Assembly: GCA_902517565.1 (NCBI GenBank)
Contig: CABYCU010000003.1
Location: forward strand, 53,518 to 117,517
Source of the DNA: an uncultured SAR86 cluster bacterium
Lineage (GTDB): Bacteria > Pseudomonadota > Gammaproteobacteria > Magnimaribacterales > Magnimaribacteraceae
Reading direction: 5' to 3'
DNA: 64,000 nucleotides
In this document: piece by piece, positions 1-64,000 of the stretch
Layout: each line of letters begins with the position of its first letter
Position numbering within the stretch: the first letter of the stretch is position 1
Program-made: the position numbers and the translations under genes
Notes under the pieces: generated by a model
Database searches by the model: none
The model's input: the letters and a program-made list of their open reading frames with translations, nothing else
Told to the model about the DNA's origin: nothing

Positions 1-642
1 TTATTAGTCGATGAGAGACCTGAAGAGGTAACGGAGATGAAAAGATCTGTTAAAGGAGAGGTTATTGCAAGCACATTCGATGAGGCGCCAACTAGACACG
101 TACAGGTTGCAGAGATGGCCATTAATAAAGCAAGGAGGCTGGTTGAACACAAACACGATGTTGTGATTTTATTAGATTCTATTACTCGTCTAGCTAGGGC
201 GTATAATTCTACACAAGCTGCTTCTGGAAAAATCTTAACAGGAGGAGTTGATGCTAACGCTTTGCAGAAACCAAAACGTTTTTTTGGTGCTGCAAGAAAT
301 ATAGAAGGCGGAGGGAGTCTTTCTATCATTGCAACAGCACTAATAGATACTGGATCTAGAATGGATGAGGTTATATTTGAAGAATTTAAAGGTACTGGAA
401 ATTCAGAGATTAATTTAGATAGAAAGATAGCAGAAAAAAGGGTCTTTCCTGCCATAAATGTCAGAAAAACTGGTACAAGAAGAGAGGACTTATTAACTTC
501 TGATCTCGAACTAAGAAACATAACAGTTTTAAGGAAACTCTTAAATGAGATGGATGATACAGCTGCTATGGAATGGGTTCTTGATAAGTTGAAAGACTAC
601 AAAACTAACGCAGAGTTTTTTGAGTCCATGAAAAGAAAATAA
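1..642 (+). CDS. rho: Transcription termination factor Rho (5'-truncated by window edge)
   Basis: Frame open from base 1 ([13 protein letters not shown]), then [29 protein letters not shown], all Rho hallmarks. Confidence 0.98.
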
Positions 643-646
643 AGAA

Positions 647-892
647 CTACAGTTCTTCTTTTTTACTCTTCTTATTACCTTTATAGAACAATAGTCTATT
701 TAATACCCCTATAAAAAAAACACCCACCAAGGTTGAAAGCATTATAAATGCTACAATCATCTCAGAATTAATTTGAATACTTTTCTGAAATAAAATAACT
801 TCAAAAGGATTTAAAAGATTCAATTTTCCGTTAGTCAACAATACTAAGAGTATTGCAAAAAATATTAATCCTAAAAAGAGTCTAGCTTGCAT
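647..892 (-). CDS. Small two-helix membrane protein, LapA/DUF1049-like
   Basis: Two hydrophobic segments and a basic C-tail; ATG at 892 overlaps the rsmD stop (ORF track start 913 is less likely). Confidence 0.4.
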   Translation of the reverse strand: MQARLFLGLIFFAILLVLLTNGKLNLLNPFEVILFQKSIQINSEMIVAFIMLSTLVGVFFIGVLNRLLFYKGNKKSKKEEL

Positions 893-1445
893 AAAGATAA
901 AATTTAGTTTCACCGCCTTTTGAGGCTTTTAGTTGTTGCAAGCCTGCAGCAATGGGTTCAATAGCTAGCTCACTCTCACATTCTATATACAGATAACCCT
1001 CTTTCTTTAATAAATTATATTTTGTAATTATTTCTATAGATTTTTTCAATAAGCCCTCGTGGAAGGGAGGGTCTAAAAATATGAGATCGAAACTTTCATT
1101 CATTGGTTCGTAATTCATAGATAGGGCGTTTGCGTTAATTATCTTAACTTGTGGTTTTATATTTAATTTAGTCGCCAAGGAATTGATAGAATCACACAAC
1201 CCCTTTTTCTTTTCTATAAAAGTAATATTACTTGCACCTCTTGAAATCGCCTCAAAACCTAATGCCCCTGTGCCGGAGAACATATCGAGGCATTTTTTAC
1301 TCTTTAAGTCATTAAGCAACCAATTGAAAAGTGTTTCTTTAGTTTTACCTTCAGTTGGCCTTAGAGATTTCGAAGGCCTAAAGGCGAGTTTTGTACCTTT
1401 AAATTTACCTCCGATAATTCTCGTAGCAACTTGTCTTTTAGCCAT
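882..1445 (-). CDS. rsmD: 16S rRNA m2G966 methyltransferase
   Basis: RIIGG, LRPT, LDMFSGTGALGFEAISRGA, DPPF motifs. Confidence 0.95.
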   Translation of the reverse strand: MAKRQVATRIIGGKFKGTKLAFRPSKSLRPTEGKTKETLFNWLLNDLKSKKCLDMFSGTGALGFEAISRGASNITFIEKKKGLCDSINSLATKLNIKPQVKIINANALSMNYEPMNESFDLIFLDPPFHEGLLKKSIEIITKYNLLKKEGYLYIECESELAIEPIAAGLQQLKASKGGETKFYLYAS

Positions 1446-1503
1446 ATCAACAATATTATGCCCTTAGAAGCTACTAGCAACTAATTTGCCTTGTGGTTTT
1501 TTA

Positions 1504-1980
1504 ATGGAAGACTCTAATTTAAAAGAAAATTTTATCTCAGCAATGAGGGCCATACCATCAACTGTATACGTTGTCTCAGCAAAGTCAGGAGATGAAAGGC
1601 ATGCGATGACTGCAATCTCTGTCGTTTCATTGTCTATGGAGCCACCTTCGGTTTTAGTTTGTATCAATAAAAAAGCATCTATACATAGCATTCTTTCCAA
1701 AAACTCTCTTTTTTGTATAAACATTCTCTCTAGTGAGCAGGAAAGTCTTTCACAGGTATGTAGCGTAAGTGAAGAAGGGGAATCTAGATTTCAGGACGCT
1801 ACTTGGGAACAAGATGAAGATTATGTTTTTAATGAAGAATCTTTATCAAATATATTTTGTAAGTGTGTGGATACAATAGATCACTCTTCACATACAATCT
1901 TCATAGCTGAAGTCAAAAGAACTTTAAACAATTCTTCTAATGAGCCTTTGGTCTATAAGTCCGGCAAATATTTAAAATAA
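1504..1980 (+). CDS. Flavin reductase-like protein (HpaC/RutF family)
   Basis: SVVSLSMEPPSVLVCI, FCINIL, HTIFIAEV, PLVY motifs; ATG 1504 preferred over TTG 1486. Confidence 0.85.
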   Translation: MEDSNLKENFISAMRAIPSTVYVVSAKSGDERHAMTAISVVSLSMEPPSVLVCINKKASIHSILSKNSLFCINILSSEQESLSQVCSVSEEGESRFQDATWEQDEDYVFNEESLSNIFCKCVDTIDHSSHTIFIAEVKRTLNNSSNEPLVYKSGKYLK

Positions 1981-1981
1981 T

Positions 1982-2374
1982 ATGAAATATCTTTTTCTTA
2001 CTTTAATACTAATCTCTTCTTCTGTATTCACCAGTGAAGCGAGAGTCTATTTTGTAAATCTTGAAGACGGCGACACTTTAAAATCTCCATTTCTAATTCA
2101 GTTTGGACTATCTGGAAAAGGAATTGCTCCTGCTGGAGTTGATAGAAGTGATACCGGGCATCATCATTTATTAATTAATGTAGACTCAATAGATCTCAAG
2201 GCGTCAATACCTTCTTCCAAAAACCATATTCATTTTGGGGGAGGTCAAACTGAAGCAATGATAGATCTTTTACCGGGCGTATATTCATTACAATTGGTTT
2301 TAGGAGATATGTATCACGTACCTCATAATCCGCCTCTATCCTCAAAAAAGATCTCAGTAAAAGTAACTGATTAA
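1982..2374 (+). CDS. DUF4399 domain secreted protein
   Basis: Signal peptide; GHHHLLIN and HFGGGQTE motifs, LQLVLGD. Confidence 0.8.
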   Translation: MKYLFLTLILISSSVFTSEARVYFVNLEDGDTLKSPFLIQFGLSGKGIAPAGVDRSDTGHHHLLINVDSIDLKASIPSSKNHIHFGGGQTEAMIDLLPGVYSLQLVLGDMYHVPHNPPLSSKKISVKVTD

Positions 2375-4654
2375 ATGAAAAAGTACTTCTTGGCTATTTT
2401 AGTAGCCCTAGTGTCACTGATTTCAAATTTTGTTTCGTCTGAGATCGTAGTTGATGGAGTTTTAAATGAAAAAGAGTGGGGTTTAGCTCAAAAAATAACT
2501 AAGTTTTATGAGGTCTATCCTTATTCACTTGAAGTTGTAGAAGATATAAAAACCGAAATATTAATTTATGAGGACGAGCGTGGAATTTATTTTGGTTTTA
2601 AAAATTTTCAACCTTCATCAACTATGCGTATAAAGAATCATCTGCGAGATGATGAAATGTCTATTACCGACAAAACTGGTGTTGCTATAGATTTTGATGG
2701 AGATGGAATAAATGCGTACCAATTCTTTATATCTTCTAGCGGCTCAATAGGTGATGCAACAGTCAGAAATGAGACTGAGAGGAATTGGGATTGGGATGCT
2801 GATTGGAGCTCAGCCACTAGCATTGATGAAGATGTTTGGTACTCTGAATTATTTATCCCTTGGTCAGTTGCCTCGATGAAAACTGTTACAGGTGAGAAAC
2901 GCTCTATAAAGTTAGCTTTCTACAGATTGTTGATGGGCTTAGGAAGAGGCGTCTCTACTATAAAAGGCAGCCCAAACCAGAGTGTTTTTCTATCAGTATT
3001 TGACGAATTTAAGGTAAATAATTTTGATTCATCTGATATAGATTATTTTCCCTATCTAACTGTAAATGAAGATATTGCAAACTCTGACTTGAAAAGTAAA
3101 GGAGGCGCAGAAATTTTCTGGAAAATAGATTCTAGTAAACAATTAAATATGACTTTTAATCCTGACTTTGGTCAGATTGAAAGTGATGAGGTGGTTGTTA
3201 ATTTTTCTTCGGTAGAAACCTTTTATTCAGACAAAAGACCATTTTTCTCTGAAAATCATAATCTATTCGATGTAAAAGGCATGACTTTTAGAATCTTAAA
3301 CACTAGAAGAATAGGCGGTAGACCTGACTATAACTGTTCTGCTTATTCGGAAGAAGATTATTGCAATCAGAATAAGACTGGAGCAACCGATATCGATTAT
3401 GCCGTGCGCTACACTCAAAAAGGCGAAGTGGATTTTGGTTTTTTAGGTGCTTCTGAAAGAGACGAGAGGTTTAGTAAGGGCAGAGATTTTTATGCGTTAA
3501 GACTAAATACAAAAAACAATGGATTATCTTACGGTTACCTCGGGACGTATGTAAAGAAACCCGTTCTCGGTGATGACGCTTTGGTCAATTCTTTTGATTT
3601 TGAGTACAGACCATCAAGCTTGCTTCGCTACACTGGCAATTTCATCCATTCTGATCTTGATTCTGGTCAAGGTTATGGAATAAGGACAGGATTTGGATAT
3701 GATCCAGATAAAAATTTTTCAACAGGAGCGTCTCTTTATTATCTTGATAAGAAGTTAAACATAAATGATGCAGGTTATCTGGCCTTTAATAACAGGGCAA
3801 TGGTAATGGGCAGAACACAATTTAAGAATACCGACTTCGATGAAACTTCTATCTTTAGATCTAGAACTTATGAGATTGGTTATGGCTATAAAGCAAATGC
3901 TAATTTTTTGAAACAAGCTGCTAATTTTGCCTTTAAAATTAAAAGTATATTTTCCAATACATCAGATATAAATTCGGAAATATTTTATAGATCGAGCGGA
4001 AGAGATCATAGAATAACTAGAAATTCAAAATTGGCTCCCTACATCAACATGCCTGAAGGATATGGAGGCGATGTAGAGTTTAATGGACCAAGAAATCCTC
4101 GATATTTCTATAGCGTAAAAATTAAAAGAGAAAAAGGAAGTGAACATTCTCCTCAATTAGGATGGAATAATTCATACAGAGGTATGATCAAATATATGCC
4201 AACAGATTCTTTATCTTTTAGTTTTTTTCATAAACATGAAAAGGAAAATAACTGGCTTAATTGGTTGAATGACAACCTCCTAGCAACTTTTGATAAAAAA
4301 CAAAGGACTTCAGTGCTGGGCATGGAATGGTTCTCAGGAACTAAGCATGAACTTCGCATTAAAGGTCAACTAGTAGCATTTACTGGAAGAAACCCTGTTC
4401 CTTATCTGGGAGATATTAATGGTAACCTTATGCGGACAGATATTCTTATCCCAGGTATAACCATTAGTGAGCTTGCGTTCCAGGTCAGATATAGATATGA
4501 GATTTTACCCTTAGCCTATCTGTATGTTGTGTATTCAAAAGGAGGAAGAATCTCATCTGATGACGAAGAAGATAGCCTTCAAGAACTTTATAAAAGACCC
4601 TGGGAAGACCCGTCTGATGAAAACTTTACGGTAAAATTAAGATATAGATTTTAA
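2375..4654 (+). CDS. DUF5916-family outer-membrane protein with N-terminal CBM9/DOMON-like domain, copy 1
   Basis: Signal peptide, IVVDGVLNEKEW, NPDFGQIESD, KRPFFSEN, TRRIG, C-terminal Phe (KLRYRF). Confidence 0.75.
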   Translation: MKKYFLAILVALVSLISNFVSSEIVVDGVLNEKEWGLAQKITKFYEVYPYSLEVVEDIKTEILIYEDERGIYFGFKNFQPSSTMRIKNHLRDDEMSITDKTGVAIDFDGDGINAYQFFISSSGSIGDATVRNETERNWDWDADWSSATSIDEDVWYSELFIPWSVASMKTVTGEKRSIKLAFYRLLMGLGRGVSTIKGSPNQSVFLSVFDEFKVNNFDSSDIDYFPYLTVNEDIANSDLKSKGGAEIFWKIDSSKQLNMTFNPDFGQIESDEVVVNFSSVETFYSDKRPFFSENHNLFDVKGMTFRILNTRRIGGRPDYNCSAYSEEDYCNQNKTGATDIDYAVRYTQKGEVDFGFLGASERDERFSKGRDFYALRLNTKNNGLSYGYLGTYVKKPVLGDDALVNSFDFEYRPSSLLRYTGNFIHSDLDSGQGYGIRTGFGYDPDKNFSTGASLYYLDKKLNINDAGYLAFNNRAMVMGRTQFKNTDFDETSIFRSRTYEIGYGYKANANFLKQAANFAFKIKSIFSNTSDINSEIFYRSSGRDHRITRNSKLAPYINMPEGYGGDVEFNGPRNPRYFYSVKIKREKGSEHSPQLGWNNSYRGMIKYMPTDSLSFSFFHKHEKENNWLNWLNDNLLATFDKKQRTSVLGMEWFSGTKHELRIKGQLVAFTGRNPVPYLGDINGNLMRTDILIPGITISELAFQVRYRYEILPLAYLYVVYSKGGRISSDDEEDSLQELYKRPWEDPSDENFTVKLRYRF

Positions 4655-4684
4655 TACTTCAAAAATATAAAATAGCGCGTCTTA

Positions 4685-7003
4685 ATGAGACTAAAATTGC
4701 ATAGGAAGCTCTTTCTTCTTAACTCAGTACTAACACTACTCTTTACAGCACAAATATACTCACTAGATCTAGTCATTAATGGAAAGATCGATGAGAATGA
4801 ATGGGCTGGAGCTGTGGAGATAACTAAGTATTACGAGAGTCTCCCTTATACTCTAAATGACGCCTCGGGTTCTCAGAAAGTTTTAGTACTTGAGGACGAA
4901 AAGGGTATTTACTTAGGGTTTATAAACTATCAATCTAGTGATTCCATCAGAACTCAGAAACACCAGAGGGATGATGAAATGGCAAATGCCGATATGGTAG
5001 GTGTTTCTATAGATTTTGACGGCGACGGACTTCTCTCTTATGGATTTTCTATATCGGCAGGAGGATCAATTCTTGATAATGTTGTTAGAAATGAAAATGA
5101 AGTTAACTATGACTGGGATTCTGATTGGGGACATGGGGTAAGCGTAGAAGGGGATGTTTGGTATGCAGAAATGTTTATACCCTGGAGCGTGGCCCCAATG
5201 AAAGCACAGAGTGGTGATAAGAGAAAAGTAAAACTTTCTTTTTATAGGTGGTTGAGGAGTGAATTTAAAGTTTATACAACCATTAAAGGGAATCCCCGTA
5301 CTGAAAAGTTCATTTCTATATTCAATGATTATGAATTCAATAATTACAGTGTTTCTAAGATAGACTATTTTCCTTATATAAACTTGTCAGAAGATAGAGT
5401 ACTTAACGAAGATGATACTAAAGTTGGAGCTGAGATATTTTGGAAAATAGATGCTGGAAAACAACTAAATATTGCTCTGAATCCTGATTTTGGACAAGTT
5501 GAAAGTGATGAGTTGGTGGTAAATTTTGACTCAAGTGAAACTTATTACTCTGATAAAAGGCCATTTTTTTCTGAGAATCATTCTTTATTTGATGTAAAAG
5601 GTTTTAGGTTCTTTTATGTAATCAATACAAGAAGAATTGGTGCAGCACCAGATTATGATTGTTCAGTCTACAGCCAAACTGTTAGAGATTTATGCCAGTC
5701 ATCTCAAGTTGGAATTTCAGATATAGACTATGCTATTCGTTACACCCAACAGAATGAATTGTTAGACTTTGGATTTCTTGGAGCCTCAGAAGCCGATGAA
5801 GAATTTAGTCAAGGAAGAGACTTTTATTCGTTGAGATTACGTAAGGCTGAAAAAAAACTTTCCGTTGGATATTTAGGCACTTTTGCTAAAAGACCGGTTC
5901 TTGATCGAGAAGCAAATGTAAATACCATTGATTTAATCTATAGACCGAAGGATACAATGCGTTTCGACGCAATTTTTATTAATTCTAAAATTGATGACCC
6001 TCTGGTCGATAAAGATTCTGGTAATGCTTTTAGATTCAGGTTTACTTCGTCTCCTACAAAACAAAGATATCATGATTTAGGCATATTTTACTTTGATGAG
6101 AACTTAGATATAACAGACATGGGATATCAAATGGAAAAGGACTGGCTTTTCGCTGGTTCTCAAAATGGACTGAAATTTACAGATTACGATGACACTTCAA
6201 TATTCCAATCAAATCAAGTGGAGTTGGGTTTAGGACTTCAGGCCAATGGAGATTTAGATAAATCTTCTAATTTCACTTACCTAACCTACAAGAGTTATTT
6301 TAGAAATACTTCATTTTTAGAATTTACAAATTTTCATAGAACTCCAGCAAAAGACTTTTGGGTTACAAGAAGAGACCCCACAGCTCCTTTTATCAAAAGA
6401 CCTGAGAATTATGGAACAAATATTCAATTTAGCGGCCCGTCCAGAAACTTTTTTAATTACTTCGTTGAATTAAAAAGAGAGAAGGGGACTCAATGGAGAT
6501 CAGCTACAGGTTTTGCTACTTCATATGCTGCAAAATTAAGTTTTGCACCAAGAGATAACCTTAATTTCTCTGTTTATCATCAAAACCTAAAAGAGGAACA
6601 ATGGCTCAACTGGCTTCAAGATAATTTATTAGGCATTTATTCTAAAAAACAAAGAACAACAGTTGCAGACCTCAACTGGTTCGGTGGCGATAAGCATGAA
6701 TTAAGAATAAAAGCACAAATGGTTGCCTTCACAGCACGAGATCCATTGCCTTATTTAGGAGATTCTTATGGGCAACTTAATGCAATAGATATGGCCCTAG
6801 ATCCTTTTACTCTTAGCGACCTTGCTTTCCAGGTGAGGTATAGATATGAAATTCTACCCTTGGCTTATCTATATGTAGTTTATTCTAGGGGCGGCAGAAT
6901 TATTCGAACAGACTTAGAAGATGATCTTGAAGAGATTTATAAAAGGCCTTGGAATGATCCACAGGCGGATACATTTACCGTCAAGGTTCGTTATAGATTT
7001 TGA
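4685..7003 (+). CDS. DUF5916-family outer-membrane protein, copy 2 (tandem paralog)
   Basis: Same motifs as copy 1 (NPDFGQVESD, KRPFFSEN, LAFQVRYRYEILPLAYLYVVYS, KVRYRF). Confidence 0.75.
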   Translation: MRLKLHRKLFLLNSVLTLLFTAQIYSLDLVINGKIDENEWAGAVEITKYYESLPYTLNDASGSQKVLVLEDEKGIYLGFINYQSSDSIRTQKHQRDDEMANADMVGVSIDFDGDGLLSYGFSISAGGSILDNVVRNENEVNYDWDSDWGHGVSVEGDVWYAEMFIPWSVAPMKAQSGDKRKVKLSFYRWLRSEFKVYTTIKGNPRTEKFISIFNDYEFNNYSVSKIDYFPYINLSEDRVLNEDDTKVGAEIFWKIDAGKQLNIALNPDFGQVESDELVVNFDSSETYYSDKRPFFSENHSLFDVKGFRFFYVINTRRIGAAPDYDCSVYSQTVRDLCQSSQVGISDIDYAIRYTQQNELLDFGFLGASEADEEFSQGRDFYSLRLRKAEKKLSVGYLGTFAKRPVLDREANVNTIDLIYRPKDTMRFDAIFINSKIDDPLVDKDSGNAFRFRFTSSPTKQRYHDLGIFYFDENLDITDMGYQMEKDWLFAGSQNGLKFTDYDDTSIFQSNQVELGLGLQANGDLDKSSNFTYLTYKSYFRNTSFLEFTNFHRTPAKDFWVTRRDPTAPFIKRPENYGTNIQFSGPSRNFFNYFVELKREKGTQWRSATGFATSYAAKLSFAPRDNLNFSVYHQNLKEEQWLNWLQDNLLGIYSKKQRTTVADLNWFGGDKHELRIKAQMVAFTARDPLPYLGDSYGQLNAIDMALDPFTLSDLAFQVRYRYEILPLAYLYVVYSRGGRIIRTDLEDDLEEIYKRPWNDPQADTFTVKVRYRF

Positions 7004-7197
7004 CACTCCCGATTTTCAGAACAGAACCATCCATCATCATTTTTGAATGCTTCAGAAATGGGTAAGTTCAAGTCACAGGATTGGCATTTAACAATTACAA
7101 TTTCAGGGACATCTATTTTCTTTGTAGGTTTACTTTTAGACCTTGCCATCAAATAAACAAGCGCAATTACTACGACTAATATTAGTAGTTGCCACAT
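6991..7197 (-). CDS. PP0621-family small membrane-anchored Cys-rich protein
   Basis: N-terminal TM, CxxC-LP-EA...FCS pattern, position next to bamD as in pseudomonads. Confidence 0.6.
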   Translation of the reverse strand: MWQLLILVVVIALVYLMARSKSKPTKKIDVPEIVIVKCQSCDLNLPISEAFKNDDGWFCSENRECQNL

Positions 7198-7199
7198 GA

Positions 7200-8072
7200 C
7201 TACTGAGTTGAGAAGTCCGGTTTTGCTATATCTTCTTTGCCTAACATCCCAAATGTAAGAACATTAGTCCATGAGCGAGTTTTAATAGACTCATTTTCTT
7301 TATAATTAAAATTAGGATAATTTGAAGTAAGAACCTCTAAGCTTCTATTCTGAAGTTCTTTATAATCCAATAAACCATAGGCCTCTACAAGTACAGAAAG
7401 TGCGTAGGGAGTTTGTGGGGTATTAGGTAGATGCTCAATAACATATTTTGATCTGCTTATCGCTGCTAAATAAGCACCCCTTTGCATATAGAAATCAGCA
7501 ACATACATTTCATGCTTTGCTAGAAGATTTTTTAAGTAGATCATCCTTTGCTTGGCATGAGATACATAATTACTTTGTGGATATCTAGAGATAAAATCAG
7601 ACAATTCATCAAAAGATGTTTGAGCCATAACAATTTCTCTTTTTTCTAGATCTGACTGAAAGTATCTAGAGAATAAACCTGAGTCGTCAGTAAACGCAGC
7701 AAGTCCTTTCATATAAAAGGCATATCCGGTATGTGAATGTCGAGGATGTAAGTTGATGAATCTTTCAGCAGCTGATTGGCTAGCTTCAAATTGTGAATTC
7801 ATATAATAAGCATATATTAGCTCTGCTTGAGCTTGCTCGGCATATCTACCGAAAGGGAACCTTGACTCTAATGCTTCTAGACTCATTATTGCCGTGGAGA
7901 AGCTTTCATTTTTCAAGCGAGATTGCGCTTGATCGTATAATTCTTTTTCTATAAGACGTTCATCTGGCATCTCTTCGTTTGAAGAACAGGCAGGAAGAAT
8001 TAGAATAGCTAGAATTCCCAATATAGTGAGATTTATCTTGCTTGATATGGAAAAATTGTGAACGATTGTCAT
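7200..8072 (-). CDS. bamD: Outer membrane protein assembly factor BamD
   Basis: Lipobox LPAC; RFPFGRYAEQAQAELIYAYY; divergent from rluD. Confidence 0.95.
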   Translation of the reverse strand: MTIVHNFSISSKINLTILGILAILILPACSSNEEMPDERLIEKELYDQAQSRLKNESFSTAIMSLEALESRFPFGRYAEQAQAELIYAYYMNSQFEASQSAAERFINLHPRHSHTGYAFYMKGLAAFTDDSGLFSRYFQSDLEKREIVMAQTSFDELSDFISRYPQSNYVSHAKQRMIYLKNLLAKHEMYVADFYMQRGAYLAAISRSKYVIEHLPNTPQTPYALSVLVEAYGLLDYKELQNRSLEVLTSNYPNFNYKENESIKTRSWTNVLTFGMLGKEDIAKPDFSTQ

Positions 8073-8143
8073 TTAAACTACGAATTCTACAGATCAGAGT
8101 AGTTCTTGGACAGAAAAAGGTTTACTAGGTTCAGATTTAATAT

Positions 8144-9091
8144 ATGACAACAAAAAAAAAGATATCTCTTAAATATACTGTAATAGATTCAGATCAAGGT
8201 CATCGAGCTGACCAGATTGCCGCAAGACAATTTTTAGATTATTCCAGAGGGCATATCCAGAAATGGATTAAGGAAGGTGATTTGCTAGTTAATGAAAAAA
8301 AAATAAAACCCAAGAATGCTCTTCAGATCGACGATGTTATAACTGTAAATTTTTGGGAAGAACCTCAACTAACTGACCTTCCTGAAGATATACCACTTGA
8401 TATAATTTTTGAAGATAATGATATATTAATCATTAATAAACAACCTGGTCTAGTGGTCCATCCAGGATCTGGAAATAAGAAAGGCACTCTCATGAATGCT
8501 CTATTATCTCATGATCATAATCTGGGGTTCTTACCAAGAGCGGGTATAGTTCACCGACTAGATAAAGATACCTCAGGCCTCATGGTAATATCTAAAACTG
8601 AAAGCTCTTACTTGAATCTAATTGAGCAACTAAAGAATCGATCTGTAAAAAGAACTTACCTAGCTATGGTTGTAGGCGAGCCTGTTTCAAGTAAGACTAT
8701 AGATGAGCCAATTGGTCGTCATCCTAAAATTAGAACTAAGCAGGCAATTATCAAAAATGGTAAGGAGGCTATAACTCGATTTAGTAAGTTAGAGAGTTTT
8801 AAAGGATATTCTTTACTGAGGGTTAATTTAGAGACAGGTCGAACTCACCAAATTAGAGTCCATCTCTCTCATATTGGTTACCCTATTATCGGAGATCCGG
8901 TTTACGGTAATAGAAATAAATTTTCTATTGGCACAAACGAAGATTTGAAGACAATTATTTCGAGTTTTAACAGACAAGCTCTTCATGCTGAAGGACTAGA
9001 ATTAATTCATCCTTCTAGCAACGAACCCGTATCTTTTAAAACTGAAATGCCATCGGACATGAAAGATTTACAAGATCAAATTAAGAAATAA
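8144..9091 (+). CDS. rluD: 23S rRNA pseudouridine 1911/1915/1917 synthase
   Basis: S4 domain, NKQPGLVVHP, HRLDKDTSGL, GRTHQIRVH. Confidence 0.95.
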   Translation: MTTKKKISLKYTVIDSDQGHRADQIAARQFLDYSRGHIQKWIKEGDLLVNEKKIKPKNALQIDDVITVNFWEEPQLTDLPEDIPLDIIFEDNDILIINKQPGLVVHPGSGNKKGTLMNALLSHDHNLGFLPRAGIVHRLDKDTSGLMVISKTESSYLNLIEQLKNRSVKRTYLAMVVGEPVSSKTIDEPIGRHPKIRTKQAIIKNGKEAITRFSKLESFKGYSLLRVNLETGRTHQIRVHLSHIGYPIIGDPVYGNRNKFSIGTNEDLKTIISSFNRQALHAEGLELIHPSSNEPVSFKTEMPSDMKDLQDQIKK

Positions 9092-9783
9092 TGAATTTTG
9101 ATTTCTTTCAACCTGAAACTCCGTTGGGGAAAAAGATAAATTGCTTTACCCTGACTAAGAATTTCTTTGATAAGAATTATATAAATGCTGATAAGAATAA
9201 TCTGATTAGTAATTTTCTTTCATTTAACGGAGTGCCTATTCAATACATGGATCAAGTGCATGGAAGGAATGTAGAGTTCATATCTTCATATTCCACTATA
9301 CCAAGCTTTAACTGCGACGCATTATTCTGTTCTAAAAGTAATCTTGCTCTAGCAGCGCTCTCTGCAGATTGTATGCCAATTGCGCTAAGTAAAAACGATG
9401 GAAGTGATTTCGCTATTATTCATGCCGGCTGGAAAGGTCTTGTTTCTGGTGTGATAGAGTCTTGTGTATCAGCTTTCACCGACAAAGGTGAGACCTTGAG
9501 CGCTTGGATTGGGCCATCAATATCAAAGGAAAATTATGAAGTTGATAAAGATATTTATGATACTTTTACGCATAAAGATAAAAATTCGGAAATAAATTTC
9601 ATTAAGAAAGATACCAATAAATGGCTATTTAATCTTAGAGAAGAAGCTGAGAGAATCTTAAAAAAATACAAGATAAAAGTTCAAACTTCTGACGTCTGTA
9701 CTCATGATTCAATATATTTGTATTCTTATAGGAAAGAAAGAACAAACAACAGACTAGTCACCATCATTTGGAGAAATAAATGA
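9091..9783 (+). CDS. pgeF: YfiH/PgeF-family protein (purine nucleoside phosphorylase / peptidoglycan editing factor)
   Basis: QVHG, ADC, HAGWKG, GPSI, YSYR; follows rluD. Confidence 0.9.
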   Translation: MNFDFFQPETPLGKKINCFTLTKNFFDKNYINADKNNLISNFLSFNGVPIQYMDQVHGRNVEFISSYSTIPSFNCDALFCSKSNLALAALSADCMPIALSKNDGSDFAIIHAGWKGLVSGVIESCVSAFTDKGETLSAWIGPSISKENYEVDKDIYDTFTHKDKNSEINFIKKDTNKWLFNLREEAERILKKYKIKVQTSDVCTHDSIYLYSYRKERTNNRLVTIIWRNK

Positions 9784-10649
9784 AAACTAAAGGTTTTATA
9801 GGGTTGGGTATAATGGGTTTTTCTATGGCAGGTCATATCTCGAAGGTGCATCCCACCTTCGTTTATAATCGTTCGCATTCAAAGTCTCACCATTGGACGG
9901 ATACATATACTGGTAATGTGGCTGAAAGTCCTGAAGACCTTGGTATTTCTTGTGAAGAGATATTTATTTGTGTTGGCGATGATGACGATGTAAGGGAAGT
10001 TATTGCTGGTAATAAAGGCCTTATTAATACGATGCAGCCAGGAGGTATTATTGTAGACCATACCACTACATCTGCTGTTCTTTCTTTTGAGATGCACCAA
10101 CTTTGCTTAAAGAAAGGTGTGCATTACTTAGATGCACCTGTTTCTGGAGGTCAAGCTGGAGCAGATAATGGCGCACTAACTGTTATGGTGGGTGGAGATA
10201 AAATTGCTTATGAGCAGGTAACTGAAACAATTAATCTTTATGCAAAATTCTCAAAGCTTATGGGGCCTTCAGGCTCCGGACAATTAACGAAAATGGTAAA
10301 TCAAATATGCATAGCTGGTCTAGTTCAAGGCTTGGCTGAAGGGATAAATTTTTCTGAAAAAGCAGGACTAGATACGAAAGATGTTATAGAAGTCATCTCA
10401 AAAGGTGCGGCCCAATCCTGGCAAATGGAAAATCGATGGGAGACGATGTCCTTAGGTGACTATGCTCATGGTTTTGCCGTAGATCATATGCGTAAAGACC
10501 TAAAGATAGCTATAGAAGAAGCAGAAAAAAAAGGTGCCGATATTGAAATTACAAAACTTATAGATGGCTTTTATAAAGATATTCAAGATTTGGGTGGAAA
10601 TCGGTGGGATACTTCTAGCTTATTGAAAAGATTGCAGAGACATGACTGA
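9780..10649 (+). CDS. NAD(P)-dependent beta-hydroxyacid dehydrogenase (3-hydroxyisobutyrate dehydrogenase / tartronate semialdehyde reductase family)
   Basis: GFIGLGIMG, LDAPVSGG, KMVNQ, KDL. Confidence 0.88.
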   Translation: MKTKGFIGLGIMGFSMAGHISKVHPTFVYNRSHSKSHHWTDTYTGNVAESPEDLGISCEEIFICVGDDDDVREVIAGNKGLINTMQPGGIIVDHTTTSAVLSFEMHQLCLKKGVHYLDAPVSGGQAGADNGALTVMVGGDKIAYEQVTETINLYAKFSKLMGPSGSGQLTKMVNQICIAGLVQGLAEGINFSEKAGLDTKDVIEVISKGAAQSWQMENRWETMSLGDYAHGFAVDHMRKDLKIAIEEAEKKGADIEITKLIDGFYKDIQDLGGNRWDTSSLLKRLQRHD

Positions 10650-11586
10650 TTTTCCCAAAGCAACAGATAAGAAAATACAACTTCTGCTTAACGATTCTAG
10701 AGAAGATTTACTAGCGCTAGCTAGGCAAATGAAAATCGATGATTTAAATGAAAACTTCTTTGAAGAGATAGTAATACCAATATCTTTATATTTTCATCAT
10801 AGGTTTCCTAAAAGAGCTAAGCCTTACTTCATATGTTTTACAGGAGGTCAAGGTTCTGGAAAGACTACTCTTTCTATTTTTGTACAAAAGGTACTCAACG
10901 AAATCTGTAAAAGGCCTGCTATGGGTTTTTCTATTGATGATATATATAAATCTCAAAAAGAACGGAAATTGTTAGCTACAAATATTCATCCACTATGTTA
11001 TGTAAGAGGGGTACCGGGCACGCATGATATTGATATGGGTCTGAATTTAATTGATCAGTTATCAAAAGCAGAGCCAAATACAGAAACTAAGATACCCGCT
11101 TTTTGTAAACCTGAAGATAAGCATTACCCCGAAGAAAAATGGCCAATTTATAAAGGAAGGCCCGACTTTATATTTTTTGACGCATGGTGTGGGGGAGCTA
11201 GGCCATTACCTGAGGAAGATTGGCTTCCTCCTTTAAATCAATTAGAAGCCGATGAAGATCCAGAAGGAATATGGTCAAAATGGAGTAATAAAGAGCTTTC
11301 TAAAAACTATCAGTATTTGTTTTCTTTATTTGATTTACTCTTGATAATTAAGGTACCAAATATGGACTTTGTTTATGAGAGTAGGTGGGTACAAGAACAA
11401 ACTTTATCAAAAACCGTAACTGATCCAGCACTTAAAAAAAAGATTATGAGTAAGGATGAAGTCTACCGATTTGTAATGCATTACGAACGATTGACTCACT
11501 ATATTTTAGAAGAAATACCCAGTTTTTCTGATATCGTTTTATCTAGAGATGGTAATTTTAAATTCTCTATTTTTAAAACCCCTTAG
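10642..11586 (+). CDS. Plant/fungal-type (GLYK-like) D-glycerate 3-kinase
   Basis: GGQGSGKTT P-loop, SIDDIY, RGVPGTHD, FVMHYERLT. Confidence 0.75.
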   Translation: MTDFPKATDKKIQLLLNDSREDLLALARQMKIDDLNENFFEEIVIPISLYFHHRFPKRAKPYFICFTGGQGSGKTTLSIFVQKVLNEICKRPAMGFSIDDIYKSQKERKLLATNIHPLCYVRGVPGTHDIDMGLNLIDQLSKAEPNTETKIPAFCKPEDKHYPEEKWPIYKGRPDFIFFDAWCGGARPLPEEDWLPPLNQLEADEDPEGIWSKWSNKELSKNYQYLFSLFDLLLIIKVPNMDFVYESRWVQEQTLSKTVTDPALKKKIMSKDEVYRFVMHYERLTHYILEEIPSFSDIVLSRDGNFKFSIFKTP

Positions 11587-11608
11587 GGGCTTATATTGCA
11601 GGGTTTTC

Positions 11609-11659
11609 TTGACTTAGACCCCCTAGGTGTCACAATGCTCAACCTCCAAAAGTTTGGAG
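11609..11659 (+). promoter_or_regulatory. Sigma70-type promoter of the ilv operon plus 5' hairpin
   Basis: TTGACT(11609)-16 nt-CACAAT(11631) with TGn extension; CTCCAA-AAGT-TTGGAG at 11644-11659. Confidence 0.55.
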
Positions 11660-11679
11660 TAACCTTTTAAAAGAATTGA

Positions 11680-13428
11680 ATGGATAAAAGTAATAAATCA
11701 GGTGCTGAGGCATTAATTCACTCTCTTCATCTTGAAGATGTCGAGCTTATGTTTGGGTACCCGGGCGGTGCTGCCTTGCATATTTACGACGCGATATTTA
11801 ATCAAGATAAAGTAGAGCATATATTGGTAAGGCATGAGCAAGGAGCAGTTCATGCAGCCGATGGTTACGCTAGGGCAACTGGAAAACCAGGTGTGGCTCT
11901 AGTTACATCAGGACCGGGAGCAACAAATGCTATAACTGGATTGGCAACTGCCTATATGGATTCAACTCCTATTGTTGTGATATCAGGACAAGTTAAATCT
12001 AATTTAATAGGAACAGATTCTTTCCAAGAAACAGATATGATAGGTGTGTCTCGCCCAATTGTTAAGCACAGCTTTCTTGTGCAAAAAGCCGAAGATATAC
12101 CCCAGATTGTAAAAAAAGCTTTTCACATAGCCACAACAGGACGACCTGGACCAGTTGTGATAGATGTTCCTAAGGATTTTACAGATCCAGGATACAAGTT
12201 TGAATTTCACTACCCTTCTGAGGTTAATATGCGTTCATATCAGCCACCTAAGGCGGGCGATACGTCAAGAATAAAAGAAGCCGTTGATTTAATCGAAGCA
12301 GCTAAAAAGCCTGTAATTTATTCAGGAGGAGGAGTCATACAGGATGACGCTTCAAATGAGTTAATAGCTCTCGCAAAACAACTCAACTTTCCCGTGACTA
12401 ATACTTTAATGGGATTAGGAGCATTTCCCGGCTCTGATCCTCAATTTATGGGCATGCTAGGCATGCATGGAACTTATCAAGCTAATATGGCGATGCACAA
12501 TGCTGATCTGATAATAGCAGTAGGGGCAAGATTTGATGACCGCATAACCAATGACCCCAAACAATTTTCTCTTGGCGCCAAAAAGATTCATATTGACGTA
12601 GATCCTGCTTCGGTTTCTAAAATCATACATGCTGATATACCAATAGTTGGTTCTGCTAAAGAATGTTTATCCGCACTTTTGCAAGAACTCAATTCCAGAG
12701 ATTTGAAACTTAATGAATCTGAAATTTCTGCTTGGAACCAGCAGATATCAGATTGGCGTGATGCTCATGGCTTGAATCACTCACTCTTAGAGCTTGGTCC
12801 GCAAAATGGCAAAATACTGCCTCAACAAGTTGTTCAATCTCTTTACAAAGAAACTAACGGACAAGCTTTCATTACATCAGATGTAGGCCAGCATCAGATG
12901 TTCGCTGCCCAGTACTATCATTTCGATAAACCCAGACAATGGATTAATTCAGGCGGCCTAGGAACTATGGGTTTTGGTCTTCCATCTGCTATGGGCGTTC
13001 AATTGGGGTATCCAGACTCTACTGTTGCTTGTGTTACTGGTGAAGGAAGTATCCAGATGTGCATTCAAGAACTTTCAACCTGTCTTCAATACGGACTGCC
13101 AATCAAAATTATCAATTTAAATAATGCTGCCCTTGGAATGGTTAAACAATGGCAAGATATGCAATACGGAGGAAGACATTCCTCAAGTACATATGAGAAT
13201 TCACTTCCGGATTTTGTTGCATTAACAGAATCTTATGGTCATGTGGGCATTAAAGTTACTCAATTTGAAGACTTAGAATCTTCAATGAAAGAGTGTATAT
13301 CTCTAAAAGATAGATTGGTATTTTTAGACGTCGATGTTGATCCCAATGAACATGTGTATCCTATGCTAGAAGCTGGGAATGCAATGGATCATATGTGGTT
13401 AGGTAAAGAAGAAAAGACCTGGAAATGA
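11680..13428 (+). CDS. ilvI: Acetolactate synthase large subunit
   Basis: GYPGG, RHEQ, TSGPGATN, GMLGMHG, SDVGQHQ, GGLGTMG. Confidence 0.95.
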   Translation: MDKSNKSGAEALIHSLHLEDVELMFGYPGGAALHIYDAIFNQDKVEHILVRHEQGAVHAADGYARATGKPGVALVTSGPGATNAITGLATAYMDSTPIVVISGQVKSNLIGTDSFQETDMIGVSRPIVKHSFLVQKAEDIPQIVKKAFHIATTGRPGPVVIDVPKDFTDPGYKFEFHYPSEVNMRSYQPPKAGDTSRIKEAVDLIEAAKKPVIYSGGGVIQDDASNELIALAKQLNFPVTNTLMGLGAFPGSDPQFMGMLGMHGTYQANMAMHNADLIIAVGARFDDRITNDPKQFSLGAKKIHIDVDPASVSKIIHADIPIVGSAKECLSALLQELNSRDLKLNESEISAWNQQISDWRDAHGLNHSLLELGPQNGKILPQQVVQSLYKETNGQAFITSDVGQHQMFAAQYYHFDKPRQWINSGGLGTMGFGLPSAMGVQLGYPDSTVACVTGEGSIQMCIQELSTCLQYGLPIKIINLNNAALGMVKQWQDMQYGGRHSSSTYENSLPDFVALTESYGHVGIKVTQFEDLESSMKECISLKDRLVFLDVDVDPNEHVYPMLEAGNAMDHMWLGKEEKTWK

Positions 13429-13904
13429 AAAGAGTCATAGCTTTGTTAATGGAGAATCAGCCCGGTGCTCTTTCAAGAGTTGTGGGTCTTTTTTCTCAAA
13501 GGGGATATAACATAGAAACTTTAGTGGTAGCTCCTACAACAGACCCGACGCTATCAAGACTGACCATGTCAACCGAGGGTGATGAAAACGTGGTAGAACA
13601 AATAACTAAACAATTAGATAAATTAATTGATGTTGTCATGGTTACAAATTTAAGCGGCTCTGAATTTGTTGAAAGGGAATTAATGTTAATAAAATTTAAG
13701 TCAGATTCTTTCCCCCGAAATACTTTTGAAGAATCTAATATAGTTTCTAAAAATGATGAAATTACTAATGTACAAGTTGTGGGTACTTCATCAGAATTAG
13801 ATAAATTAATTACAGAGATTGAAGGGAATAATCCTGTAGAAATCGTCAGATCTGGTTCTTTAGGAATCTCTTCTGATAAGACCAGCTTAAGTACTGAAAA
13901 TTAA
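13425..13904 (+). CDS. ilvH: Acetolactate synthase small (regulatory) subunit
   Basis: ENQPGALSRVVGLFSQRGYNIE ACT domain; ATGA overlap with the large subunit. Confidence 0.93.
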   Translation: MKRVIALLMENQPGALSRVVGLFSQRGYNIETLVVAPTTDPTLSRLTMSTEGDENVVEQITKQLDKLIDVVMVTNLSGSEFVERELMLIKFKSDSFPRNTFEESNIVSKNDEITNVQVVGTSSELDKLITEIEGNNPVEIVRSGSLGISSDKTSLSTEN

Positions 13905-14948
<1,044 letters not shown>

Positions 14949-14952
14949 ATTT

Positions 14953-15741
14953 ATGTCCAATGATCCTCAAGACAGTCTAGATCTCTTTGATGATCACGAA
15001 GAGGTAGTTTCAGAGGACGGCAAGAAAGTTACCAGGAAAGGAATTTATTTACTTCCGAATCTCCTGACTACTGCCTCATTATTTTCTGGATTTTTCTCAA
15101 TAATTTCTGCAATAAATGGAAATTTCATTGCCTCAGGAATGGCACTTTTTGCAGCTCAAATGTTAGATGGTTTAGATGGAAGAGTGGCGAGACTCACAAA
15201 TTCTGAAAGCCTATTTGGAGCACAGTATGACAGTCTCTGTGACGTTATTTCATTTGGATTGGCGCCCGCTATAATAGTATTTCTTTGGGGGTTAGATTCA
15301 ATTGGCCAAACGGGTTGGGTTTTTTCATTTTTTTATGTTGCTGCAGCAGCTTTGAGGCTTGCAAGGTTTAATACTTATATTGGTTCCGAAGATACATATT
15401 TCAAAGGTCTTCCTAGTCCTGTCGCGAGCGCAATGGTTGTTTATTTTGTTTGGGCTATGAGCTCATTTGGCATTCAAGGAGAGGAGGTAGGAAGGCTTTT
15501 AGCAATTTTTACAGCCCTCTTAACAGGATTAGTTTCTTTATTGATGGTTGTAAATGTTCCTTACTATAGCTTTAAAGAAATTGAATTGAAGAAGAGAGTA
15601 CCTTTCTTTTCTATGCTTTTTGTAGTCTTCATCTTTGCCTTAATATCGATAGATCCTCCAATTGTATTGGCTAGTTGTGCTTTTGCATACATACTTTCCG
15701 GACCTCTACTATGGTCATGGAAAAGATTAAAAAGTAGTTAG
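14953..15741 (+). CDS. pssA: CDP-diacylglycerol--serine O-phosphatidyltransferase
   Basis: LPNLLT, DGLDGRVAR...GAQYDSLCDVISFG, RLARFN; ilvC-pssA synteny. Confidence 0.93.
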   Translation: MSNDPQDSLDLFDDHEEVVSEDGKKVTRKGIYLLPNLLTTASLFSGFFSIISAINGNFIASGMALFAAQMLDGLDGRVARLTNSESLFGAQYDSLCDVISFGLAPAIIVFLWGLDSIGQTGWVFSFFYVAAAALRLARFNTYIGSEDTYFKGLPSPVASAMVVYFVWAMSSFGIQGEEVGRLLAIFTALLTGLVSLLMVVNVPYYSFKEIELKKRVPFFSMLFVVFIFALISIDPPIVLASCAFAYILSGPLLWSWKRLKSS

Positions 15742-16811
15742 CTGGTTTTTCTCCAGTAACCTGTAAAACTCATCTGATCAACATTGAGGTCTAAGTTCTT
15801 TTTGAGAGTTTTTCTAATTGTGGAAATCTGTCTCGCTTCTCCTGCCCCAAATACATATAGCTTCTCTGAATTGACATCGAGCTGTTTAATTCTTTTAAGT
15901 AATTCAGTTCCTTCACCTGCTGGTTGATCATTTCTATAAATCCACTCTATACGATGTTCCGGATCACCATATTCAAATTTAGTTGTTTCATTTTGAGTTT
16001 CAAATAAACAAATAAAGTTTTCATCTTTATTTAAATTTTCAATTGCAGCTAAAGCAGCCGGTTGAGCAGTTTCATCTGCGATAAAGATGTAGTTATTTGT
16101 ATCTAAAGGTGGAGTAAACGTTGTCCTTGGCCCCCATATAGCGACTTCAGAATTTACTTTTGCCTCTTCAGCCCAGATTGCTAAGGGACCTGGATGATCA
16201 TGAAGAACAAACCATACGTCTATTTCATTTTCTCTGATTGATCTTATTGTGTAATAAGCCGCAGTGTAAGGATTCTCGTCTTTTGTATTGATTGCTCTGA
16301 AATCATTCATTGAAAATCCTTCAGGGTATTTATGTTCAATATCACTATTTACAATGAAATACATAAACGCATCATTTTTAAGGTTGGGTAAATTTTGTAG
16401 ACCACCTTTGAAAGTAATTTCTATAATATTGGATGATATCTCTCTTTTATTTTTTACTCTTGTTATGTAAGTATCTAGATTAAGAGTTTTTTCAATGAGT
16501 TTTTCAAGACGTGTCTTCGGATAATCTTCAGGAGCATCAGCTCTTGCTTTTGAGAGACATGAATAGAAGAAATTACTGACTTCAACTGAATCTTTCACCT
16601 TTTCTGGAAATTCTATTTGTTGAATCTTTTTTTCTTCATCCGTTTCAATAATCAAAGAAATTAATTCTGGCGAGATGTGTTTAATTTCAGTTTTTTTTGC
16701 TTTTACTTCTTTAAGATAATAGTGAGCAATAAGAAGGAGGGCGTCTTCGTTGACATCATTGTGTAAGTCAATCATTAATTGGATATTTTCTTGACTATTC
16801 TTATCGAACAT
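15738..16811 (-). CDS. Siderophore-interacting-protein (SIP) family FAD reductase with extra N-terminal DUF2470-like domain
   Basis: YYTIR, FVLH-GP-WA, WGPR, ADETA, GAGE, C-terminal GYWR; N-terminal ~110 aa resembles DUF2470. Confidence 0.8.
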   Translation of the reverse strand: MFDKNSQENIQLMIDLHNDVNEDALLLIAHYYLKEVKAKKTEIKHISPELISLIIETDEEKKIQQIEFPEKVKDSVEVSNFFYSCLSKARADAPEDYPKTRLEKLIEKTLNLDTYITRVKNKREISSNIIEITFKGGLQNLPNLKNDAFMYFIVNSDIEHKYPEGFSMNDFRAINTKDENPYTAAYYTIRSIRENEIDVWFVLHDHPGPLAIWAEEAKVNSEVAIWGPRTTFTPPLDTNNYIFIADETAQPAALAAIENLNKDENFICLFETQNETTKFEYGDPEHRIEWIYRNDQPAGEGTELLKRIKQLDVNSEKLYVFGAGEARQISTIRKTLKKNLDLNVDQMSFTGYWRKTS

Positions 16812-16814
16812 AAC

Positions 16815-17546
16815 TTATAGTTCGTAAGCTCTGTAGTCATTAGCTTGTTTAACAAGCATATCTTTATATTCCTTTGCATTACTGCAAATTTCTTCAAAAG
16901 AAATAAAATAAATTTCTTCATTAGATTTTATGTAATAACCATCTATCGATAGAGAAAGCATTTTAGCTTCATTATCTTTTATGGAATGTTGGGCATTTAG
17001 TGCTGAAGATATGTTGTGCGAGTGATCTTCATTCATATGTTCAATGATCGAAGACTCATTGCTACTCCATTTTGGTTTGTGTTGTTCCCATTTCTTTGCA
17101 TCAAGCCAGGCAATTTTACCAAACCCTCCTATCCACCTAACTTGATTGATATGTAGCCTGTAGAAATTGAAATCATGCATGGCAGCATATTTCTTACTTT
17201 CCGGTAAGAAATTTTCAAATCTGTTTTTCACGGTTTCTACTTCTTCATTAGGTAAAGCTTTTAAGTCTCCCAATAGTGTCATTCTGGAAGAATTTTGCTT
17301 ATCAAAATCGTCATCAATTTTGAATAAGGTTAAGCATGATTTAGAGTCTTCTTTTAAATTTATGGTGTGTTGCGCTATGTTACTTGCGTATATCAAAATA
17401 CTTCTGTCAACGTCTGTTACAAAGGTTACAAAACTCCCAAAAGGATAACCATCATTTCGGACTGATATGGTAGATAAGACTCCTTCACTAGCATTTCTAA
17501 GAAGGCTAATCGCATCTTTTTCGTATTCTTTTTGTTTTGTATTCAT
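16815..17546 (-). CDS. HugZ-family heme oxygenase-like protein (split barrel + DUF2470)
   Basis: GVLST, GYPFGS, IAQHTINL, HDFNFYRL, RWIGGFG, IIEHMNEDH. Confidence 0.85.
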   Translation of the reverse strand: MNTKQKEYEKDAISLLRNASEGVLSTISVRNDGYPFGSFVTFVTDVDRSILIYASNIAQHTINLKEDSKSCLTLFKIDDDFDKQNSSRMTLLGDLKALPNEEVETVKNRFENFLPESKKYAAMHDFNFYRLHINQVRWIGGFGKIAWLDAKKWEQHKPKWSSNESSIIEHMNEDHSHNISSALNAQHSIKDNEAKMLSLSIDGYYIKSNEEIYFISFEEICSNAKEYKDMLVKQANDYRAYEL

Positions 17547-17549
17547 AAC

Positions 17550-18323
17550 TCAGTAATAGTTAATTCTGAAAGGACTTTCTTCTATTTGCATATCTAAACC
17601 ATATACTTTGCTCAAAGTTTCCTCATTAAGGACCGTCCTAGGAGCTCCAATCTCCAGTAGTTTACCTTCATTGAATATTGCAATTTGATCAGAATACTTA
17701 GCGGCTAAGTTGAGATCATGGAGTATCAAAAGGATACCTATACCCTCATCTCTTTTATTTTGTATAAGTCTCATCATTTTTTGCTCATGAAGAATATCTA
17801 AATTTGCAGTAGGCTCATCTAGAAACATATATCTAGGATCATCCGATCCGGACGGTCTCCAAAGTTGGATAAGCGTTCTTGCAAAATGTACACGTCTTTT
17901 CTCTCCTCCAGATAAAGTATTAAAACTTTGTTCTAATAAATCCGCTACAGAACACTCAATAGATATTTTTTTAACGGCTTCTTCAAAATCTTTTGAATAA
18001 TCTGATATACCTCTGTCAATCCATCCCATTTCAATGATTTCTTTTACAGTAAAATCATAGGCTATTTCTTGAGATTGGGACATTACACTTCTCATGAAGG
18101 ATCTATCTTGAATAGAGATATTGCTTAGTGGAATGTCATCAAACTTGATTTCTCCATCTGATGCAGTTGAGTCGCCAGCTATAAGCTTTAAAAAAGAAGA
18201 TTTCCCAGCACCATTAGGCCCTAATATAGTGAGTATCTCTCCTTGGTTTATTTTTAGAGACACTTCGTCAACGATCCTTTTAGACTTTATTTCCCAAGTT
18301 AAATTAATTGTTTCAACGCTCAT
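17550..18323 (-). CDS. hmuV: Heme ABC transporter ATP-binding subunit
   Basis: GPNGAGKS, LSGGEKRRVHFARTLIQLW, LDEPT, ILHDLNLA. Confidence 0.88.
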   Translation of the reverse strand: MSVETINLTWEIKSKRIVDEVSLKINQGEILTILGPNGAGKSSFLKLIAGDSTASDGEIKFDDIPLSNISIQDRSFMRSVMSQSQEIAYDFTVKEIIEMGWIDRGISDYSKDFEEAVKKISIECSVADLLEQSFNTLSGGEKRRVHFARTLIQLWRPSGSDDPRYMFLDEPTANLDILHEQKMMRLIQNKRDEGIGILLILHDLNLAAKYSDQIAIFNEGKLLEIGAPRTVLNEETLSKVYGLDMQIEESPFRINYY

Positions 18324-19357
18324 GTCTTTCTTATTCTAAAAATTAACCACAAAAAGAAGGGAGCCCCTATAGCGCTCGTTATCAAACCAACTGGTAATTC
18401 AGCTGGTTGTATCAATGTTCTCGATAATAAGTCAGCTGTCATCATTAATGAGGCCCCTAGAAAAGCAGAACCAGGTAGTAAATAATTATGATTTACTCCT
18501 CCAATCAGTCTAACTAAATGAGGGACGACTAACCCTACAAATCCAATCATTCCTGATAAGGAAACACTTATACCAACTGTTATTGCCGAGGCAATAATAA
18601 CTTTAAATTTGAGTTTTCTTACATCTACACCTAAACGGTAAGCTTCCGGTTCTCCCAGCTGCAATAGATCTAATTTCCTTGCAGACGGTATCATCCAGAA
18701 CATAGTTAAAGAAATTATTATCAAAGCTGGAATTATCAACTGCCAGGAAGCCCCACCAAAACTCCCCATAGTCCAGAAAGTCAGTCCTCTTAATTCCGAG
18801 TCTGTGCTGATATAGGTGAGAATGCCGATTCCAACTGAAGCGAATGCATTTACTGCAATGCCAACTAAAAGCATATAGGTAATGCCCTGATAACCAAATC
18901 CTTGAGTAAAAAGGTATAAAAGGCTAATGACAAGTGAAGCACCAATAATTGCAGAAATTGGGAGTATTAATGTCCCAAATATAAAGTCGGGGAGGATACC
19001 GGAGCCAAGAACTATCACTATAGATGCGCCTAATGCTGCACCAGCCGAAACACCAATTAATCCGGGATCTGCCAAAGGATTTCTAAACAAACCTTGTAGA
19101 GAAGCACCCGAAAGCCCAAGACTTGCTCCAACAAAAGCTGCTAACAAAACCCTAGGAATTCTGATTTCCAAGAGAACAATATTATCTAATGAATTAGAGT
19201 CATTAAGTAACTCCTGAAGAGAAAAATTGAAACTACCTAAAGTAATTGACGTAACTAATATTAATAAAGTGGAAATTACAAAGAGTGCAAGAATTCCCGT
19301 TTGAAAAGAATTAATAAATTTCAAAGAATGAACTTTTTTGGAAAGTATTGATGACAT
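18320..19357 (-). CDS. hmuU: Heme ABC transporter permease (FecCD family)
   Basis: IRIPR, QGLFRNPLADPGLIGVSAGA, GFVGLVVPH, ELPVG. Confidence 0.88.
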   Translation of the reverse strand: MSSILSKKVHSLKFINSFQTGILALFVISTLLILVTSITLGSFNFSLQELLNDSNSLDNIVLLEIRIPRVLLAAFVGASLGLSGASLQGLFRNPLADPGLIGVSAGAALGASIVIVLGSGILPDFIFGTLILPISAIIGASLVISLLYLFTQGFGYQGITYMLLVGIAVNAFASVGIGILTYISTDSELRGLTFWTMGSFGGASWQLIIPALIIISLTMFWMIPSARKLDLLQLGEPEAYRLGVDVRKLKFKVIIASAITVGISVSLSGMIGFVGLVVPHLVRLIGGVNHNYLLPGSAFLGASLMMTADLLSRTLIQPAELPVGLITSAIGAPFFLWLIFRIRKT

Positions 19358-20208
19358 TATTTACTAAAAATTTTAGCAAACTTTATCGCCGTTGAAACTG
19401 TTCTTGTACCAAAACCCAACATGGCCATGCCATCTTCGTTCAAGATCTTTCCTTCGCGCGCAGCATTCGTAAACTTGAGTGAAGTAGTGCTTGCTAGACT
19501 TTCAATATCAGGAAAAGAATTCATGCCTCTGTTGGTAATAATTATATAGTCAGGATTATATGAAATAATTGATTCGCTGCTTATTGGCTTCCAACCTTCA
19601 AATTTATTTGCAGCATTACTTGCTCCAGTCATTTTGATGAAACCGTCCCCGGAAGTTCCATTTCCAGCAACTATAGGTGAAGTTCCTTGCATATTCAGAA
19701 TCAGCATCACTTTGATTCCTGATTCCTTATTTTCTTGCGCGAGTTCATTTAAGTAATTGATATCGTCTTTAATCAAATCAATTTTTGATAAGGTATCTTT
19801 TGATTTAGTATTGAGAACTTCTGATAGACATTCTATTTTTCGTAGAATACCTATAGACGTATGATCCTCTTCTAGAATACGTACATCCAAGCCCGTTAAT
19901 GATAGTTGCTCCACAACAAGAGGAGGCCCCATATCATCTTCCCCTAAAATTAGAGAGGGTTTTAGCGATAAAATACCCTCCGTGGATAATGCCCTGACGT
20001 AACCTATTGAGGGGAGTTCCGAAGTTGCGGGTGGAAAATTAGAAGTAATATCCACTCCGATAATTTTCTCTTCTTGCTCCAGAAAATACACTACTTCTGT
20101 TAGAGATCCTCCTGCTATAACAGTCTTCGATGAGTCTTTAGCCATGCTGCAATCTGACCAGCTTAAGTTCATGAATATGGAAATAATACTTATTAAAAAA
20201 AAGCGCAT
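19357..20208 (-). CDS. hmuT: Periplasmic heme-binding protein
   Basis: GGSLTEVVY, GVDITS, IGYVRALSTEGILSL containing the heme-ligand Tyr, LGFG. Confidence 0.88.
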   Translation of the reverse strand: MRFFLISIISIFMNLSWSDCSMAKDSSKTVIAGGSLTEVVYFLEQEEKIIGVDITSNFPPATSELPSIGYVRALSTEGILSLKPSLILGEDDMGPPLVVEQLSLTGLDVRILEEDHTSIGILRKIECLSEVLNTKSKDTLSKIDLIKDDINYLNELAQENKESGIKVMLILNMQGTSPIVAGNGTSGDGFIKMTGASNAANKFEGWKPISSESIISYNPDYIIITNRGMNSFPDIESLASTTSLKFTNAAREGKILNEDGMAMLGFGTRTVSTAIKFAKIFSK

Positions 20209-20238
20209 CTAAAGGATTGTATTGATTAAAAACTTAAA

Positions 20239-20263
20239 GTAAATGATAATCATTCCCATTCTC
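20239..20263. promoter_or_regulatory. Two overlapping Fur boxes in the divergent hmuT / receptor promoter
   Basis: GTAAATGATAATCATTCCC (15/19 to GATAATGATAATCATTATC) and GATAATCATTCCCATTCTC (14/19), offset by 6 bp. Confidence 0.85.
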
Positions 20264-20282
20264 ATCAAGAAAGAGGCAAAAA

Positions 20283-22463
20283 ATGAATAAAATCAAGTTT
20301 ATCAGAGTTTTAGTTTTAGGATTAGTGATATCTTTAAACCAGATATTAGCTGAAGATGACGTACAAGAAGTAGTTGTTATATCTTCGAAATATCCCGTTC
20401 CCTTGGAAGAAGTAGTTGGTAGTGTGGACTCTATATCACTCGAAGACCTAGAAACTAGAATGGTTAGTGATCTTGGAGATATGCTGGATAAAACTATAGG
20501 CGTATCTGTTTCAAAGAGAAATGTTTCTGGAAGGGCATACAACGATGGTATCTCTATCCGTGGCTTAGGCGGTAAAAGGGTTAACATTTTAATTGATGGC
20601 ATCAGAGTAGCAGAAGCTTATACCGGATACGGAAGAGATGTTGTTGATGTAGATCTCTTAAAACGAGTCGAAATTCTAAAAGGTCCTAGTTCAGCTTTAT
20701 ACGGTTCAGATGGACTTGCTGGAGCCGTTTCTTATATTACAAAAGATCCAAGTGATTTAGCCGAATTTGGGCAGAATTATTTTTCAGTAAATACTTCTTA
20801 TGACGAAGATAATGAACAAACCAAAGTAGGCCTTCTAGCAGCTAGAGTAGGGGAAAGCGTGGAGAGCTTAATCCAGATAACTACAAGAGAACTTAGCCAA
20901 GTTGAATTGCATGATGACGCCACTCAAGAACTTGACCCTTTTGATGGAGAGCAATTGAGTGTATTGGCTAAATTTAAATTAAGTCTGTCTGATTCGGTAG
21001 GACTGACTTTAACTTTAGATTCTCAAGAATTTGAGGGTGATTATATTTTTAAGTCTCAAGCAGGTATGAGTTATTTTCCAGATGTTGTTAGTGCATCGAA
21101 CGTCTTAGGTGTTGATGATGGCAATAGAGATAGAGGAACATTATCTCTTGATTTCAGTAATGAAACTTCTATGTTTGATAATGGTTCAATAAGATTTTAT
21201 GTTCAGGAAACTGATCAAAAGCAAATTACAACAAGATCTAAAACTTACTTTGCTGCAGGACCTCCAACGATGGTTAATGCTTATAGAGATTATCAATTTA
21301 ATCAGGATATAGACGGGTTTTCCGCCGATTTCTTTAAGTCAATCAATAATAATGGAAGACTACATAATATTGTTTATGGATTTGAAATAGAAAATATTGA
21401 AATTCAACGTCCAAGGATAAGATACGAAACCAACCTTATGACTGGAGCCGTAAATACCTTTCTTGGTGGAGAGTACTATCCAAATAAAACTATTCCTGAT
21501 ACTGAGATAGAGAGACAGAGCTTCTTTTTCAATGACAGGCTTGAACTTAATGAGAAAACAACCATTGTTTTCGGAGCTCGATATGATGGTTACGAACTTA
21601 CTCCTACACCTGACGATTTATTCTATGCAAATGCCCAATCTACGAACGAACTTTATTTTATAGATGATAGTGAGGTTTCTATGAAGTTAGGTTTCTTGAG
21701 AAATCTATCTGAAGAAGTTTCGTTTTATGCGCAGTATGCTGAAGGTTTCAGAGCACCAGATTTTCAAAGCGCTAACCTTAGTTTCACTAATTTAGCTTTC
21801 CGTTATGCTGTTGGTACTAGCACTGGTTTGCAGCCTGAAGAAAGTGAAGGTTACGAATTTGGCTTCAAAGGAGCAACTGATAACATGTCTTGGACTTTGT
21901 CATTTTATGATAATGATTATGAAAACTTCATAGATACTTATATCACAGGGAGAAGTCCACAAGGCATCACCCTATATGAATATGGAAATCTTGATGAGGT
22001 TGAGATTAAGGGTGTTGAATTTGAAATGAATGCTGACCTTTCAGATAACTTACAGGCATCTTTAGGCTTTAGCGTCCCAGATGGCAATAAAAATGGTGAG
22101 CAGCTCGTATCTATAGATTCGGAAGAAGCGATATTAGGTTTAGTATGGAACTCCAATAGCGGTAAATTGAAACTCAGTGGTTACGCTAACATTACTGCTG
22201 GAAGTCATGATAATTTACCTCCATCTTGTGGAAGGAGTGGTTGTAACCCTCTACTGGCCTTACCTGGAACAACGACAATAGATGTTTATGGAAGTTATGA
22301 ATTAACTTCAAATCTCAAACTTAGGTTTGCAATAAGGAATCTAACTGACGAAAGTTACTGGAACTGGGCATCCGTCCAAGGAAAGAGTTCTACTGACACT
22401 AATTTAGATATCTTTATGGAACCTGGAAGAAACATGAGTATGGGACTGAAATACGATTTCTAG
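20283..22463 (+). CDS. TonB-dependent receptor, probably heme/hemoprotein
   Basis: Signal peptide, EVVVI TonB box, RVEILKGPSSALYGSDGLAG plug, FRAP motif, C-terminal KYDF; heme-locus context. Confidence 0.88.
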   Translation: MNKIKFIRVLVLGLVISLNQILAEDDVQEVVVISSKYPVPLEEVVGSVDSISLEDLETRMVSDLGDMLDKTIGVSVSKRNVSGRAYNDGISIRGLGGKRVNILIDGIRVAEAYTGYGRDVVDVDLLKRVEILKGPSSALYGSDGLAGAVSYITKDPSDLAEFGQNYFSVNTSYDEDNEQTKVGLLAARVGESVESLIQITTRELSQVELHDDATQELDPFDGEQLSVLAKFKLSLSDSVGLTLTLDSQEFEGDYIFKSQAGMSYFPDVVSASNVLGVDDGNRDRGTLSLDFSNETSMFDNGSIRFYVQETDQKQITTRSKTYFAAGPPTMVNAYRDYQFNQDIDGFSADFFKSINNNGRLHNIVYGFEIENIEIQRPRIRYETNLMTGAVNTFLGGEYYPNKTIPDTEIERQSFFFNDRLELNEKTTIVFGARYDGYELTPTPDDLFYANAQSTNELYFIDDSEVSMKLGFLRNLSEEVSFYAQYAEGFRAPDFQSANLSFTNLAFRYAVGTSTGLQPEESEGYEFGFKGATDNMSWTLSFYDNDYENFIDTYITGRSPQGITLYEYGNLDEVEIKGVEFEMNADLSDNLQASLGFSVPDGNKNGEQLVSIDSEEAILGLVWNSNSGKLKLSGYANITAGSHDNLPPSCGRSGCNPLLALPGTTTIDVYGSYELTSNLKLRFAIRNLTDESYWNWASVQGKSSTDTNLDIFMEPGRNMSMGLKYDF

Positions 22464-22471
22464 ATACTTAT

Positions 22472-22502
22472 AAAAAAAAAGGGCCAACAGGCCCTTTTTT
22501 TT
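22472..22502. terminator. Bidirectional intrinsic terminator
   Basis: A9-GGGCC-AACA-GGCCC-T8 just after the receptor stop. Confidence 0.9.
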
Positions 22503-22561
22503 GTTCTAGTTTTGTTAACTAGATTAGAGTTTTTGTTGTAATATGCTCGCTCCACGCAAGT

Positions 22562-22639
<78 letters not shown>

Positions 22640-22830
22640 ATCTTTATTCTTTGTTTATTTTTTTGTATCGATATAAGATCTATTAAAGTTATTAAATATA
22701 CTTTGTTATGTCTTCAAGCTCGGCTTTCAATGTCATAAAAATTGCCACTGAGCCCCAGAAAAAGAAATAACCTAATCAACAACAATGTCGTGTACAGTTC
22801 AAAAATGAATAATAATCCGAGGAATAGAAT

Positions 22831-23769
22831 ATGAAAGCAGTAGGATTGATGACACATGGCGGACCTGAGGTACTAGAAGTTCTTGAAGTACCTGAGGTGC
22901 AGGCAGGCCCCGGGCAAATTAGGATTCGTAATCATGCCTCCGCAGTTAATCCAACAGATGTTGCTGCAAGAAGTGGTTTGATGGCGCAGTTACAGAAAAA
23001 AAATCCTCCGCCATATGTTCCGGGTATGGATGCAGCAGGAGTAGTCGATCAAATAGGGGAAGGAGTCAATACAGATATCCAACTAGGAGATAATGTTATG
23101 GCCATGGTGGTGCCTAACGGAAATTACGGAGCTTATAGAGAACAGATAGTGTTAGACCAGAATGCAGTAGTTAAAGCTCCAAAAGATACATCTCATGTCG
23201 AGGCTTGCACTCTTCCAATGAATTCACTAACTGCAAGACTATCCTTGGATTTATTAAATCTAAAGGAAGGACAAGTTTTGGCTGTCACAGGTAGTCCAGG
23301 AGCTTATGGTGGTTATGTTGTTCAACTCGCCAAGGCAGGTGGTCTTACAGTTATTGCTGATTCTAATGAGTCAGATGAAAAACTACTGAAATCCTTAGGT
23401 GTCGATATTATTATTCCAAGAGGCGAGGGGTATGCCGAAAGAATAAGAGAAGAATTTCCCGAAGGTGTTGATGGAATGGCTGATGGAGCTCTGCTAAATG
23501 AACTAGCTATAGATGCGGTGAGAGATGGCGGCTCTTTTACATCTATTAGAGGATTTAAAGGGGATCCTCAGAGAGATATAGAATTCTCAACTACTTGGGT
23601 TACCGCTTATGATTGTAAGAAAGACATATTAGAAACTCTCAAAGGGCAAGCAGAAGAGGGTATTCTGACACTTAGAGTTGCGGACTCAGTGTCTATTGAA
23701 AATGCCGCCGAAGCTCATGAGAGGTTAGAAGCAGGTGGCACTAGAGGTAGGATGGTCATAGAATTCTGA
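22831..23769 (+). CDS. Zinc-independent MDR-family NADP oxidoreductase (quinone oxidoreductase-like)
   Basis: GGPEVL, AVNPTD, PGMDAAG, AHERLEAGGTRGR. Confidence 0.85.
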   Translation: MKAVGLMTHGGPEVLEVLEVPEVQAGPGQIRIRNHASAVNPTDVAARSGLMAQLQKKNPPPYVPGMDAAGVVDQIGEGVNTDIQLGDNVMAMVVPNGNYGAYREQIVLDQNAVVKAPKDTSHVEACTLPMNSLTARLSLDLLNLKEGQVLAVTGSPGAYGGYVVQLAKAGGLTVIADSNESDEKLLKSLGVDIIIPRGEGYAERIREEFPEGVDGMADGALLNELAIDAVRDGGSFTSIRGFKGDPQRDIEFSTTWVTAYDCKKDILETLKGQAEEGILTLRVADSVSIENAAEAHERLEAGGTRGRMVIEF

Positions 23770-23923
23770 TGGTACACTTGAATTATGAATGAACTCGATT
23801 CTTATATCTTTTCCAGTCCTGCTCTCAATGCTATATCAACTGCCTCTGCGGCCTTACAAGTACAATTTCAGATGCTTTCTCTAGCGATCTCTATGAGTCT
23901 GAGCCTACTGGAGAGTAGATGAT

Positions 23924-25456
23924 ATGTTGAGAAAGATAATTAAAAGTATATTTATTATTTCTCTGGCTTTTGAAACTTATGCTGAAGTTAAAGAATTAAC
24001 CATATTGCATACCAATGACTTGCATGCACATCTTTTCCCTAGAATCGCTCCCTGGATCAGTGAATCTAGAAAGATTGGAGGTTTTGCCAATCTTGCAACC
24101 CTAGTAAAACAAGAGAAGCAATTAAATCCTAACAACATCCTAATTGATGCTGGTGACTATTTCTCAGGACCCTACATTAGTACCTTAACTGAAGGTGAGG
24201 CGGTAATTAAGTCTATGAACTTCTTGGGTATAGATGCGGCCTGCATAGGTAATCACGAGTTTGATCATGGATGGGACAATATGTTGGAGCAAATTCAGAA
24301 AGCTGAATTCCCAATATTAAACGGCAATCTTTTTTTTGAAGGAACTGATCAATTGGTTTGGGATAACCCCTACTTAATTCTTGAAAGGTTAGGACTAAAA
24401 ATAGGAATAATTGGTCTTCATGGAAAATTTGCCTTTTATGACACTATCAATTTTAAAATGACAGAAGGTATTGAAGCCAGAGATGAGGAAGAGTACCTCA
24501 GGAAATATATTGAAGAACTTAAACCTATTACGGATCTTATTATTCTTGCTGTTCATCAAGGTATGCCCGGACGGCAGTCTACCGTTGGCCTTACTGATGT
24601 AGAAAGAAATCTTTATAAAGATATTCTTCTTGCTAAGAATGTTCCAGGTGTGGATATCATTGTTACGGGACATGCCCATCAAGGTACAGAAAAAGCCCTG
24701 GTTTCAAATGGGACGATTATTGTTTCAACTAATGCTACCGCAACGGAATTAGGGAAATTGCAAATTAAATATGACACTGAAAAAAAGAGAATAGTTTCTC
24801 ACTCCAATGAACTCATAACTATATTTGATGATGAGTTAGAAGATGACCCCGACATGCTTCAAGAAATCACTTTTTGGCAAGAGGAGGTAGATCAAATAGC
24901 AAAAGTTCCCGTCATACCCTTAACAAAGAAACTTGTTAGGTCTTATGGAAAAGAATCCAATATGGGAAATCTATTTGCTGATGCCATTGAGTCATTTGAT
25001 GAAAGAATCGATATAGCGGTTGTGAACAGTGGAGCACTCCGACAAGATATTGAAGCAGGGACGATTACAAAAGGAGATCTAATTTCTGCTTTTCCATTCC
25101 CGAATACTGTTGTAATGACTAAGCTAAAAGGCTCTCAGGTTAGGAAGATTTTTAATCATGCTGCCGGTATGACTAATGGGATTTTACAAGTTTCAAAGAA
25201 TGCTAAATATTCATTTACCCCAAGAGAGAAAGTTAATGATATTTGGATTAAGGGTAAGCTAATAGATGATAATTCAGAATATTGGGTTGCGGCCCCCAAT
25301 TTTGTTACACAAGGTGGCGATGGATACTGGGAATTTCAAAATTCTATAGAATATCAAGATAGTGGTATCTTAATTGTAGATGTCGCTGAAAATTATCTTA
25401 AGAACAAAGACGTATACGAACCTGAATATGGAGAGAGAGTGCAAATTATAAGGTAA
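23924..25456 (+). CDS. Secreted bifunctional metallophosphatase / 5'-nucleotidase (UshA-like)
   Basis: Signal peptide; HTNDLH, DAGD, GNHEFD, GHAH; C-terminal nucleotidase domain (NSGALR, FPFPN, GGDGY). Confidence 0.9.
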   Translation: MLRKIIKSIFIISLAFETYAEVKELTILHTNDLHAHLFPRIAPWISESRKIGGFANLATLVKQEKQLNPNNILIDAGDYFSGPYISTLTEGEAVIKSMNFLGIDAACIGNHEFDHGWDNMLEQIQKAEFPILNGNLFFEGTDQLVWDNPYLILERLGLKIGIIGLHGKFAFYDTINFKMTEGIEARDEEEYLRKYIEELKPITDLIILAVHQGMPGRQSTVGLTDVERNLYKDILLAKNVPGVDIIVTGHAHQGTEKALVSNGTIIVSTNATATELGKLQIKYDTEKKRIVSHSNELITIFDDELEDDPDMLQEITFWQEEVDQIAKVPVIPLTKKLVRSYGKESNMGNLFADAIESFDERIDIAVVNSGALRQDIEAGTITKGDLISAFPFPNTVVMTKLKGSQVRKIFNHAAGMTNGILQVSKNAKYSFTPREKVNDIWIKGKLIDDNSEYWVAAPNFVTQGGDGYWEFQNSIEYQDSGILIVDVAENYLKNKDVYEPEYGERVQIIR

Positions 25457-25541
25457 AGCAATTTATCACTTGCTGTTTGTATTACCGATCCTATATATTT
25501 CTTTGATTAACTAACTCATAATAAATTTTTCAAATAAGGCC

Positions 25542-27137
25542 ATGCAATACATTTCAAAATTAGTAATCTTCTTCCTGATCATTTTCAGTTTTAATCTAAT
25601 TGGGCACCAAGATGATGATGGTATGAAATATTCACCTGAGTTAGCTCATGCTCCTATGCCTCTTCCAGATAGAGTTGTTTTAACTTGGGAAGATGATCCT
25701 GCAACAACACAATCTGTGACTTGGCGGACTGATATTTCAACTAAGAAAGGAATGGCCCACTTAGCACTTGCTAATGCAAATGGCAGAGCATTAGAGACTG
25801 AAGAATTTATGGCTGAAACCACTTATTTCAAAAGCGATATAAATGAGGCTAACTATCACAGTATTACTTTTAGGGGACTGCAGCCAGATACGCTATACGC
25901 CTATAGAGTTGGTGATGGAGTCAATTGGACAGAGTATTACCATTTTAAAACTGCCAGTGATAGACCCAGACCTTTTAGTTTCATCTATTTCGGTGATGCT
26001 CAAAATGAGGTCCGAACTCATTGGTCTAGAGTATTTAGGGAGGCATTTAGGGATGCTCCAAGAGCAGCCTTTACACTGCATGCTGGAGATTTAATCGATA
26101 ATCCTTCATGGGATGCAGAATGGGGAGATTGGCATCAAGGCCCAGACTGGGTAAATGGAACTATTCCAGTAATAGCCACTCCAGGTAATCATGAATATTA
26201 CAGAATTAATCAAGGCCCAGAGTCAGAACGTTATTGGCAAACTAAAGAAGGTAAAACTATCGAAGTAAATATGACTGGTTTTGAAACTGAGTCTTCAGAA
26301 AAAGGTAGCATTTATAAGGTGTCATTTATTGGACCCGATGGTGACACTGCCTACTTCGAATTTAATGATGGAGGTAATATTATTCTTGTAGATGATCAGG
26401 TTGAGTCTATAACGGGGTTTAAAAAAAGTGACTTAATTGGTTCAAGTTTTTACTCTAAACCACTTTATGATCGACAAAGGGATCGTGGCACACCTGCTGT
26501 AAGCACTCATTGGCGACCGCAATTTGCCTTCCCAATTCAAGATGTTCCTGATGAAACTCTTAAAGAGACCGTTTACTATATTGATTATCAGGGTGTACGT
26601 TTTATTTCTTTAGATTCTAATAAATCCAAAGAAGCTCAAATACCATGGTTAAGAAAAGTACTGGAAGATAATCCTAATAGATGGACAATTATGACTTTCC
26701 ACCATCCCGTTTTCTCTCCAGGATCTGATAGAGATAATAAAGATATACGGGAACTCTGGAAGCCACTCATTGATGAATTTAAAGTAGATTTGGTACTAAG
26801 TGGCCATGATCATTCTTATGCACGAACTGGTCAGGTAGATACTGAAGATCTAGTTAATGTTCCAACAGGCTATCAACAGGCCTATGATCCTAAGATAGGA
26901 ACAGTTTACGTGGTATCTGTCAGTGGACCCAAGATGTATGGTATTACGAAGGGAAATTATGCTAAGAGAGTAGCCGAGAATACTCAGCTATATCAAATTA
27001 TTCATATTGACGATAAGAACTTAACTTATAAAGCTTATGAGGCTACGGGAAAACTTTATGACGAGTTCACGCTTGAAAAAAGAAATGGAATGCCCAATCT
27101 CCTTCTTGAAGCGCTCCCGCAAGAGAATAGAAGGTAA
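25542..27137 (+). CDS. Secreted purple-acid-phosphatase-like metallophosphoesterase (FN3-like + calcineurin-like domain) with ~90-aa insertion
   Basis: Signal peptide; YAYRVG FN3-like domain; GDAQ, AGDLI, GNHEY, FHHP, GHDHSY. Confidence 0.85.
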   Translation: MQYISKLVIFFLIIFSFNLIGHQDDDGMKYSPELAHAPMPLPDRVVLTWEDDPATTQSVTWRTDISTKKGMAHLALANANGRALETEEFMAETTYFKSDINEANYHSITFRGLQPDTLYAYRVGDGVNWTEYYHFKTASDRPRPFSFIYFGDAQNEVRTHWSRVFREAFRDAPRAAFTLHAGDLIDNPSWDAEWGDWHQGPDWVNGTIPVIATPGNHEYYRINQGPESERYWQTKEGKTIEVNMTGFETESSEKGSIYKVSFIGPDGDTAYFEFNDGGNIILVDDQVESITGFKKSDLIGSSFYSKPLYDRQRDRGTPAVSTHWRPQFAFPIQDVPDETLKETVYYIDYQGVRFISLDSNKSKEAQIPWLRKVLEDNPNRWTIMTFHHPVFSPGSDRDNKDIRELWKPLIDEFKVDLVLSGHDHSYARTGQVDTEDLVNVPTGYQQAYDPKIGTVYVVSVSGPKMYGITKGNYAKRVAENTQLYQIIHIDDKNLTYKAYEATGKLYDEFTLEKRNGMPNLLLEALPQENRR

Positions 27138-27165
27138 AAGCATATAGGATATCTTGCTTTGTCTT

Positions 27166-27306
27166 ATGGAAACAAAAGAAGCTTACCTTAAAAAATTAGT
27201 TAGCAGGGGTTATGATAATCCAAGATTATCCGATTTGAGTGAGTCTGCTCTTAAAGAAATCCTCAAGAACGAAGAATCTTTTTACAAAAGAAATTCAAGT
27301 GAATAA
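27166..27306 (+). CDS. Small hypothetical protein, 46 aa (below ORF-track cutoff)
   Basis: METKEAYLKKLVSRGYDNPRLSDLSESALKEILKNEESFYKRNSSE*; its stop overlaps the next GTG start (GTGAATAA). Confidence 0.55.
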   Translation: METKEAYLKKLVSRGYDNPRLSDLSESALKEILKNEESFYKRNSSE

Positions 27307-27622
27307 GTTTTTACTCTGGTTTGCTTACTTTTTAGTTTTCACCACACCTATTCAAATAATTTTTTGTCTTTGGGTTTACTCGTTTCTACTTTCTGTTGAG
27401 TATAGTCTCCTAACCTTTAGTACCTCCGACTTTATGGATTTAACTTTTCTTCGTCATATTAAAATTTGGATGTATTCATGGTTTTGGAATGATTTTTTGA
27501 ACTTTATGTTGGCCCTTCCTGCAGCCATAGTGGTTACTTTAAGACTTTTAATTAATACTTGGCTGGGTTTCTGGCTCTTACCTATTGCTAAAAAAATGAA
27601 TGAAACAAACACTTATGTTTAG
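27299..27622 (+). CDS. Hypothetical membrane protein
   Basis: Trp-rich hydrophobic segments; GTG 27299 preferred over 27239. Confidence 0.6.
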   Translation: MNKFLLWFAYFLVFTTPIQIIFCLWVYSFLLSVEYSLLTFSTSDFMDLTFLRHIKIWMYSWFWNDFLNFMLALPAAIVVTLRLLINTWLGFWLLPIAKKMNETNTYV

Positions 27623-28067
27623 ATCTTCAAAAAATATTTCTTTTCTTCTTCTTATTTTTGCTTTTAATCATTTGAGTGCTCAGAATGAGAAGGTTTCGGT
27701 GGATAAGGCCATGGATGTACTAGACACCTTTATGGAAAGTTTTAATTCAAGAGACATGGAATCTTGGTCTGAAACACTTAATTATCCTCACGTAAGATTT
27801 TCTGCAGGAAAAGTTACTGTATGGAATACAAAAGAGGATTATGCCGCAGTGAACATATTCGATAGATTAGAGGCAACGGGTTGGCACCACTCGGCTTGGG
27901 TATCAAGAGATCCAATTTTAGTCTCAAAAAACAAGGTTCATATTTCGACAGTTTTCCAGCGTTATGACAAAAATAATAAACCTATAGAGAAATATCAATC
28001 TTTGTACATAGTTACAAAAGAGAAGGACCATTGGGGGGTTAAAGCCAGATCCAGTCTAGCTCCTTAA
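27600..28067 (+). CDS. Secreted NTF2/SnoaL-like hypothetical protein
   Basis: Signal-like N-terminus; FNSRD...YPHVR...W-G-V strand pattern. Confidence 0.6.
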   Translation: MKQTLMFRSSKNISFLLLIFAFNHLSAQNEKVSVDKAMDVLDTFMESFNSRDMESWSETLNYPHVRFSAGKVTVWNTKEDYAAVNIFDRLEATGWHHSAWVSRDPILVSKNKVHISTVFQRYDKNNKPIEKYQSLYIVTKEKDHWGVKARSSLAP

Positions 28068-28176
28068 ATGCCTTTGCATAAACCTGAAGATTTCTACTCT
28101 TTATTGAAAAAAAATTGGTAGATTCAATTATTCTTTTGATGTTTGATAGAGTATTGAAGATGTACTTGGAGAAAAA

Positions 28177-29523
28177 ATGTTAGCAAAAGCTTTTAGAAAT
28201 TTCATGATCAAGCGCACCATAAGTGCCAATCTCAGAAATCGAGGCATGAATACTTTTTCAAATTATGAAATCTTTAAAAATGTCCGTTTAAGTGCAGAAA
28301 CAAAAAGACAGGAAGAAAATAGACCTCATGAAATACTCTATTTTCATAAAGTAGATGATCCTTATTCACATCTAACAATTCACTATATCGACAAGATAAA
28401 ATCTTCTTTTGATGTAATTATTAAGCCTATTTTAGTTGGGGAGGAGAACCCAGAGGCAGTTCATGAACCTTCTTTGTACAGTATCTATTGTCTAGAGGAT
28501 GCTAAACGCATTGCTCCTTTCTATGATGTAGACCTGTCCGCAGAATCTTATCCTGACAAAGAATTGATAGATTATTCTAATTCAATTCTAGCATCTGTGG
28601 AGGAGGGAGATTTCGCTGAAATAGCCAAAAAAGTAAGTTCTGCTTTATGGACCGGAAACAAACAATTTCTTGCTGCATTAAAAACACAATATCCATCAAC
28701 CCAGAGTGAGGTTATAGAAAAATTAGAATTTGGTAACAAAATCAGAAACGAAAAAGGTTATTATTTTGGTTCTGCCTTCTACTATGAGAAAGAGTTGTAT
28801 TGGGGTGTTGACCGTTTACATCATTTGGAAGATAGACTCATTGATTTAGGGGTAAAGACAGATAGTACCAATGACTCAATTTGCTTTCCCAATTTAAAAG
28901 CACCTTTGACATTAGACTCAGAGAAAAAGATAAATCTTAGTTATTACCCATCTCTTAATAGCCCTTACACCTACGCTAGTGCGAAAAGAGTTAGAGAAAT
29001 CAAAGACGAGTATCCGGTTAATCTAATTACTAAGCCTGTTCTTCCAATGTTGATGAGGAAAATGACTATTCCCGATTACAAAGGAAAGTACATAATCTCT
29101 GATGCAGCTAGAGAAGCGAGGAAGTACGGTTATCCAATGGGTTCAATTTACTCTCCTATTGGGAAGCCTGCTAGAAAAGCTTATTCGTTATTTCCCGCAG
29201 TAGATGAGGCGGGGAAGGGATTTGAATATATTGATGAATTATTAAGAGCTTCATTTTATGAAGGAATAAATATTGGAGAAGATGACTACCTCCAGTCCTT
29301 AATAACCAATCTAGATTTAGACTGGTCTTTAATTAAAAAGGATTTGAATTCTAGGAAATGGAAGAAAGTACTGGATGATAATCTTAAAGATATGTATGCA
29401 GGAAATTGTTGGGGAGTTCCAAGCTTTAAAATAACTGATATAGATGGGAATAATCCCTTTACCGTATGGGGACAGGACAGGATGTGGCTCCTTAAAGAAG
29501 AAATTAATAAACGTTTAGGCTAG
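28177..29523 (+). CDS. Two-domain DsbA/GST-kappa (2-hydroxychromene-2-carboxylate isomerase-like) protein
   Basis: Repeated motifs DDPYS...YWGVDRL and NSPYT...WGVPSF...WGQDRM. Confidence 0.8.
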   Translation: MLAKAFRNFMIKRTISANLRNRGMNTFSNYEIFKNVRLSAETKRQEENRPHEILYFHKVDDPYSHLTIHYIDKIKSSFDVIIKPILVGEENPEAVHEPSLYSIYCLEDAKRIAPFYDVDLSAESYPDKELIDYSNSILASVEEGDFAEIAKKVSSALWTGNKQFLAALKTQYPSTQSEVIEKLEFGNKIRNEKGYYFGSAFYYEKELYWGVDRLHHLEDRLIDLGVKTDSTNDSICFPNLKAPLTLDSEKKINLSYYPSLNSPYTYASAKRVREIKDEYPVNLITKPVLPMLMRKMTIPDYKGKYIISDAAREARKYGYPMGSIYSPIGKPARKAYSLFPAVDEAGKGFEYIDELLRASFYEGINIGEDDYLQSLITNLDLDWSLIKKDLNSRKWKKVLDDNLKDMYAGNCWGVPSFKITDIDGNNPFTVWGQDRMWLLKEEINKRLG

Positions 29524-29527
29524 AAAA

Positions 29528-31492
29528 ATGAAGACACAAACTTTCGCACTCATAACTCTCTTAATATTAGTACCTGCTTGTTCTGATAAAAATGACAATA
29601 TTAAGTTTGTTGAAATTGAAGAGAAAGACATTTATGTGCAACCAAGGCCAGAACCTAATCCTGATAAAAATGCCTATTTTGGAGATTTACATGTACATAC
29701 TTCAAATTCATTTGATGCTTATACTTTTGGAACGATTGCTAATCCTGTAGACGCCTATAAATTTGCCCAGGGAGAAGCTATTCCCCACCCAACTGGTTAT
29801 AACATTCAACTCAAAAGGCCATTAGATTTTTATGCGGTAACTGATCATGCAGTATTTTTAGGAATCATTAAAGAAGCAGCAGATACAAGCTCTGAGTTCT
29901 CTAAATACGAATTCACTAAGCCGATGCATAACTTAAATGAGGAAGTAAGTAATAGTTTATTTTCTATCATTAAGCGTTCTGGCCTTTTTAGAGGTTTTGG
30001 AGGGGCGGCTCGTGAAGGTCTCGAAGATGGAAGTGTTGATAGAGAGCTTATAGAAAGTGTTGGCAAATCTGTATGGAAAAAAACTATAAAAGCAGCAGAT
30101 GATGCATACCAGCCTGGGATATTTACTACTTTCGCAGGCTACGAATATTCGTCAAGTATAGATCTATACAATAAGTACCTTCACAGAAACGTTATATTTA
30201 AAGATACAAAAAACCTCCCTGAAAGAATCTTTTCTAGAGATGACAGTCTAGATCCAGAAGAATTATGGAATTGGATGGATATACGCAGAGAGGAAGGAGT
30301 GGAAAGCTTGGCAATTCCTCATAACTCTAATATTTCTGGTGGAGCTGCTTTTTCTATGAGTGATTACAACGGCGGTCCAATTGATGAAGCCTATTTAAGT
30401 AAGAGATTACGTAACGAACCCTTAGTTGAAATAACTCAAGCTAAAGGAACTTCAGAAACTCATCCTTTTTTATCTAAAAATGATGAATGGGCAGCCTTTG
30501 AAGCTATAACTAATCATCCAGGTGAAAAGATTTTAACGAATTTAAGTGGAAGCTATGTAAGAGATGCTTATTTGCAAGGATTGACTCTCCAAGATCAGGG
30601 CAAACCCAATCCTTTTAATTTTGGCGTAATAGGTTCTAGTGACACACACGTAGCCGGTGGATCTTATACCGAAGAAACTCACTTCTCTAAGGTTGGTATT
30701 TTAGATGGTGAGCCATATCTTAGAGGTTCAGTTCCCTTTGATGGAATATACAGTTTAATAGCAAGGTTATGGCAGCCTGATAGCATACTTGAATTAGATG
30801 AGAAAAATTATCTTAGTTTCAGTCCGCGCTTAATTCGGTTTGGATCTTCAGGACTTGCAGGAGTATGGGCAGAGGAAAATACTCGAGAGTCTATTTATGA
30901 TGCCTTTCGACGTAAAGAAACTTTTGGTACCAGTGGACCTAGAATTAAGGTTCGCTTTTTCGCAGGTTATAACTTTGAAAATTCTAATTTGTATGACTCT
31001 AATCTCATTCAAGCAGCTTATTCACAAAACATCCCAATGGGTGGAGATATAATTCAAAAAAAGGATAAAATTCCTAAGTTTCTTGTATGGGCTATTTCAG
31101 ACCCACTTGGAGCTCCCTTACAAAGAGCTCAGATAATTAAGGGATGGCTTGAAGAGGGTGAGCAAATGGAAAAAGTATTCGACGTAGCTTGTTCCGATGG
31201 CCAGAGCGTAAATCTTCAAACATACAGATGTCCCAATAATGGGGCTGAGGTTGACAGAAACGACTGCTCAATAAGTCGCAAAACAGGCGATACAGAATTA
31301 AAGACTTTTTGGCAAGATCCAGAGTTAATTGATGGCCAAGAGGCTTTTTACTATGCAAGGGTTCTTGAGAACCCCACTTGTAGATGGTCAACCTGGGATG
31401 CTCTAAGAGCAGGAGAAAAGCCAAGATCAGATATACCAGTCACAATACAGGAGAGAGCTTGGTCTTCTCCAATTTGGTTATCAGTCAATTAA
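29528..31492 (+). CDS. DUF3604 lipoprotein (PHP-like metal hydrolase fold)
   Basis: Lipobox VPAC; GDLHVHT, AVTDHA, HRNV, IPHNSN, QERAWSSPIW. Confidence 0.85.
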   Translation: MKTQTFALITLLILVPACSDKNDNIKFVEIEEKDIYVQPRPEPNPDKNAYFGDLHVHTSNSFDAYTFGTIANPVDAYKFAQGEAIPHPTGYNIQLKRPLDFYAVTDHAVFLGIIKEAADTSSEFSKYEFTKPMHNLNEEVSNSLFSIIKRSGLFRGFGGAAREGLEDGSVDRELIESVGKSVWKKTIKAADDAYQPGIFTTFAGYEYSSSIDLYNKYLHRNVIFKDTKNLPERIFSRDDSLDPEELWNWMDIRREEGVESLAIPHNSNISGGAAFSMSDYNGGPIDEAYLSKRLRNEPLVEITQAKGTSETHPFLSKNDEWAAFEAITNHPGEKILTNLSGSYVRDAYLQGLTLQDQGKPNPFNFGVIGSSDTHVAGGSYTEETHFSKVGILDGEPYLRGSVPFDGIYSLIARLWQPDSILELDEKNYLSFSPRLIRFGSSGLAGVWAEENTRESIYDAFRRKETFGTSGPRIKVRFFAGYNFENSNLYDSNLIQAAYSQNIPMGGDIIQKKDKIPKFLVWAISDPLGAPLQRAQIIKGWLEEGEQMEKVFDVACSDGQSVNLQTYRCPNNGAEVDRNDCSISRKTGDTELKTFWQDPELIDGQEAFYYARVLENPTCRWSTWDALRAGEKPRSDIPVTIQERAWSSPIWLSVN

Positions 31493-31534
31493 TTTCCAGC
31501 ATTTCTAGTTTGGTATAAATGTTAAACTAACGTT

Positions 31535-31996
31535 ATGAGAAATATTATATTGGTAATAATTAGTTCGCTGGCGATTATTTCTTGCTCTGAAAACGACAAT
31601 AGTTTGAATAACTTGATAGAAAGTGAGAACTTCCTAAAGGATAATTTGGGTAATTCTGATGTTGTTGAAATAGAGGCAGGCCTTCAATACAAAAGAATAT
31701 TGTCAAGCGACAGCGGTATAAAGCCAACTTTAAACGATGTTATCAATGCAGATTTTCATGGGACTTTATTAGATGGATCTGTATTCTGGAGTTCAGTTGA
31801 AAATGGAGAACCCTTAATTGTTTCTCTTTCTCAATTAATTCCAGGATGTCAGAAAGCTATTTCACTAATGGACGAAGGAGATAGTTGGAAAATATATATA
31901 CATCCTGACTTGGCTTACGGAGAAGCGGGTAGGCCAGGTATTCCACCTAACTCATTATTGGTTTTCGAAGTTAACCTGCACTCAATAGAATCTTAA
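31535..31996 (+). CDS. FKBP-type peptidyl-prolyl isomerase family lipoprotein (divergent active site)
   Basis: Lipobox IISC; GLQY, GTLLDG, LIPG, PDLAYG, IPPNSLLVFEV. Confidence 0.88.
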   Translation: MRNIILVIISSLAIISCSENDNSLNNLIESENFLKDNLGNSDVVEIEAGLQYKRILSSDSGIKPTLNDVINADFHGTLLDGSVFWSSVENGEPLIVSLSQLIPGCQKAISLMDEGDSWKIYIHPDLAYGEAGRPGIPPNSLLVFEVNLHSIES

Positions 31997-32173
31997 GAAG
32001 AGACCTTAAATGAGTTAATTTCGAGTCGAGCGTCTACAATATGTAAGGAAATACGTGCCCGATTTTTCCAAGATTATCAGCAAAGCGACTCAGTAATATA
32101 TTTATGGGCACTTATTTTTTTTTCAAGATAAAGGCAAGATCTTTTAATATAAAATTATAAAAAAGGATGACAT

Positions 32174-32851
32174 ATGAAATACGAAGAAGTAATAAACGAT
32201 AGAAGAAGTGCTAGGGGTTATTTAGACAAGCCGGTTTCTAAAGAAGTATTAGAAGAAGTAATTAAGCTTGCTACAAGAGCTCCTTCTTCCATGAATACTC
32301 AGCCTTGGCATTTTCATGTCATTACTGGAACTGCTCTAGATAATATAAGAAAAGAGAATACAAAAAGAAATATTGAAGGTGTTCCGCCTTCAAGAGAAAT
32401 TAGACCTCCTTTAGGATACGAAGGTGTCCATAGAGAAAGACAGATAGAAATCGCTATCCAGCTTTTTAAAGAAATGGGTATCGAGAGAGATGACAAAGAA
32501 GCCAGACAAGACTGGGTTTTAAGAGGATTTAGGCAATTTGATGCACCTGTGGCTGTAATCGTAACCTTTGACAAAGAACTCAAAGATGAAGATATTTCTA
32601 AGTTTGATTGTGGAGCCGCAGTAAACGGTTTAGTTAATGCAGGCTGGTCCAAGGGTTTGGGCTCAGTTATAAATAGTCAGGGAATTATGCAGTCTCCTGT
32701 AGTGAGAGAATATGCAAAGATTCCTGAGAATGAAGTGATTATGATCTGTGTCGCTATGGGTTATCCAGATGAGAGTTTTCCTGCTAATAAGGTAGTCTCT
32801 AAGAGGAGGCCTGTTTCAGAAGTGGCAACTTTTATAGGCTTTGAAGAATAG
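32174..32851 (+). CDS. Nitroreductase family protein
   Basis: RRSARGY, APSSMNTQPW, FDAP, MGYPD. Confidence 0.9.
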   Translation: MKYEEVINDRRSARGYLDKPVSKEVLEEVIKLATRAPSSMNTQPWHFHVITGTALDNIRKENTKRNIEGVPPSREIRPPLGYEGVHRERQIEIAIQLFKEMGIERDDKEARQDWVLRGFRQFDAPVAVIVTFDKELKDEDISKFDCGAAVNGLVNAGWSKGLGSVINSQGIMQSPVVREYAKIPENEVIMICVAMGYPDESFPANKVVSKRRPVSEVATFIGFEE

Positions 32852-33171
32852 TGAAGCCTAGATTATCTATTTTTCTTCTTTTTTTCCCTGGTCTCATTAT
32901 TAGCGAGATTTTTGTGGATGTTAGAACGCAAGAGGAATTTAAAGAAGAATCGATTCTTAATACTTACAATATTGAGTGGCAAAACATACTGGATATTAAG
33001 CAGATAGCTTCTCAGGACGATGAAATTTATGTTTTTTGTAGAAGCGGTAACCGGTCAGAAAAGGCTAAGAAGATTCTTGAAGAGGCGGGTTATAAGCAGG
33101 TATACAATATTGGTGGAATTGTTGATGCTAGTGTTTTCATTCAAGATATAAGATACAACTCTGAAAATTGA
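32851..33171 (+). CDS. Rhodanese-domain protein (PspE-like)
   Basis: DVRTQEEF, CRSGNRS, IGG; GTG start overlapping the upstream stop. Confidence 0.85.
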   Translation: MKPRLSIFLLFFPGLIISEIFVDVRTQEEFKEESILNTYNIEWQNILDIKQIASQDDEIYVFCRSGNRSEKAKKILEEAGYKQVYNIGGIVDASVFIQDIRYNSEN

Positions 33172-33202
33172 TGCTACTCAATTAAAAGGATAGAATAAAA
33201 AA

Positions 33203-33397
33203 ATGGAAGAATGGATAAGTGATCATTTTGATAATTGGGCGTTAGTCTGGTTTTGTTTGTTATTTTGGGGAAGTATTTTTGGTGCCGTTCTGCTCTATCT
33301 ATTCGAAGCAAGTTTGTTTGTATCATTTAGCGGTTACGCTCTTGGATTCTTTTTAGGCTTGCTAGCAAAAAATAAAGGATGGTCATGGATCAGCTAG
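33203..33397 (+). CDS. Small hypothetical membrane protein
   Basis: 64 aa, two TM segments, AAGGA upstream. Confidence 0.55.
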   Translation: MEEWISDHFDNWALVWFCLLFWGSIFGAVLLYLFEASLFVSFSGYALGFFLGLLAKNKGWSWIS

Positions 33398-34308
33398 GCC
33401 ACAACTCAATGGATTTATCTATCGAAGCTGAAAGAAAAGTTGCTAGAACTTTTATGGGCAGAATTGAGTGGGAAATGATTGCAATTGGGCTTGGTCAATT
33501 TGCTGCATGGATAGCCACGTGGATACTTGTCATCCAAGGAATTATTCCCTTAATTTTTGGTTTCCTGATAGCTATCTTTACTGCCTGCAATGCTTACCTT
33601 CCTTCTCATGCAGGGCAACACGGACATTTGTCTGGAGGAAGAAAAAATCTTCAATGGCTTGATTATTGGGTTGGACAGATCAGTGTTATACCTTTAGCTC
33701 AGTCACATGAATTATTGAAAGCCACCCACTTAAAACATCACGCACATACTAATGATCCGGAGAATGACCCTGATTTTTTTCATGGTAATGCAAGTAGTTG
33801 GTTGGAGGCCGCAAAAAATGTAAATACTTCCTACGATGATGATGGTCCAGCTAGGAAGGCAATAGAAAAACATGCCGTAGAAGATCCTAAATTTAGAGCA
33901 TCTCTTGAAAAGGGCGGAGCATGGGTTATGTTATTTTTTTTCGCACAAATCATTCTGGCTGTTATGTATCCAATTGAAACTTTACTTCTTTGGTGGATTC
34001 CTAAAAGAATAGCTACTTCATATTTAGGTATAGTCTTCTCATATCTACCTCATTCAGGTCTTGAAAAGGGTCGTTATAAAGACACTAGATTTTGGACCAA
34101 TAAGATCCCGAGGTTTTTAAATCATTCTATGCAGATTCACTCCATGCATCACATGTACCCCAGAATTTGCCATTACGACGAAGCTAAAGCTATACAGGCT
34201 TTAAAGCCCTATATGATAGAAAGAAATATGCCAGGAGCTGAATACATCCCTGATCAATTAAGATGGAACCCTGTAACCTATATTAAAGAGGCTTACTATG
34301 GACGCTAA
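33385..34308 (+). CDS. Membrane fatty-acid desaturase / CrtR-like hydroxylase family protein
   Basis: Three His boxes HAGQH, HLKHH, HSMHH; ATG 33385 has an AAGGA RBS. Confidence 0.8.
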   Translation: MDQLGHNSMDLSIEAERKVARTFMGRIEWEMIAIGLGQFAAWIATWILVIQGIIPLIFGFLIAIFTACNAYLPSHAGQHGHLSGGRKNLQWLDYWVGQISVIPLAQSHELLKATHLKHHAHTNDPENDPDFFHGNASSWLEAAKNVNTSYDDDGPARKAIEKHAVEDPKFRASLEKGGAWVMLFFFAQIILAVMYPIETLLLWWIPKRIATSYLGIVFSYLPHSGLEKGRYKDTRFWTNKIPRFLNHSMQIHSMHHMYPRICHYDEAKAIQALKPYMIERNMPGAEYIPDQLRWNPVTYIKEAYYGR

Positions 34309-34663
34309 TAAGAAGATAAAAGAAGGTGTCCAGCTATATTTTGATTCCATGTATGAATCTGATCCTGAGAAGGTAAGAGAAGCTTTTTATCCTAATGCAA
34401 TGATAACTGGTTATCTTGAAACTGGTCTTGCTGAAATGACGGTTGATCAATTTGCTGATTTTGTAGAAAGTCAGAATCCCTCTCCTAAAGATAAGGGTGA
34501 TGAGGTGTTATTAGAAATTATTTCTTGTGATGTAGCTGGTTCTACAGCGTCTGTTACTGTAAGAGACGCTTACATAGGCCATGTCTTTTTAGACACCCTT
34601 TCATTTCTTGAAAGAAATGGAGAATGGAAGATTTACAATAAATTATTCCATGTTGAATCTTAA
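34298..34663 (+). CDS. NTF2-like (lumazine-binding-2 type) protein
   Basis: YFDSMY...AFYPNA...DTLSFL...WKIYNK. Confidence 0.75.
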   Translation: MDANKKIKEGVQLYFDSMYESDPEKVREAFYPNAMITGYLETGLAEMTVDQFADFVESQNPSPKDKGDEVLLEIISCDVAGSTASVTVRDAYIGHVFLDTLSFLERNGEWKIYNKLFHVES

Positions 34664-34666
34664 TAA

Positions 34667-35539
34667 ATGAGCATGGAAGTTAAGAAAATTGCAACCGCAT
34701 TGGGAGCGGAGATTACAAACATTGATCTTGCAAAAGTATCTAATGATCAAGTGGAGGAAATTAAATCTCATTTAACTGAAAATAAGGTAATATTTTTTCC
34801 TGGTCAAAAACTTACTCAAGATGAGCATGTCGAATACGGTTCAAAATTTGGTGAGTTAGAGGGCCATCCAAATCTAAAGAATAAAAGACTTACACACCCT
34901 AAAATTTTTGAGCTTGCTGCGAGTTCTGGTGGTATAGCTGACGAGTGGCATACAGATATAACCTTTCAAGACTCTCCTGCAATTATGTCTGTACTGCATA
35001 TGGTCAAATGTCCTCAATTAGGAGGCGATACCATGTGGAGTAATTTAAATGCCGCCTATGAGGCTTTATCTGATCCTATAAAGGATTTGTGTGAAGGAAT
35101 AACTGCACTCCATGATGCCAGACCACATGGAAAGCCAGAAAAAACAGCAATTCATCCTGTTGTCAGATTGCATCCTATTTCTGGCAAGAAAATTTTATAC
35201 GTAAATGAACATTTCACTAGAAGAATAGTCGAGATGAATGTCGAAGAGAGCGATATGCTTCTCTCTTATCTAACTAAATGGGTCACAAGACCCCAGTTTA
35301 CTGTTCGCTATCATTGGACTGAAGGAACCATAGCAATGTGGGACAATAGAAGTACTCAACATTATGTAGTAAATGATTTCGTTGGCGAAAGAATTATCCA
35401 AAGAGTAACAATTATGGGAGATGAGGTCATGGGATCGTCTAACCCAAGATGGAAACCAGCTTTGAGAGAAGGTTTTTCTGCAGTTACAACCCACGACAAG
35501 CAATTAATCACCCATCTCAAAGAAAAGGGCTCTATTTAA
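34667..35539 (+). CDS. TauD/TfdA-family 2-oxoglutarate dioxygenase
   Basis: LGAEI, WHTDIT (HxD), HPVVRLHP, WDNRSTQH. Confidence 0.9.
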   Translation: MSMEVKKIATALGAEITNIDLAKVSNDQVEEIKSHLTENKVIFFPGQKLTQDEHVEYGSKFGELEGHPNLKNKRLTHPKIFELAASSGGIADEWHTDITFQDSPAIMSVLHMVKCPQLGGDTMWSNLNAAYEALSDPIKDLCEGITALHDARPHGKPEKTAIHPVVRLHPISGKKILYVNEHFTRRIVEMNVEESDMLLSYLTKWVTRPQFTVRYHWTEGTIAMWDNRSTQHYVVNDFVGERIIQRVTIMGDEVMGSSNPRWKPALREGFSAVTTHDKQLITHLKEKGSI

Positions 35540-35548
35540 ATATCTGAA

Positions 35549-36595
35549 CTAGTTCTTTACGAAATTGGCTATGCTCATGGCCGTTTCATCACTGACTGAC
35601 ATTAATCCACAAAACACATCGCTACCGTGTAAGGTGCCCATTACCTGCCTGCATTGTGCGTCTACGTCGGCCTCTACAAGCATTCTGTAAAAGTTAACCC
35701 CTTCATCTCTTAGAGGATCACACTCATTAACTAATATATAAGTTTTAGGGAATCCTTTGACATCATCTTCAGTAGCAAAACTGGGCCACGCGAGAGGATT
35801 CTTGTTTTTATACTCATCAATTCCATAAACAAGGGCTCCAAATGAATCTTCAGATTTACTATGTAAAGAAAGTAAAATACCCTCATTCTCTTCAGAAGAC
35901 GGATTTTCAGGTAAAGGCCAATATCCCGCAATGTATGGGCATAAAGCATAAAGGCCTTTAATTAGGTCAAGATTACCTTCCTGTTTGAGTTTTAAACCTG
36001 TTGCTAAGGTTAGATTGCCACCTCCACTTTCTCCAGCAACAATTACATTTTCTTTATCAATATTAAGTTTCTCAGAGTTTTCTTTAACCCATTTTAAGCC
36101 TGACACACAATCATTTAAGCCTGCAGGAAAGGGTTCGACTTCAGGAGCAGTAGAGGGCCACATTGCATTGCGAAAATCTACCATTGCTACAGCTACACCT
36201 TGTCTTGCAATACATCTACCCCAACAAGCATACATTTCGTTAAAACAAGACATGACCATCATTCCACCACCGTGTATGTAATAAACGCATGGAACAGTCT
36301 CATCATTATCTGGCCTAATATATTGAATCTTGACGGTGTTATCATCAGGATGAGAAATAAACTCTTCGGTAGTAGTGATTAATCCTTCTTCAGGAACCGT
36401 ATCTTTGAAGTGGGTTGAATCCATTACCATTTCGAGTAAAGATTGAGCTATTTTTCCTTGTTCTCCCTGCTGAGTTTCCATAATTTGCTCACGAGTACTT
36501 AACTCAGTTTGCATAATATCCACGGCATCCATTTCTGCCATGAGCATACCTTTTAGTCTTTTATCTATTCTCTTGTCGTCTGAAATTTTACTCAT
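35549..36595 (-). CDS. HSL-family (GDXG) esterase/lipase
   Basis: HGGG, GESGG, DPLRDEG, catalytic His in TLHG. Confidence 0.88.
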   Translation of the reverse strand: MSKISDDKRIDKRLKGMLMAEMDAVDIMQTELSTREQIMETQQGEQGKIAQSLLEMVMDSTHFKDTVPEEGLITTTEEFISHPDDNTVKIQYIRPDNDETVPCVYYIHGGGMMVMSCFNEMYACWGRCIARQGVAVAMVDFRNAMWPSTAPEVEPFPAGLNDCVSGLKWVKENSEKLNIDKENVIVAGESGGGNLTLATGLKLKQEGNLDLIKGLYALCPYIAGYWPLPENPSSEENEGILLSLHSKSEDSFGALVYGIDEYKNKNPLAWPSFATEDDVKGFPKTYILVNECDPLRDEGVNFYRMLVEADVDAQCRQVMGTLHGSDVFCGLMSVSDETAMSIANFVKN

Positions 36596-36604
36596 ATCTA
36601 ACCT

Positions 36605-37426
36605 CTATTTGCCCTTAAAAATTGGTTCTTTTTTTTCTACAAATGCTTTCGTAGCATTTCTATGATCTTCAGTCTGACCACAATGTATGTGATGAGTTGC
36701 TTCTAAATCTAAACAATCGTCTACTTCTCCATTCATAGCTCGATTTAGATTTTCTTTCATATATCGATAAGCGACAGAAGGACCATTAGCTAGTTTATCT
36801 GCCACTTCCATAGTTTTCTCCATCAAGTTTTCAGGTTCACAAATCCAATTAGTTAAACCGATACTCAATGCTTCTTCAGCAGACACACGATCAGATAGGA
36901 AATATAGTTCTCTAGCTTTAGCTGATCCTACTAGTTGAGTCATAAAATAGGATCCTCCGTAGTCCCCTGAGAATCCAACCTTTGCAAAAGCAGTAGTCAT
37001 GATCGCGTTACTTGACATAATTCTGAGATCACAAGCCAAGGCGTAAGAAAGACCTGCTCCAGCAGCGGCTCCTGGAAGGGCAGCAATAGTTGGTTTTGGC
37101 ATCTTAAAAAGTTTCCCCGCAGTAGCCCTTTGATGAACTCTCTGTCTGTGAATGGCGGCATCAATAGTATTCTCTCCTACAGTCCCGTCCCCTGAGGAAG
37201 CCATTCCTTTTACATCCCCTCCTGCACAGAAACCTTTTCCGGCTCCAGTCAGAACAACACATCTTATCTGTGGATCTAGTTCTACTTCAGCGAGTACATT
37301 TCTCATTGCTTCATTCATTTCTCCAGACATAGCATTTCTTGCTTCTGGGCGATTCATTGTTAATACAGCTACGCCATTTTCTTTTTCAAAAATTAGTTGT
37401 TCTGTTCCTGTTTCTATTTTTTCCAT
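36605..37426 (-). CDS. Enoyl-CoA hydratase/isomerase family protein
   Basis: NRPEARNA, FCAGGD, AAGAG, CDLR. Confidence 0.9.
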   Translation of the reverse strand: MEKIETGTEQLIFEKENGVAVLTMNRPEARNAMSGEMNEAMRNVLAEVELDPQIRCVVLTGAGKGFCAGGDVKGMASSGDGTVGENTIDAAIHRQRVHQRATAGKLFKMPKPTIAALPGAAAGAGLSYALACDLRIMSSNAIMTTAFAKVGFSGDYGGSYFMTQLVGSAKARELYFLSDRVSAEEALSIGLTNWICEPENLMEKTMEVADKLANGPSVAYRYMKENLNRAMNGEVDDCLDLEATHHIHCGQTEDHRNATKAFVEKKEPIFKGK

Positions 37427-37469
37427 AGTCTTTCTCCCTCATCACTATCTTTGCTATTCTATGCTCAAC

Positions 37470-38285
37470 ATGCAAGTAAAAATTAATCAATTAGGCGTAC
37501 TTTTTTGCGCTTTATTCTTTCTTTATGTTGAGCCTTTAGTCGGACAAAGCAAACCATTATTAACAAGCCCTCAAGTCGAAAATCCCAAATCAATCCTCTT
37601 TATTGGTAATAGTTTCTTTTATTACAATAATGGAGTTCATAAACCTGTGTTAGGAATGGTAAAAGCTAACGAATCTCTTGGAAAAGGGCATCGATTCCGA
37701 AATATAACCATCAACAGTTCTTCTCTAGAGTGGCATGATGTTGAATCTTATGTCACTAATGAAAGAATAGGTTCTTTTTCCATCACCTCCAGCAATAAAT
37801 ACAAAAGGTATGATCCTGAGAAATATGAACTTGCGGTAATGATGGACTGCAGTCAATGTCCAATCCACGAAGACAGGAAAGATCTATTCAATTTTTATGT
37901 GGATAAGCATAGTAAGACCTTACGTGATAATAGAGTTGAACCTTCTTTGCTAATGACTTGGGCCTATAAAGATGTACCAGAGATGATCGATGGGCTTTTT
38001 TCGGCTTACGTGTCTGCAGGCAATAGGAATCAAGCCATGGTTTTTCCAGCTGGTCTAGCTTTCAAGCTTGCTGAAGATGAGATTCCAGATATTGATCTTT
38101 ACACACCAGATAAAAGACATCCCAGTAAAGCCGGAACGTACCTAATGGCGGCAGTGATCTATTCATCGATATATAATGCTTCACCTATTGGTAATACATA
38201 TGATTATGGTTTAGGCCAATATACACAGAAGAGGCTTCAAGAAATTGCCTGGAAAGCTCTTCAAAATTATGTGGGGAGAAAATAG
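37470..38285 (+). CDS. Secreted SGNH/GDSL-type hydrolase (DUF4886-like)
   Basis: LFIGNSF block I and DKRHP block V; real start about 37461-37470, the 37152 extension overlaps the divergent gene. Confidence 0.7.
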   Translation: MQVKINQLGVLFCALFFLYVEPLVGQSKPLLTSPQVENPKSILFIGNSFFYYNNGVHKPVLGMVKANESLGKGHRFRNITINSSSLEWHDVESYVTNERIGSFSITSSNKYKRYDPEKYELAVMMDCSQCPIHEDRKDLFNFYVDKHSKTLRDNRVEPSLLMTWAYKDVPEMIDGLFSAYVSAGNRNQAMVFPAGLAFKLAEDEIPDIDLYTPDKRHPSKAGTYLMAAVIYSSIYNASPIGNTYDYGLGQYTQKRLQEIAWKALQNYVGRK

Positions 38286-38295
38286 AGAGTAAGTT

Positions 38296-39624
38296 ATGAG
38301 AAAAATTTTTGATTTCTTAAAAAAGAATATATTAGTTATTTTGATTTCCTTCGGTTTAGGGGGTTTTGTTGGATTTAAAGTATTGGAATCTTTAGGAATA
38401 GCTTATTTCATGAGCAGTTTAGGAGATTCTTTACCTAAGGGATCAATCGCAGATAAAGATGCCTTTCTAGAAACTCTTCCTGAAGGTCAATCTTTAATAC
38501 AAAAAGAATTAATACCAGTAGAGAAGAAAGCTAAGAATATTATCTTATTAATAAGTGATGGAATGAGTCTAAGCCAAGTCTCTACCTATAGACTCTTAAA
38601 AGGAGGCCCCAATGAAAGAATTTCTGTTGATAAGTTTCCTATCTCAGGAATAGTCCTAACTCATTCAGAAGACGCAATTGTTACTGATTCCGCCTCTTCG
38701 GCAACTGCATTCAGTACAGGTAAAAAAACTAATAATGGAGCATTAGGCCTCGATAAAGATAGAAAAGTCTTGGAGAACTTCACCGAAATAATCGACAAAC
38801 ATGGTTATGTTAGCTCTCTAATATCTACTTCAGAAATTACCCATGCCACTCCTGCCGCTTATGCCTCTCATGTGGATTTGAGATGGAAAACTGATGAAAT
38901 CAGTTTGCAGATGATGGATTCTGATGTGATGACGATTTTGGGAGGAGGTAGGCACTTTTTTATGCCTGAAAAGATGGGCGGTAAAAGATCGGATGATCTC
39001 AATTTACTTGAATTTATAAAAACTTCACACACAATTCTTACTAAAAAGACTGATATGGATGGCTTCGATCATTTTAATAAAGGAAAGGTGGTAGGACTTT
39101 TTGCTGATGAAGCTTTAAGAGATAAAGAGACACCTGAAAATCATTCTCTAGAACCTACTTCAAGTGAGATGTTGAATTTTGCTCTTAAACGATCTGAACA
39201 ATTTATTAGCAATGACTGTAAGGGTTTTTTTATTATGGTTGAAGGATCTCAGGTTGATTGGGCGGGTCATGCAAATGACTTAAATTATCTGAAGAGAGAG
39301 ATGAAAGACTTTGATGAGGTAGTCAACAAGGCTCTAAATTTTGCTAAGAGCGATCAAGAAACTCTTGTTATCGTAACAGCTGATCATGAGACAGGGGGGC
39401 TGCTAATTGAACCAGCCACTCCTACAAACTATACAGCACCTGAAGTTAAATTTTCATTTAATACAGGTCTTGGATATGGATCACATACTGGAGTTCCTGT
39501 TCCTGTCTACGCATATGGTCCAGGTTCGGAAAACTTTACTGGAACGCTGGATAATACTGATATTTTCTTTGCGATGATTGAAGCTCTAGAGATGGATAAT
39601 ATGAGCGGAAGTTGTGTTAACTAA
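38296..39624 (+). CDS. phoA: Alkaline phosphatase, PhoA family, probably membrane-anchored
   Basis: ISDGM, TDSASSAT (phospho-Ser), THATPA, EGSQVDWAGHAND, TADHETGG, SHTG. Confidence 0.9.
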   Translation: MRKIFDFLKKNILVILISFGLGGFVGFKVLESLGIAYFMSSLGDSLPKGSIADKDAFLETLPEGQSLIQKELIPVEKKAKNIILLISDGMSLSQVSTYRLLKGGPNERISVDKFPISGIVLTHSEDAIVTDSASSATAFSTGKKTNNGALGLDKDRKVLENFTEIIDKHGYVSSLISTSEITHATPAAYASHVDLRWKTDEISLQMMDSDVMTILGGGRHFFMPEKMGGKRSDDLNLLEFIKTSHTILTKKTDMDGFDHFNKGKVVGLFADEALRDKETPENHSLEPTSSEMLNFALKRSEQFISNDCKGFFIMVEGSQVDWAGHANDLNYLKREMKDFDEVVNKALNFAKSDQETLVIVTADHETGGLLIEPATPTNYTAPEVKFSFNTGLGYGSHTGVPVPVYAYGPGSENFTGTLDNTDIFFAMIEALEMDNMSGSCVN

Positions 39625-39635
39625 ACTTTTATAGG

Positions 39636-39836
39636 ATGTACTCAGTAATTTTATACAGCCTTTTTATCCTTTTTTGGGTAGCCATAATATATGACTTTAG
39701 TAGAAGGCCTAAAGATCGAGAAGATGACTCTTGGTCCGAGTTCTTACCTCTTAGAAAACTAGCAAGAGCTTTTTGGGTAATATGGATTCTCTTGATTCTG
39801 CTCTACACTTTCATTGTTAGTTTCTTATTGACCTAG
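39636..39836 (+). CDS. Small two-TM hypothetical protein
   Basis: 66 aa, TM - charged loop - TM. Confidence 0.5.
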   Translation: MYSVILYSLFILFWVAIIYDFSRRPKDREDDSWSEFLPLRKLARAFWVIWILLILLYTFIVSFLLT

Positions 39837-39882
39837 TTCTTTTAGAGTCTTAAGGTTCTAAGCTAGTAAAAAAGGAGAAATT

Positions 39883-40740
39883 ATGAAAGTTGTTCTAGTA
39901 ACAGGATGCAGTACGGGAATAGGCTTGGCTACAGCTACACTATTTTCTGAAGGAGACTATCAAGTTATAGCAACCGCAAGGAGTCCAGAATCTTCAGAAG
40001 AGTTAGTGGAACTAGGGAAAAAAGATAATGTTTTACTTAAAACATTAGATGTTTGTGAGCAAGAGTCCGTTGATAAGCTTTTTGATGAGTTAAATGACTT
40101 TGATGTAGATGTTCTAGTTAATAATGCCGGAGTAGGGGGTTCTGGATCGGTTGAAAATGCGAGTATGGACTTCGCAAAAAATTTGATGGAAACGAATTAT
40201 TTTGGTTCTTTGCGAATGATACAAAAAGTAATTCCATCAATGCGCATTAGAAGATCAGGAGCAATAATAAATGTATCTTCCATGGCAGGAAGACGTCCTT
40301 TTGCTTTGATGAGCCATTATTGTGCTACGAAATATGCACTTAATGGACTATCCGAGAGTATGGCACATGAACTTGCCCGATTTAATATACGAGTAACACT
40401 TATAGAGCCTGGAACTGTTATCACGCCTATTTTTGGAAAAGCAAATTCCATACCTGAAGACGAAGAAAACTACTCTATATTACAAGGAAGAATGATACGA
40501 CAAGTTACAAAAGGTTTAACTGAGTTAGGGTGTGGTCCGGAAGTAATTGCTAAGTGTATGGTAGATTTCGTGATCACAGAAGATCCTAAATTACATTACC
40601 TCTTAGCTAGCGATGCTGTTGATAATGTTGATGTTTACCAAAAATACGGCCCTGAAACTTGGGTTGCAGATGGTGAAATCCTAGACGATGATGAATTCTT
40701 CAGTGTTATGAAAGATAGATACGGTTACGAAATTGGCTAA
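39883..40740 (+). CDS. Short-chain dehydrogenase/reductase
   Basis: TGCSTGIG, NNAG, YCATK; AGGAG RBS. Confidence 0.9.
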   Translation: MKVVLVTGCSTGIGLATATLFSEGDYQVIATARSPESSEELVELGKKDNVLLKTLDVCEQESVDKLFDELNDFDVDVLVNNAGVGGSGSVENASMDFAKNLMETNYFGSLRMIQKVIPSMRIRRSGAIINVSSMAGRRPFALMSHYCATKYALNGLSESMAHELARFNIRVTLIEPGTVITPIFGKANSIPEDEENYSILQGRMIRQVTKGLTELGCGPEVIAKCMVDFVITEDPKLHYLLASDAVDNVDVYQKYGPETWVADGEILDDDEFFSVMKDRYGYEIG

Positions 40741-40749
40741 TTACCTAAT

Positions 40750-42159
40750 CTAAGCCAGGCTCTTCCAAGAAGAAGCCTCTTCTAGTTGCTTACTTAGTTC
40801 TAGCAAGAGTCGGTCCTCTCCAAGACGACTTGCGAATTGAATACCTATGGGCAAACCCTCACTGTCAGTCGAGCACGGTAGAGTTATTGCTGGTGCTCCT
40901 GAAATATTTTGATACTTCGTGAATGGCAGATATTCATTTATCCTATGCCAGTGTGTTTCACCATCAACTTCCGGTCCAAAAAAACCAATTTTTGGAGGTG
41001 TTGTTCCCAGCGTTGGTGTTAAGAGGATATCAAATCCTTTTAATAATTTTTCATAATCCGAAGCGAACTTTCTAAGCCTCCAAAAAGCAATAGGCAATTT
41101 ATGAAGATTTTTCCAGTGATGATTTACCAAATATTGTGGCCATTGTTCTAGCTGAGATGCATCAAAATTTGAACTGAATTCCTTTCCTCCTCCATAACGA
41201 AGATAAAAAGCTAAATGTGTCCATAATAACCAAAAATCTGAGTCAAACTTTTTGTAAAAAGGATTAGAAATCATTTCTATATTATGACCAAGAGATTCAC
41301 ATTTTTTGGCTACGTCATGGACTGCCTCTACCAGAACATCATCACTTTGATTGCCATGACAATTCTCGGTCAGTACTGCAATTCGTAAATCACTTCTGTA
41401 AGTTTCCGAGATTTCTCCAATAGGAGGATACTCTTTTGCAGGATTGTGCTGTTCAATTGAGGTATGAAAAGCCCATGTGTCTCTTACGGTTCGAGTTACA
41501 ACACCATCATGCAAGATGTTGGCAGGAAAGTATCCCGGAACTTCTTTATCTTTGATTCGACCCCTCGATGCTTTGAGTCCTACAAGACCACAACATGATG
41601 CAGGTATACGTATTGAGCCAGCCCCATCATTTGCGTGAGCTATTGGAATTACTCCTGCAGCTACTAATGCAGAACTTCCTCCTGAAGATCCACCCGTAGA
41701 GTAACCTGTATTCCAAGGATTACGTGTAGCACCAAAGCGCAAGCTTTCTGTAGTTCCAGTTAGTCCAAACTCTGGTGTAGTAGTTGTTCCAAGGTGATTG
41801 AGTCCAGTTGCTATAACCTGTTTTGCTGTTTTTGAGTATTTAGTTGAGACATCACCCGGCAGAGTTCTACTGCCAAAATATATAGGTAGTCCAGGAACCT
41901 GGTCTGTATCTTTTATAAAAGTCGGAACTCCTTGAAAAATACCGGAAAAGGACTCTTTAGATCTTTTAAGAGCAGAATCAAAATCTTCGACAGCAATTGC
42001 ATTTAAATGTGGATTAACCTGCTGGGCCCTCTCAATAGCATCTTCAGTAATTGACTGAGGATTTAAATCACCATTTTCTATTTTTTCAGCTATACCGACC
42101 GCATCATCATGTCCAAGGGAATCATCTCTAAAGGCAATTATTTTGTTATGCGAATTCAT
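40750..42159 (-). CDS. Amidase-signature family enzyme
   Basis: GVPTFIKD, GGSSGGS, DGAGSIRIPASCCG; likely start MNSHN at 42159. Confidence 0.9.
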   Translation of the reverse strand: MNSHNKIIAFRDDSLGHDDAVGIAEKIENGDLNPQSITEDAIERAQQVNPHLNAIAVEDFDSALKRSKESFSGIFQGVPTFIKDTDQVPGLPIYFGSRTLPGDVSTKYSKTAKQVIATGLNHLGTTTTPEFGLTGTTESLRFGATRNPWNTGYSTGGSSGGSSALVAAGVIPIAHANDGAGSIRIPASCCGLVGLKASRGRIKDKEVPGYFPANILHDGVVTRTVRDTWAFHTSIEQHNPAKEYPPIGEISETYRSDLRIAVLTENCHGNQSDDVLVEAVHDVAKKCESLGHNIEMISNPFYKKFDSDFWLLWTHLAFYLRYGGGKEFSSNFDASQLEQWPQYLVNHHWKNLHKLPIAFWRLRKFASDYEKLLKGFDILLTPTLGTTPPKIGFFGPEVDGETHWHRINEYLPFTKYQNISGAPAITLPCSTDSEGLPIGIQFASRLGEDRLLLELSKQLEEASSWKSLA

Positions 42160-42256
42160 TATTTTGTTTTTTACTTCATTAATAAAGCCCACCTTACTTT
42201 GTAAAACCATCATATTCAATGTTACTATCATAAGTTGATTTCTGGAGGAGAGAATA

Positions 42257-43624
42257 ATGAGCATGAGAGTAGAAAATAGAGTTCAAGAAATGGGCAAAAA
42301 TTCGCAATCTGTTAGAGAAAAATTAATAGATAGAACTCCTAAGAGTAGTGAAATGGCTCTTCGAGGTCACCCCTCTTTGGCAATGGAGGTAGTTCAAACA
42401 GTTGATATGCCACATCAGCTCTACATTGATAAAGCTGAAGGTCCTTACTTGACCGATCTGGACGGAAATCAATACATAGACCTAACATGCGGTTTTGGTC
42501 CAAATGTAGTTGGTAACAGGTTTGAACCTGTAGAAAAGGCCTTAGCAGCCCAAATAAAAAAAGGATGGCATTATGGAATTCCAGGAGCTGAACAAGCTCA
42601 TCTGGCAGAATTGATCAAGGGTTCCTCACCCGCTGTAGACGAAGTTATGTTTTGTAATTCGGGTAGTGAAGCTACGATGTTTGCATTCAGAGCTGCAAGA
42701 GCAGTTTCAGGAAAAAGGGTAGTTGCCTTATTTGATGGTTCTTACCATGGAATTCATGACTACGCCTTAGTTAAGGCAGATCATCGTAGTGAACGTTCAG
42801 ATCCTACAGGCGTTACATTAGGAGCAGGAATTCCTGAAGAGATATCGCAAAATTTAGTAACCATGCTTCCAAATCGTGACTCGAATGCTTTTGACATAAT
42901 AAGAAAATACAAAGATGAACTCGCATTGGTAGTAATTGAACCTGTGCAAAGTTCTAATCCTAGACTCGATAATAAAGAATTTTTACAAGGATTAAGAGAT
43001 GTTTGTACTGAGTGTGATGTCCTATTGATGTTTGATGAAGTTATAACTGGCTTCAGAATTGAGTATGGTGGCTGTCAACAATACTACGGTATAAATCCAG
43101 ATATTATTACTTACGGAAAAGCAGTTGGTGGAGGAATGCCTATTGGTGTTGTGGCTGGACCTAGAAAAGTAATGAATGCATTTTCTGGCACTGATGACAC
43201 ACCAGCGATCTTCGCTGGAGGTACATTTAATGGCCACCCTCTGACAATGGTTGCAGGAATTACTATTCTTGAATATCTCAAGGAAAATCAAGATGAGATT
43301 TATCCTTACTTACATGAACAAGGCAATAGAATAGGAACAGAGATAAATGATTTTTGTAGTTCCAACAATATAGCTGCTCAGATGATGAATGCAGGCTCTA
43401 TGATGCACCTTATTTTCAGCGGTGATCATATTGAGTCAGCTAGAGATATTGGTCGAAGTAAAGTTGAAAAAGAGTTTTATCTTCATCTTTTGGGACATAA
43501 CGTAATTGTCCCAGGTATCCACCTTGCTTTCATTTCTTTTGCACATAAACCAGAAATAGTTGACCAAGTAATTGAAGCATTTAAACAATCATTCATTGAT
43601 ATGAGAGAAGATGGTCTCTTATGA
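42257..43624 (+). CDS. Class-III PLP aminotransferase, glutamate-1-semialdehyde aminomutase-like
   Basis: NSGSEAT, GSYHG, FDEVITGFR, GKAVGGGMP, GTFNGHP. Confidence 0.85.
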   Translation: MSMRVENRVQEMGKNSQSVREKLIDRTPKSSEMALRGHPSLAMEVVQTVDMPHQLYIDKAEGPYLTDLDGNQYIDLTCGFGPNVVGNRFEPVEKALAAQIKKGWHYGIPGAEQAHLAELIKGSSPAVDEVMFCNSGSEATMFAFRAARAVSGKRVVALFDGSYHGIHDYALVKADHRSERSDPTGVTLGAGIPEEISQNLVTMLPNRDSNAFDIIRKYKDELALVVIEPVQSSNPRLDNKEFLQGLRDVCTECDVLLMFDEVITGFRIEYGGCQQYYGINPDIITYGKAVGGGMPIGVVAGPRKVMNAFSGTDDTPAIFAGGTFNGHPLTMVAGITILEYLKENQDEIYPYLHEQGNRIGTEINDFCSSNNIAAQMMNAGSMMHLIFSGDHIESARDIGRSKVEKEFYLHLLGHNVIVPGIHLAFISFAHKPEIVDQVIEAFKQSFIDMREDGLL

Positions 43625-43750
43625 TCTAAAGTAAGTTACTTATTCTTCTTTTACGATCAATCTATGTAATGGGCATGAATTAAGCAGCACAAAATATCCT
43701 GCTATTTTTATGCTTTCGAATTTTATAAAATCCTAAATATTGGAGAATAT

Positions 43751-45652
43751 ATGGAACATCCTTTAGAGCAGATAAGTGCTCAAGAAATAGAAAATGCAGT
43801 GAAATTATGTCGATCGTTTGAAGGGTTTGATGAGAATGCTTTATTTGTAAATATTAGCTTAGTCGAGCCAGACAAAGAATTGGTAAGGACTTATAAGCAA
43901 GGTGATGAATGCCCCAGAAGTTTAAAGATTAGAGGGATAGATTCTCATGAAGATGGCGGTTTTGTAGCTATAGTAGACCTGCAGAATAATACAGTCTCAA
44001 GTCTTGATAGGGTATCTGAGAAAGCGCAAGTTACATATAGTATGGCTGAAGTTTTTATTGCTACTGACCTGACAAAGGCTGATGAGAGATATCAAGAAGT
44101 TCTAAAGAAAAGAGGCATAACTGATATGGATTTAGTTCAGATAGATCCTTGGCCAGCTGGTGGTATTGTTCATGAAAGTATTAAGTCAGGACATAGGGCG
44201 CTTAAGACTATATCTTTTTTGAGAGAAGATGAGTCAGATAATGCTTATGCGAAACCAATATCAGGAGTAATTTCTCATGTTGACCTGACTACTCAAGAAG
44301 TTACTCATGTAGAGGATCATGGTGTTGTAGAGATGCCAAAAGCGCATGCTCGATACGATGCTGACTCCCAGACCGAATTAAGAGAACAACCCAAAAAGAT
44401 TGATATTACACAACCAGATGGGCCTGGATTTGAAGTCGAGGGAAATCTCCTTAGTTGGGAAGGATGGCAGGTCAGAGTTTCTGTGAGTCCAGATGAAGGC
44501 CCCGTTCTGCACCAATTATCTCTTGATGGTAGGCCTATACTGCACAGAGTAGCACTCTCAGATATGGTGGTGCCTTATGGTACAGCTGATCCTATGCATA
44601 GCTGGAAAGCAGTTCATGATGGTACTGAATATGGCTTCGGAACTTTAGTTAATTCTTTAACTCTAGGTTGTGATTGTTTAGGAGAAATCCACTATATGGA
44701 TGCAAACATGCTTATGTTTGATGGTTCAGTAAATACTATTGAAAGTGCTATATGTATTCATGAAGAGGATTACGGCATCCAATGGAAACATATGGACATG
44801 AATATGCTTGGTGCCAATGAAGTAAGAAGATCAAGAAGATTAGTTATAAGCTCTATTGCCACGATTGGAAATTATGATTACGGGTTATTTTGGTATTTAT
44901 ACCTTGATGGGACTATCCAATGCGAAGTTAAACTTACAGGTATAGTTGGCATTAGTGCATATGACGAAAAAGTACATAGAAAAGATCAGGATTTTCGTAT
45001 TACAGATGAATTAGTTTCACCTATTCATCAACATTTATTCTGCGTCAGATTAGATTGGGACCTGGAAGGCGGTAATAATCAATTATTTGAGTCGAATGTT
45101 GAAGCGTTACCAATCAGTGATGAAAATCCTCATGGGATGCAACTTAGCGCAGTGGCTAAACATCTTAAAACAGAAAGTGAAGCTAAACGAAATGTCTCTT
45201 CTTCATCAAGTAGAGTATGGAAAGTGATTAATGCTAAAGAAACAAATTCCTTTGGACTCCCTGTTGGATACAAGCTACTGCCAGGTAATACTCCTACTTT
45301 ACTAGCTCACCCAGATTCTCCTCCAGGAAAAAGGGCCTCTTTTGCCAAATACAATATATGGGCAACCCCGTTTCATAAAGATGAACAAGCTGCAGGAGGA
45401 GAATACTCTGTTATGCATTCAGGAGAAGGTGGTTTAGATGATATAACTTCTTCTAATAGAGATATTAGTGAATGTGATCTAGTAACTTGGCACACATTTG
45501 GTGTCACGCACACCCCTAGACCAGAAGATTGGCCAGTAATGCCAGTTGAGTACTGTGGTTTTCATTTAATACCAGTAGGTTTCTTTGAAAAAAATCCAAC
45601 TATTAATCTGCCTGCATCATGTAATGCTAAAAGTAAATCAAACAAGGACTGA
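43751..45652 (+). CDS. tynA: Copper/TPQ primary-amine oxidase (no signal peptide)
   Basis: TPQ motif GNYDY, Cu ligands HQH and H-TPRPEDWPVMP, LGCDCLG. Confidence 0.92.
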   Translation: MEHPLEQISAQEIENAVKLCRSFEGFDENALFVNISLVEPDKELVRTYKQGDECPRSLKIRGIDSHEDGGFVAIVDLQNNTVSSLDRVSEKAQVTYSMAEVFIATDLTKADERYQEVLKKRGITDMDLVQIDPWPAGGIVHESIKSGHRALKTISFLREDESDNAYAKPISGVISHVDLTTQEVTHVEDHGVVEMPKAHARYDADSQTELREQPKKIDITQPDGPGFEVEGNLLSWEGWQVRVSVSPDEGPVLHQLSLDGRPILHRVALSDMVVPYGTADPMHSWKAVHDGTEYGFGTLVNSLTLGCDCLGEIHYMDANMLMFDGSVNTIESAICIHEEDYGIQWKHMDMNMLGANEVRRSRRLVISSIATIGNYDYGLFWYLYLDGTIQCEVKLTGIVGISAYDEKVHRKDQDFRITDELVSPIHQHLFCVRLDWDLEGGNNQLFESNVEALPISDENPHGMQLSAVAKHLKTESEAKRNVSSSSSRVWKVINAKETNSFGLPVGYKLLPGNTPTLLAHPDSPPGKRASFAKYNIWATPFHKDEQAAGGEYSVMHSGEGGLDDITSSNRDISECDLVTWHTFGVTHTPRPEDWPVMPVEYCGFHLIPVGFFEKNPTINLPASCNAKSKSNKD

Positions 45653-45654
45653 TT

Positions 45655-46677
45655 ATGAAAAACTTAAAGAATAGAAAATGGACGCTAGCTAAGAGACCAG
45701 TTGGAATGGTGGGGGAGCATAATTTTTCTTTTGCTGAGGAAGATGTAAGAGATATCGAAGATGGAGAGTTTTTAATAAAGAATCTGTATCTCAGTTTTGA
45801 TCCTGCACAAAGAGGGTGGATGGAAGACAGAAAAAGTTATGTTCCTCCAGTTGGGATTGGAGAAGTCATGCGAGCTGGTTCCGTTGGCCAAGTAATTGAA
45901 TCAAATAATCCAAACTTCAAAGTAGGTGACAAAGTACAAGGTACTTTTGGTTGGCAGGAATACGCTATATCAAACGGAAAAGGAATTCTCAACGCGACTA
46001 TCATTCCTGAAGGAGCATCAATTACTGCTCCTCTCAGTGTATTTGGCATAACCGGTTTAACTGCATACTTTGGCTTATTAGATGTTGGTCAAGCTAATGA
46101 AGGAGATACTGTTTTAGTTTCCGGTGCAGCAGGCTCAACTGGATCCATAGCAGCCCAAATTGCAAAATTAAAAGGTTGTCGTGTAATTGGAGTTGCAGGT
46201 GGAACTGAGAAATGCAGATGGTTGACTGAAGAAGCTAAGATTGATGCCGCAATAGATTATAAGGCTGCCAACATGGCCGAGGTTATTCCTGAATTATGTC
46301 CAGAAGGAATCGATGTTATCTTTGATAATGTAGGTGGAGAATTTTTGGATACTGCCCTTACGAATATTAATCAGAGTGCAAGAATAGCTATTTGCGGTGC
46401 TATTTCAGGTTACAACAATGAGACACCTGCTCCAGGACCATCTAATTACACAACATTAATTATTCAAAGAGCAAGAATGGAAGGTTTCATTGTCTTAGAT
46501 TATATAGACAGATTCCCCGAAGCTATTGGCGAATTAATGCAATGGGTCAAAGAAGGAAAAATCATATATCAAGAAGACATACAAGAGGGTATTGAGAATG
46601 CTCCAGAGACTTTACTTAGACTTTACACAGGAAAGAACAAAGGGAAACAACTCCTCAAGATATCTGATCCTGATTAA
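45655..46677 (+). CDS. NADP-dependent oxidoreductase, CurA/prostaglandin-reductase family
   Basis: LSFDPAQRGWM, GLTAYFGL, SGAAG, FDNVGG, CGAIS. Confidence 0.9.
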   Translation: MKNLKNRKWTLAKRPVGMVGEHNFSFAEEDVRDIEDGEFLIKNLYLSFDPAQRGWMEDRKSYVPPVGIGEVMRAGSVGQVIESNNPNFKVGDKVQGTFGWQEYAISNGKGILNATIIPEGASITAPLSVFGITGLTAYFGLLDVGQANEGDTVLVSGAAGSTGSIAAQIAKLKGCRVIGVAGGTEKCRWLTEEAKIDAAIDYKAANMAEVIPELCPEGIDVIFDNVGGEFLDTALTNINQSARIAICGAISGYNNETPAPGPSNYTTLIIQRARMEGFIVLDYIDRFPEAIGELMQWVKEGKIIYQEDIQEGIENAPETLLRLYTGKNKGKQLLKISDPD

Positions 46678-46710
46678 TGAATTTCTTAATGATATGAAAA
46701 ATTTATTAAT

Positions 46711-47259
46711 ATGAGTATTAGAGAAATAGTCAAAATGGGAAATCCTGTTTTGAGAGAAGTTGCTGAGGACTTTTCTGCTGAAGAAATTAAAAGTACGGAA
46801 ACCAAAGGTTTACTTGAGGATATGTGGGATTCATTAAAGGCTTCAGGTGGAATCGGCTTGGCAGCACCTCAGATAGGTATATCTAAACAACTAGCTATTA
46901 TCAAACTATCTTCAGAATCTGATCGATATCCTGACATGGAAGATAGCGAGACCTTTGTAATATTTAATCCTAAGATTTCAGTCATTGATGATAATGAGCA
47001 GGGTTTTTGGGAAGGCTGCTTAAGTATTCCTGGATTGCGAGGTTACGTAGAGAGGCCTAGAAAGATAAGAGTAGATTTTTTAGATGAAAATGCAGAACAG
47101 AGGTCTATAGAAACAGAAAATTTTTTAGCAACCGTTTTTCAACATGAAATTGATCATTTACATGGAACACTCTATGTAGAAAGAATGAAGGATATTACAA
47201 CCCTAATGTTCGAAGAGGAAATGATTGTAGAAGAATCAAAAGATGAACATTTAGATTAA
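46711..47259 (+). CDS. def: Peptide deformylase
   Basis: GIGLAAPQIG, EGCLS, QHEIDH. Confidence 0.95.
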   Translation: MSIREIVKMGNPVLREVAEDFSAEEIKSTETKGLLEDMWDSLKASGGIGLAAPQIGISKQLAIIKLSSESDRYPDMEDSETFVIFNPKISVIDDNEQGFWEGCLSIPGLRGYVERPRKIRVDFLDENAEQRSIETENFLATVFQHEIDHLHGTLYVERMKDITTLMFEEEMIVEESKDEHLD

Positions 47260-47272
47260 AAAGAGAGGAATC

Positions 47273-48340
47273 ATGACAAATGAAGAAAGAATAAAGGGTG
47301 CATGGCAAGGACGAATATCTGGCTGTATGTTAGGTAAACCCGTAGAAATGATCTCTATGAGAGAAGGACATAAGGGATTAAATGATTTTTTAGAAAAGTC
47401 TGGATCTCTGCCTCTTAGAGATTATGTTAATTATATGGATCATGACATGTTGAGAGGGGCAAATATGAGATGCTGTCTAGGCATGATGGACAAAGCCGAA
47501 GTAGATGATGATATTACTTATCTTGTTTTAGCTTTAATGATGTTGGAGCAGTCTGGAATAGATATTAGTACTGACGATGTAGCTAGATCATGGATTAATT
47601 TACTGCCGGTTGGGGCAACCTTTACAGCGGAAAGAGATTCTTATCTTAAGCTAATAGAAAAATCCCACATGGCCTATCAATTTGGAGCACCTAGAAGTTT
47701 TGATTTCGAAGAAATCAATGATGGAGAGTATAACGATTGGATAGGAGCTCAAATCAGAATAGATATGTACGGTTGGGTATTACCGGGAAAGCCAAGATTA
47801 GCTGCTGATCTAGCGAGAAGAGATGCCAACTTATCGCATAGAGGATGTGCTGTTGAGGCTTCCGCTTACATTGCAGGCCTATGTGCATTAATTCCACTAT
47901 CAAATACTAGAGAAGAAGCAGTTATGTCTGCGATGGAGCTTATAGATAGAGATTCAGAAGCTTATAAAGCAGTTGAAATTGGAATAAAAAATAAGAATCT
48001 GCCTGCTTCAAACCTCCATGATTATTATGGCGATATGTCTCCAGTTCACAGTCTTAATAATCTTGCAGTGGTTGTTTGGGCTTTTTTATCATTTCAAGAA
48101 TCTTTCGACGAGGCCATTGGAGAGACAATATGCTGTGGGTGGGATACAGATTGTACTGGAGCAACTGTTGGGGGATTGCTGGGCTTAGATGGAGTGCCTA
48201 TACCTTCTAACTGGACTGATCCTTGGCAGGGTAGAGTTCTAACTTCTATTGCAGGAGTTGGAGAGCTTGACCTAGAACAACTTATCCAAAGGACTTGCAC
48301 TTTAGTAGATAAATTCTCTTCTTCAGCTGAACTAGGTTAA
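47273..48340 (+). CDS. ADP-ribosylglycohydrolase (ARH/DraG) family protein
   Basis: GCMLGKPVE, DDDITY, WIGAQIR, GWDTDCTGATVG. Confidence 0.85.
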   Translation: MTNEERIKGAWQGRISGCMLGKPVEMISMREGHKGLNDFLEKSGSLPLRDYVNYMDHDMLRGANMRCCLGMMDKAEVDDDITYLVLALMMLEQSGIDISTDDVARSWINLLPVGATFTAERDSYLKLIEKSHMAYQFGAPRSFDFEEINDGEYNDWIGAQIRIDMYGWVLPGKPRLAADLARRDANLSHRGCAVEASAYIAGLCALIPLSNTREEAVMSAMELIDRDSEAYKAVEIGIKNKNLPASNLHDYYGDMSPVHSLNNLAVVVWAFLSFQESFDEAIGETICCGWDTDCTGATVGGLLGLDGVPIPSNWTDPWQGRVLTSIAGVGELDLEQLIQRTCTLVDKFSSSAELG

Positions 48341-48345
48341 ACAAT

Positions 48346-49257
48346 ATGTCCAGTTCCATAGCTGTCTTTGGAAGTATAAATATGGACTTGGTTATCTATA
48401 GCCATGCGAAGCCTTCTGAAGGGGAAACAATCTTCGGGAATAGTTTCCAAACCTTTCAAGGGGGGAAGGGTGCTAATCAAGCTGTAGCGGCATCAAGATT
48501 GGGAGCTAATGTTTCTTTCATTGGAAAAATAGGTTTAGACGTATTTGGTAAAGAACTAAAAAAAAACCTCTTGGGCGAAAATATCGATATTAGATATCTT
48601 GAAGAACATGATGGAGAGTCAGGTGTTGCTTTTATAAATGTTTTTGAAGAGACATCTGAGAATCAAATAATTGTAGTACCTGGAGCTAATTCTTTTGCCA
48701 ATTCAGATCAACTAACTGAAGATCTTCTCAACTCAACAGATATTTTAATTTCTCAATTTGAGGTGCCGCCTTTACAAATAGAGAAATTATTCAAAAGAGC
48801 CAGTAAATATAGCTGTTTTAGGATACTGAATCCTGCACCTTTTTCTCCTCTTAGCGAAGATCTAATTCAAGAAACAGATTTATTAGTAGTGAATGAAACA
48901 GAATTGGAAAGAATGACAGGTTATGATTTAGATAAAGATAATCTTGATTCTGTAATTATGGCCATAAAGAGCCTGTCCTTAAAGGAGAGTCAGGCATTGG
49001 TGGTTACATTGGGAGCTAAAGGAGCGTACGTCCAAAAGGGCAAAAAAGACGAATTCATAGAAGGTCTTAAAGTTAAAGCTATAGACACGACAGGATCTGG
49101 AGACTGTTTCATTGGAGCCCTGGCTACTAACTATTTAGAACAGGAAGATTTATTTAGAGCTGTAAGCTTTGCTAATAAAGCGGCTGCTATTTCCACAACA
49201 AGAAAAGGAGCCTCAGATTCAATGCCCAGCAAAGATGAAGTTGTAAATTCTTTATAA
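48346..49257 (+). CDS. rbsK: Ribokinase
   Basis: GSINMD, GGKGANQA, NPAP, NETE, DTTGSGDCFIG. Confidence 0.9.
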   Translation: MSSSIAVFGSINMDLVIYSHAKPSEGETIFGNSFQTFQGGKGANQAVAASRLGANVSFIGKIGLDVFGKELKKNLLGENIDIRYLEEHDGESGVAFINVFEETSENQIIVVPGANSFANSDQLTEDLLNSTDILISQFEVPPLQIEKLFKRASKYSCFRILNPAPFSPLSEDLIQETDLLVVNETELERMTGYDLDKDNLDSVIMAIKSLSLKESQALVVTLGAKGAYVQKGKKDEFIEGLKVKAIDTTGSGDCFIGALATNYLEQEDLFRAVSFANKAAAISTTRKGASDSMPSKDEVVNSL

Positions 49258-49289
49258 ACCACTTAATCTTTACATATACAGGGGGAGCA

Positions 49290-50285
49290 ATGAGTAAAGA
49301 TTTTAATATCGAAATAGAATACAAGCATGTGCCTCGATTGGAGGCTGGTTCTGATGAGAGCATTTCTTATCTTGAAGAACATGGATATGTAGTGATAAAG
49401 AATGCTCTGTCCACTGACGAAGCTAAAAAGACTTTAGAGCTTTTATGGGATTATCTAGAAGATCTTGGAACAGGAATAGATAGAAATAACCCAACTACTT
49501 GGGATGACGATAAGTGGCCAACATGTGCTCATGGAGGCATTATGCCTAGTTACGGAATAGGGCATTCAGAAGCACAGTGGTTTCTGAGGGGTATACCTAA
49601 GGTTAAAGAAGCTTTCGCTAAGATTTGGGATACAGAAGAACTCCTAACAAGCTTTGATGGGGTTTCGCTCTGGCGACCATGGAATATAAATCCTGAATGG
49701 AAGACTGAATCTGGTCAGTCCTGGTTCCATATTGATCAACATCCTATTTCCAAACCAGGTAAGCAATGTATTCAAGGACTGGTTAATTTATTACCTACTT
49801 CCAGGGAGATTGGCGGTAATGTAATTATTCCTGGTTCTCATAAATTTTTCGAAAACCTTCCGAAGGAATATGAAGAAAGACTTTCAAGATTACCTTTGGA
49901 TATTGATCACTTTCGTTTCCCAAATGATGATCCTAAGCTTTCTTCTTCAAAAGCAGTCATGTGTCATATGGAACCCGGAGATTTACTTCTATGGGATTCT
50001 AGGACGATTCATTGCAGTAACTCAGGATCTAAGCTCGACCAAGACACGACAGGTCTTATCAGGGCAGCTTCATTGATTTGCATGATGCCAAAGAATTTAT
50101 CAAGTGAAGAGATTCTTGAGCAAAGAAGAGAGGCTGTAGAGAAACTAATATCTACAACGAACTGGACGAATAGCTTTAGAAATGCAGATGAATTCCCTTT
50201 AATTTTAGAAGCCAAAGATAGAGATAAATATCAATGGCCCAAGAAACCTACACTTAATGATTATCAAAAATCATTGATAGACTAA
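49290..50285 (+). CDS. Phytanoyl-CoA dioxygenase (PhyH) family Fe(II)/2OG enzyme
   Basis: WFHID (HxD), PGSH, GDLLLWDSRTIH. Confidence 0.8.
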   Translation: MSKDFNIEIEYKHVPRLEAGSDESISYLEEHGYVVIKNALSTDEAKKTLELLWDYLEDLGTGIDRNNPTTWDDDKWPTCAHGGIMPSYGIGHSEAQWFLRGIPKVKEAFAKIWDTEELLTSFDGVSLWRPWNINPEWKTESGQSWFHIDQHPISKPGKQCIQGLVNLLPTSREIGGNVIIPGSHKFFENLPKEYEERLSRLPLDIDHFRFPNDDPKLSSSKAVMCHMEPGDLLLWDSRTIHCSNSGSKLDQDTTGLIRAASLICMMPKNLSSEEILEQRREAVEKLISTTNWTNSFRNADEFPLILEAKDRDKYQWPKKPTLNDYQKSLID

Positions 50286-51824
50286 ATGCAAAGCTTGCCT
50301 GAACATATTGCCCTTGGAATGGGCATTGCCTTTCATGCTAAAAATATTCCGAATAAAAATGCTGTAATAAGTGAATATGGAAGAAGGACCTTTCAGGAAT
50401 TGAATGCTAATAGTAATTGTTACGCAAATTTTCTTCTTGACAACAATCTAATGCCAGGTGATTCAGTGGCAATTATATGTAAGAACAGACCAGAGTTTCT
50501 TGAAGCTTTATTTGGTCCTCTAAGAGTAGGTATGAGAATTACGCCAATAAACTGGCATTTAACTTCTGAAGAAATTTGTTACATTGTTGAGAATTGTGAA
50601 GCCAAAGTAGTTGTTTGTGATGCAATATTTTCTGATTTCTTTGAAGAAATAAAAGAAAAACTACCTGAAGTTATTTTGATGGCTGTAGATGGAGAGAATT
50701 CTTTGGCCCTTCCTTTTATGGAGACTATTCAGAATTATGATAATTCTGATATTTCTGATCCAGTGGCAGGCAGATCTATGCTTTACACTTCAGGTACTAC
50801 CGGAAGACCAAAAGGAGTTTTTAGAAAAGAAAATCCTCCCCCTTCTAAAACTGAACAATTGACTCTAGATACTGCAGCTTTTAATCCTGAAGAAGATTTT
50901 AGTATATGCCCCGGACCTGCTTATCATGCTGCTCCTCTCGGATTAAATATAAATCCATCCTTAATGGCAGGAGTAGGGGTTTATTTGATGGATAAATGGG
51001 ATGCAGAGAAGATGTTGTCTCTCATGAGTGAATATAAATGCACACATACTCACATGGTTGCCACCATGTTCCATAGAATTCTGAGATTACCTGAAGAAAC
51101 TCGATCTAAATATGATATTTCATCCATGAGATGGATCTTACATGGTGCAGCACCATGTCCTGTAGAAGTTAAGCGGGCAATGATTGATTGGATGGGCCCC
51201 ATAGTTTATGAATATTATGCAGCAACTGAAGGAGGTGGATGTTTCATACAACCTGAAGAGTGGCTTAAGAAACCAGGAAGTGTTGGCAAGGCAAATGAAG
51301 GGACTGAAGTTAAAATTTTAGATGAAGACTTTAAGGAAGTTGATCTCGGAAAAGAAGGGACTATTTATTTCAGCGCTCCTTCAAAAGGTAGATTTGAATA
51401 TTACAAAGCTAAAGAAAAAACTTCTGGAGCATATTGGGGAGATTATTTCACAATGGGAGACATAGGTTATTGTGATTCTGACGGTTACTATTTTCTAACG
51501 GGAAGAAGTGCAGACACTATTATTTCTGGAGGGACTAATATATACCCTCAAGAAATCGATAATGTTTTATTAATGCATGATCAAGTAGCCGAGGTATGTT
51601 GTATTGGCGTGCCAAATGAGGAATGGGGTGAAGAAATCAAAGCAGTCATTAATTTAGAAGAAGGAGCCGATGAGGAAGAGGTTCTGAGAGAATTATTAGT
51701 GTTAGCTGAAGAGAGTTTATCTGGTTTCAAAAAGCCTAAATCATATGAATTCTGGGAGGAAGATTTACCTCGTTTGCCAACAGGAAAAATTCAAAGAAAT
51801 CTGGTAAAGAAAAGATTTTGGTAA
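50286..51824 (+). CDS. AMP-binding acyl-CoA synthetase
   Basis: YTSGTTGRPKG, YAATEG, GDIG, GGTNIYPQEID, TGK. Confidence 0.92.
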   Translation: MQSLPEHIALGMGIAFHAKNIPNKNAVISEYGRRTFQELNANSNCYANFLLDNNLMPGDSVAIICKNRPEFLEALFGPLRVGMRITPINWHLTSEEICYIVENCEAKVVVCDAIFSDFFEEIKEKLPEVILMAVDGENSLALPFMETIQNYDNSDISDPVAGRSMLYTSGTTGRPKGVFRKENPPPSKTEQLTLDTAAFNPEEDFSICPGPAYHAAPLGLNINPSLMAGVGVYLMDKWDAEKMLSLMSEYKCTHTHMVATMFHRILRLPEETRSKYDISSMRWILHGAAPCPVEVKRAMIDWMGPIVYEYYAATEGGGCFIQPEEWLKKPGSVGKANEGTEVKILDEDFKEVDLGKEGTIYFSAPSKGRFEYYKAKEKTSGAYWGDYFTMGDIGYCDSDGYYFLTGRSADTIISGGTNIYPQEIDNVLLMHDQVAEVCCIGVPNEEWGEEIKAVINLEEGADEEEVLRELLVLAEESLSGFKKPKSYEFWEEDLPRLPTGKIQRNLVKKRFW

Positions 51825-51825
51825 T

Positions 51826-52806
51826 TTATAGATTTACTAAAAAATCAATCACTCTCTCTTTAAATATTTTATTAAAACCTTCAACATCAACATCGAGGGC
51901 TACTTCGGAGTTTGGTTTGGGTTTAAAAATCTGACCCATAATGGATTCGTTAAACTCGCATACAGTTTCTCCATCAGTATATTCTCCCTTAGTTTCGATA
52001 GAGACGAATGCATTCTTATACTCAGCCAGATCTGGCATGAAACATAATGCCATGGCTAGAGAATCATATAAATGAAGACCCTGATCAACAATTGCTTGAT
52101 TAGGATTTATTTTTAACCAGGGGTCCACTGCTTCCTGTACAAACTTACAAAAAGGGTGGTCATTTGTACCAATTTTATTTAAATCTTCTCTTCCAAATCT
52201 TGTTTTGTGACATACATCTAAAGGCACCATTCTGACTGGTATTCCAGAGTTAAAAACTTTACTTGCAGACTCAGGATCTGCCCAAACATTGAATTCAGCT
52301 GCAGGAGTTACATTACCTTGAACAGTTGCTGCTCCTGCCATCATTGTTATTTTATTTATATGCTTGGATAAGGCGGGATCAATATCTAAAGCTTGGGCAA
52401 TATTTGTAAGTGGACCAATTGTTACTAATTCAAGATCTCCTGAATGTTCTTGTGCAGTTTCTACTATAAATTTGGGCGCACCTTTAGAATCTTCATCAAT
52501 ATCCAGCAAAGGATTAATCTGCTCCATTTCCTGACGTTGGCTCAACCACTTTCTTCTTTCATTTCTATCTTGATCATAGGTACCAGGCTTACCAGTATGA
52601 ACAGGTATATCTCTGTTCAATTCTGTTACCAAATATTTAGCATTACTGTAACCTCTTTCTACTGGAACATTACCTTGGACGGTTGTGATTCCTAGTATTT
52701 CGAGTTCAGGCGAATTCATTGCAAGCATAATTGCAAAACAATCCTCTGGATCCCCTCCCTTAGTGCCCATTGCAGGGTCTGTATCAATAATAATTTTCTT
52801 GTTCAT
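51826..52806 (-). CDS. Inosine/uridine-preferring nucleoside hydrolase family protein
   Basis: IIDTDP, TVQGN, GPLTN, GNVTPAAEFN, PLDVC, LYD; start MNKK at 52806. Confidence 0.88.
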   Translation of the reverse strand: MNKKIIIDTDPAMGTKGGDPEDCFAIMLAMNSPELEILGITTVQGNVPVERGYSNAKYLVTELNRDIPVHTGKPGTYDQDRNERRKWLSQRQEMEQINPLLDIDEDSKGAPKFIVETAQEHSGDLELVTIGPLTNIAQALDIDPALSKHINKITMMAGAATVQGNVTPAAEFNVWADPESASKVFNSGIPVRMVPLDVCHKTRFGREDLNKIGTNDHPFCKFVQEAVDPWLKINPNQAIVDQGLHLYDSLAMALCFMPDLAEYKNAFVSIETKGEYTDGETVCEFNESIMGQIFKPKPNSEVALDVDVEGFNKIFKERVIDFLVNL

Positions 52807-52853
52807 AATTTGTTTGTTGTAATATAAACACCTTAACAAGAAAGAAAAAAAAG

Positions 52854-54383
52854 ATGAATCAGAAAACGGAAGATGTGACTATTAAAACCCATTTAGGGCT
52901 AGTATCTGGAGCAAAAAAGAAAAATGGGTTTCTTTTTAAGGGAATACCTTATGGTGCAGATACTTCTGGATCAAATCGTTGGAGGGCCCCTCAAGAACCA
53001 ACACCTTGGGAAGGCACCCTTAAGGCAGAGGAGTTTGGTCCTCAATGTCCTCAATTTCGTATGGGAGAAGGGAGCTTTAGGGGAAGTATAGCCAGCGCCT
53101 TCGATGTTGATATTCCTGTTGAGGAGTCAATTAATGAATCTGAAGACTGTTTGCGGTTAAATATTTACACACCTAACCTTGACGATAAAAAAAAGCTACC
53201 AGTTATGTTTTGGATACATGGAGGTGCACTGAGGTATGGTTCTGGAGATCCATACCTACCACAAGGTATCCTGTCAAAGGATGTTTTGCTAGTTACTATT
53301 AATTATAGATTAGGAGAGTTGGGTTTCTTTTCTCATCCTTCTCTTGAAGATGAATCTCCAACAACTAATTTTGGATTGCTCGATCAGATTAAAGCGTTGG
53401 AATGGGTTAAAACAAATATAGAAAATTTTGGAGGGGATCCAGAAAATGTAACTATATTTGGAGAATCAGCCGGAGGACTCTCTGTTGCAGCACTATTAGT
53501 ATCTCCTCTGTCCAAAGGACTCTTTCATAAGGCAGTTGTTCAAAGTGGAGGCTTTGCAAGGATCGATTTGCATAGTAAGAATAAAAATGAGATGGGTATG
53601 TCTGGAGATATGCTCGGTTTATCTTTTTGCACCGCTTGTGGAGTGGAAGAGGGGCCAGACCAATTAGAAGAAATGAGAAATCTTCCCGTCGATACAATTA
53701 TTCAAAGAGGCATAGGATTCCCATCAACTTTATTTGCGGATGATCATTCAATGCTATCGGGAGTTATAGAAGGGTTTGAACAGGGTATAAATCATAAAGT
53801 TCCAACAATCATTGGTACTAATGCTGATGAAGGGACAGCTTTATATTGGGGCAGTCCATTACCGGATGAACCTCCTCCAATAGATACAGTAGAAAAATAT
53901 CTAGAGATTATAAAAAGAAGATTTGGAAAAAATCATGAAAAAGCTTTGGAAATATATCCAGCTTCTGACGCAGAAGAAATGGTTACGTCGAGCAAAAGAC
54001 TTTTAGGAGATTCACTTTTTGGAGCGCCTTCTTACTTTGCCTCTAAAGCTATGGCACTAAGGAATGAAGAAATTTATTTCTACCATTTCACTCAAAAACC
54101 TTCCGGTAAAGTAGGGGAAGCTTTAGGTTCTTTTCATGCCTATGAAATAGGCTATGTTTTTGGAGTTGCAGGATTAGGCCCAATAGAAAACGAAGAGCTT
54201 TCAAGGTGTATGCTTTCCTATTGGACTAATTTCTCTAAAACAGGAAATCCTAATGGATCAGATATTCCAGAATGGGAAATTATGAATGCTAATACAGATT
54301 GCTGGTATGAATTAGGAGAAGATATAGGCACAAAAGAAGTAAACAGATTACACATCTACTCTTTAATTAATGAAATGGATTAG
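52854..54383 (+). CDS. Carboxylesterase type B
   Basis: EDCLRLN, WIHGG, FGESAGG, FHAYE. Confidence 0.92.
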   Translation: MNQKTEDVTIKTHLGLVSGAKKKNGFLFKGIPYGADTSGSNRWRAPQEPTPWEGTLKAEEFGPQCPQFRMGEGSFRGSIASAFDVDIPVEESINESEDCLRLNIYTPNLDDKKKLPVMFWIHGGALRYGSGDPYLPQGILSKDVLLVTINYRLGELGFFSHPSLEDESPTTNFGLLDQIKALEWVKTNIENFGGDPENVTIFGESAGGLSVAALLVSPLSKGLFHKAVVQSGGFARIDLHSKNKNEMGMSGDMLGLSFCTACGVEEGPDQLEEMRNLPVDTIIQRGIGFPSTLFADDHSMLSGVIEGFEQGINHKVPTIIGTNADEGTALYWGSPLPDEPPPIDTVEKYLEIIKRRFGKNHEKALEIYPASDAEEMVTSSKRLLGDSLFGAPSYFASKAMALRNEEIYFYHFTQKPSGKVGEALGSFHAYEIGYVFGVAGLGPIENEELSRCMLSYWTNFSKTGNPNGSDIPEWEIMNANTDCWYELGEDIGTKEVNRLHIYSLINEMD

Positions 54384-56017
54384 TTTGATCGCTCTTTTCT
54401 AGAATCTTCTCGAATTGCCTTAAATTCATTGCCTTCATACCATTCAGGCCATTCTCCAGATGTAGCTAACCTGGATACCATATTTCGAGTTATGTCTAAA
54501 TGCTCCTTAAAGCCACTCAAGTCCCAAGATTCTTTGTATTCATCAGAAGGTTGGTGATAATGGTATTGAGTATATTCATTGGCAATCTTGCTTCCTGCTT
54601 TTATACCTCCATCATATTTATCCACTCCACCGTCAGCATACAACATAGGAACCCCTTTTTTAGCGAAACTTATATGATCGGATCTATAAAAGAATCCCTT
54701 TTCGGGAGCAGGATCAGGTGTTATGTACATATTTAATTGAGTGAGCTCCTCTTGAAGGATATCTTCCAATTCCGAAGCTCCGTACCCAACAACAACAACA
54801 TCTTTAGTCTTGCCTATGGGAAGAACACCATCAAAATTATATCCTGCAACAATATTCGATAAATCAATAGGTGGGTATTCTCCAAAATATTGGGATCCTA
54901 GAAGTCCAGATTCTTCTGCTGTAACTGCAAGGAATAATAATGACCTATCTAAAGTTACGTTTTTGAATGAGTTGGCTAGCTCAAGTATGCCTGCTACACC
55001 CGTTGCATTATCAACCGCACCATTATAAATTTGATCATTACTAAGAGAATGACTTTCTCTTTTGCCTAGATGATCCCAATGGGCCATCATCAAAATATAT
55101 TCATCAGGACTTTTAGATCCCACCTTTATTCCCCCGACATTATGAGAAACTGAAAAACTTAAATTATTTGATAGCTTGGCGCTCATCTTCAATCCTTTCA
55201 GGGTTATCGGTCTGAAACTTCTTGTTAATGCGTCTTCTTTTAATTGTTCAAGACTGAGTCCAGCATCAGTAAATAATTCTTCTGCAACTTCACTGGTGAT
55301 CCACCCTTCAACTTTTATTCTGTCCATTCCTAAATTAGGTCTTTTCAAATCAATTTGTTTACCTGACCAGCTGTTCTGAACAACTTTCCACGGGTAAGAG
55401 GCAGGTTCAGTTTCATGAATGATGATGAGAGCTTCTGCGCCTTGTCGAGCAGCTTCCTCAAACCTATATACCCATCTTCCATAGTAAGTCATAGCATTAC
55501 CATTAAATAAATTTGGATCTTGAGTCTTGAAACCTGGATCATTAATTAAAGCTATTAATGTCTTACCTCGCACATCAATCCCTTCATAATCATTCCAGTC
55601 ATATTCGGGAGAAATTATTCCATATCCTATAAATAGAACATCACTTTCTTTTATTTCTATTTCCTCCTTAACACGCTTGGACCAAAAGACAGTCTCACTT
55701 CCGGGCAATAAAGTCCTTTCATTGTTACCTTGGTTAAATTTTAAGAAAGAGTTATTTAAATTAACTTCCATTTTAGATAATGGAACTTCAAGTAGAAAAT
55801 TATCCTTTACTGGTTCAAGTCCAGAAGACTCAAAACTACTTTTTATATATTCTTTAGTTAATTCGCCACCCAATGTTCCCGGTTCTCTCCCTTCAAATTC
55901 ATCGGAAGACAATTCTTTCACATGTAAGTGAATATTTTTCTCATTTATCTGTTCTACATTACTGCATGAAATTATTAAAACAGTGCAGGGGATTGTTAAG
56001 AATGTTTTAAAGTTCAT
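54380..56017 (-). CDS. M28 family metallopeptidase lipoprotein with PA domain
   Basis: Lipobox IISC; AHWDH, GAVDNA, AEESGL, RSDH, YH. Confidence 0.9.
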   Translation of the reverse strand: MNFKTFLTIPCTVLIISCSNVEQINEKNIHLHVKELSSDEFEGREPGTLGGELTKEYIKSSFESSGLEPVKDNFLLEVPLSKMEVNLNNSFLKFNQGNNERTLLPGSETVFWSKRVKEEIEIKESDVLFIGYGIISPEYDWNDYEGIDVRGKTLIALINDPGFKTQDPNLFNGNAMTYYGRWVYRFEEAARQGAEALIIIHETEPASYPWKVVQNSWSGKQIDLKRPNLGMDRIKVEGWITSEVAEELFTDAGLSLEQLKEDALTRSFRPITLKGLKMSAKLSNNLSFSVSHNVGGIKVGSKSPDEYILMMAHWDHLGKRESHSLSNDQIYNGAVDNATGVAGILELANSFKNVTLDRSLLFLAVTAEESGLLGSQYFGEYPPIDLSNIVAGYNFDGVLPIGKTKDVVVVGYGASELEDILQEELTQLNMYITPDPAPEKGFFYRSDHISFAKKGVPMLYADGGVDKYDGGIKAGSKIANEYTQYHYHQPSDEYKESWDLSGFKEHLDITRNMVSRLATSGEWPEWYEGNEFKAIREDSRKERSN

Positions 56018-56030
56018 ATCATTCATTCTC

Positions 56031-56810
56031 CTAAGCACGCCTTATGGAGAGACCTCCATCAACTGGTAAGTAAACTCCATTTATGTAAGAAGAAGAGGGT
56101 AAGCATAGATTTAAGGTTGCATGGGCTACCTCTTCAGGTTCGCCATACCTTTTCAGTCCAACTCTTCTCCTAGCATATGTGTTTTTATCTTTATCATCTA
56201 TGGCTGATGTCATATTGGTGTTTATTGGGCCAGGGCAAATACAATTCACAGTTATACCTTGAGGTCCAAGTTCTAGCGCTAAGGACCGAGTTAATCCTAT
56301 TACACCATGCTTAGCGGCTGTGTACGGACTATGAAATGGAGATGCACCAAACCCTTCAGTGGAGGAGATATTGACTATCCGCCCATTGTCTGACTTTAGA
56401 AGATAAGGAAGTGCAGCTCTAATAAGTTTAATCTGGCCTGTTAAAACAACATTTAGAGTATCATCCCAATAGTTTTCGTAATTCTCATCATCCACAGCTG
56501 TAACAGAAGAAACTCCTGCGTTATTTATTACAATATCTAAAGAGGAATATTCATCTATAGTCTGCTTTACACATTGTTCAATAGATTGCTTATTGGTTAC
56601 ATCTAGAAGCATGGGCCTACAATTTCCTCCTGAAGCCTCTATTTCACTTGAAACTCTTTCAACCTCTTCAAGATTAATATCTGTTGCAACAACTTTAATG
56701 CCTTCAGCTGCAAAAACTTTGGCCGTAGCCTCGCCCATGCCACTTCCGGCTCCAGTAATAATTGCTATTTTGCCTTTTACTGATCTTGAGAGATTTTTAA
56801 ATAAATTCAT
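56031..56810 (-). CDS. Short-chain dehydrogenase/reductase
   Basis: TGAGSGMG, NNAG, YTAAK, VDGG. Confidence 0.9.
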   Translation of the reverse strand: MNLFKNLSRSVKGKIAIITGAGSGMGEATAKVFAAEGIKVVATDINLEEVERVSSEIEASGGNCRPMLLDVTNKQSIEQCVKQTIDEYSSLDIVINNAGVSSVTAVDDENYENYWDDTLNVVLTGQIKLIRAALPYLLKSDNGRIVNISSTEGFGASPFHSPYTAAKHGVIGLTRSLALELGPQGITVNCICPGPINTNMTSAIDDKDKNTYARRRVGLKRYGEPEEVAHATLNLCLPSSSYINGVYLPVDGGLSIRRA

Positions 56811-56880
56811 ACCTAAACTAATTGAGTTATTGAACTACTTATTAGATTATAGGAACAAAGATAAATTAAAAGGAAAAACT

Positions 56881-57573
56881 ATGACGGATCAATTAGCAAC
56901 ATTAACCCATGATGGAGATGTATCAATCATTACTTTAGATGACGGAAAGGCAAATGTTTTCTCTACAGCTATGAGCAATACTATTAATTCACTACTAGAT
57001 GAAGTTCCCGATGACAAAGGTTCCTTATTGATCACCGGCAAAGAAGGATTATTTTCTGCTGGGTTTGATTTAAAAACTATTTCAGGCGGAGATCCGAAAG
57101 CTGCAGTTGAAATGACTTCAGCTGGATTTAAACTATTATCTAGAATCTATAGTTTTCCAAGACCTGTTATTACTGCTGCTAGCGGTCATGCTATCGCTTT
57201 AGGTGCATTTTTACTTTGCTGTGCAGATTATAGGATAGGAGCTAAGGGTAAATTCATTGTTCAAGCTAATGAAACCAGAAATGGTATGTCTATTCCAACA
57301 CCAATTCTAGAAATATCTAAATCAAGAATACTCAAAAATCATTGGTATAGGGCAATACTAACGGCAGAAGCCTATCCAATATCCGATTCAGTACAGGCCG
57401 GTTATTTAGATGAGGTTGTTGATCCAGAAGACTTAATGTCTAAATCTTTAGAAGTAGCTAAAGATCTTGCAACTCTTAGTCACCCACATTACAAATTAAC
57501 AAAAGATCTTGATCAAAAAGAGGTATTAGAGAAAATTAATAATTCTATTGCTGAGATGGTTAATTTTTCTTAA
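56881..57573 (+). CDS. Crotonase/enoyl-CoA hydratase family protein
   Basis: LDDGKAN, FSAGFDL, GHAIALG; AGGA RBS before ATG 56881 (56593 extension is a shadow). Confidence 0.88.
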   Translation: MTDQLATLTHDGDVSIITLDDGKANVFSTAMSNTINSLLDEVPDDKGSLLITGKEGLFSAGFDLKTISGGDPKAAVEMTSAGFKLLSRIYSFPRPVITAASGHAIALGAFLLCCADYRIGAKGKFIVQANETRNGMSIPTPILEISKSRILKNHWYRAILTAEAYPISDSVQAGYLDEVVDPEDLMSKSLEVAKDLATLSHPHYKLTKDLDQKEVLEKINNSIAEMVNFS

Positions 57574-57630
57574 AAAAGAAAATAATACTTTCTTAGTCTC
57601 GAGTTTTTGGTAATCTACGCATCCCTAAGT

Positions 57631-57706
57631 GGGGCCATAGCTCAGCTGGGAGAGCGCATCCCTTGCACGGATGAGGTCGTCGGTTCGATCCCGACTGGCT
57701 CCACCA
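57631..57706 (+). tRNA. tRNA-Ala(TGC)
   Basis: GGGGCCA/TGGCTCC acceptor with G3:U70, anticodon arm CATCC-CTTGCAC-GGATG, GTTCGAT, encoded CCA. Confidence 0.98.
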
Positions 57707-57748
57707 TTCTTAAAAAAATGTATTGCTTATTTCCTGTATAGTGAAGTT

Positions 57749-58528
57749 ATGAAAAAAAGTTATCTCTTCCTCTGCTTTATTTATTCCTTATCAATATTCA
57801 GTTCAATCTCCTTAGATAAAAAAATTGATTTCATTTTAGATTCTGAATTAGGAGAAGAATTAACTAATACCATAATAGAAAATTCTAAGGAAAGTTTAGC
57901 CTTTTCGGGTTTGAGTACTGAAGAACTGGATGAGGTAGGAAAATTAGTAGATCCTTATTTAGATACCTACATAAAAGATATAAAAGAAAATGTAAGGATT
58001 TTATATAAGGAAACCTTTTCAGAAGAAGAGATTGATGCTTATTACAACTTTTTAAATAGCAATCCCGGTAAATCCTTTACAAGCAAGATGCCTCAGTTTT
58101 CAGTTGATATGATGGAAATCGTCTTCAGCACCCTCGCTGAGCTACTTGCCCAAATGGAACAAGATCCTTATATGAATCCCTTGATAGTAGACAACCTCGC
58201 AGATATTGAAAATAATAATTCATGCCTTTACTGTGACTTAAATTTTCAGTCTCTTCGTGATAGAAATCTTGATGGAGTTAATTTAAGCGGATCGAATTTA
58301 CAAAGTACAGATTTTACAAATAGTTCATTAATTGGAGCGAATTTTAGTGATGCTAACCTAGTGGATACTAACTTTACTGGATCCAATTTGGAAAATTCAA
58401 ATTTTACTAATGCTGTTATAGAGTCTGCAGATTTTAGTAATACAGCCATACAAATTACTGACTTGGAAGACGCGAGTTACATCTGTAATGTTGTGCTTTC
58501 AAGCGGTATACAGGATATTAACTGCTAG
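57749..58528 (+). CDS. Secreted DUF2059-like + pentapeptide-repeat protein
   Basis: Signal peptide; LYKETFSEEEIDAYYNFLNSNPGK; CxxCDL then A(N/D)(F/L)xx repeats; start moved past the tRNA. Confidence 0.7.
   Translation: MKKSYLFLCFIYSLSIFSSISLDKKIDFILDSELGEELTNTIIENSKESLAFSGLSTEELDEVGKLVDPYLDTYIKDIKENVRILYKETFSEEEIDAYYNFLNSNPGKSFTSKMPQFSVDMMEIVFSTLAELLAQMEQDPYMNPLIVDNLADIENNNSCLYCDLNFQSLRDRNLDGVNLSGSNLQSTDFTNSSLIGANFSDANLVDTNFTGSNLENSNFTNAVIESADFSNTAIQITDLEDASYICNVVLSSGIQDINC
58262..58480 (+). repeat. Pentapeptide repeat array (protein level)
   Basis: RNLDG VNLSG SNLQS TDFTN SSLIG ANFSD ANLVD TNFTG SNLEN SNFTN AVIES ADFSN. Confidence 0.85.
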
Positions 58529-58540
58529 CTAATTTTAGCC

Positions 58541-59032
58541 ATGAAAAATTCTATCACTTTAATAGGTATGGCTGGAGCAGGTAAAACTACTATCGGTAAA
58601 ATCTTATCTTCCAGGTTTTCTTATCAATTTATTGATAGCGACAAAATTATTGAGAATCTTTACGGAAATACTCAAGGAATAATTGATGCTCAGGGGAAGG
58701 AAAAATTTAAACATATAGAAGAAGAAGTTCTCCTCTCTATAAAATTCAATAATACTTTATTATCTACTGGCGGTAGTGCAGTTTTCTCAAGTACCGCTAT
58801 GCAGTATCTTAAAGAATCTTCAGAAATAATTTATTTAGATGTGCAATTTGAGATTATTTCTGACCGAATAGGTGATTTTAGCAACAGAGGTTTTATAAAA
58901 AATTCTAATCAAAGTTATAAGGAAGCATACGACCAAAGAGTACCTTTATATAGAAAGTACGCAAATCATATTGTTGAAAATAATAAAGAAGTAGATAAAT
59001 GTGTAGAGCAAATTATTTCTTTACTTACTTGA
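58541..59032 (+). CDS. Shikimate-kinase-fold P-loop kinase (substrate uncertain)
   Basis: LIGMAGAGKT, DSD, STGGS, IYL, RVPLY; lacks the FR..E, GGG and RPL motifs of canonical AroK. Confidence 0.8.
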   Translation: MKNSITLIGMAGAGKTTIGKILSSRFSYQFIDSDKIIENLYGNTQGIIDAQGKEKFKHIEEEVLLSIKFNNTLLSTGGSAVFSSTAMQYLKESSEIIYLDVQFEIISDRIGDFSNRGFIKNSNQSYKEAYDQRVPLYRKYANHIVENNKEVDKCVEQIISLLT

Positions 59033-59044
59033 TTAAACTATCAG

Positions 59045-60355
59045 TTAAGAAACTGCTTGATCAATTGATTCTTTCAATGCCTTTACCATTAGATTAATTT
59101 CTTCATCTCCAATTATGAAGGCCGGCCCTAGACAGATTATATCTCTGTACTCACCAGTGCCACCGGGATAAAGGAATACACCTTTTTCTAGTCCTTTTGC
59201 CATAACTTGGCTAGTTATTTTTTTCGATTCATTAAAAGGTTTTAAGCTTGATTTATCTTCAACAATTTCAATACCTATCAATAAACCTTTACCTCTTATT
59301 TCAGCTACGTGTGGATGTTGTCCTATTTCTGAATTAAGTTGGTCCAGTATTTTCTCTCCTAAAGAAGGAACTTTCTGGCATAGATTCTCTTCTCTAAGAA
59401 TTTTTAAGACTTCTGCAGAGGCGGCGCAAGATTGAGGCAAGGCTGCAAATGTATGGAACATGACTTCATATCCTGCAGCTTGTATTGAATCGGCTATTCT
59501 ATCAGTGCTATAAGTTCCACCAATAGCTGCATAACCACCACCCATACCTTTTCCCGCAATCAAAATATCTGGTTCGATGTCATATAAGTTACTTGCAAAA
59601 TCTTCGCCTACTCGACCAAACCCCGTCATAACTTCATCTGCAATTAACAATATATCATTCTCTCTTAAAATTTCTTGTGCCTCTTTCCAGTAACCATCAG
59701 GAGGATATATAGCTCCTCCACTAGAACCATTTATAGGTTCCATTAATAAACCAGCAATATTATTGGAACCTATTCTCTTAATAGTATTTCGTAAGTTTTC
59801 TAGATAATAATTTTTTGCCTCAGGATGATGACTCCCCAAAGGACACCTGAGTGGGTAAGGTGTTTCTATTGTAGTTGGTTCAGGAACATAGCTCTCAAGG
59901 CCTCTTTTACGAGCTGCATGACCAGAAATTCCTGACATATTTAATGTTGTTCCATGATAGGAAAGGCTCCTAGTTAGGATAATATTTTTTTCAGGTTGCC
60001 CTCTGCTTGCTTGATATTGTATTGCAAGTTTGACGCCTGATTCATTAGCTTCAGATCCTCCTGAAGACAGGTGAATTCTGGTTAAATGAGAAGGCAACCA
60101 ATATTCTCGCAGTTCATCTAATAAAGCCTCTCTTTCTGGAGTAAGGAAGGGCGGGAGTACATAAGAATTATTTTTAACAGCTCTTGCTATAGCGTCAGCA
60201 ACTTCCTCTCTGCCATAACCAATATTGCTTACGATAGCTCCACCAGCAGCATCGAGAACCTTTTTTCCATCTTTGGTGTATAGATAAGCTCCTTCTGATC
60301 TTTCAAATTCTATACCCCAACTCTGTTTAAGAAATGGCCATTTCACAAGTTCCAT
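59045..60355 (-). CDS. Class-III PLP aminotransferase
   Basis: GGSEANE, SYHG, ADEVMTGFGR, GKGMGGGY, HTF. Confidence 0.9.
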   Translation of the reverse strand: MELVKWPFLKQSWGIEFERSEGAYLYTKDGKKVLDAAGGAIVSNIGYGREEVADAIARAVKNNSYVLPPFLTPEREALLDELREYWLPSHLTRIHLSSGGSEANESGVKLAIQYQASRGQPEKNIILTRSLSYHGTTLNMSGISGHAARKRGLESYVPEPTTIETPYPLRCPLGSHHPEAKNYYLENLRNTIKRIGSNNIAGLLMEPINGSSGGAIYPPDGYWKEAQEILRENDILLIADEVMTGFGRVGEDFASNLYDIEPDILIAGKGMGGGYAAIGGTYSTDRIADSIQAAGYEVMFHTFAALPQSCAASAEVLKILREENLCQKVPSLGEKILDQLNSEIGQHPHVAEIRGKGLLIGIEIVEDKSSLKPFNESKKITSQVMAKGLEKGVFLYPGGTGEYRDIICLGPAFIIGDEEINLMVKALKESIDQAVS

Positions 60356-60365
60356 ATATTTCTCC

Positions 60366-61700
60366 TTAAAAATTTAAGCCAATGTCATAGATGATTAATA
60401 AGGCTAATGTTATTTGCAAAATTAGACTAGCCCATAGAATTACTTTTGTAATAATTTTGGGTTGCAATGAAGGATCTAACTTATTTACAAGGTAAAGGGC
60501 GCCAATGTTAACTATTGGCAATCCCATCGCTGCCCAGATACCCGCTATAAGAAGAAGGGTGAATGGATTTGGCAATATAAAATAAAAGAGACCAGATAAG
60601 AAAGGAATTACAAACGCTACTAACTTTATGAGCTTTTGTCGTGTGTCAGTTTCTTCCTTGACTAAGCCCATTGAAATTAAATAGTCAGATATCGTTCTAG
60701 TAAACGCAGCCGTTCCTGATAATAGAGTTGAAAATAGAACAAAGAAAGCTAGTATTATAAAAAGCCACTTTGCCCAACCACCAAGAACAAGCGAAAACAT
60801 GTTTTGAAGGGAGCTAATTATATCGACATCCCAAAAAGAACTTGTTGCGAGGGACTGCTGCAGTTCAGAAACATTATTTAAGACTCCGGCGCCTAAAAAG
60901 AAAAAAGGCAGCGTCCCTAATGTAATAAAAAAGACTGTTACCCAAACATCTGTTTGCATAGTCTTAATCCAATGCCTTGTTTCTTCAATATCGTCTCCGG
61001 TATTATCAGCATATCCCTTTTCCAGGCACCAATAGGTATAAGCCATAATTTCTCCATAACTAATCCCAGTAAAGCCAAATACTGCTAAAGCTAGAGGCAG
61101 ATATTCTCTTGGGAATGAAAAAGAGAGACCTTGTGAAATCTGATTAAAATTCACTTGATACTCTGTTGACTGCATAGCAATAGCGATGACCATGGTCATG
61201 ACAGAAAAGAATAGAACCATTACTAGTAAGGTTCTTTCTAGGCTTTTATATGAACCAAAATAAAGTAATAGCCAAGTAAATAAACAAGAAATAGCTACCC
61301 AGATTTCTGTAGACAAGATAGGAAACATTGTATTTCCTGCTTCGGCAACGGCACCAGCTAATCCGCCCATCCCCGCGATTGACGGAACTACTCCGATGAA
61401 CATAAACCAAACCAGCCAAGATGTGGTCTTGCCTTGGATTGTTGTCTTGAAGCCAGGCATGTCTGCAAACGCTTCTAGGAAAGTTTTTTTGGTTACTACA
61501 ATATATCTGCTTATTTCAGCTTGTATGATTGGTTTACTCCACATACTGAGAAGTAGCCACCAAAGAAGTAAGAATCCTGCTGCTGCTCCAAGAAGCGGAG
61601 TCATAACTATGGACCCACTTCCAACAACACTTCCTGTAACAATGACACTTGGTCCGATGAATTTGATTCTTTCTAAAAAAGTTTTTGGTGCTTCTTGCAT
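60366..61700 (-). CDS. NRAMP-related / APC-fold secondary transporter
   Basis: About 11 TM; GP...VGSGS TM1, YTYWCLEKGY; no DPGN metal motif. Confidence 0.75.
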   Translation of the reverse strand: MQEAPKTFLERIKFIGPSVIVTGSVVGSGSIVMTPLLGAAAGFLLLWWLLLSMWSKPIIQAEISRYIVVTKKTFLEAFADMPGFKTTIQGKTTSWLVWFMFIGVVPSIAGMGGLAGAVAEAGNTMFPILSTEIWVAISCLFTWLLLYFGSYKSLERTLLVMVLFFSVMTMVIAIAMQSTEYQVNFNQISQGLSFSFPREYLPLALAVFGFTGISYGEIMAYTYWCLEKGYADNTGDDIEETRHWIKTMQTDVWVTVFFITLGTLPFFFLGAGVLNNVSELQQSLATSSFWDVDIISSLQNMFSLVLGGWAKWLFIILAFFVLFSTLLSGTAAFTRTISDYLISMGLVKEETDTRQKLIKLVAFVIPFLSGLFYFILPNPFTLLLIAGIWAAMGLPIVNIGALYLVNKLDPSLQPKIITKVILWASLILQITLALLIIYDIGLNF

Positions 61701-61775
61701 ATCTTGTAATCTTCGCTAGATTTTCTCACTAAATATGGAACAATTCCTCCTTTCTTTTCAGAAATTTACTTATCC

Positions 61776-62621
61776 ATGAAATTTAAAGTTAGTTCAGGTC
61801 TAAATATTGAGGCAACTGCCTTAGGAAATCCAAATGATTCTTTAGTAATCCTTCTTCATGGTGGAGGGCAAACTAGACATGCTTGGGGCGCAACTGCCAA
61901 GAAGTTATCTGAATCAGGTTTCTATGCTTTAGCTATTGATTTAAGAGGTCACGGAGATAGTGATTGGAGCAAAGATGGGGATTATGCTATTGAAAGCTAT
62001 AGGAATGATTTGGTAAGTATTATTGAAGAAGTAGGAAAACCTGCTTTCCTAATTGGAGCTTCCTTAGGTGGGATGATTTCTTTATCTACTGCGGGTGATC
62101 TTGCCTATCAACATTTATGTAAAGGATTAGTGATGGTTGACATAGGTATTTATCCTAATGAAGATGGTTCTAACGAAATTTTGAATTTCATGAGCTCTGG
62201 CTTTAAAGGTTTTGATTCTCTAGAAGATGCATCAAATTCTATTTCAACTTATTTACCGCATCGGGAAAAGCCAAAAGATATATCCGGACTTAAAAAAAAT
62301 TTACGATTAAAAGATGATGGAAAATATTACTGGCATTGGGACCCGAAGTTCATTGAATCTAGGACAGCTAACTTAGATAGAAGTGATTATAGGCAAAGAC
62401 AAAGAAATTATGCTGAAACTGTTAAGGTGCCAACACTACTCATAAGAGGGGCGCTGAGTAATGTTGTTACGCAAGAAGAAGTAGATGATTTTCTTGGCAC
62501 TATCCGCCATGCGGAATTCGTGGAGATAGCTAAAGCAGCGCATATGATTGCTGGAGATAGGAATGACATTTTTGCCAATGCTGCAATAGAGTTTCTTCAA
62601 CAGGCATTAAATAAGAAGTAA
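61776..62621 (+). CDS. Alpha/beta hydrolase
   Basis: LHGGGQ, DLRGHGDS, GASLGG, AHMIAGD. Confidence 0.88.
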   Translation: MKFKVSSGLNIEATALGNPNDSLVILLHGGGQTRHAWGATAKKLSESGFYALAIDLRGHGDSDWSKDGDYAIESYRNDLVSIIEEVGKPAFLIGASLGGMISLSTAGDLAYQHLCKGLVMVDIGIYPNEDGSNEILNFMSSGFKGFDSLEDASNSISTYLPHREKPKDISGLKKNLRLKDDGKYYWHWDPKFIESRTANLDRSDYRQRQRNYAETVKVPTLLIRGALSNVVTQEEVDDFLGTIRHAEFVEIAKAAHMIAGDRNDIFANAAIEFLQQALNKK

Positions 62622-62650
62622 TCCCAAACTCCTTTTGATAATATTATTTT

Positions 62651-63238
62651 ATGATCATTGGATTAACAGGCGGAATCGGAAGTGGCAAGACGGCAGTTTC
62701 AGATACTTTTGAACAACTTGGAATAGAGGTAGTTGATGCTGATCTAGCCTCTCGTGTAGTTGTTGAAAAGGGGAAGCCATGTCTAGAAGAAATAGCTAAA
62801 CATTTTGGAAATGATATTTTAACTGAAAACGGGGAGTTAGATCGAGCTAAGCTTAGAGAAATAATTTTTAAATCTGAAGAAGAGAAAAATTGGCTTGAAT
62901 CGCTTTTACATCCGGCTATAGCAAGACAAATTCAAGAAGAGTTAGAATCTTCTATTAGTCCTTATACTATATTAGTCTCACCTCTCTTACTGGAGACAAG
63001 TCAAAAAGATTTTTGTCATAAAGTTTTAGTTGTGGATGTTCCAGTCGAGATACAAGTTGAAAGGACTCTAACAAGAGACGGTGTATCTGAGGAACAAGTT
63101 AAATCAATTATTAAATCTCAAATTAGTCGAGAGAAAAGATTAGATTTAGCTGATCTAGTCATCACTAATGATGGTAATCTAGAAGAACTCCAAATAACTG
63201 TAAGAGATCTACATCAAGATTTAATGTCTGAAATATGA
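62651..63238 (+). CDS. coaE: Dephospho-CoA kinase
   Basis: GLTGGIGSGK, DAD, LDRAKL, HP, PLLLE. Confidence 0.97.
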   Translation: MIIGLTGGIGSGKTAVSDTFEQLGIEVVDADLASRVVVEKGKPCLEEIAKHFGNDILTENGELDRAKLREIIFKSEEEKNWLESLLHPAIARQIQEELESSISPYTILVSPLLLETSQKDFCHKVLVVDVPVEIQVERTLTRDGVSEEQVKSIIKSQISREKRLDLADLVITNDGNLEELQITVRDLHQDLMSEI

Positions 63239-63417
63239 TGTACGTGAAATGTCCTGAGTGCGGAGAGCAATCTGAATACTCTAAAGAAAACGAACATAGA
63301 CCCTTTTGCAGTAGACGCTGTCAGCTCCTAGATTTAGGTGCCTGGGCTAGCGAAGACAGAAAAATTACAGGAGAAGAAGTTTTTTTAGAGGAAGAAGATC
63401 CTGATACTCGTCATTAG
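63235..63417 (+). CDS. yacG: DNA gyrase inhibitor YacG
   Basis: CPEC...RPFCSRRC...DLGAW; follows coaE. Confidence 0.93.
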   Translation: MMYVKCPECGEQSEYSKENEHRPFCSRRCQLLDLGAWASEDRKITGEEVFLEEEDPDTRH

Positions 63418-64000
63418 CTTCTGTAGTCACTATTAATAAGAACGTAATCTTCTGACAAGTCCGAAGTCATTACCTCAAATTCATATTTACCTAATCCTAG
63501 GATAATCTCTATGATGATTTCTCTTTTTTTCATTACTCGGGAAGCTGATTTCTCAGAATACTTAGGGTCAATAAAACCTTTTTTGACTAATGGCTGCCCA
63601 TTTAATTGGATCTTTATTTCATTTATATCTTCAACAGTTTCATCTCTTCCAACGGCTGAAAGTATTCTTCCCCAATTGGCATCACTGCCAAACATAGCTG
63701 TCTTGACTAAAGGAGATTCTGCCACTGTAAATGCTACCGATTTAGCTTGCTCAATACTCTTTGCTTTCCGTACCTTAATGATTATTTTTTTTGTTGCACC
63801 TTCCGCATCTTCTACTAAAAGCTCTGATAGCTCTTTGAAAGTTTGAATAACAGCTTGAGATAATTTTTTTTCAGCTAAAGATCCAGGTTTTACTGTTTTT
63901 TCTTTATTTCCTGTTGCCACAAGTATAGAAGAATCGTTTGGCGAAGTATCTCCATCAATAGTGATAGCTTCGAAGCTTACTTTAAGAGCTTCGGTGTGTA
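63414..64000 (-). CDS. argJ: Ornithine acetyltransferase ArgJ (5' part beyond window)
   Basis: Frame open to window end: ITIDGDTSPND, DAEGATK, SPLVKTA, DANWGRI, YVLINSDYRS. Confidence 0.95.
   Translation of the reverse strand, partial: HTEALKVSFEAITIDGDTSPNDSSILVATGNKEKTVKPGSLAEKKLSQAVIQTFKELSELLVEDAEGATKKIIIKVRKAKSIEQAKSVAFTVAESPLVKTAMFGSDANWGRILSAVGRDETVEDINEIKIQLNGQPLVKKGFIDPKYSEKSASRVMKKREIIIEIILGLGKYEFEVMTSDLSEDYVLINSDYRS

Follow-up and report, generated by a model that had tools for sequence, protein, structure and literature searches.

Enzymes of the HugZ, HutZ, and HOZ types require an external reductant in vitro to degrade heme, and to our knowledge the in vivo reductant of these enzymes, as of many IsdG-type enzymes, is mostly unknown. 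The 64,000-nucleotide window of SAR86 DNA analyzed here raises the question of what such a donor may be: a set of heme-uptake genes ends in a putative heme-degrading enzyme and a flavin-type reductase with an additional N-terminal domain, and since the reductase lies in the same operon, it constitutes a directly testable candidate. The original prediction held that this reductase is the dedicated electron donor to a HugZ enzyme, or reduces the released Fe(III), and that DUF2470 modules common to both proteins mediate docking or heme hand-over. The evidence presented below suggests a modified reading, which takes the locus for an accessory heme-iron island under Fur-type iron regulation, with the DRI-SIP reductase as an optional electron donor; we give this reading, taken as a whole, an even chance of being correct, and consider it probable that the pairing provides the electrons by which iron is released from heme.

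The open reading frames confirm that the two genes are the last of the hmuTUV operon, as had been predicted (Table 1). Gaps of 3 bp separate hmuV from the gene for the putative heme-degrading protein (P0002) and the latter from the reductase gene (P0001), and hmuT, hmuU, and hmuV overlap, an arrangement that points to a single minus-strand operon. This five-gene set is divergent from the gene for a heme-type TonB receptor, with a Fur-box-like site in between. A heme-type TonB receptor and HmuTUV, the constituents of an Hmu-type heme uptake locus, are thus both present, HmuV barely passing its NF010068 model. In agreement with the original prediction, neither a HemS/HmuS-type cytoplasmic heme protein (PF05171) nor ChuX/HutX was found in the 75%-complete source genome (1.2 Mb, 35% GC), and the same holds there for a canonical heme oxygenase.

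Table 1. Coordinates within the window of the heme-uptake genes, the domains of the reductase, and adjoining features
Feature	Position	Strand	Supporting match
DRI (DUF2470) N-terminal domain and linker helix of reductase, aa 1-112	16476..16811	-	
SIP-type reductase core, FAD-binding and NAD(P)H-binding, aa 113-357, stop codon included	15738..16475	-	
HOZ-like (PA4388-type) protein P0002, split barrel then DRI; putative heme-degrading enzyme	16815..17546	-	
HmuV, heme ABC transporter ATPase	17550..18323	-	NF010068, 261.5 bits vs cut-off 261
HmuU, FecCD-family permease	18320..19357	-	PF01032, E 2.7e-89
HmuT, periplasmic binding protein	19357..20208	-	PF01497, E 1.2e-21
Fur-box-like palindrome, divergent promoter region	20239..20263	.	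two overlapping 15/19 matches
TonB-dependent receptor, heme/hemoglobin/transferrin subfamily, FRAP motif	20283..22463	+	TIGR01786, 332.6 bits vs 323.75
Terminator-like hairpin 3' of receptor gene	22473..22502	+	
tRNA-Ile(GAT), flanks island	22562..22639	+	

The reductase (357 aa; 15738-16811, minus strand), encoded by the final gene of the operon, carries approximately 112 extra N-terminal residues ahead of its SIP core. The original prediction described this region as a degenerate DUF2470 domain and proposed an HMM scan as a check; the sequence stretch cited for it is indeed there. Scanned alone, the reductase gives a sub-threshold match to Pfam DUF2470 (PF10615; aa 1-125, 18.3 bits vs. 22, E 0.0035), whereas 15 of 29 homologues match the family at E<0.01 (best 6.9e-9). 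A profile of the N-domain family matches Dri1/Ssr1698 structures (E 1e-12). In structural comparison, residues 1-112 as modeled by AF2 (pLDDT 94) superpose on Dri1 with an rmsd of 1.3-1.6 Å over 81 residues (Foldseek; 1.3 Å for 8zxq), followed among structural matches by the DRI domains of MSMEG_6519, GBP, AtHOZ1, and HugZ. Profile homology and the predicted alpha-alpha-beta3-alpha fold together identify the N-domain as DUF2470/DRI, and the description of it as degenerate also proved apt. Dri1/Ssr1698 of Synechocystis (8GDW, 8ZXQ) is its best match in both sequence and structure, with 1:1 numbering; N18, A89, and R90 are common to the two, and D23 is likewise conserved in the reductase. Dri1, however, stands alone as a zinc-mirror, heme-bridged dimer and relies on His16, His21, and His79; at these three positions the reductase has L16, N21, and S79 instead.

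The histidine pair (His16/His21 in Dri1; His9/His14 in ChuZ) is required for heme binding (PMC11014987). Among 80 representatives of the fusion family, histidine is present at position 16 in 53 and at position 21 in 62, and Arg90 is kept in 77; the reductase studied here is alone among them in having Asn at position 21. As both heme-ligand histidines are replaced, sequence comparison makes heme hand-over through the DRI of the reductase unlikely in the source clade. The predicted hand-over through shared DUF2470 modules is weakened further by the approximately 12% identity between the DRI domains of the two neighboring proteins. Recent duplication of the P0002 DRI was considered as the origin of the reductase DRI and rejected: the two align in register in hhalign, but with an E-value of 0.005 at this low identity, and the reductase DRI resembles stand-alone Dri1 much more closely.

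The remainder of the reductase appears to be a canonical SIP. Pfam places both SIP domains within aa 118-355 (SIP, PF04954, E 5.9e-24, 85.3 bits vs. a cut-off of 26.3; FAD_binding_9, PF08021, E 4.1e-14, 53.3 bits vs. 23), and a PDB profile search with the reductase matched the SIP structure 4yhb (FscN) at E 2e-38. In the full-length AF2 model (pLDDT 90, pTM 0.83), the SIP/FNR-like two-domain fold is predicted to be intact; the top 13 Foldseek matches of this model are all SIP structures, with 4yhb first and target-normalized TM scores of 0.77-0.83. The same FAD/NAD(P)H two-domain fold is found in ViuB, YqjH, FscN (Foldseek E 1e-19), SfSIP, and the SIP domain of IrtA, from which the reductase differs in its added DRI head and its placement in a heme rather than a siderophore operon. 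It further differs from them at the RxYS/T flavin-binding motif, where it has A185-Y-Y-T and lacks the Arg. This variant was rejected as a hallmark of the fusion family, as it occurs in 25 of the 39 nearest plain SIPs.

The adjacent protein P0002 (243 aa) was originally taken for a HugZ with a C-terminal DUF2470 domain. The DUF2470 domain is confirmed (Pfam, aa 165-232, E 1.2e-8), and the IIEHMNEDH motif cited for it is present; the HugZ label proved imprecise, as the protein scores 54.6 bits against a TIGR04109 cut-off of 240 and has the reverse domain order. Its CREG/PNPOx split barrel (aa 7-154) precedes the DRI, as in the prokaryotic HOZ-like proteins PA4388 (2ARZ) and MSMEG_6519 (5BNC; PMC11602992), whereas HugZ has the DRI first. 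HugZ/ChuZ (Helicobacter pylori 3GAS, Campylobacter jejuni 3SWJ) and HutZ likewise belong to the split-barrel heme-degrading superfamily and occur in heme-uptake loci, but the match to 3GAS is weak (E 0.0019) relative to PA4388 (2.6e-34), AtHOZ1 (1.6e-15), and MSMEG_6519 (2.8e-13). By sequence, then, P0002 is a HOZ-like, PA4388-type protein and a putative heme-degrading enzyme. Its DRI retains H170-x-N172-x-x-H175, with H170 and H175 invariant in 24 homologues. A complex prediction for the two proteins returned a score of 0.00 against a mark of 0.32, which counts neither for nor against binding.

Elements of this arrangement have precedent. Grosjean et al. (2024, Nat Commun, PMC11014987) described the DRI(DUF2470)-SIP fusion as a subfamily of small size within Pseudomonadota, with the architecture seen here (DRI at the N-terminus, then a PF04954 SIP) and with iron-related neighborhoods; HOZ-like genes have been reported to adjoin SIP, FecCD, and TonB-receptor genes (JBC 2024, PMC11602992), as observed here. 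The fusion as such and the HOZ-SIP adjacency both go back to publications of 2024. Relative to these reports, the SIP neighbor of P0002 bears a DRI of its own, the source clade lacks His16 and His21, and the fusion family comprises about 85-90 clusters at 50% identity, Actinomycetota included. The literature did not yield a measured activity for any DRI-SIP or bacterial PA4388-type protein.

The neighborhood survey called for by the original prediction returned a heme locus in all eight fusion-bearing genomes of the source family, in which the order TBDR-hmuTUV-HOZ-like-DRI-SIP is kept with reductase identities as low as 48%; in a sister-genus locus, the heme-type receptor lies directly upstream of the fusion. 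Beyond the family (about 15 hand-picked lineages rather than a census), contexts were not mostly siderophore-related, though some fusions belong to siderophore-like loci that contain two FecCD permeases, some follow IrtAB-like ABC pairs, and others have no iron context whatever. A class-wide sample of 400 genomes contained no full-length fusion beyond the source genome. The fusion does, however, lie beside heme-degrading genes in at least two further distant lineages, as independent recurrences. One cluster of a Pseudomonadales MAG comprises hmuTUV-like genes, HmuQ (150 bits vs. a cut-off of 130), PPOX, and the fusion; an Acidimicrobiia genome encodes on a single strand a binding protein, a HOZ-like protein, FecCD, an ATPase, DRI-SIP, and an IsdG/HmuQ-like ABM protein.

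The predicted status of the reductase as a dedicated donor is not supported by this survey. In the taxonomic order of the source genome, nine of 17 TBDR-hmuTUV-HOZ-like loci stop after the HOZ-like gene and have no reductase in the vicinity, and the genus g329 has the fusion with a HOZ-like gene in none of its 17 genomes; the pair is therefore not obligate. Three distant fusion-bearing genomes (G598, G599, G600) also gave no good HOZ-like match, G600 having one weak split-barrel match (E 1.2e-7).

In the preferred reading, the TonB receptor and HmuTUV would bring in external heme as an iron source, and the HOZ-like split-barrel protein would bind the heme and open it oxidatively. The SIP reductase, NAD(P)H-dependent and FAD-containing, would carry out one-electron reduction of ferric heme or verdoheme on the enzyme, of the leaving iron, or of both, acting as an optional enhancer on a five-gene core rather than an obligate subunit. 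Its DRI head, lacking heme-ligating histidines in the source clade, would most likely be a docking or regulatory module and not a heme carrier. A parallel to the proposed donor role is found in Staphylococcus aureus, where a dedicated flavin reductase, IruO, donates electrons to the non-canonical heme-degrading enzymes IsdG and IsdI; IruO differs in belonging to another flavoprotein family and in having no DRI fusion.

The reductase could instead be a general cytosolic ferric-chelate or ferric-siderophore reductase of the ViuB/YqjH kind, co-regulated with iron uptake and acting on any Fe(III) while leaving the heme enzyme untouched, with the DRI as a heme- or iron-sensing regulatory head. The canonical SIP core is compatible with this, as are the heme loci of nine genomes that do without the fusion, the fusions that occur without HOZ-like genes, and those in siderophore-like or IrtAB-like loci (Ilumatobacter, G787, P0044, P0178) and next to Fur or DtxR-type regulators. 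We nevertheless consider it rather unlikely: in the source family the fusion never occurs outside the heme operon, congeners encode a plain SIP separately, in siderophore-like surroundings (adjoining a PF00756 esterase and a TonB gene in one congener), and in distant phyla the fusion is again found together with heme-degrading proteins, of two different folds. Such recurrence, with the pairing having arisen independently in distant phyla, also counts against the view that the two genes adjoin as a leftover from the history of a mobile island and are functionally unconnected. The island is indeed patchy (about 7 of 24 genomes of the genus), adjoins a tRNA gene, and has been deleted in a congener; the 3-bp spacing, however, is held across two genera at reductase identities of 48-95%, and we regard absence of any coupling as very improbable.

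A further alternative would make the fusion itself a heme-handling flavoprotein, in which the DRI binds heme and the SIP reduces it, acting as a reductase or chaperone for heme or as a flavohemoprotein-like reductase gated by heme, and possibly serving both heme breakdown and synthesis. Retention of the histidines and of Arg90 across much of the family, given the role of the former (PMC11014987), is consistent with this, as is the location of the gene near hem genes in one genus; the latter adjacency is interrupted by an opposite-strand gene and confined to one lineage. With L16 and N21, such a mode cannot hold for the reductase of this locus unless other ligands (H17, perhaps) substitute, and we judge the alternative distinctly unlikely here.

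If the optional-donor reading is extended, DRI-SIPs may be the missing physiological donors for non-canonical heme degradation, by split-barrel HOZ-like and by IsdG/HmuQ-type enzymes, in bacteria of sea and soil. Their DRI head would then be a switch for docking or gating that depends on heme, reduced in the streamlined SAR86-like clade to a heme-independent docking module; this we offer tentatively, as possible but doubtful. To judge from genome size, GC content, and Tara/ENA marine sources, the host group appears to be an abundant, streamlined marine gammaproteobacterium; if it is, the island bears on heme-iron recyclers in the iron-poor surface ocean. A natural experiment is also at hand, as sister lineages that share the heme core differ in whether they have the reductase, and family members differ in whether they have the heme-ligand histidines.

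In g329, the fusion gene lies near hemB-E-H-F-G, with an opposite-strand DUF6607 gene in between. Literature searches yielded no experimental study of DUF6607 and none of SIPs in connection with the breakdown of heme. A reductase feeding ferrochelatase was considered for this arrangement and not adopted, in view of the intervening gene and of its occurrence in a single lineage.

The reductase P0001 (357 aa) and its split-barrel neighbor P0002 (243 aa) are encoded within a six-gene cluster (15738-22463) of five minus-strand genes, separated by overlaps or by 3 bp, and one divergent receptor gene, the product of which carries a FRAP motif. The 74-bp divergent intergenic region includes ATGATAATCATT, in which two overlapping stretches each match the Fur consensus at 15/19 positions and which is overlapped by promoter-like hexamers on both strands; the 64-kb window has just two further 15/19 sites. 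The receptor gene is followed by a terminator-like hairpin and tRNA-Ile(GAT), and the P0001 gene ends convergently with a CDP-alcohol phosphatidyltransferase gene and ilvBHC genes.

Features of the heme-type cluster and its flank (window positions)
Feature	Position	Strand	Assignment
P0001	15738-16811	-	DRI + SIP
AYYT motif (P0001 aa 183-186)	16254-16265		SIP flavin motif RxYT, Arg absent
P0002	16815-17546	-	Split barrel + DRI
hmuV	17550-18323	-	NCBIfam heme ABC ATPase equivalog, 261.5 bits vs. cut-off 261 (barely passes)
hmuU	18320-19357	-	FecCD
hmuT	19357-20208	-	Peripla_BP_2
TonB-dependent receptor	20283-22463	+, divergent	Heme/hemoglobin/transferrin receptor subfamily model, 332.6 bits vs. 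323.75
Additional ORF	22831-23769		Zinc-type alcohol dehydrogenase/quinone oxidoreductase-like

Residues 118-355 of P0001 constitute a standard SIP (PF08021, E 4.1e-14; PF04954, E 5.9e-24), and the AF2 model of the full protein (29 homologues; pLDDT 90, pTM 0.83) most closely resembles FscN (4yhb), SIPs of Shewanella, Acinetobacter, Aeromonas, and Vibrio, and the SIP domain of IrtA. The N-terminal ~112 residues, for which a DUF2470-like domain was originally predicted, fall below the Pfam threshold as a single sequence (18.3 bits vs. 22), but 15 of the 29 relatives match DUF2470 (best E 6.9e-9). A profile of this region recovers the crystal structures of the stand-alone Synechocystis DRI protein Dri1/Ssr1698 (E 1e-12) and, weakly, the DRI domains of MSMEG_6519 and PtHOZ1. 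Modeled separately (pLDDT 94), the domain folds as helix-helix-three strands-helix and superposes on Dri1 with an rmsd of 1.3-1.6 Å over 81 residues, followed among structural matches by the DRI domains of MSMEG_6519, GBP, AtHOZ1, HugZ, and ChuZ. Homology to DUF2470/DRI is thus secure despite the sub-threshold Pfam score. Within the SIP core, the AYYT form of the flavin motif is shared by 75 of 80 fusions and 25 of the 39 nearest plain SIPs; some plain SIPs read RPxxAYYT, and this Arg, three to four residues upstream, may compensate for the absent one.

P0002 does not retain its predicted identity as HugZ. It scores 54.6 bits against the HugZ equivalog (cut-off 240), and its domain order, split barrel first and DRI last, is opposite to that of HugZ/ChuZ. 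Among solved structures it is closest to PA4388 (2arz; E 2.6e-34), AtHOZ1 (E 1.6e-15), and MSMEG_6519 (E 2.8e-13), whereas HugZ (3gas) is matched only at E 0.0019. P0002 therefore falls into the HOZ-like group of prokaryotic proteins that PMC11602992 defined, and the same paper reported HOZ-like genes beside SIP, FecCD, and TonB-receptor genes.

The profile of the P0001 head aligns to Dri1 without gaps and in the same numbering. The Zn/heme ligands of Dri1, His16 and His21, and its axial heme ligand, His79, are replaced by L16, N21, and S79, while R90, corresponding to the heme propionate-binding Arg90, is kept (residue roles from PMC11014987). The His16Ala-His21Ala mutant of Dri1 abolishes heme binding, as do ChuZ His9/His14 mutants (PMC11014987). 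Among 80 full-length family representatives, His occupies position 16 in 53 and position 21 in 62, Asn occurs at position 21 in P0001 alone, and N18 (71), D23 (79), A89 (74), and R90 (77) are broadly kept. Because of these counts, the family overall looks capable of heme binding, whereas the window's clade has lost the ligands. The proposal that the DUF2470 modules mediate heme hand-over is accordingly weakened for P0001; a docking or regulatory role for its DRI head is possible. GBP, a published exception that likewise lacks the His pair, acts by protein binding. The DRI domain of P0002 keeps the pair (H170-M-N-E-D-H175). It aligns in register with that of P0001 at only ~12% identity, which rules out a recent duplication between the two.

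An exhaustive profile search returned 4586 SIP-like matches; after clustering at 50% identity, full-length fusions make up roughly 85-90 of the 150 best clusters. These include Ilumatobacter fluminis, other Actinomycetota, and Pseudomonadota MAGs, so the family reaches further than PMC11014987 describes ("small Pseudomonadota subfamily"). The fusion clusters with a heme-degrading-type gene, of two enzyme folds, in three lineages: the window's family; a Pseudomonadales MAG (hmuTUV-like genes, HmuQ at 150 bits vs. 130, a TIGR04025 PPOX gene, two exporter-type ABC genes, DUF4920, and DRI-SIP); and an Acidimicrobiia genome (G711) encoding, on a single strand, a binding protein, HOZ-like protein (DUF2470 E 4.7e-16), FecCD, ATPase, DRI-SIP, and an IsdG/HmuQ-like ABM protein. 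Further heme-related contexts involve a heme-type receptor, heme biosynthesis genes, and PPOX split barrels. A TIGR04025 split-barrel gene adjoins the fusion in two Pseudomonadota MAGs, one also with Fur, an MFS gene, and IrtAB-like ABC genes; in another MAG, two IrtAB-like ABC genes directly precede the fusion, and on one Tara contig a binding protein is directly upstream. Iron genes are absent near the fusion on three contigs. Searches of three wider-family genomes found no good HOZ-like match and one weak split-barrel match. Siderophore-like settings, as in Ilumatobacter and G787 (two FecCD permeases and several binding proteins; a plain SIP in Ilumatobacter), are a clear minority among the contexts surveyed; the predominance of siderophore loci that would have counted against the original proposal is not seen. 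TIGR04025 (MSMEG_1061/DR2398-family PPOX-type flavoprotein) genes lie near the fusion in three separate Pseudomonadota lineages (L053 2490-3104, L074 14367-14987, L076 6259-6810), and their product may be a second recurrent partner.

Within the host's order, the receptor-hmuTUV-HOZ-like core occurs in 17 of 201 sampled genomes, spread over all four families. DRI-SIP is the last gene in 8/8 core loci of the window's family (identity 48-95% for the reductase, 82-99% for HmuU); the nine core loci of the other three families stop at the HOZ-like gene, beyond which lie unrelated genes (P19-type Fe2+ transport protein at two loci, alternative oxidase, others). The P19/FetP-type periplasmic genes (PF10634) lie at L062 8766-9308 and L065 8748-9278, both loci without the reductase. 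In genus g329, which belongs to a sister family, 5/17 genomes carry the fusion (~35% identity) and 0/17 a HOZ-like gene; here the fusion is transcribed away from the gene for a secreted, Trp-rich DUF6607 protein, on which no publication was found in the literature collection searched, and lies beside hemB-hemE-hemH-hemF-hemG (L047 9441-16023; L059, L060). In sister genus g332, the fusion immediately follows a heme-type receptor in one genome (G571) and lies on a different contig from the HOZ-like heme locus in another (G547); in a metagenome relative with the same neighbor layout, DoxX and a DtxR-type repressor are next to the fusion. It follows that the pair, although conserved in one family, is not obligate. 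Several congeners encode a plain SIP elsewhere, in one case adjoining a PF00756 esterase and a TonB-C protein, a siderophore-like setting.

The DRI-SIP fusion and the HOZ-SIP adjacency are both already published as bioinformatic notes; new here are the larger family and its wider phyletic spread, its repeated association with both HOZ-like and IsdG/HmuQ-type genes, the fact that the window's clade has lost both histidine ligands, the optional reductase within one order, and a deletion scar. The most economical reading, which we hold with about even confidence, is that imported heme would be opened by the HOZ-like protein, with the SIP relaying electrons one at a time from NAD(P)H via FAD to enzyme-bound heme or to iron under release. 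The reductase would then be an optional add-on that improves the pathway when alternative reductants are in short supply, as would suit a 1.2-Mb genome (the host assembly is 1.21 Mb in 37 contigs, 75% complete). That P0001 is instead a general ferric reductase, merely co-regulated with the heme genes, seems rather unlikely. Less probable still is that the fusion itself binds heme and acts as a reductase or chaperone in its own right; this is plausible in relatives that retain the histidines, though not in P0001. Mere hitch-hiking on a mobile island, the remaining alternative to electron supply by the SIP, we regard as improbable.

In the closed genome of a congener (G406; L052, G406:C1 9460-10161 vs. 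window 15738-22639), the syntenic site, bounded by the same tRNA and the phosphatidyltransferase gene, retains just the final ~14 codons of the receptor gene, joined directly to reductase codons 209-357. About 5.9 kb has been cleanly deleted from the interior of the island, which shows that the six genes are gained and lost together. The oxidoreductase-like ORF between tRNA-Ile and the next conserved gene matched nothing in the syntenic 20 kb of the congener, whose equivalent gap is filled by a different sequence; the variable region therefore reaches past the heme genes.
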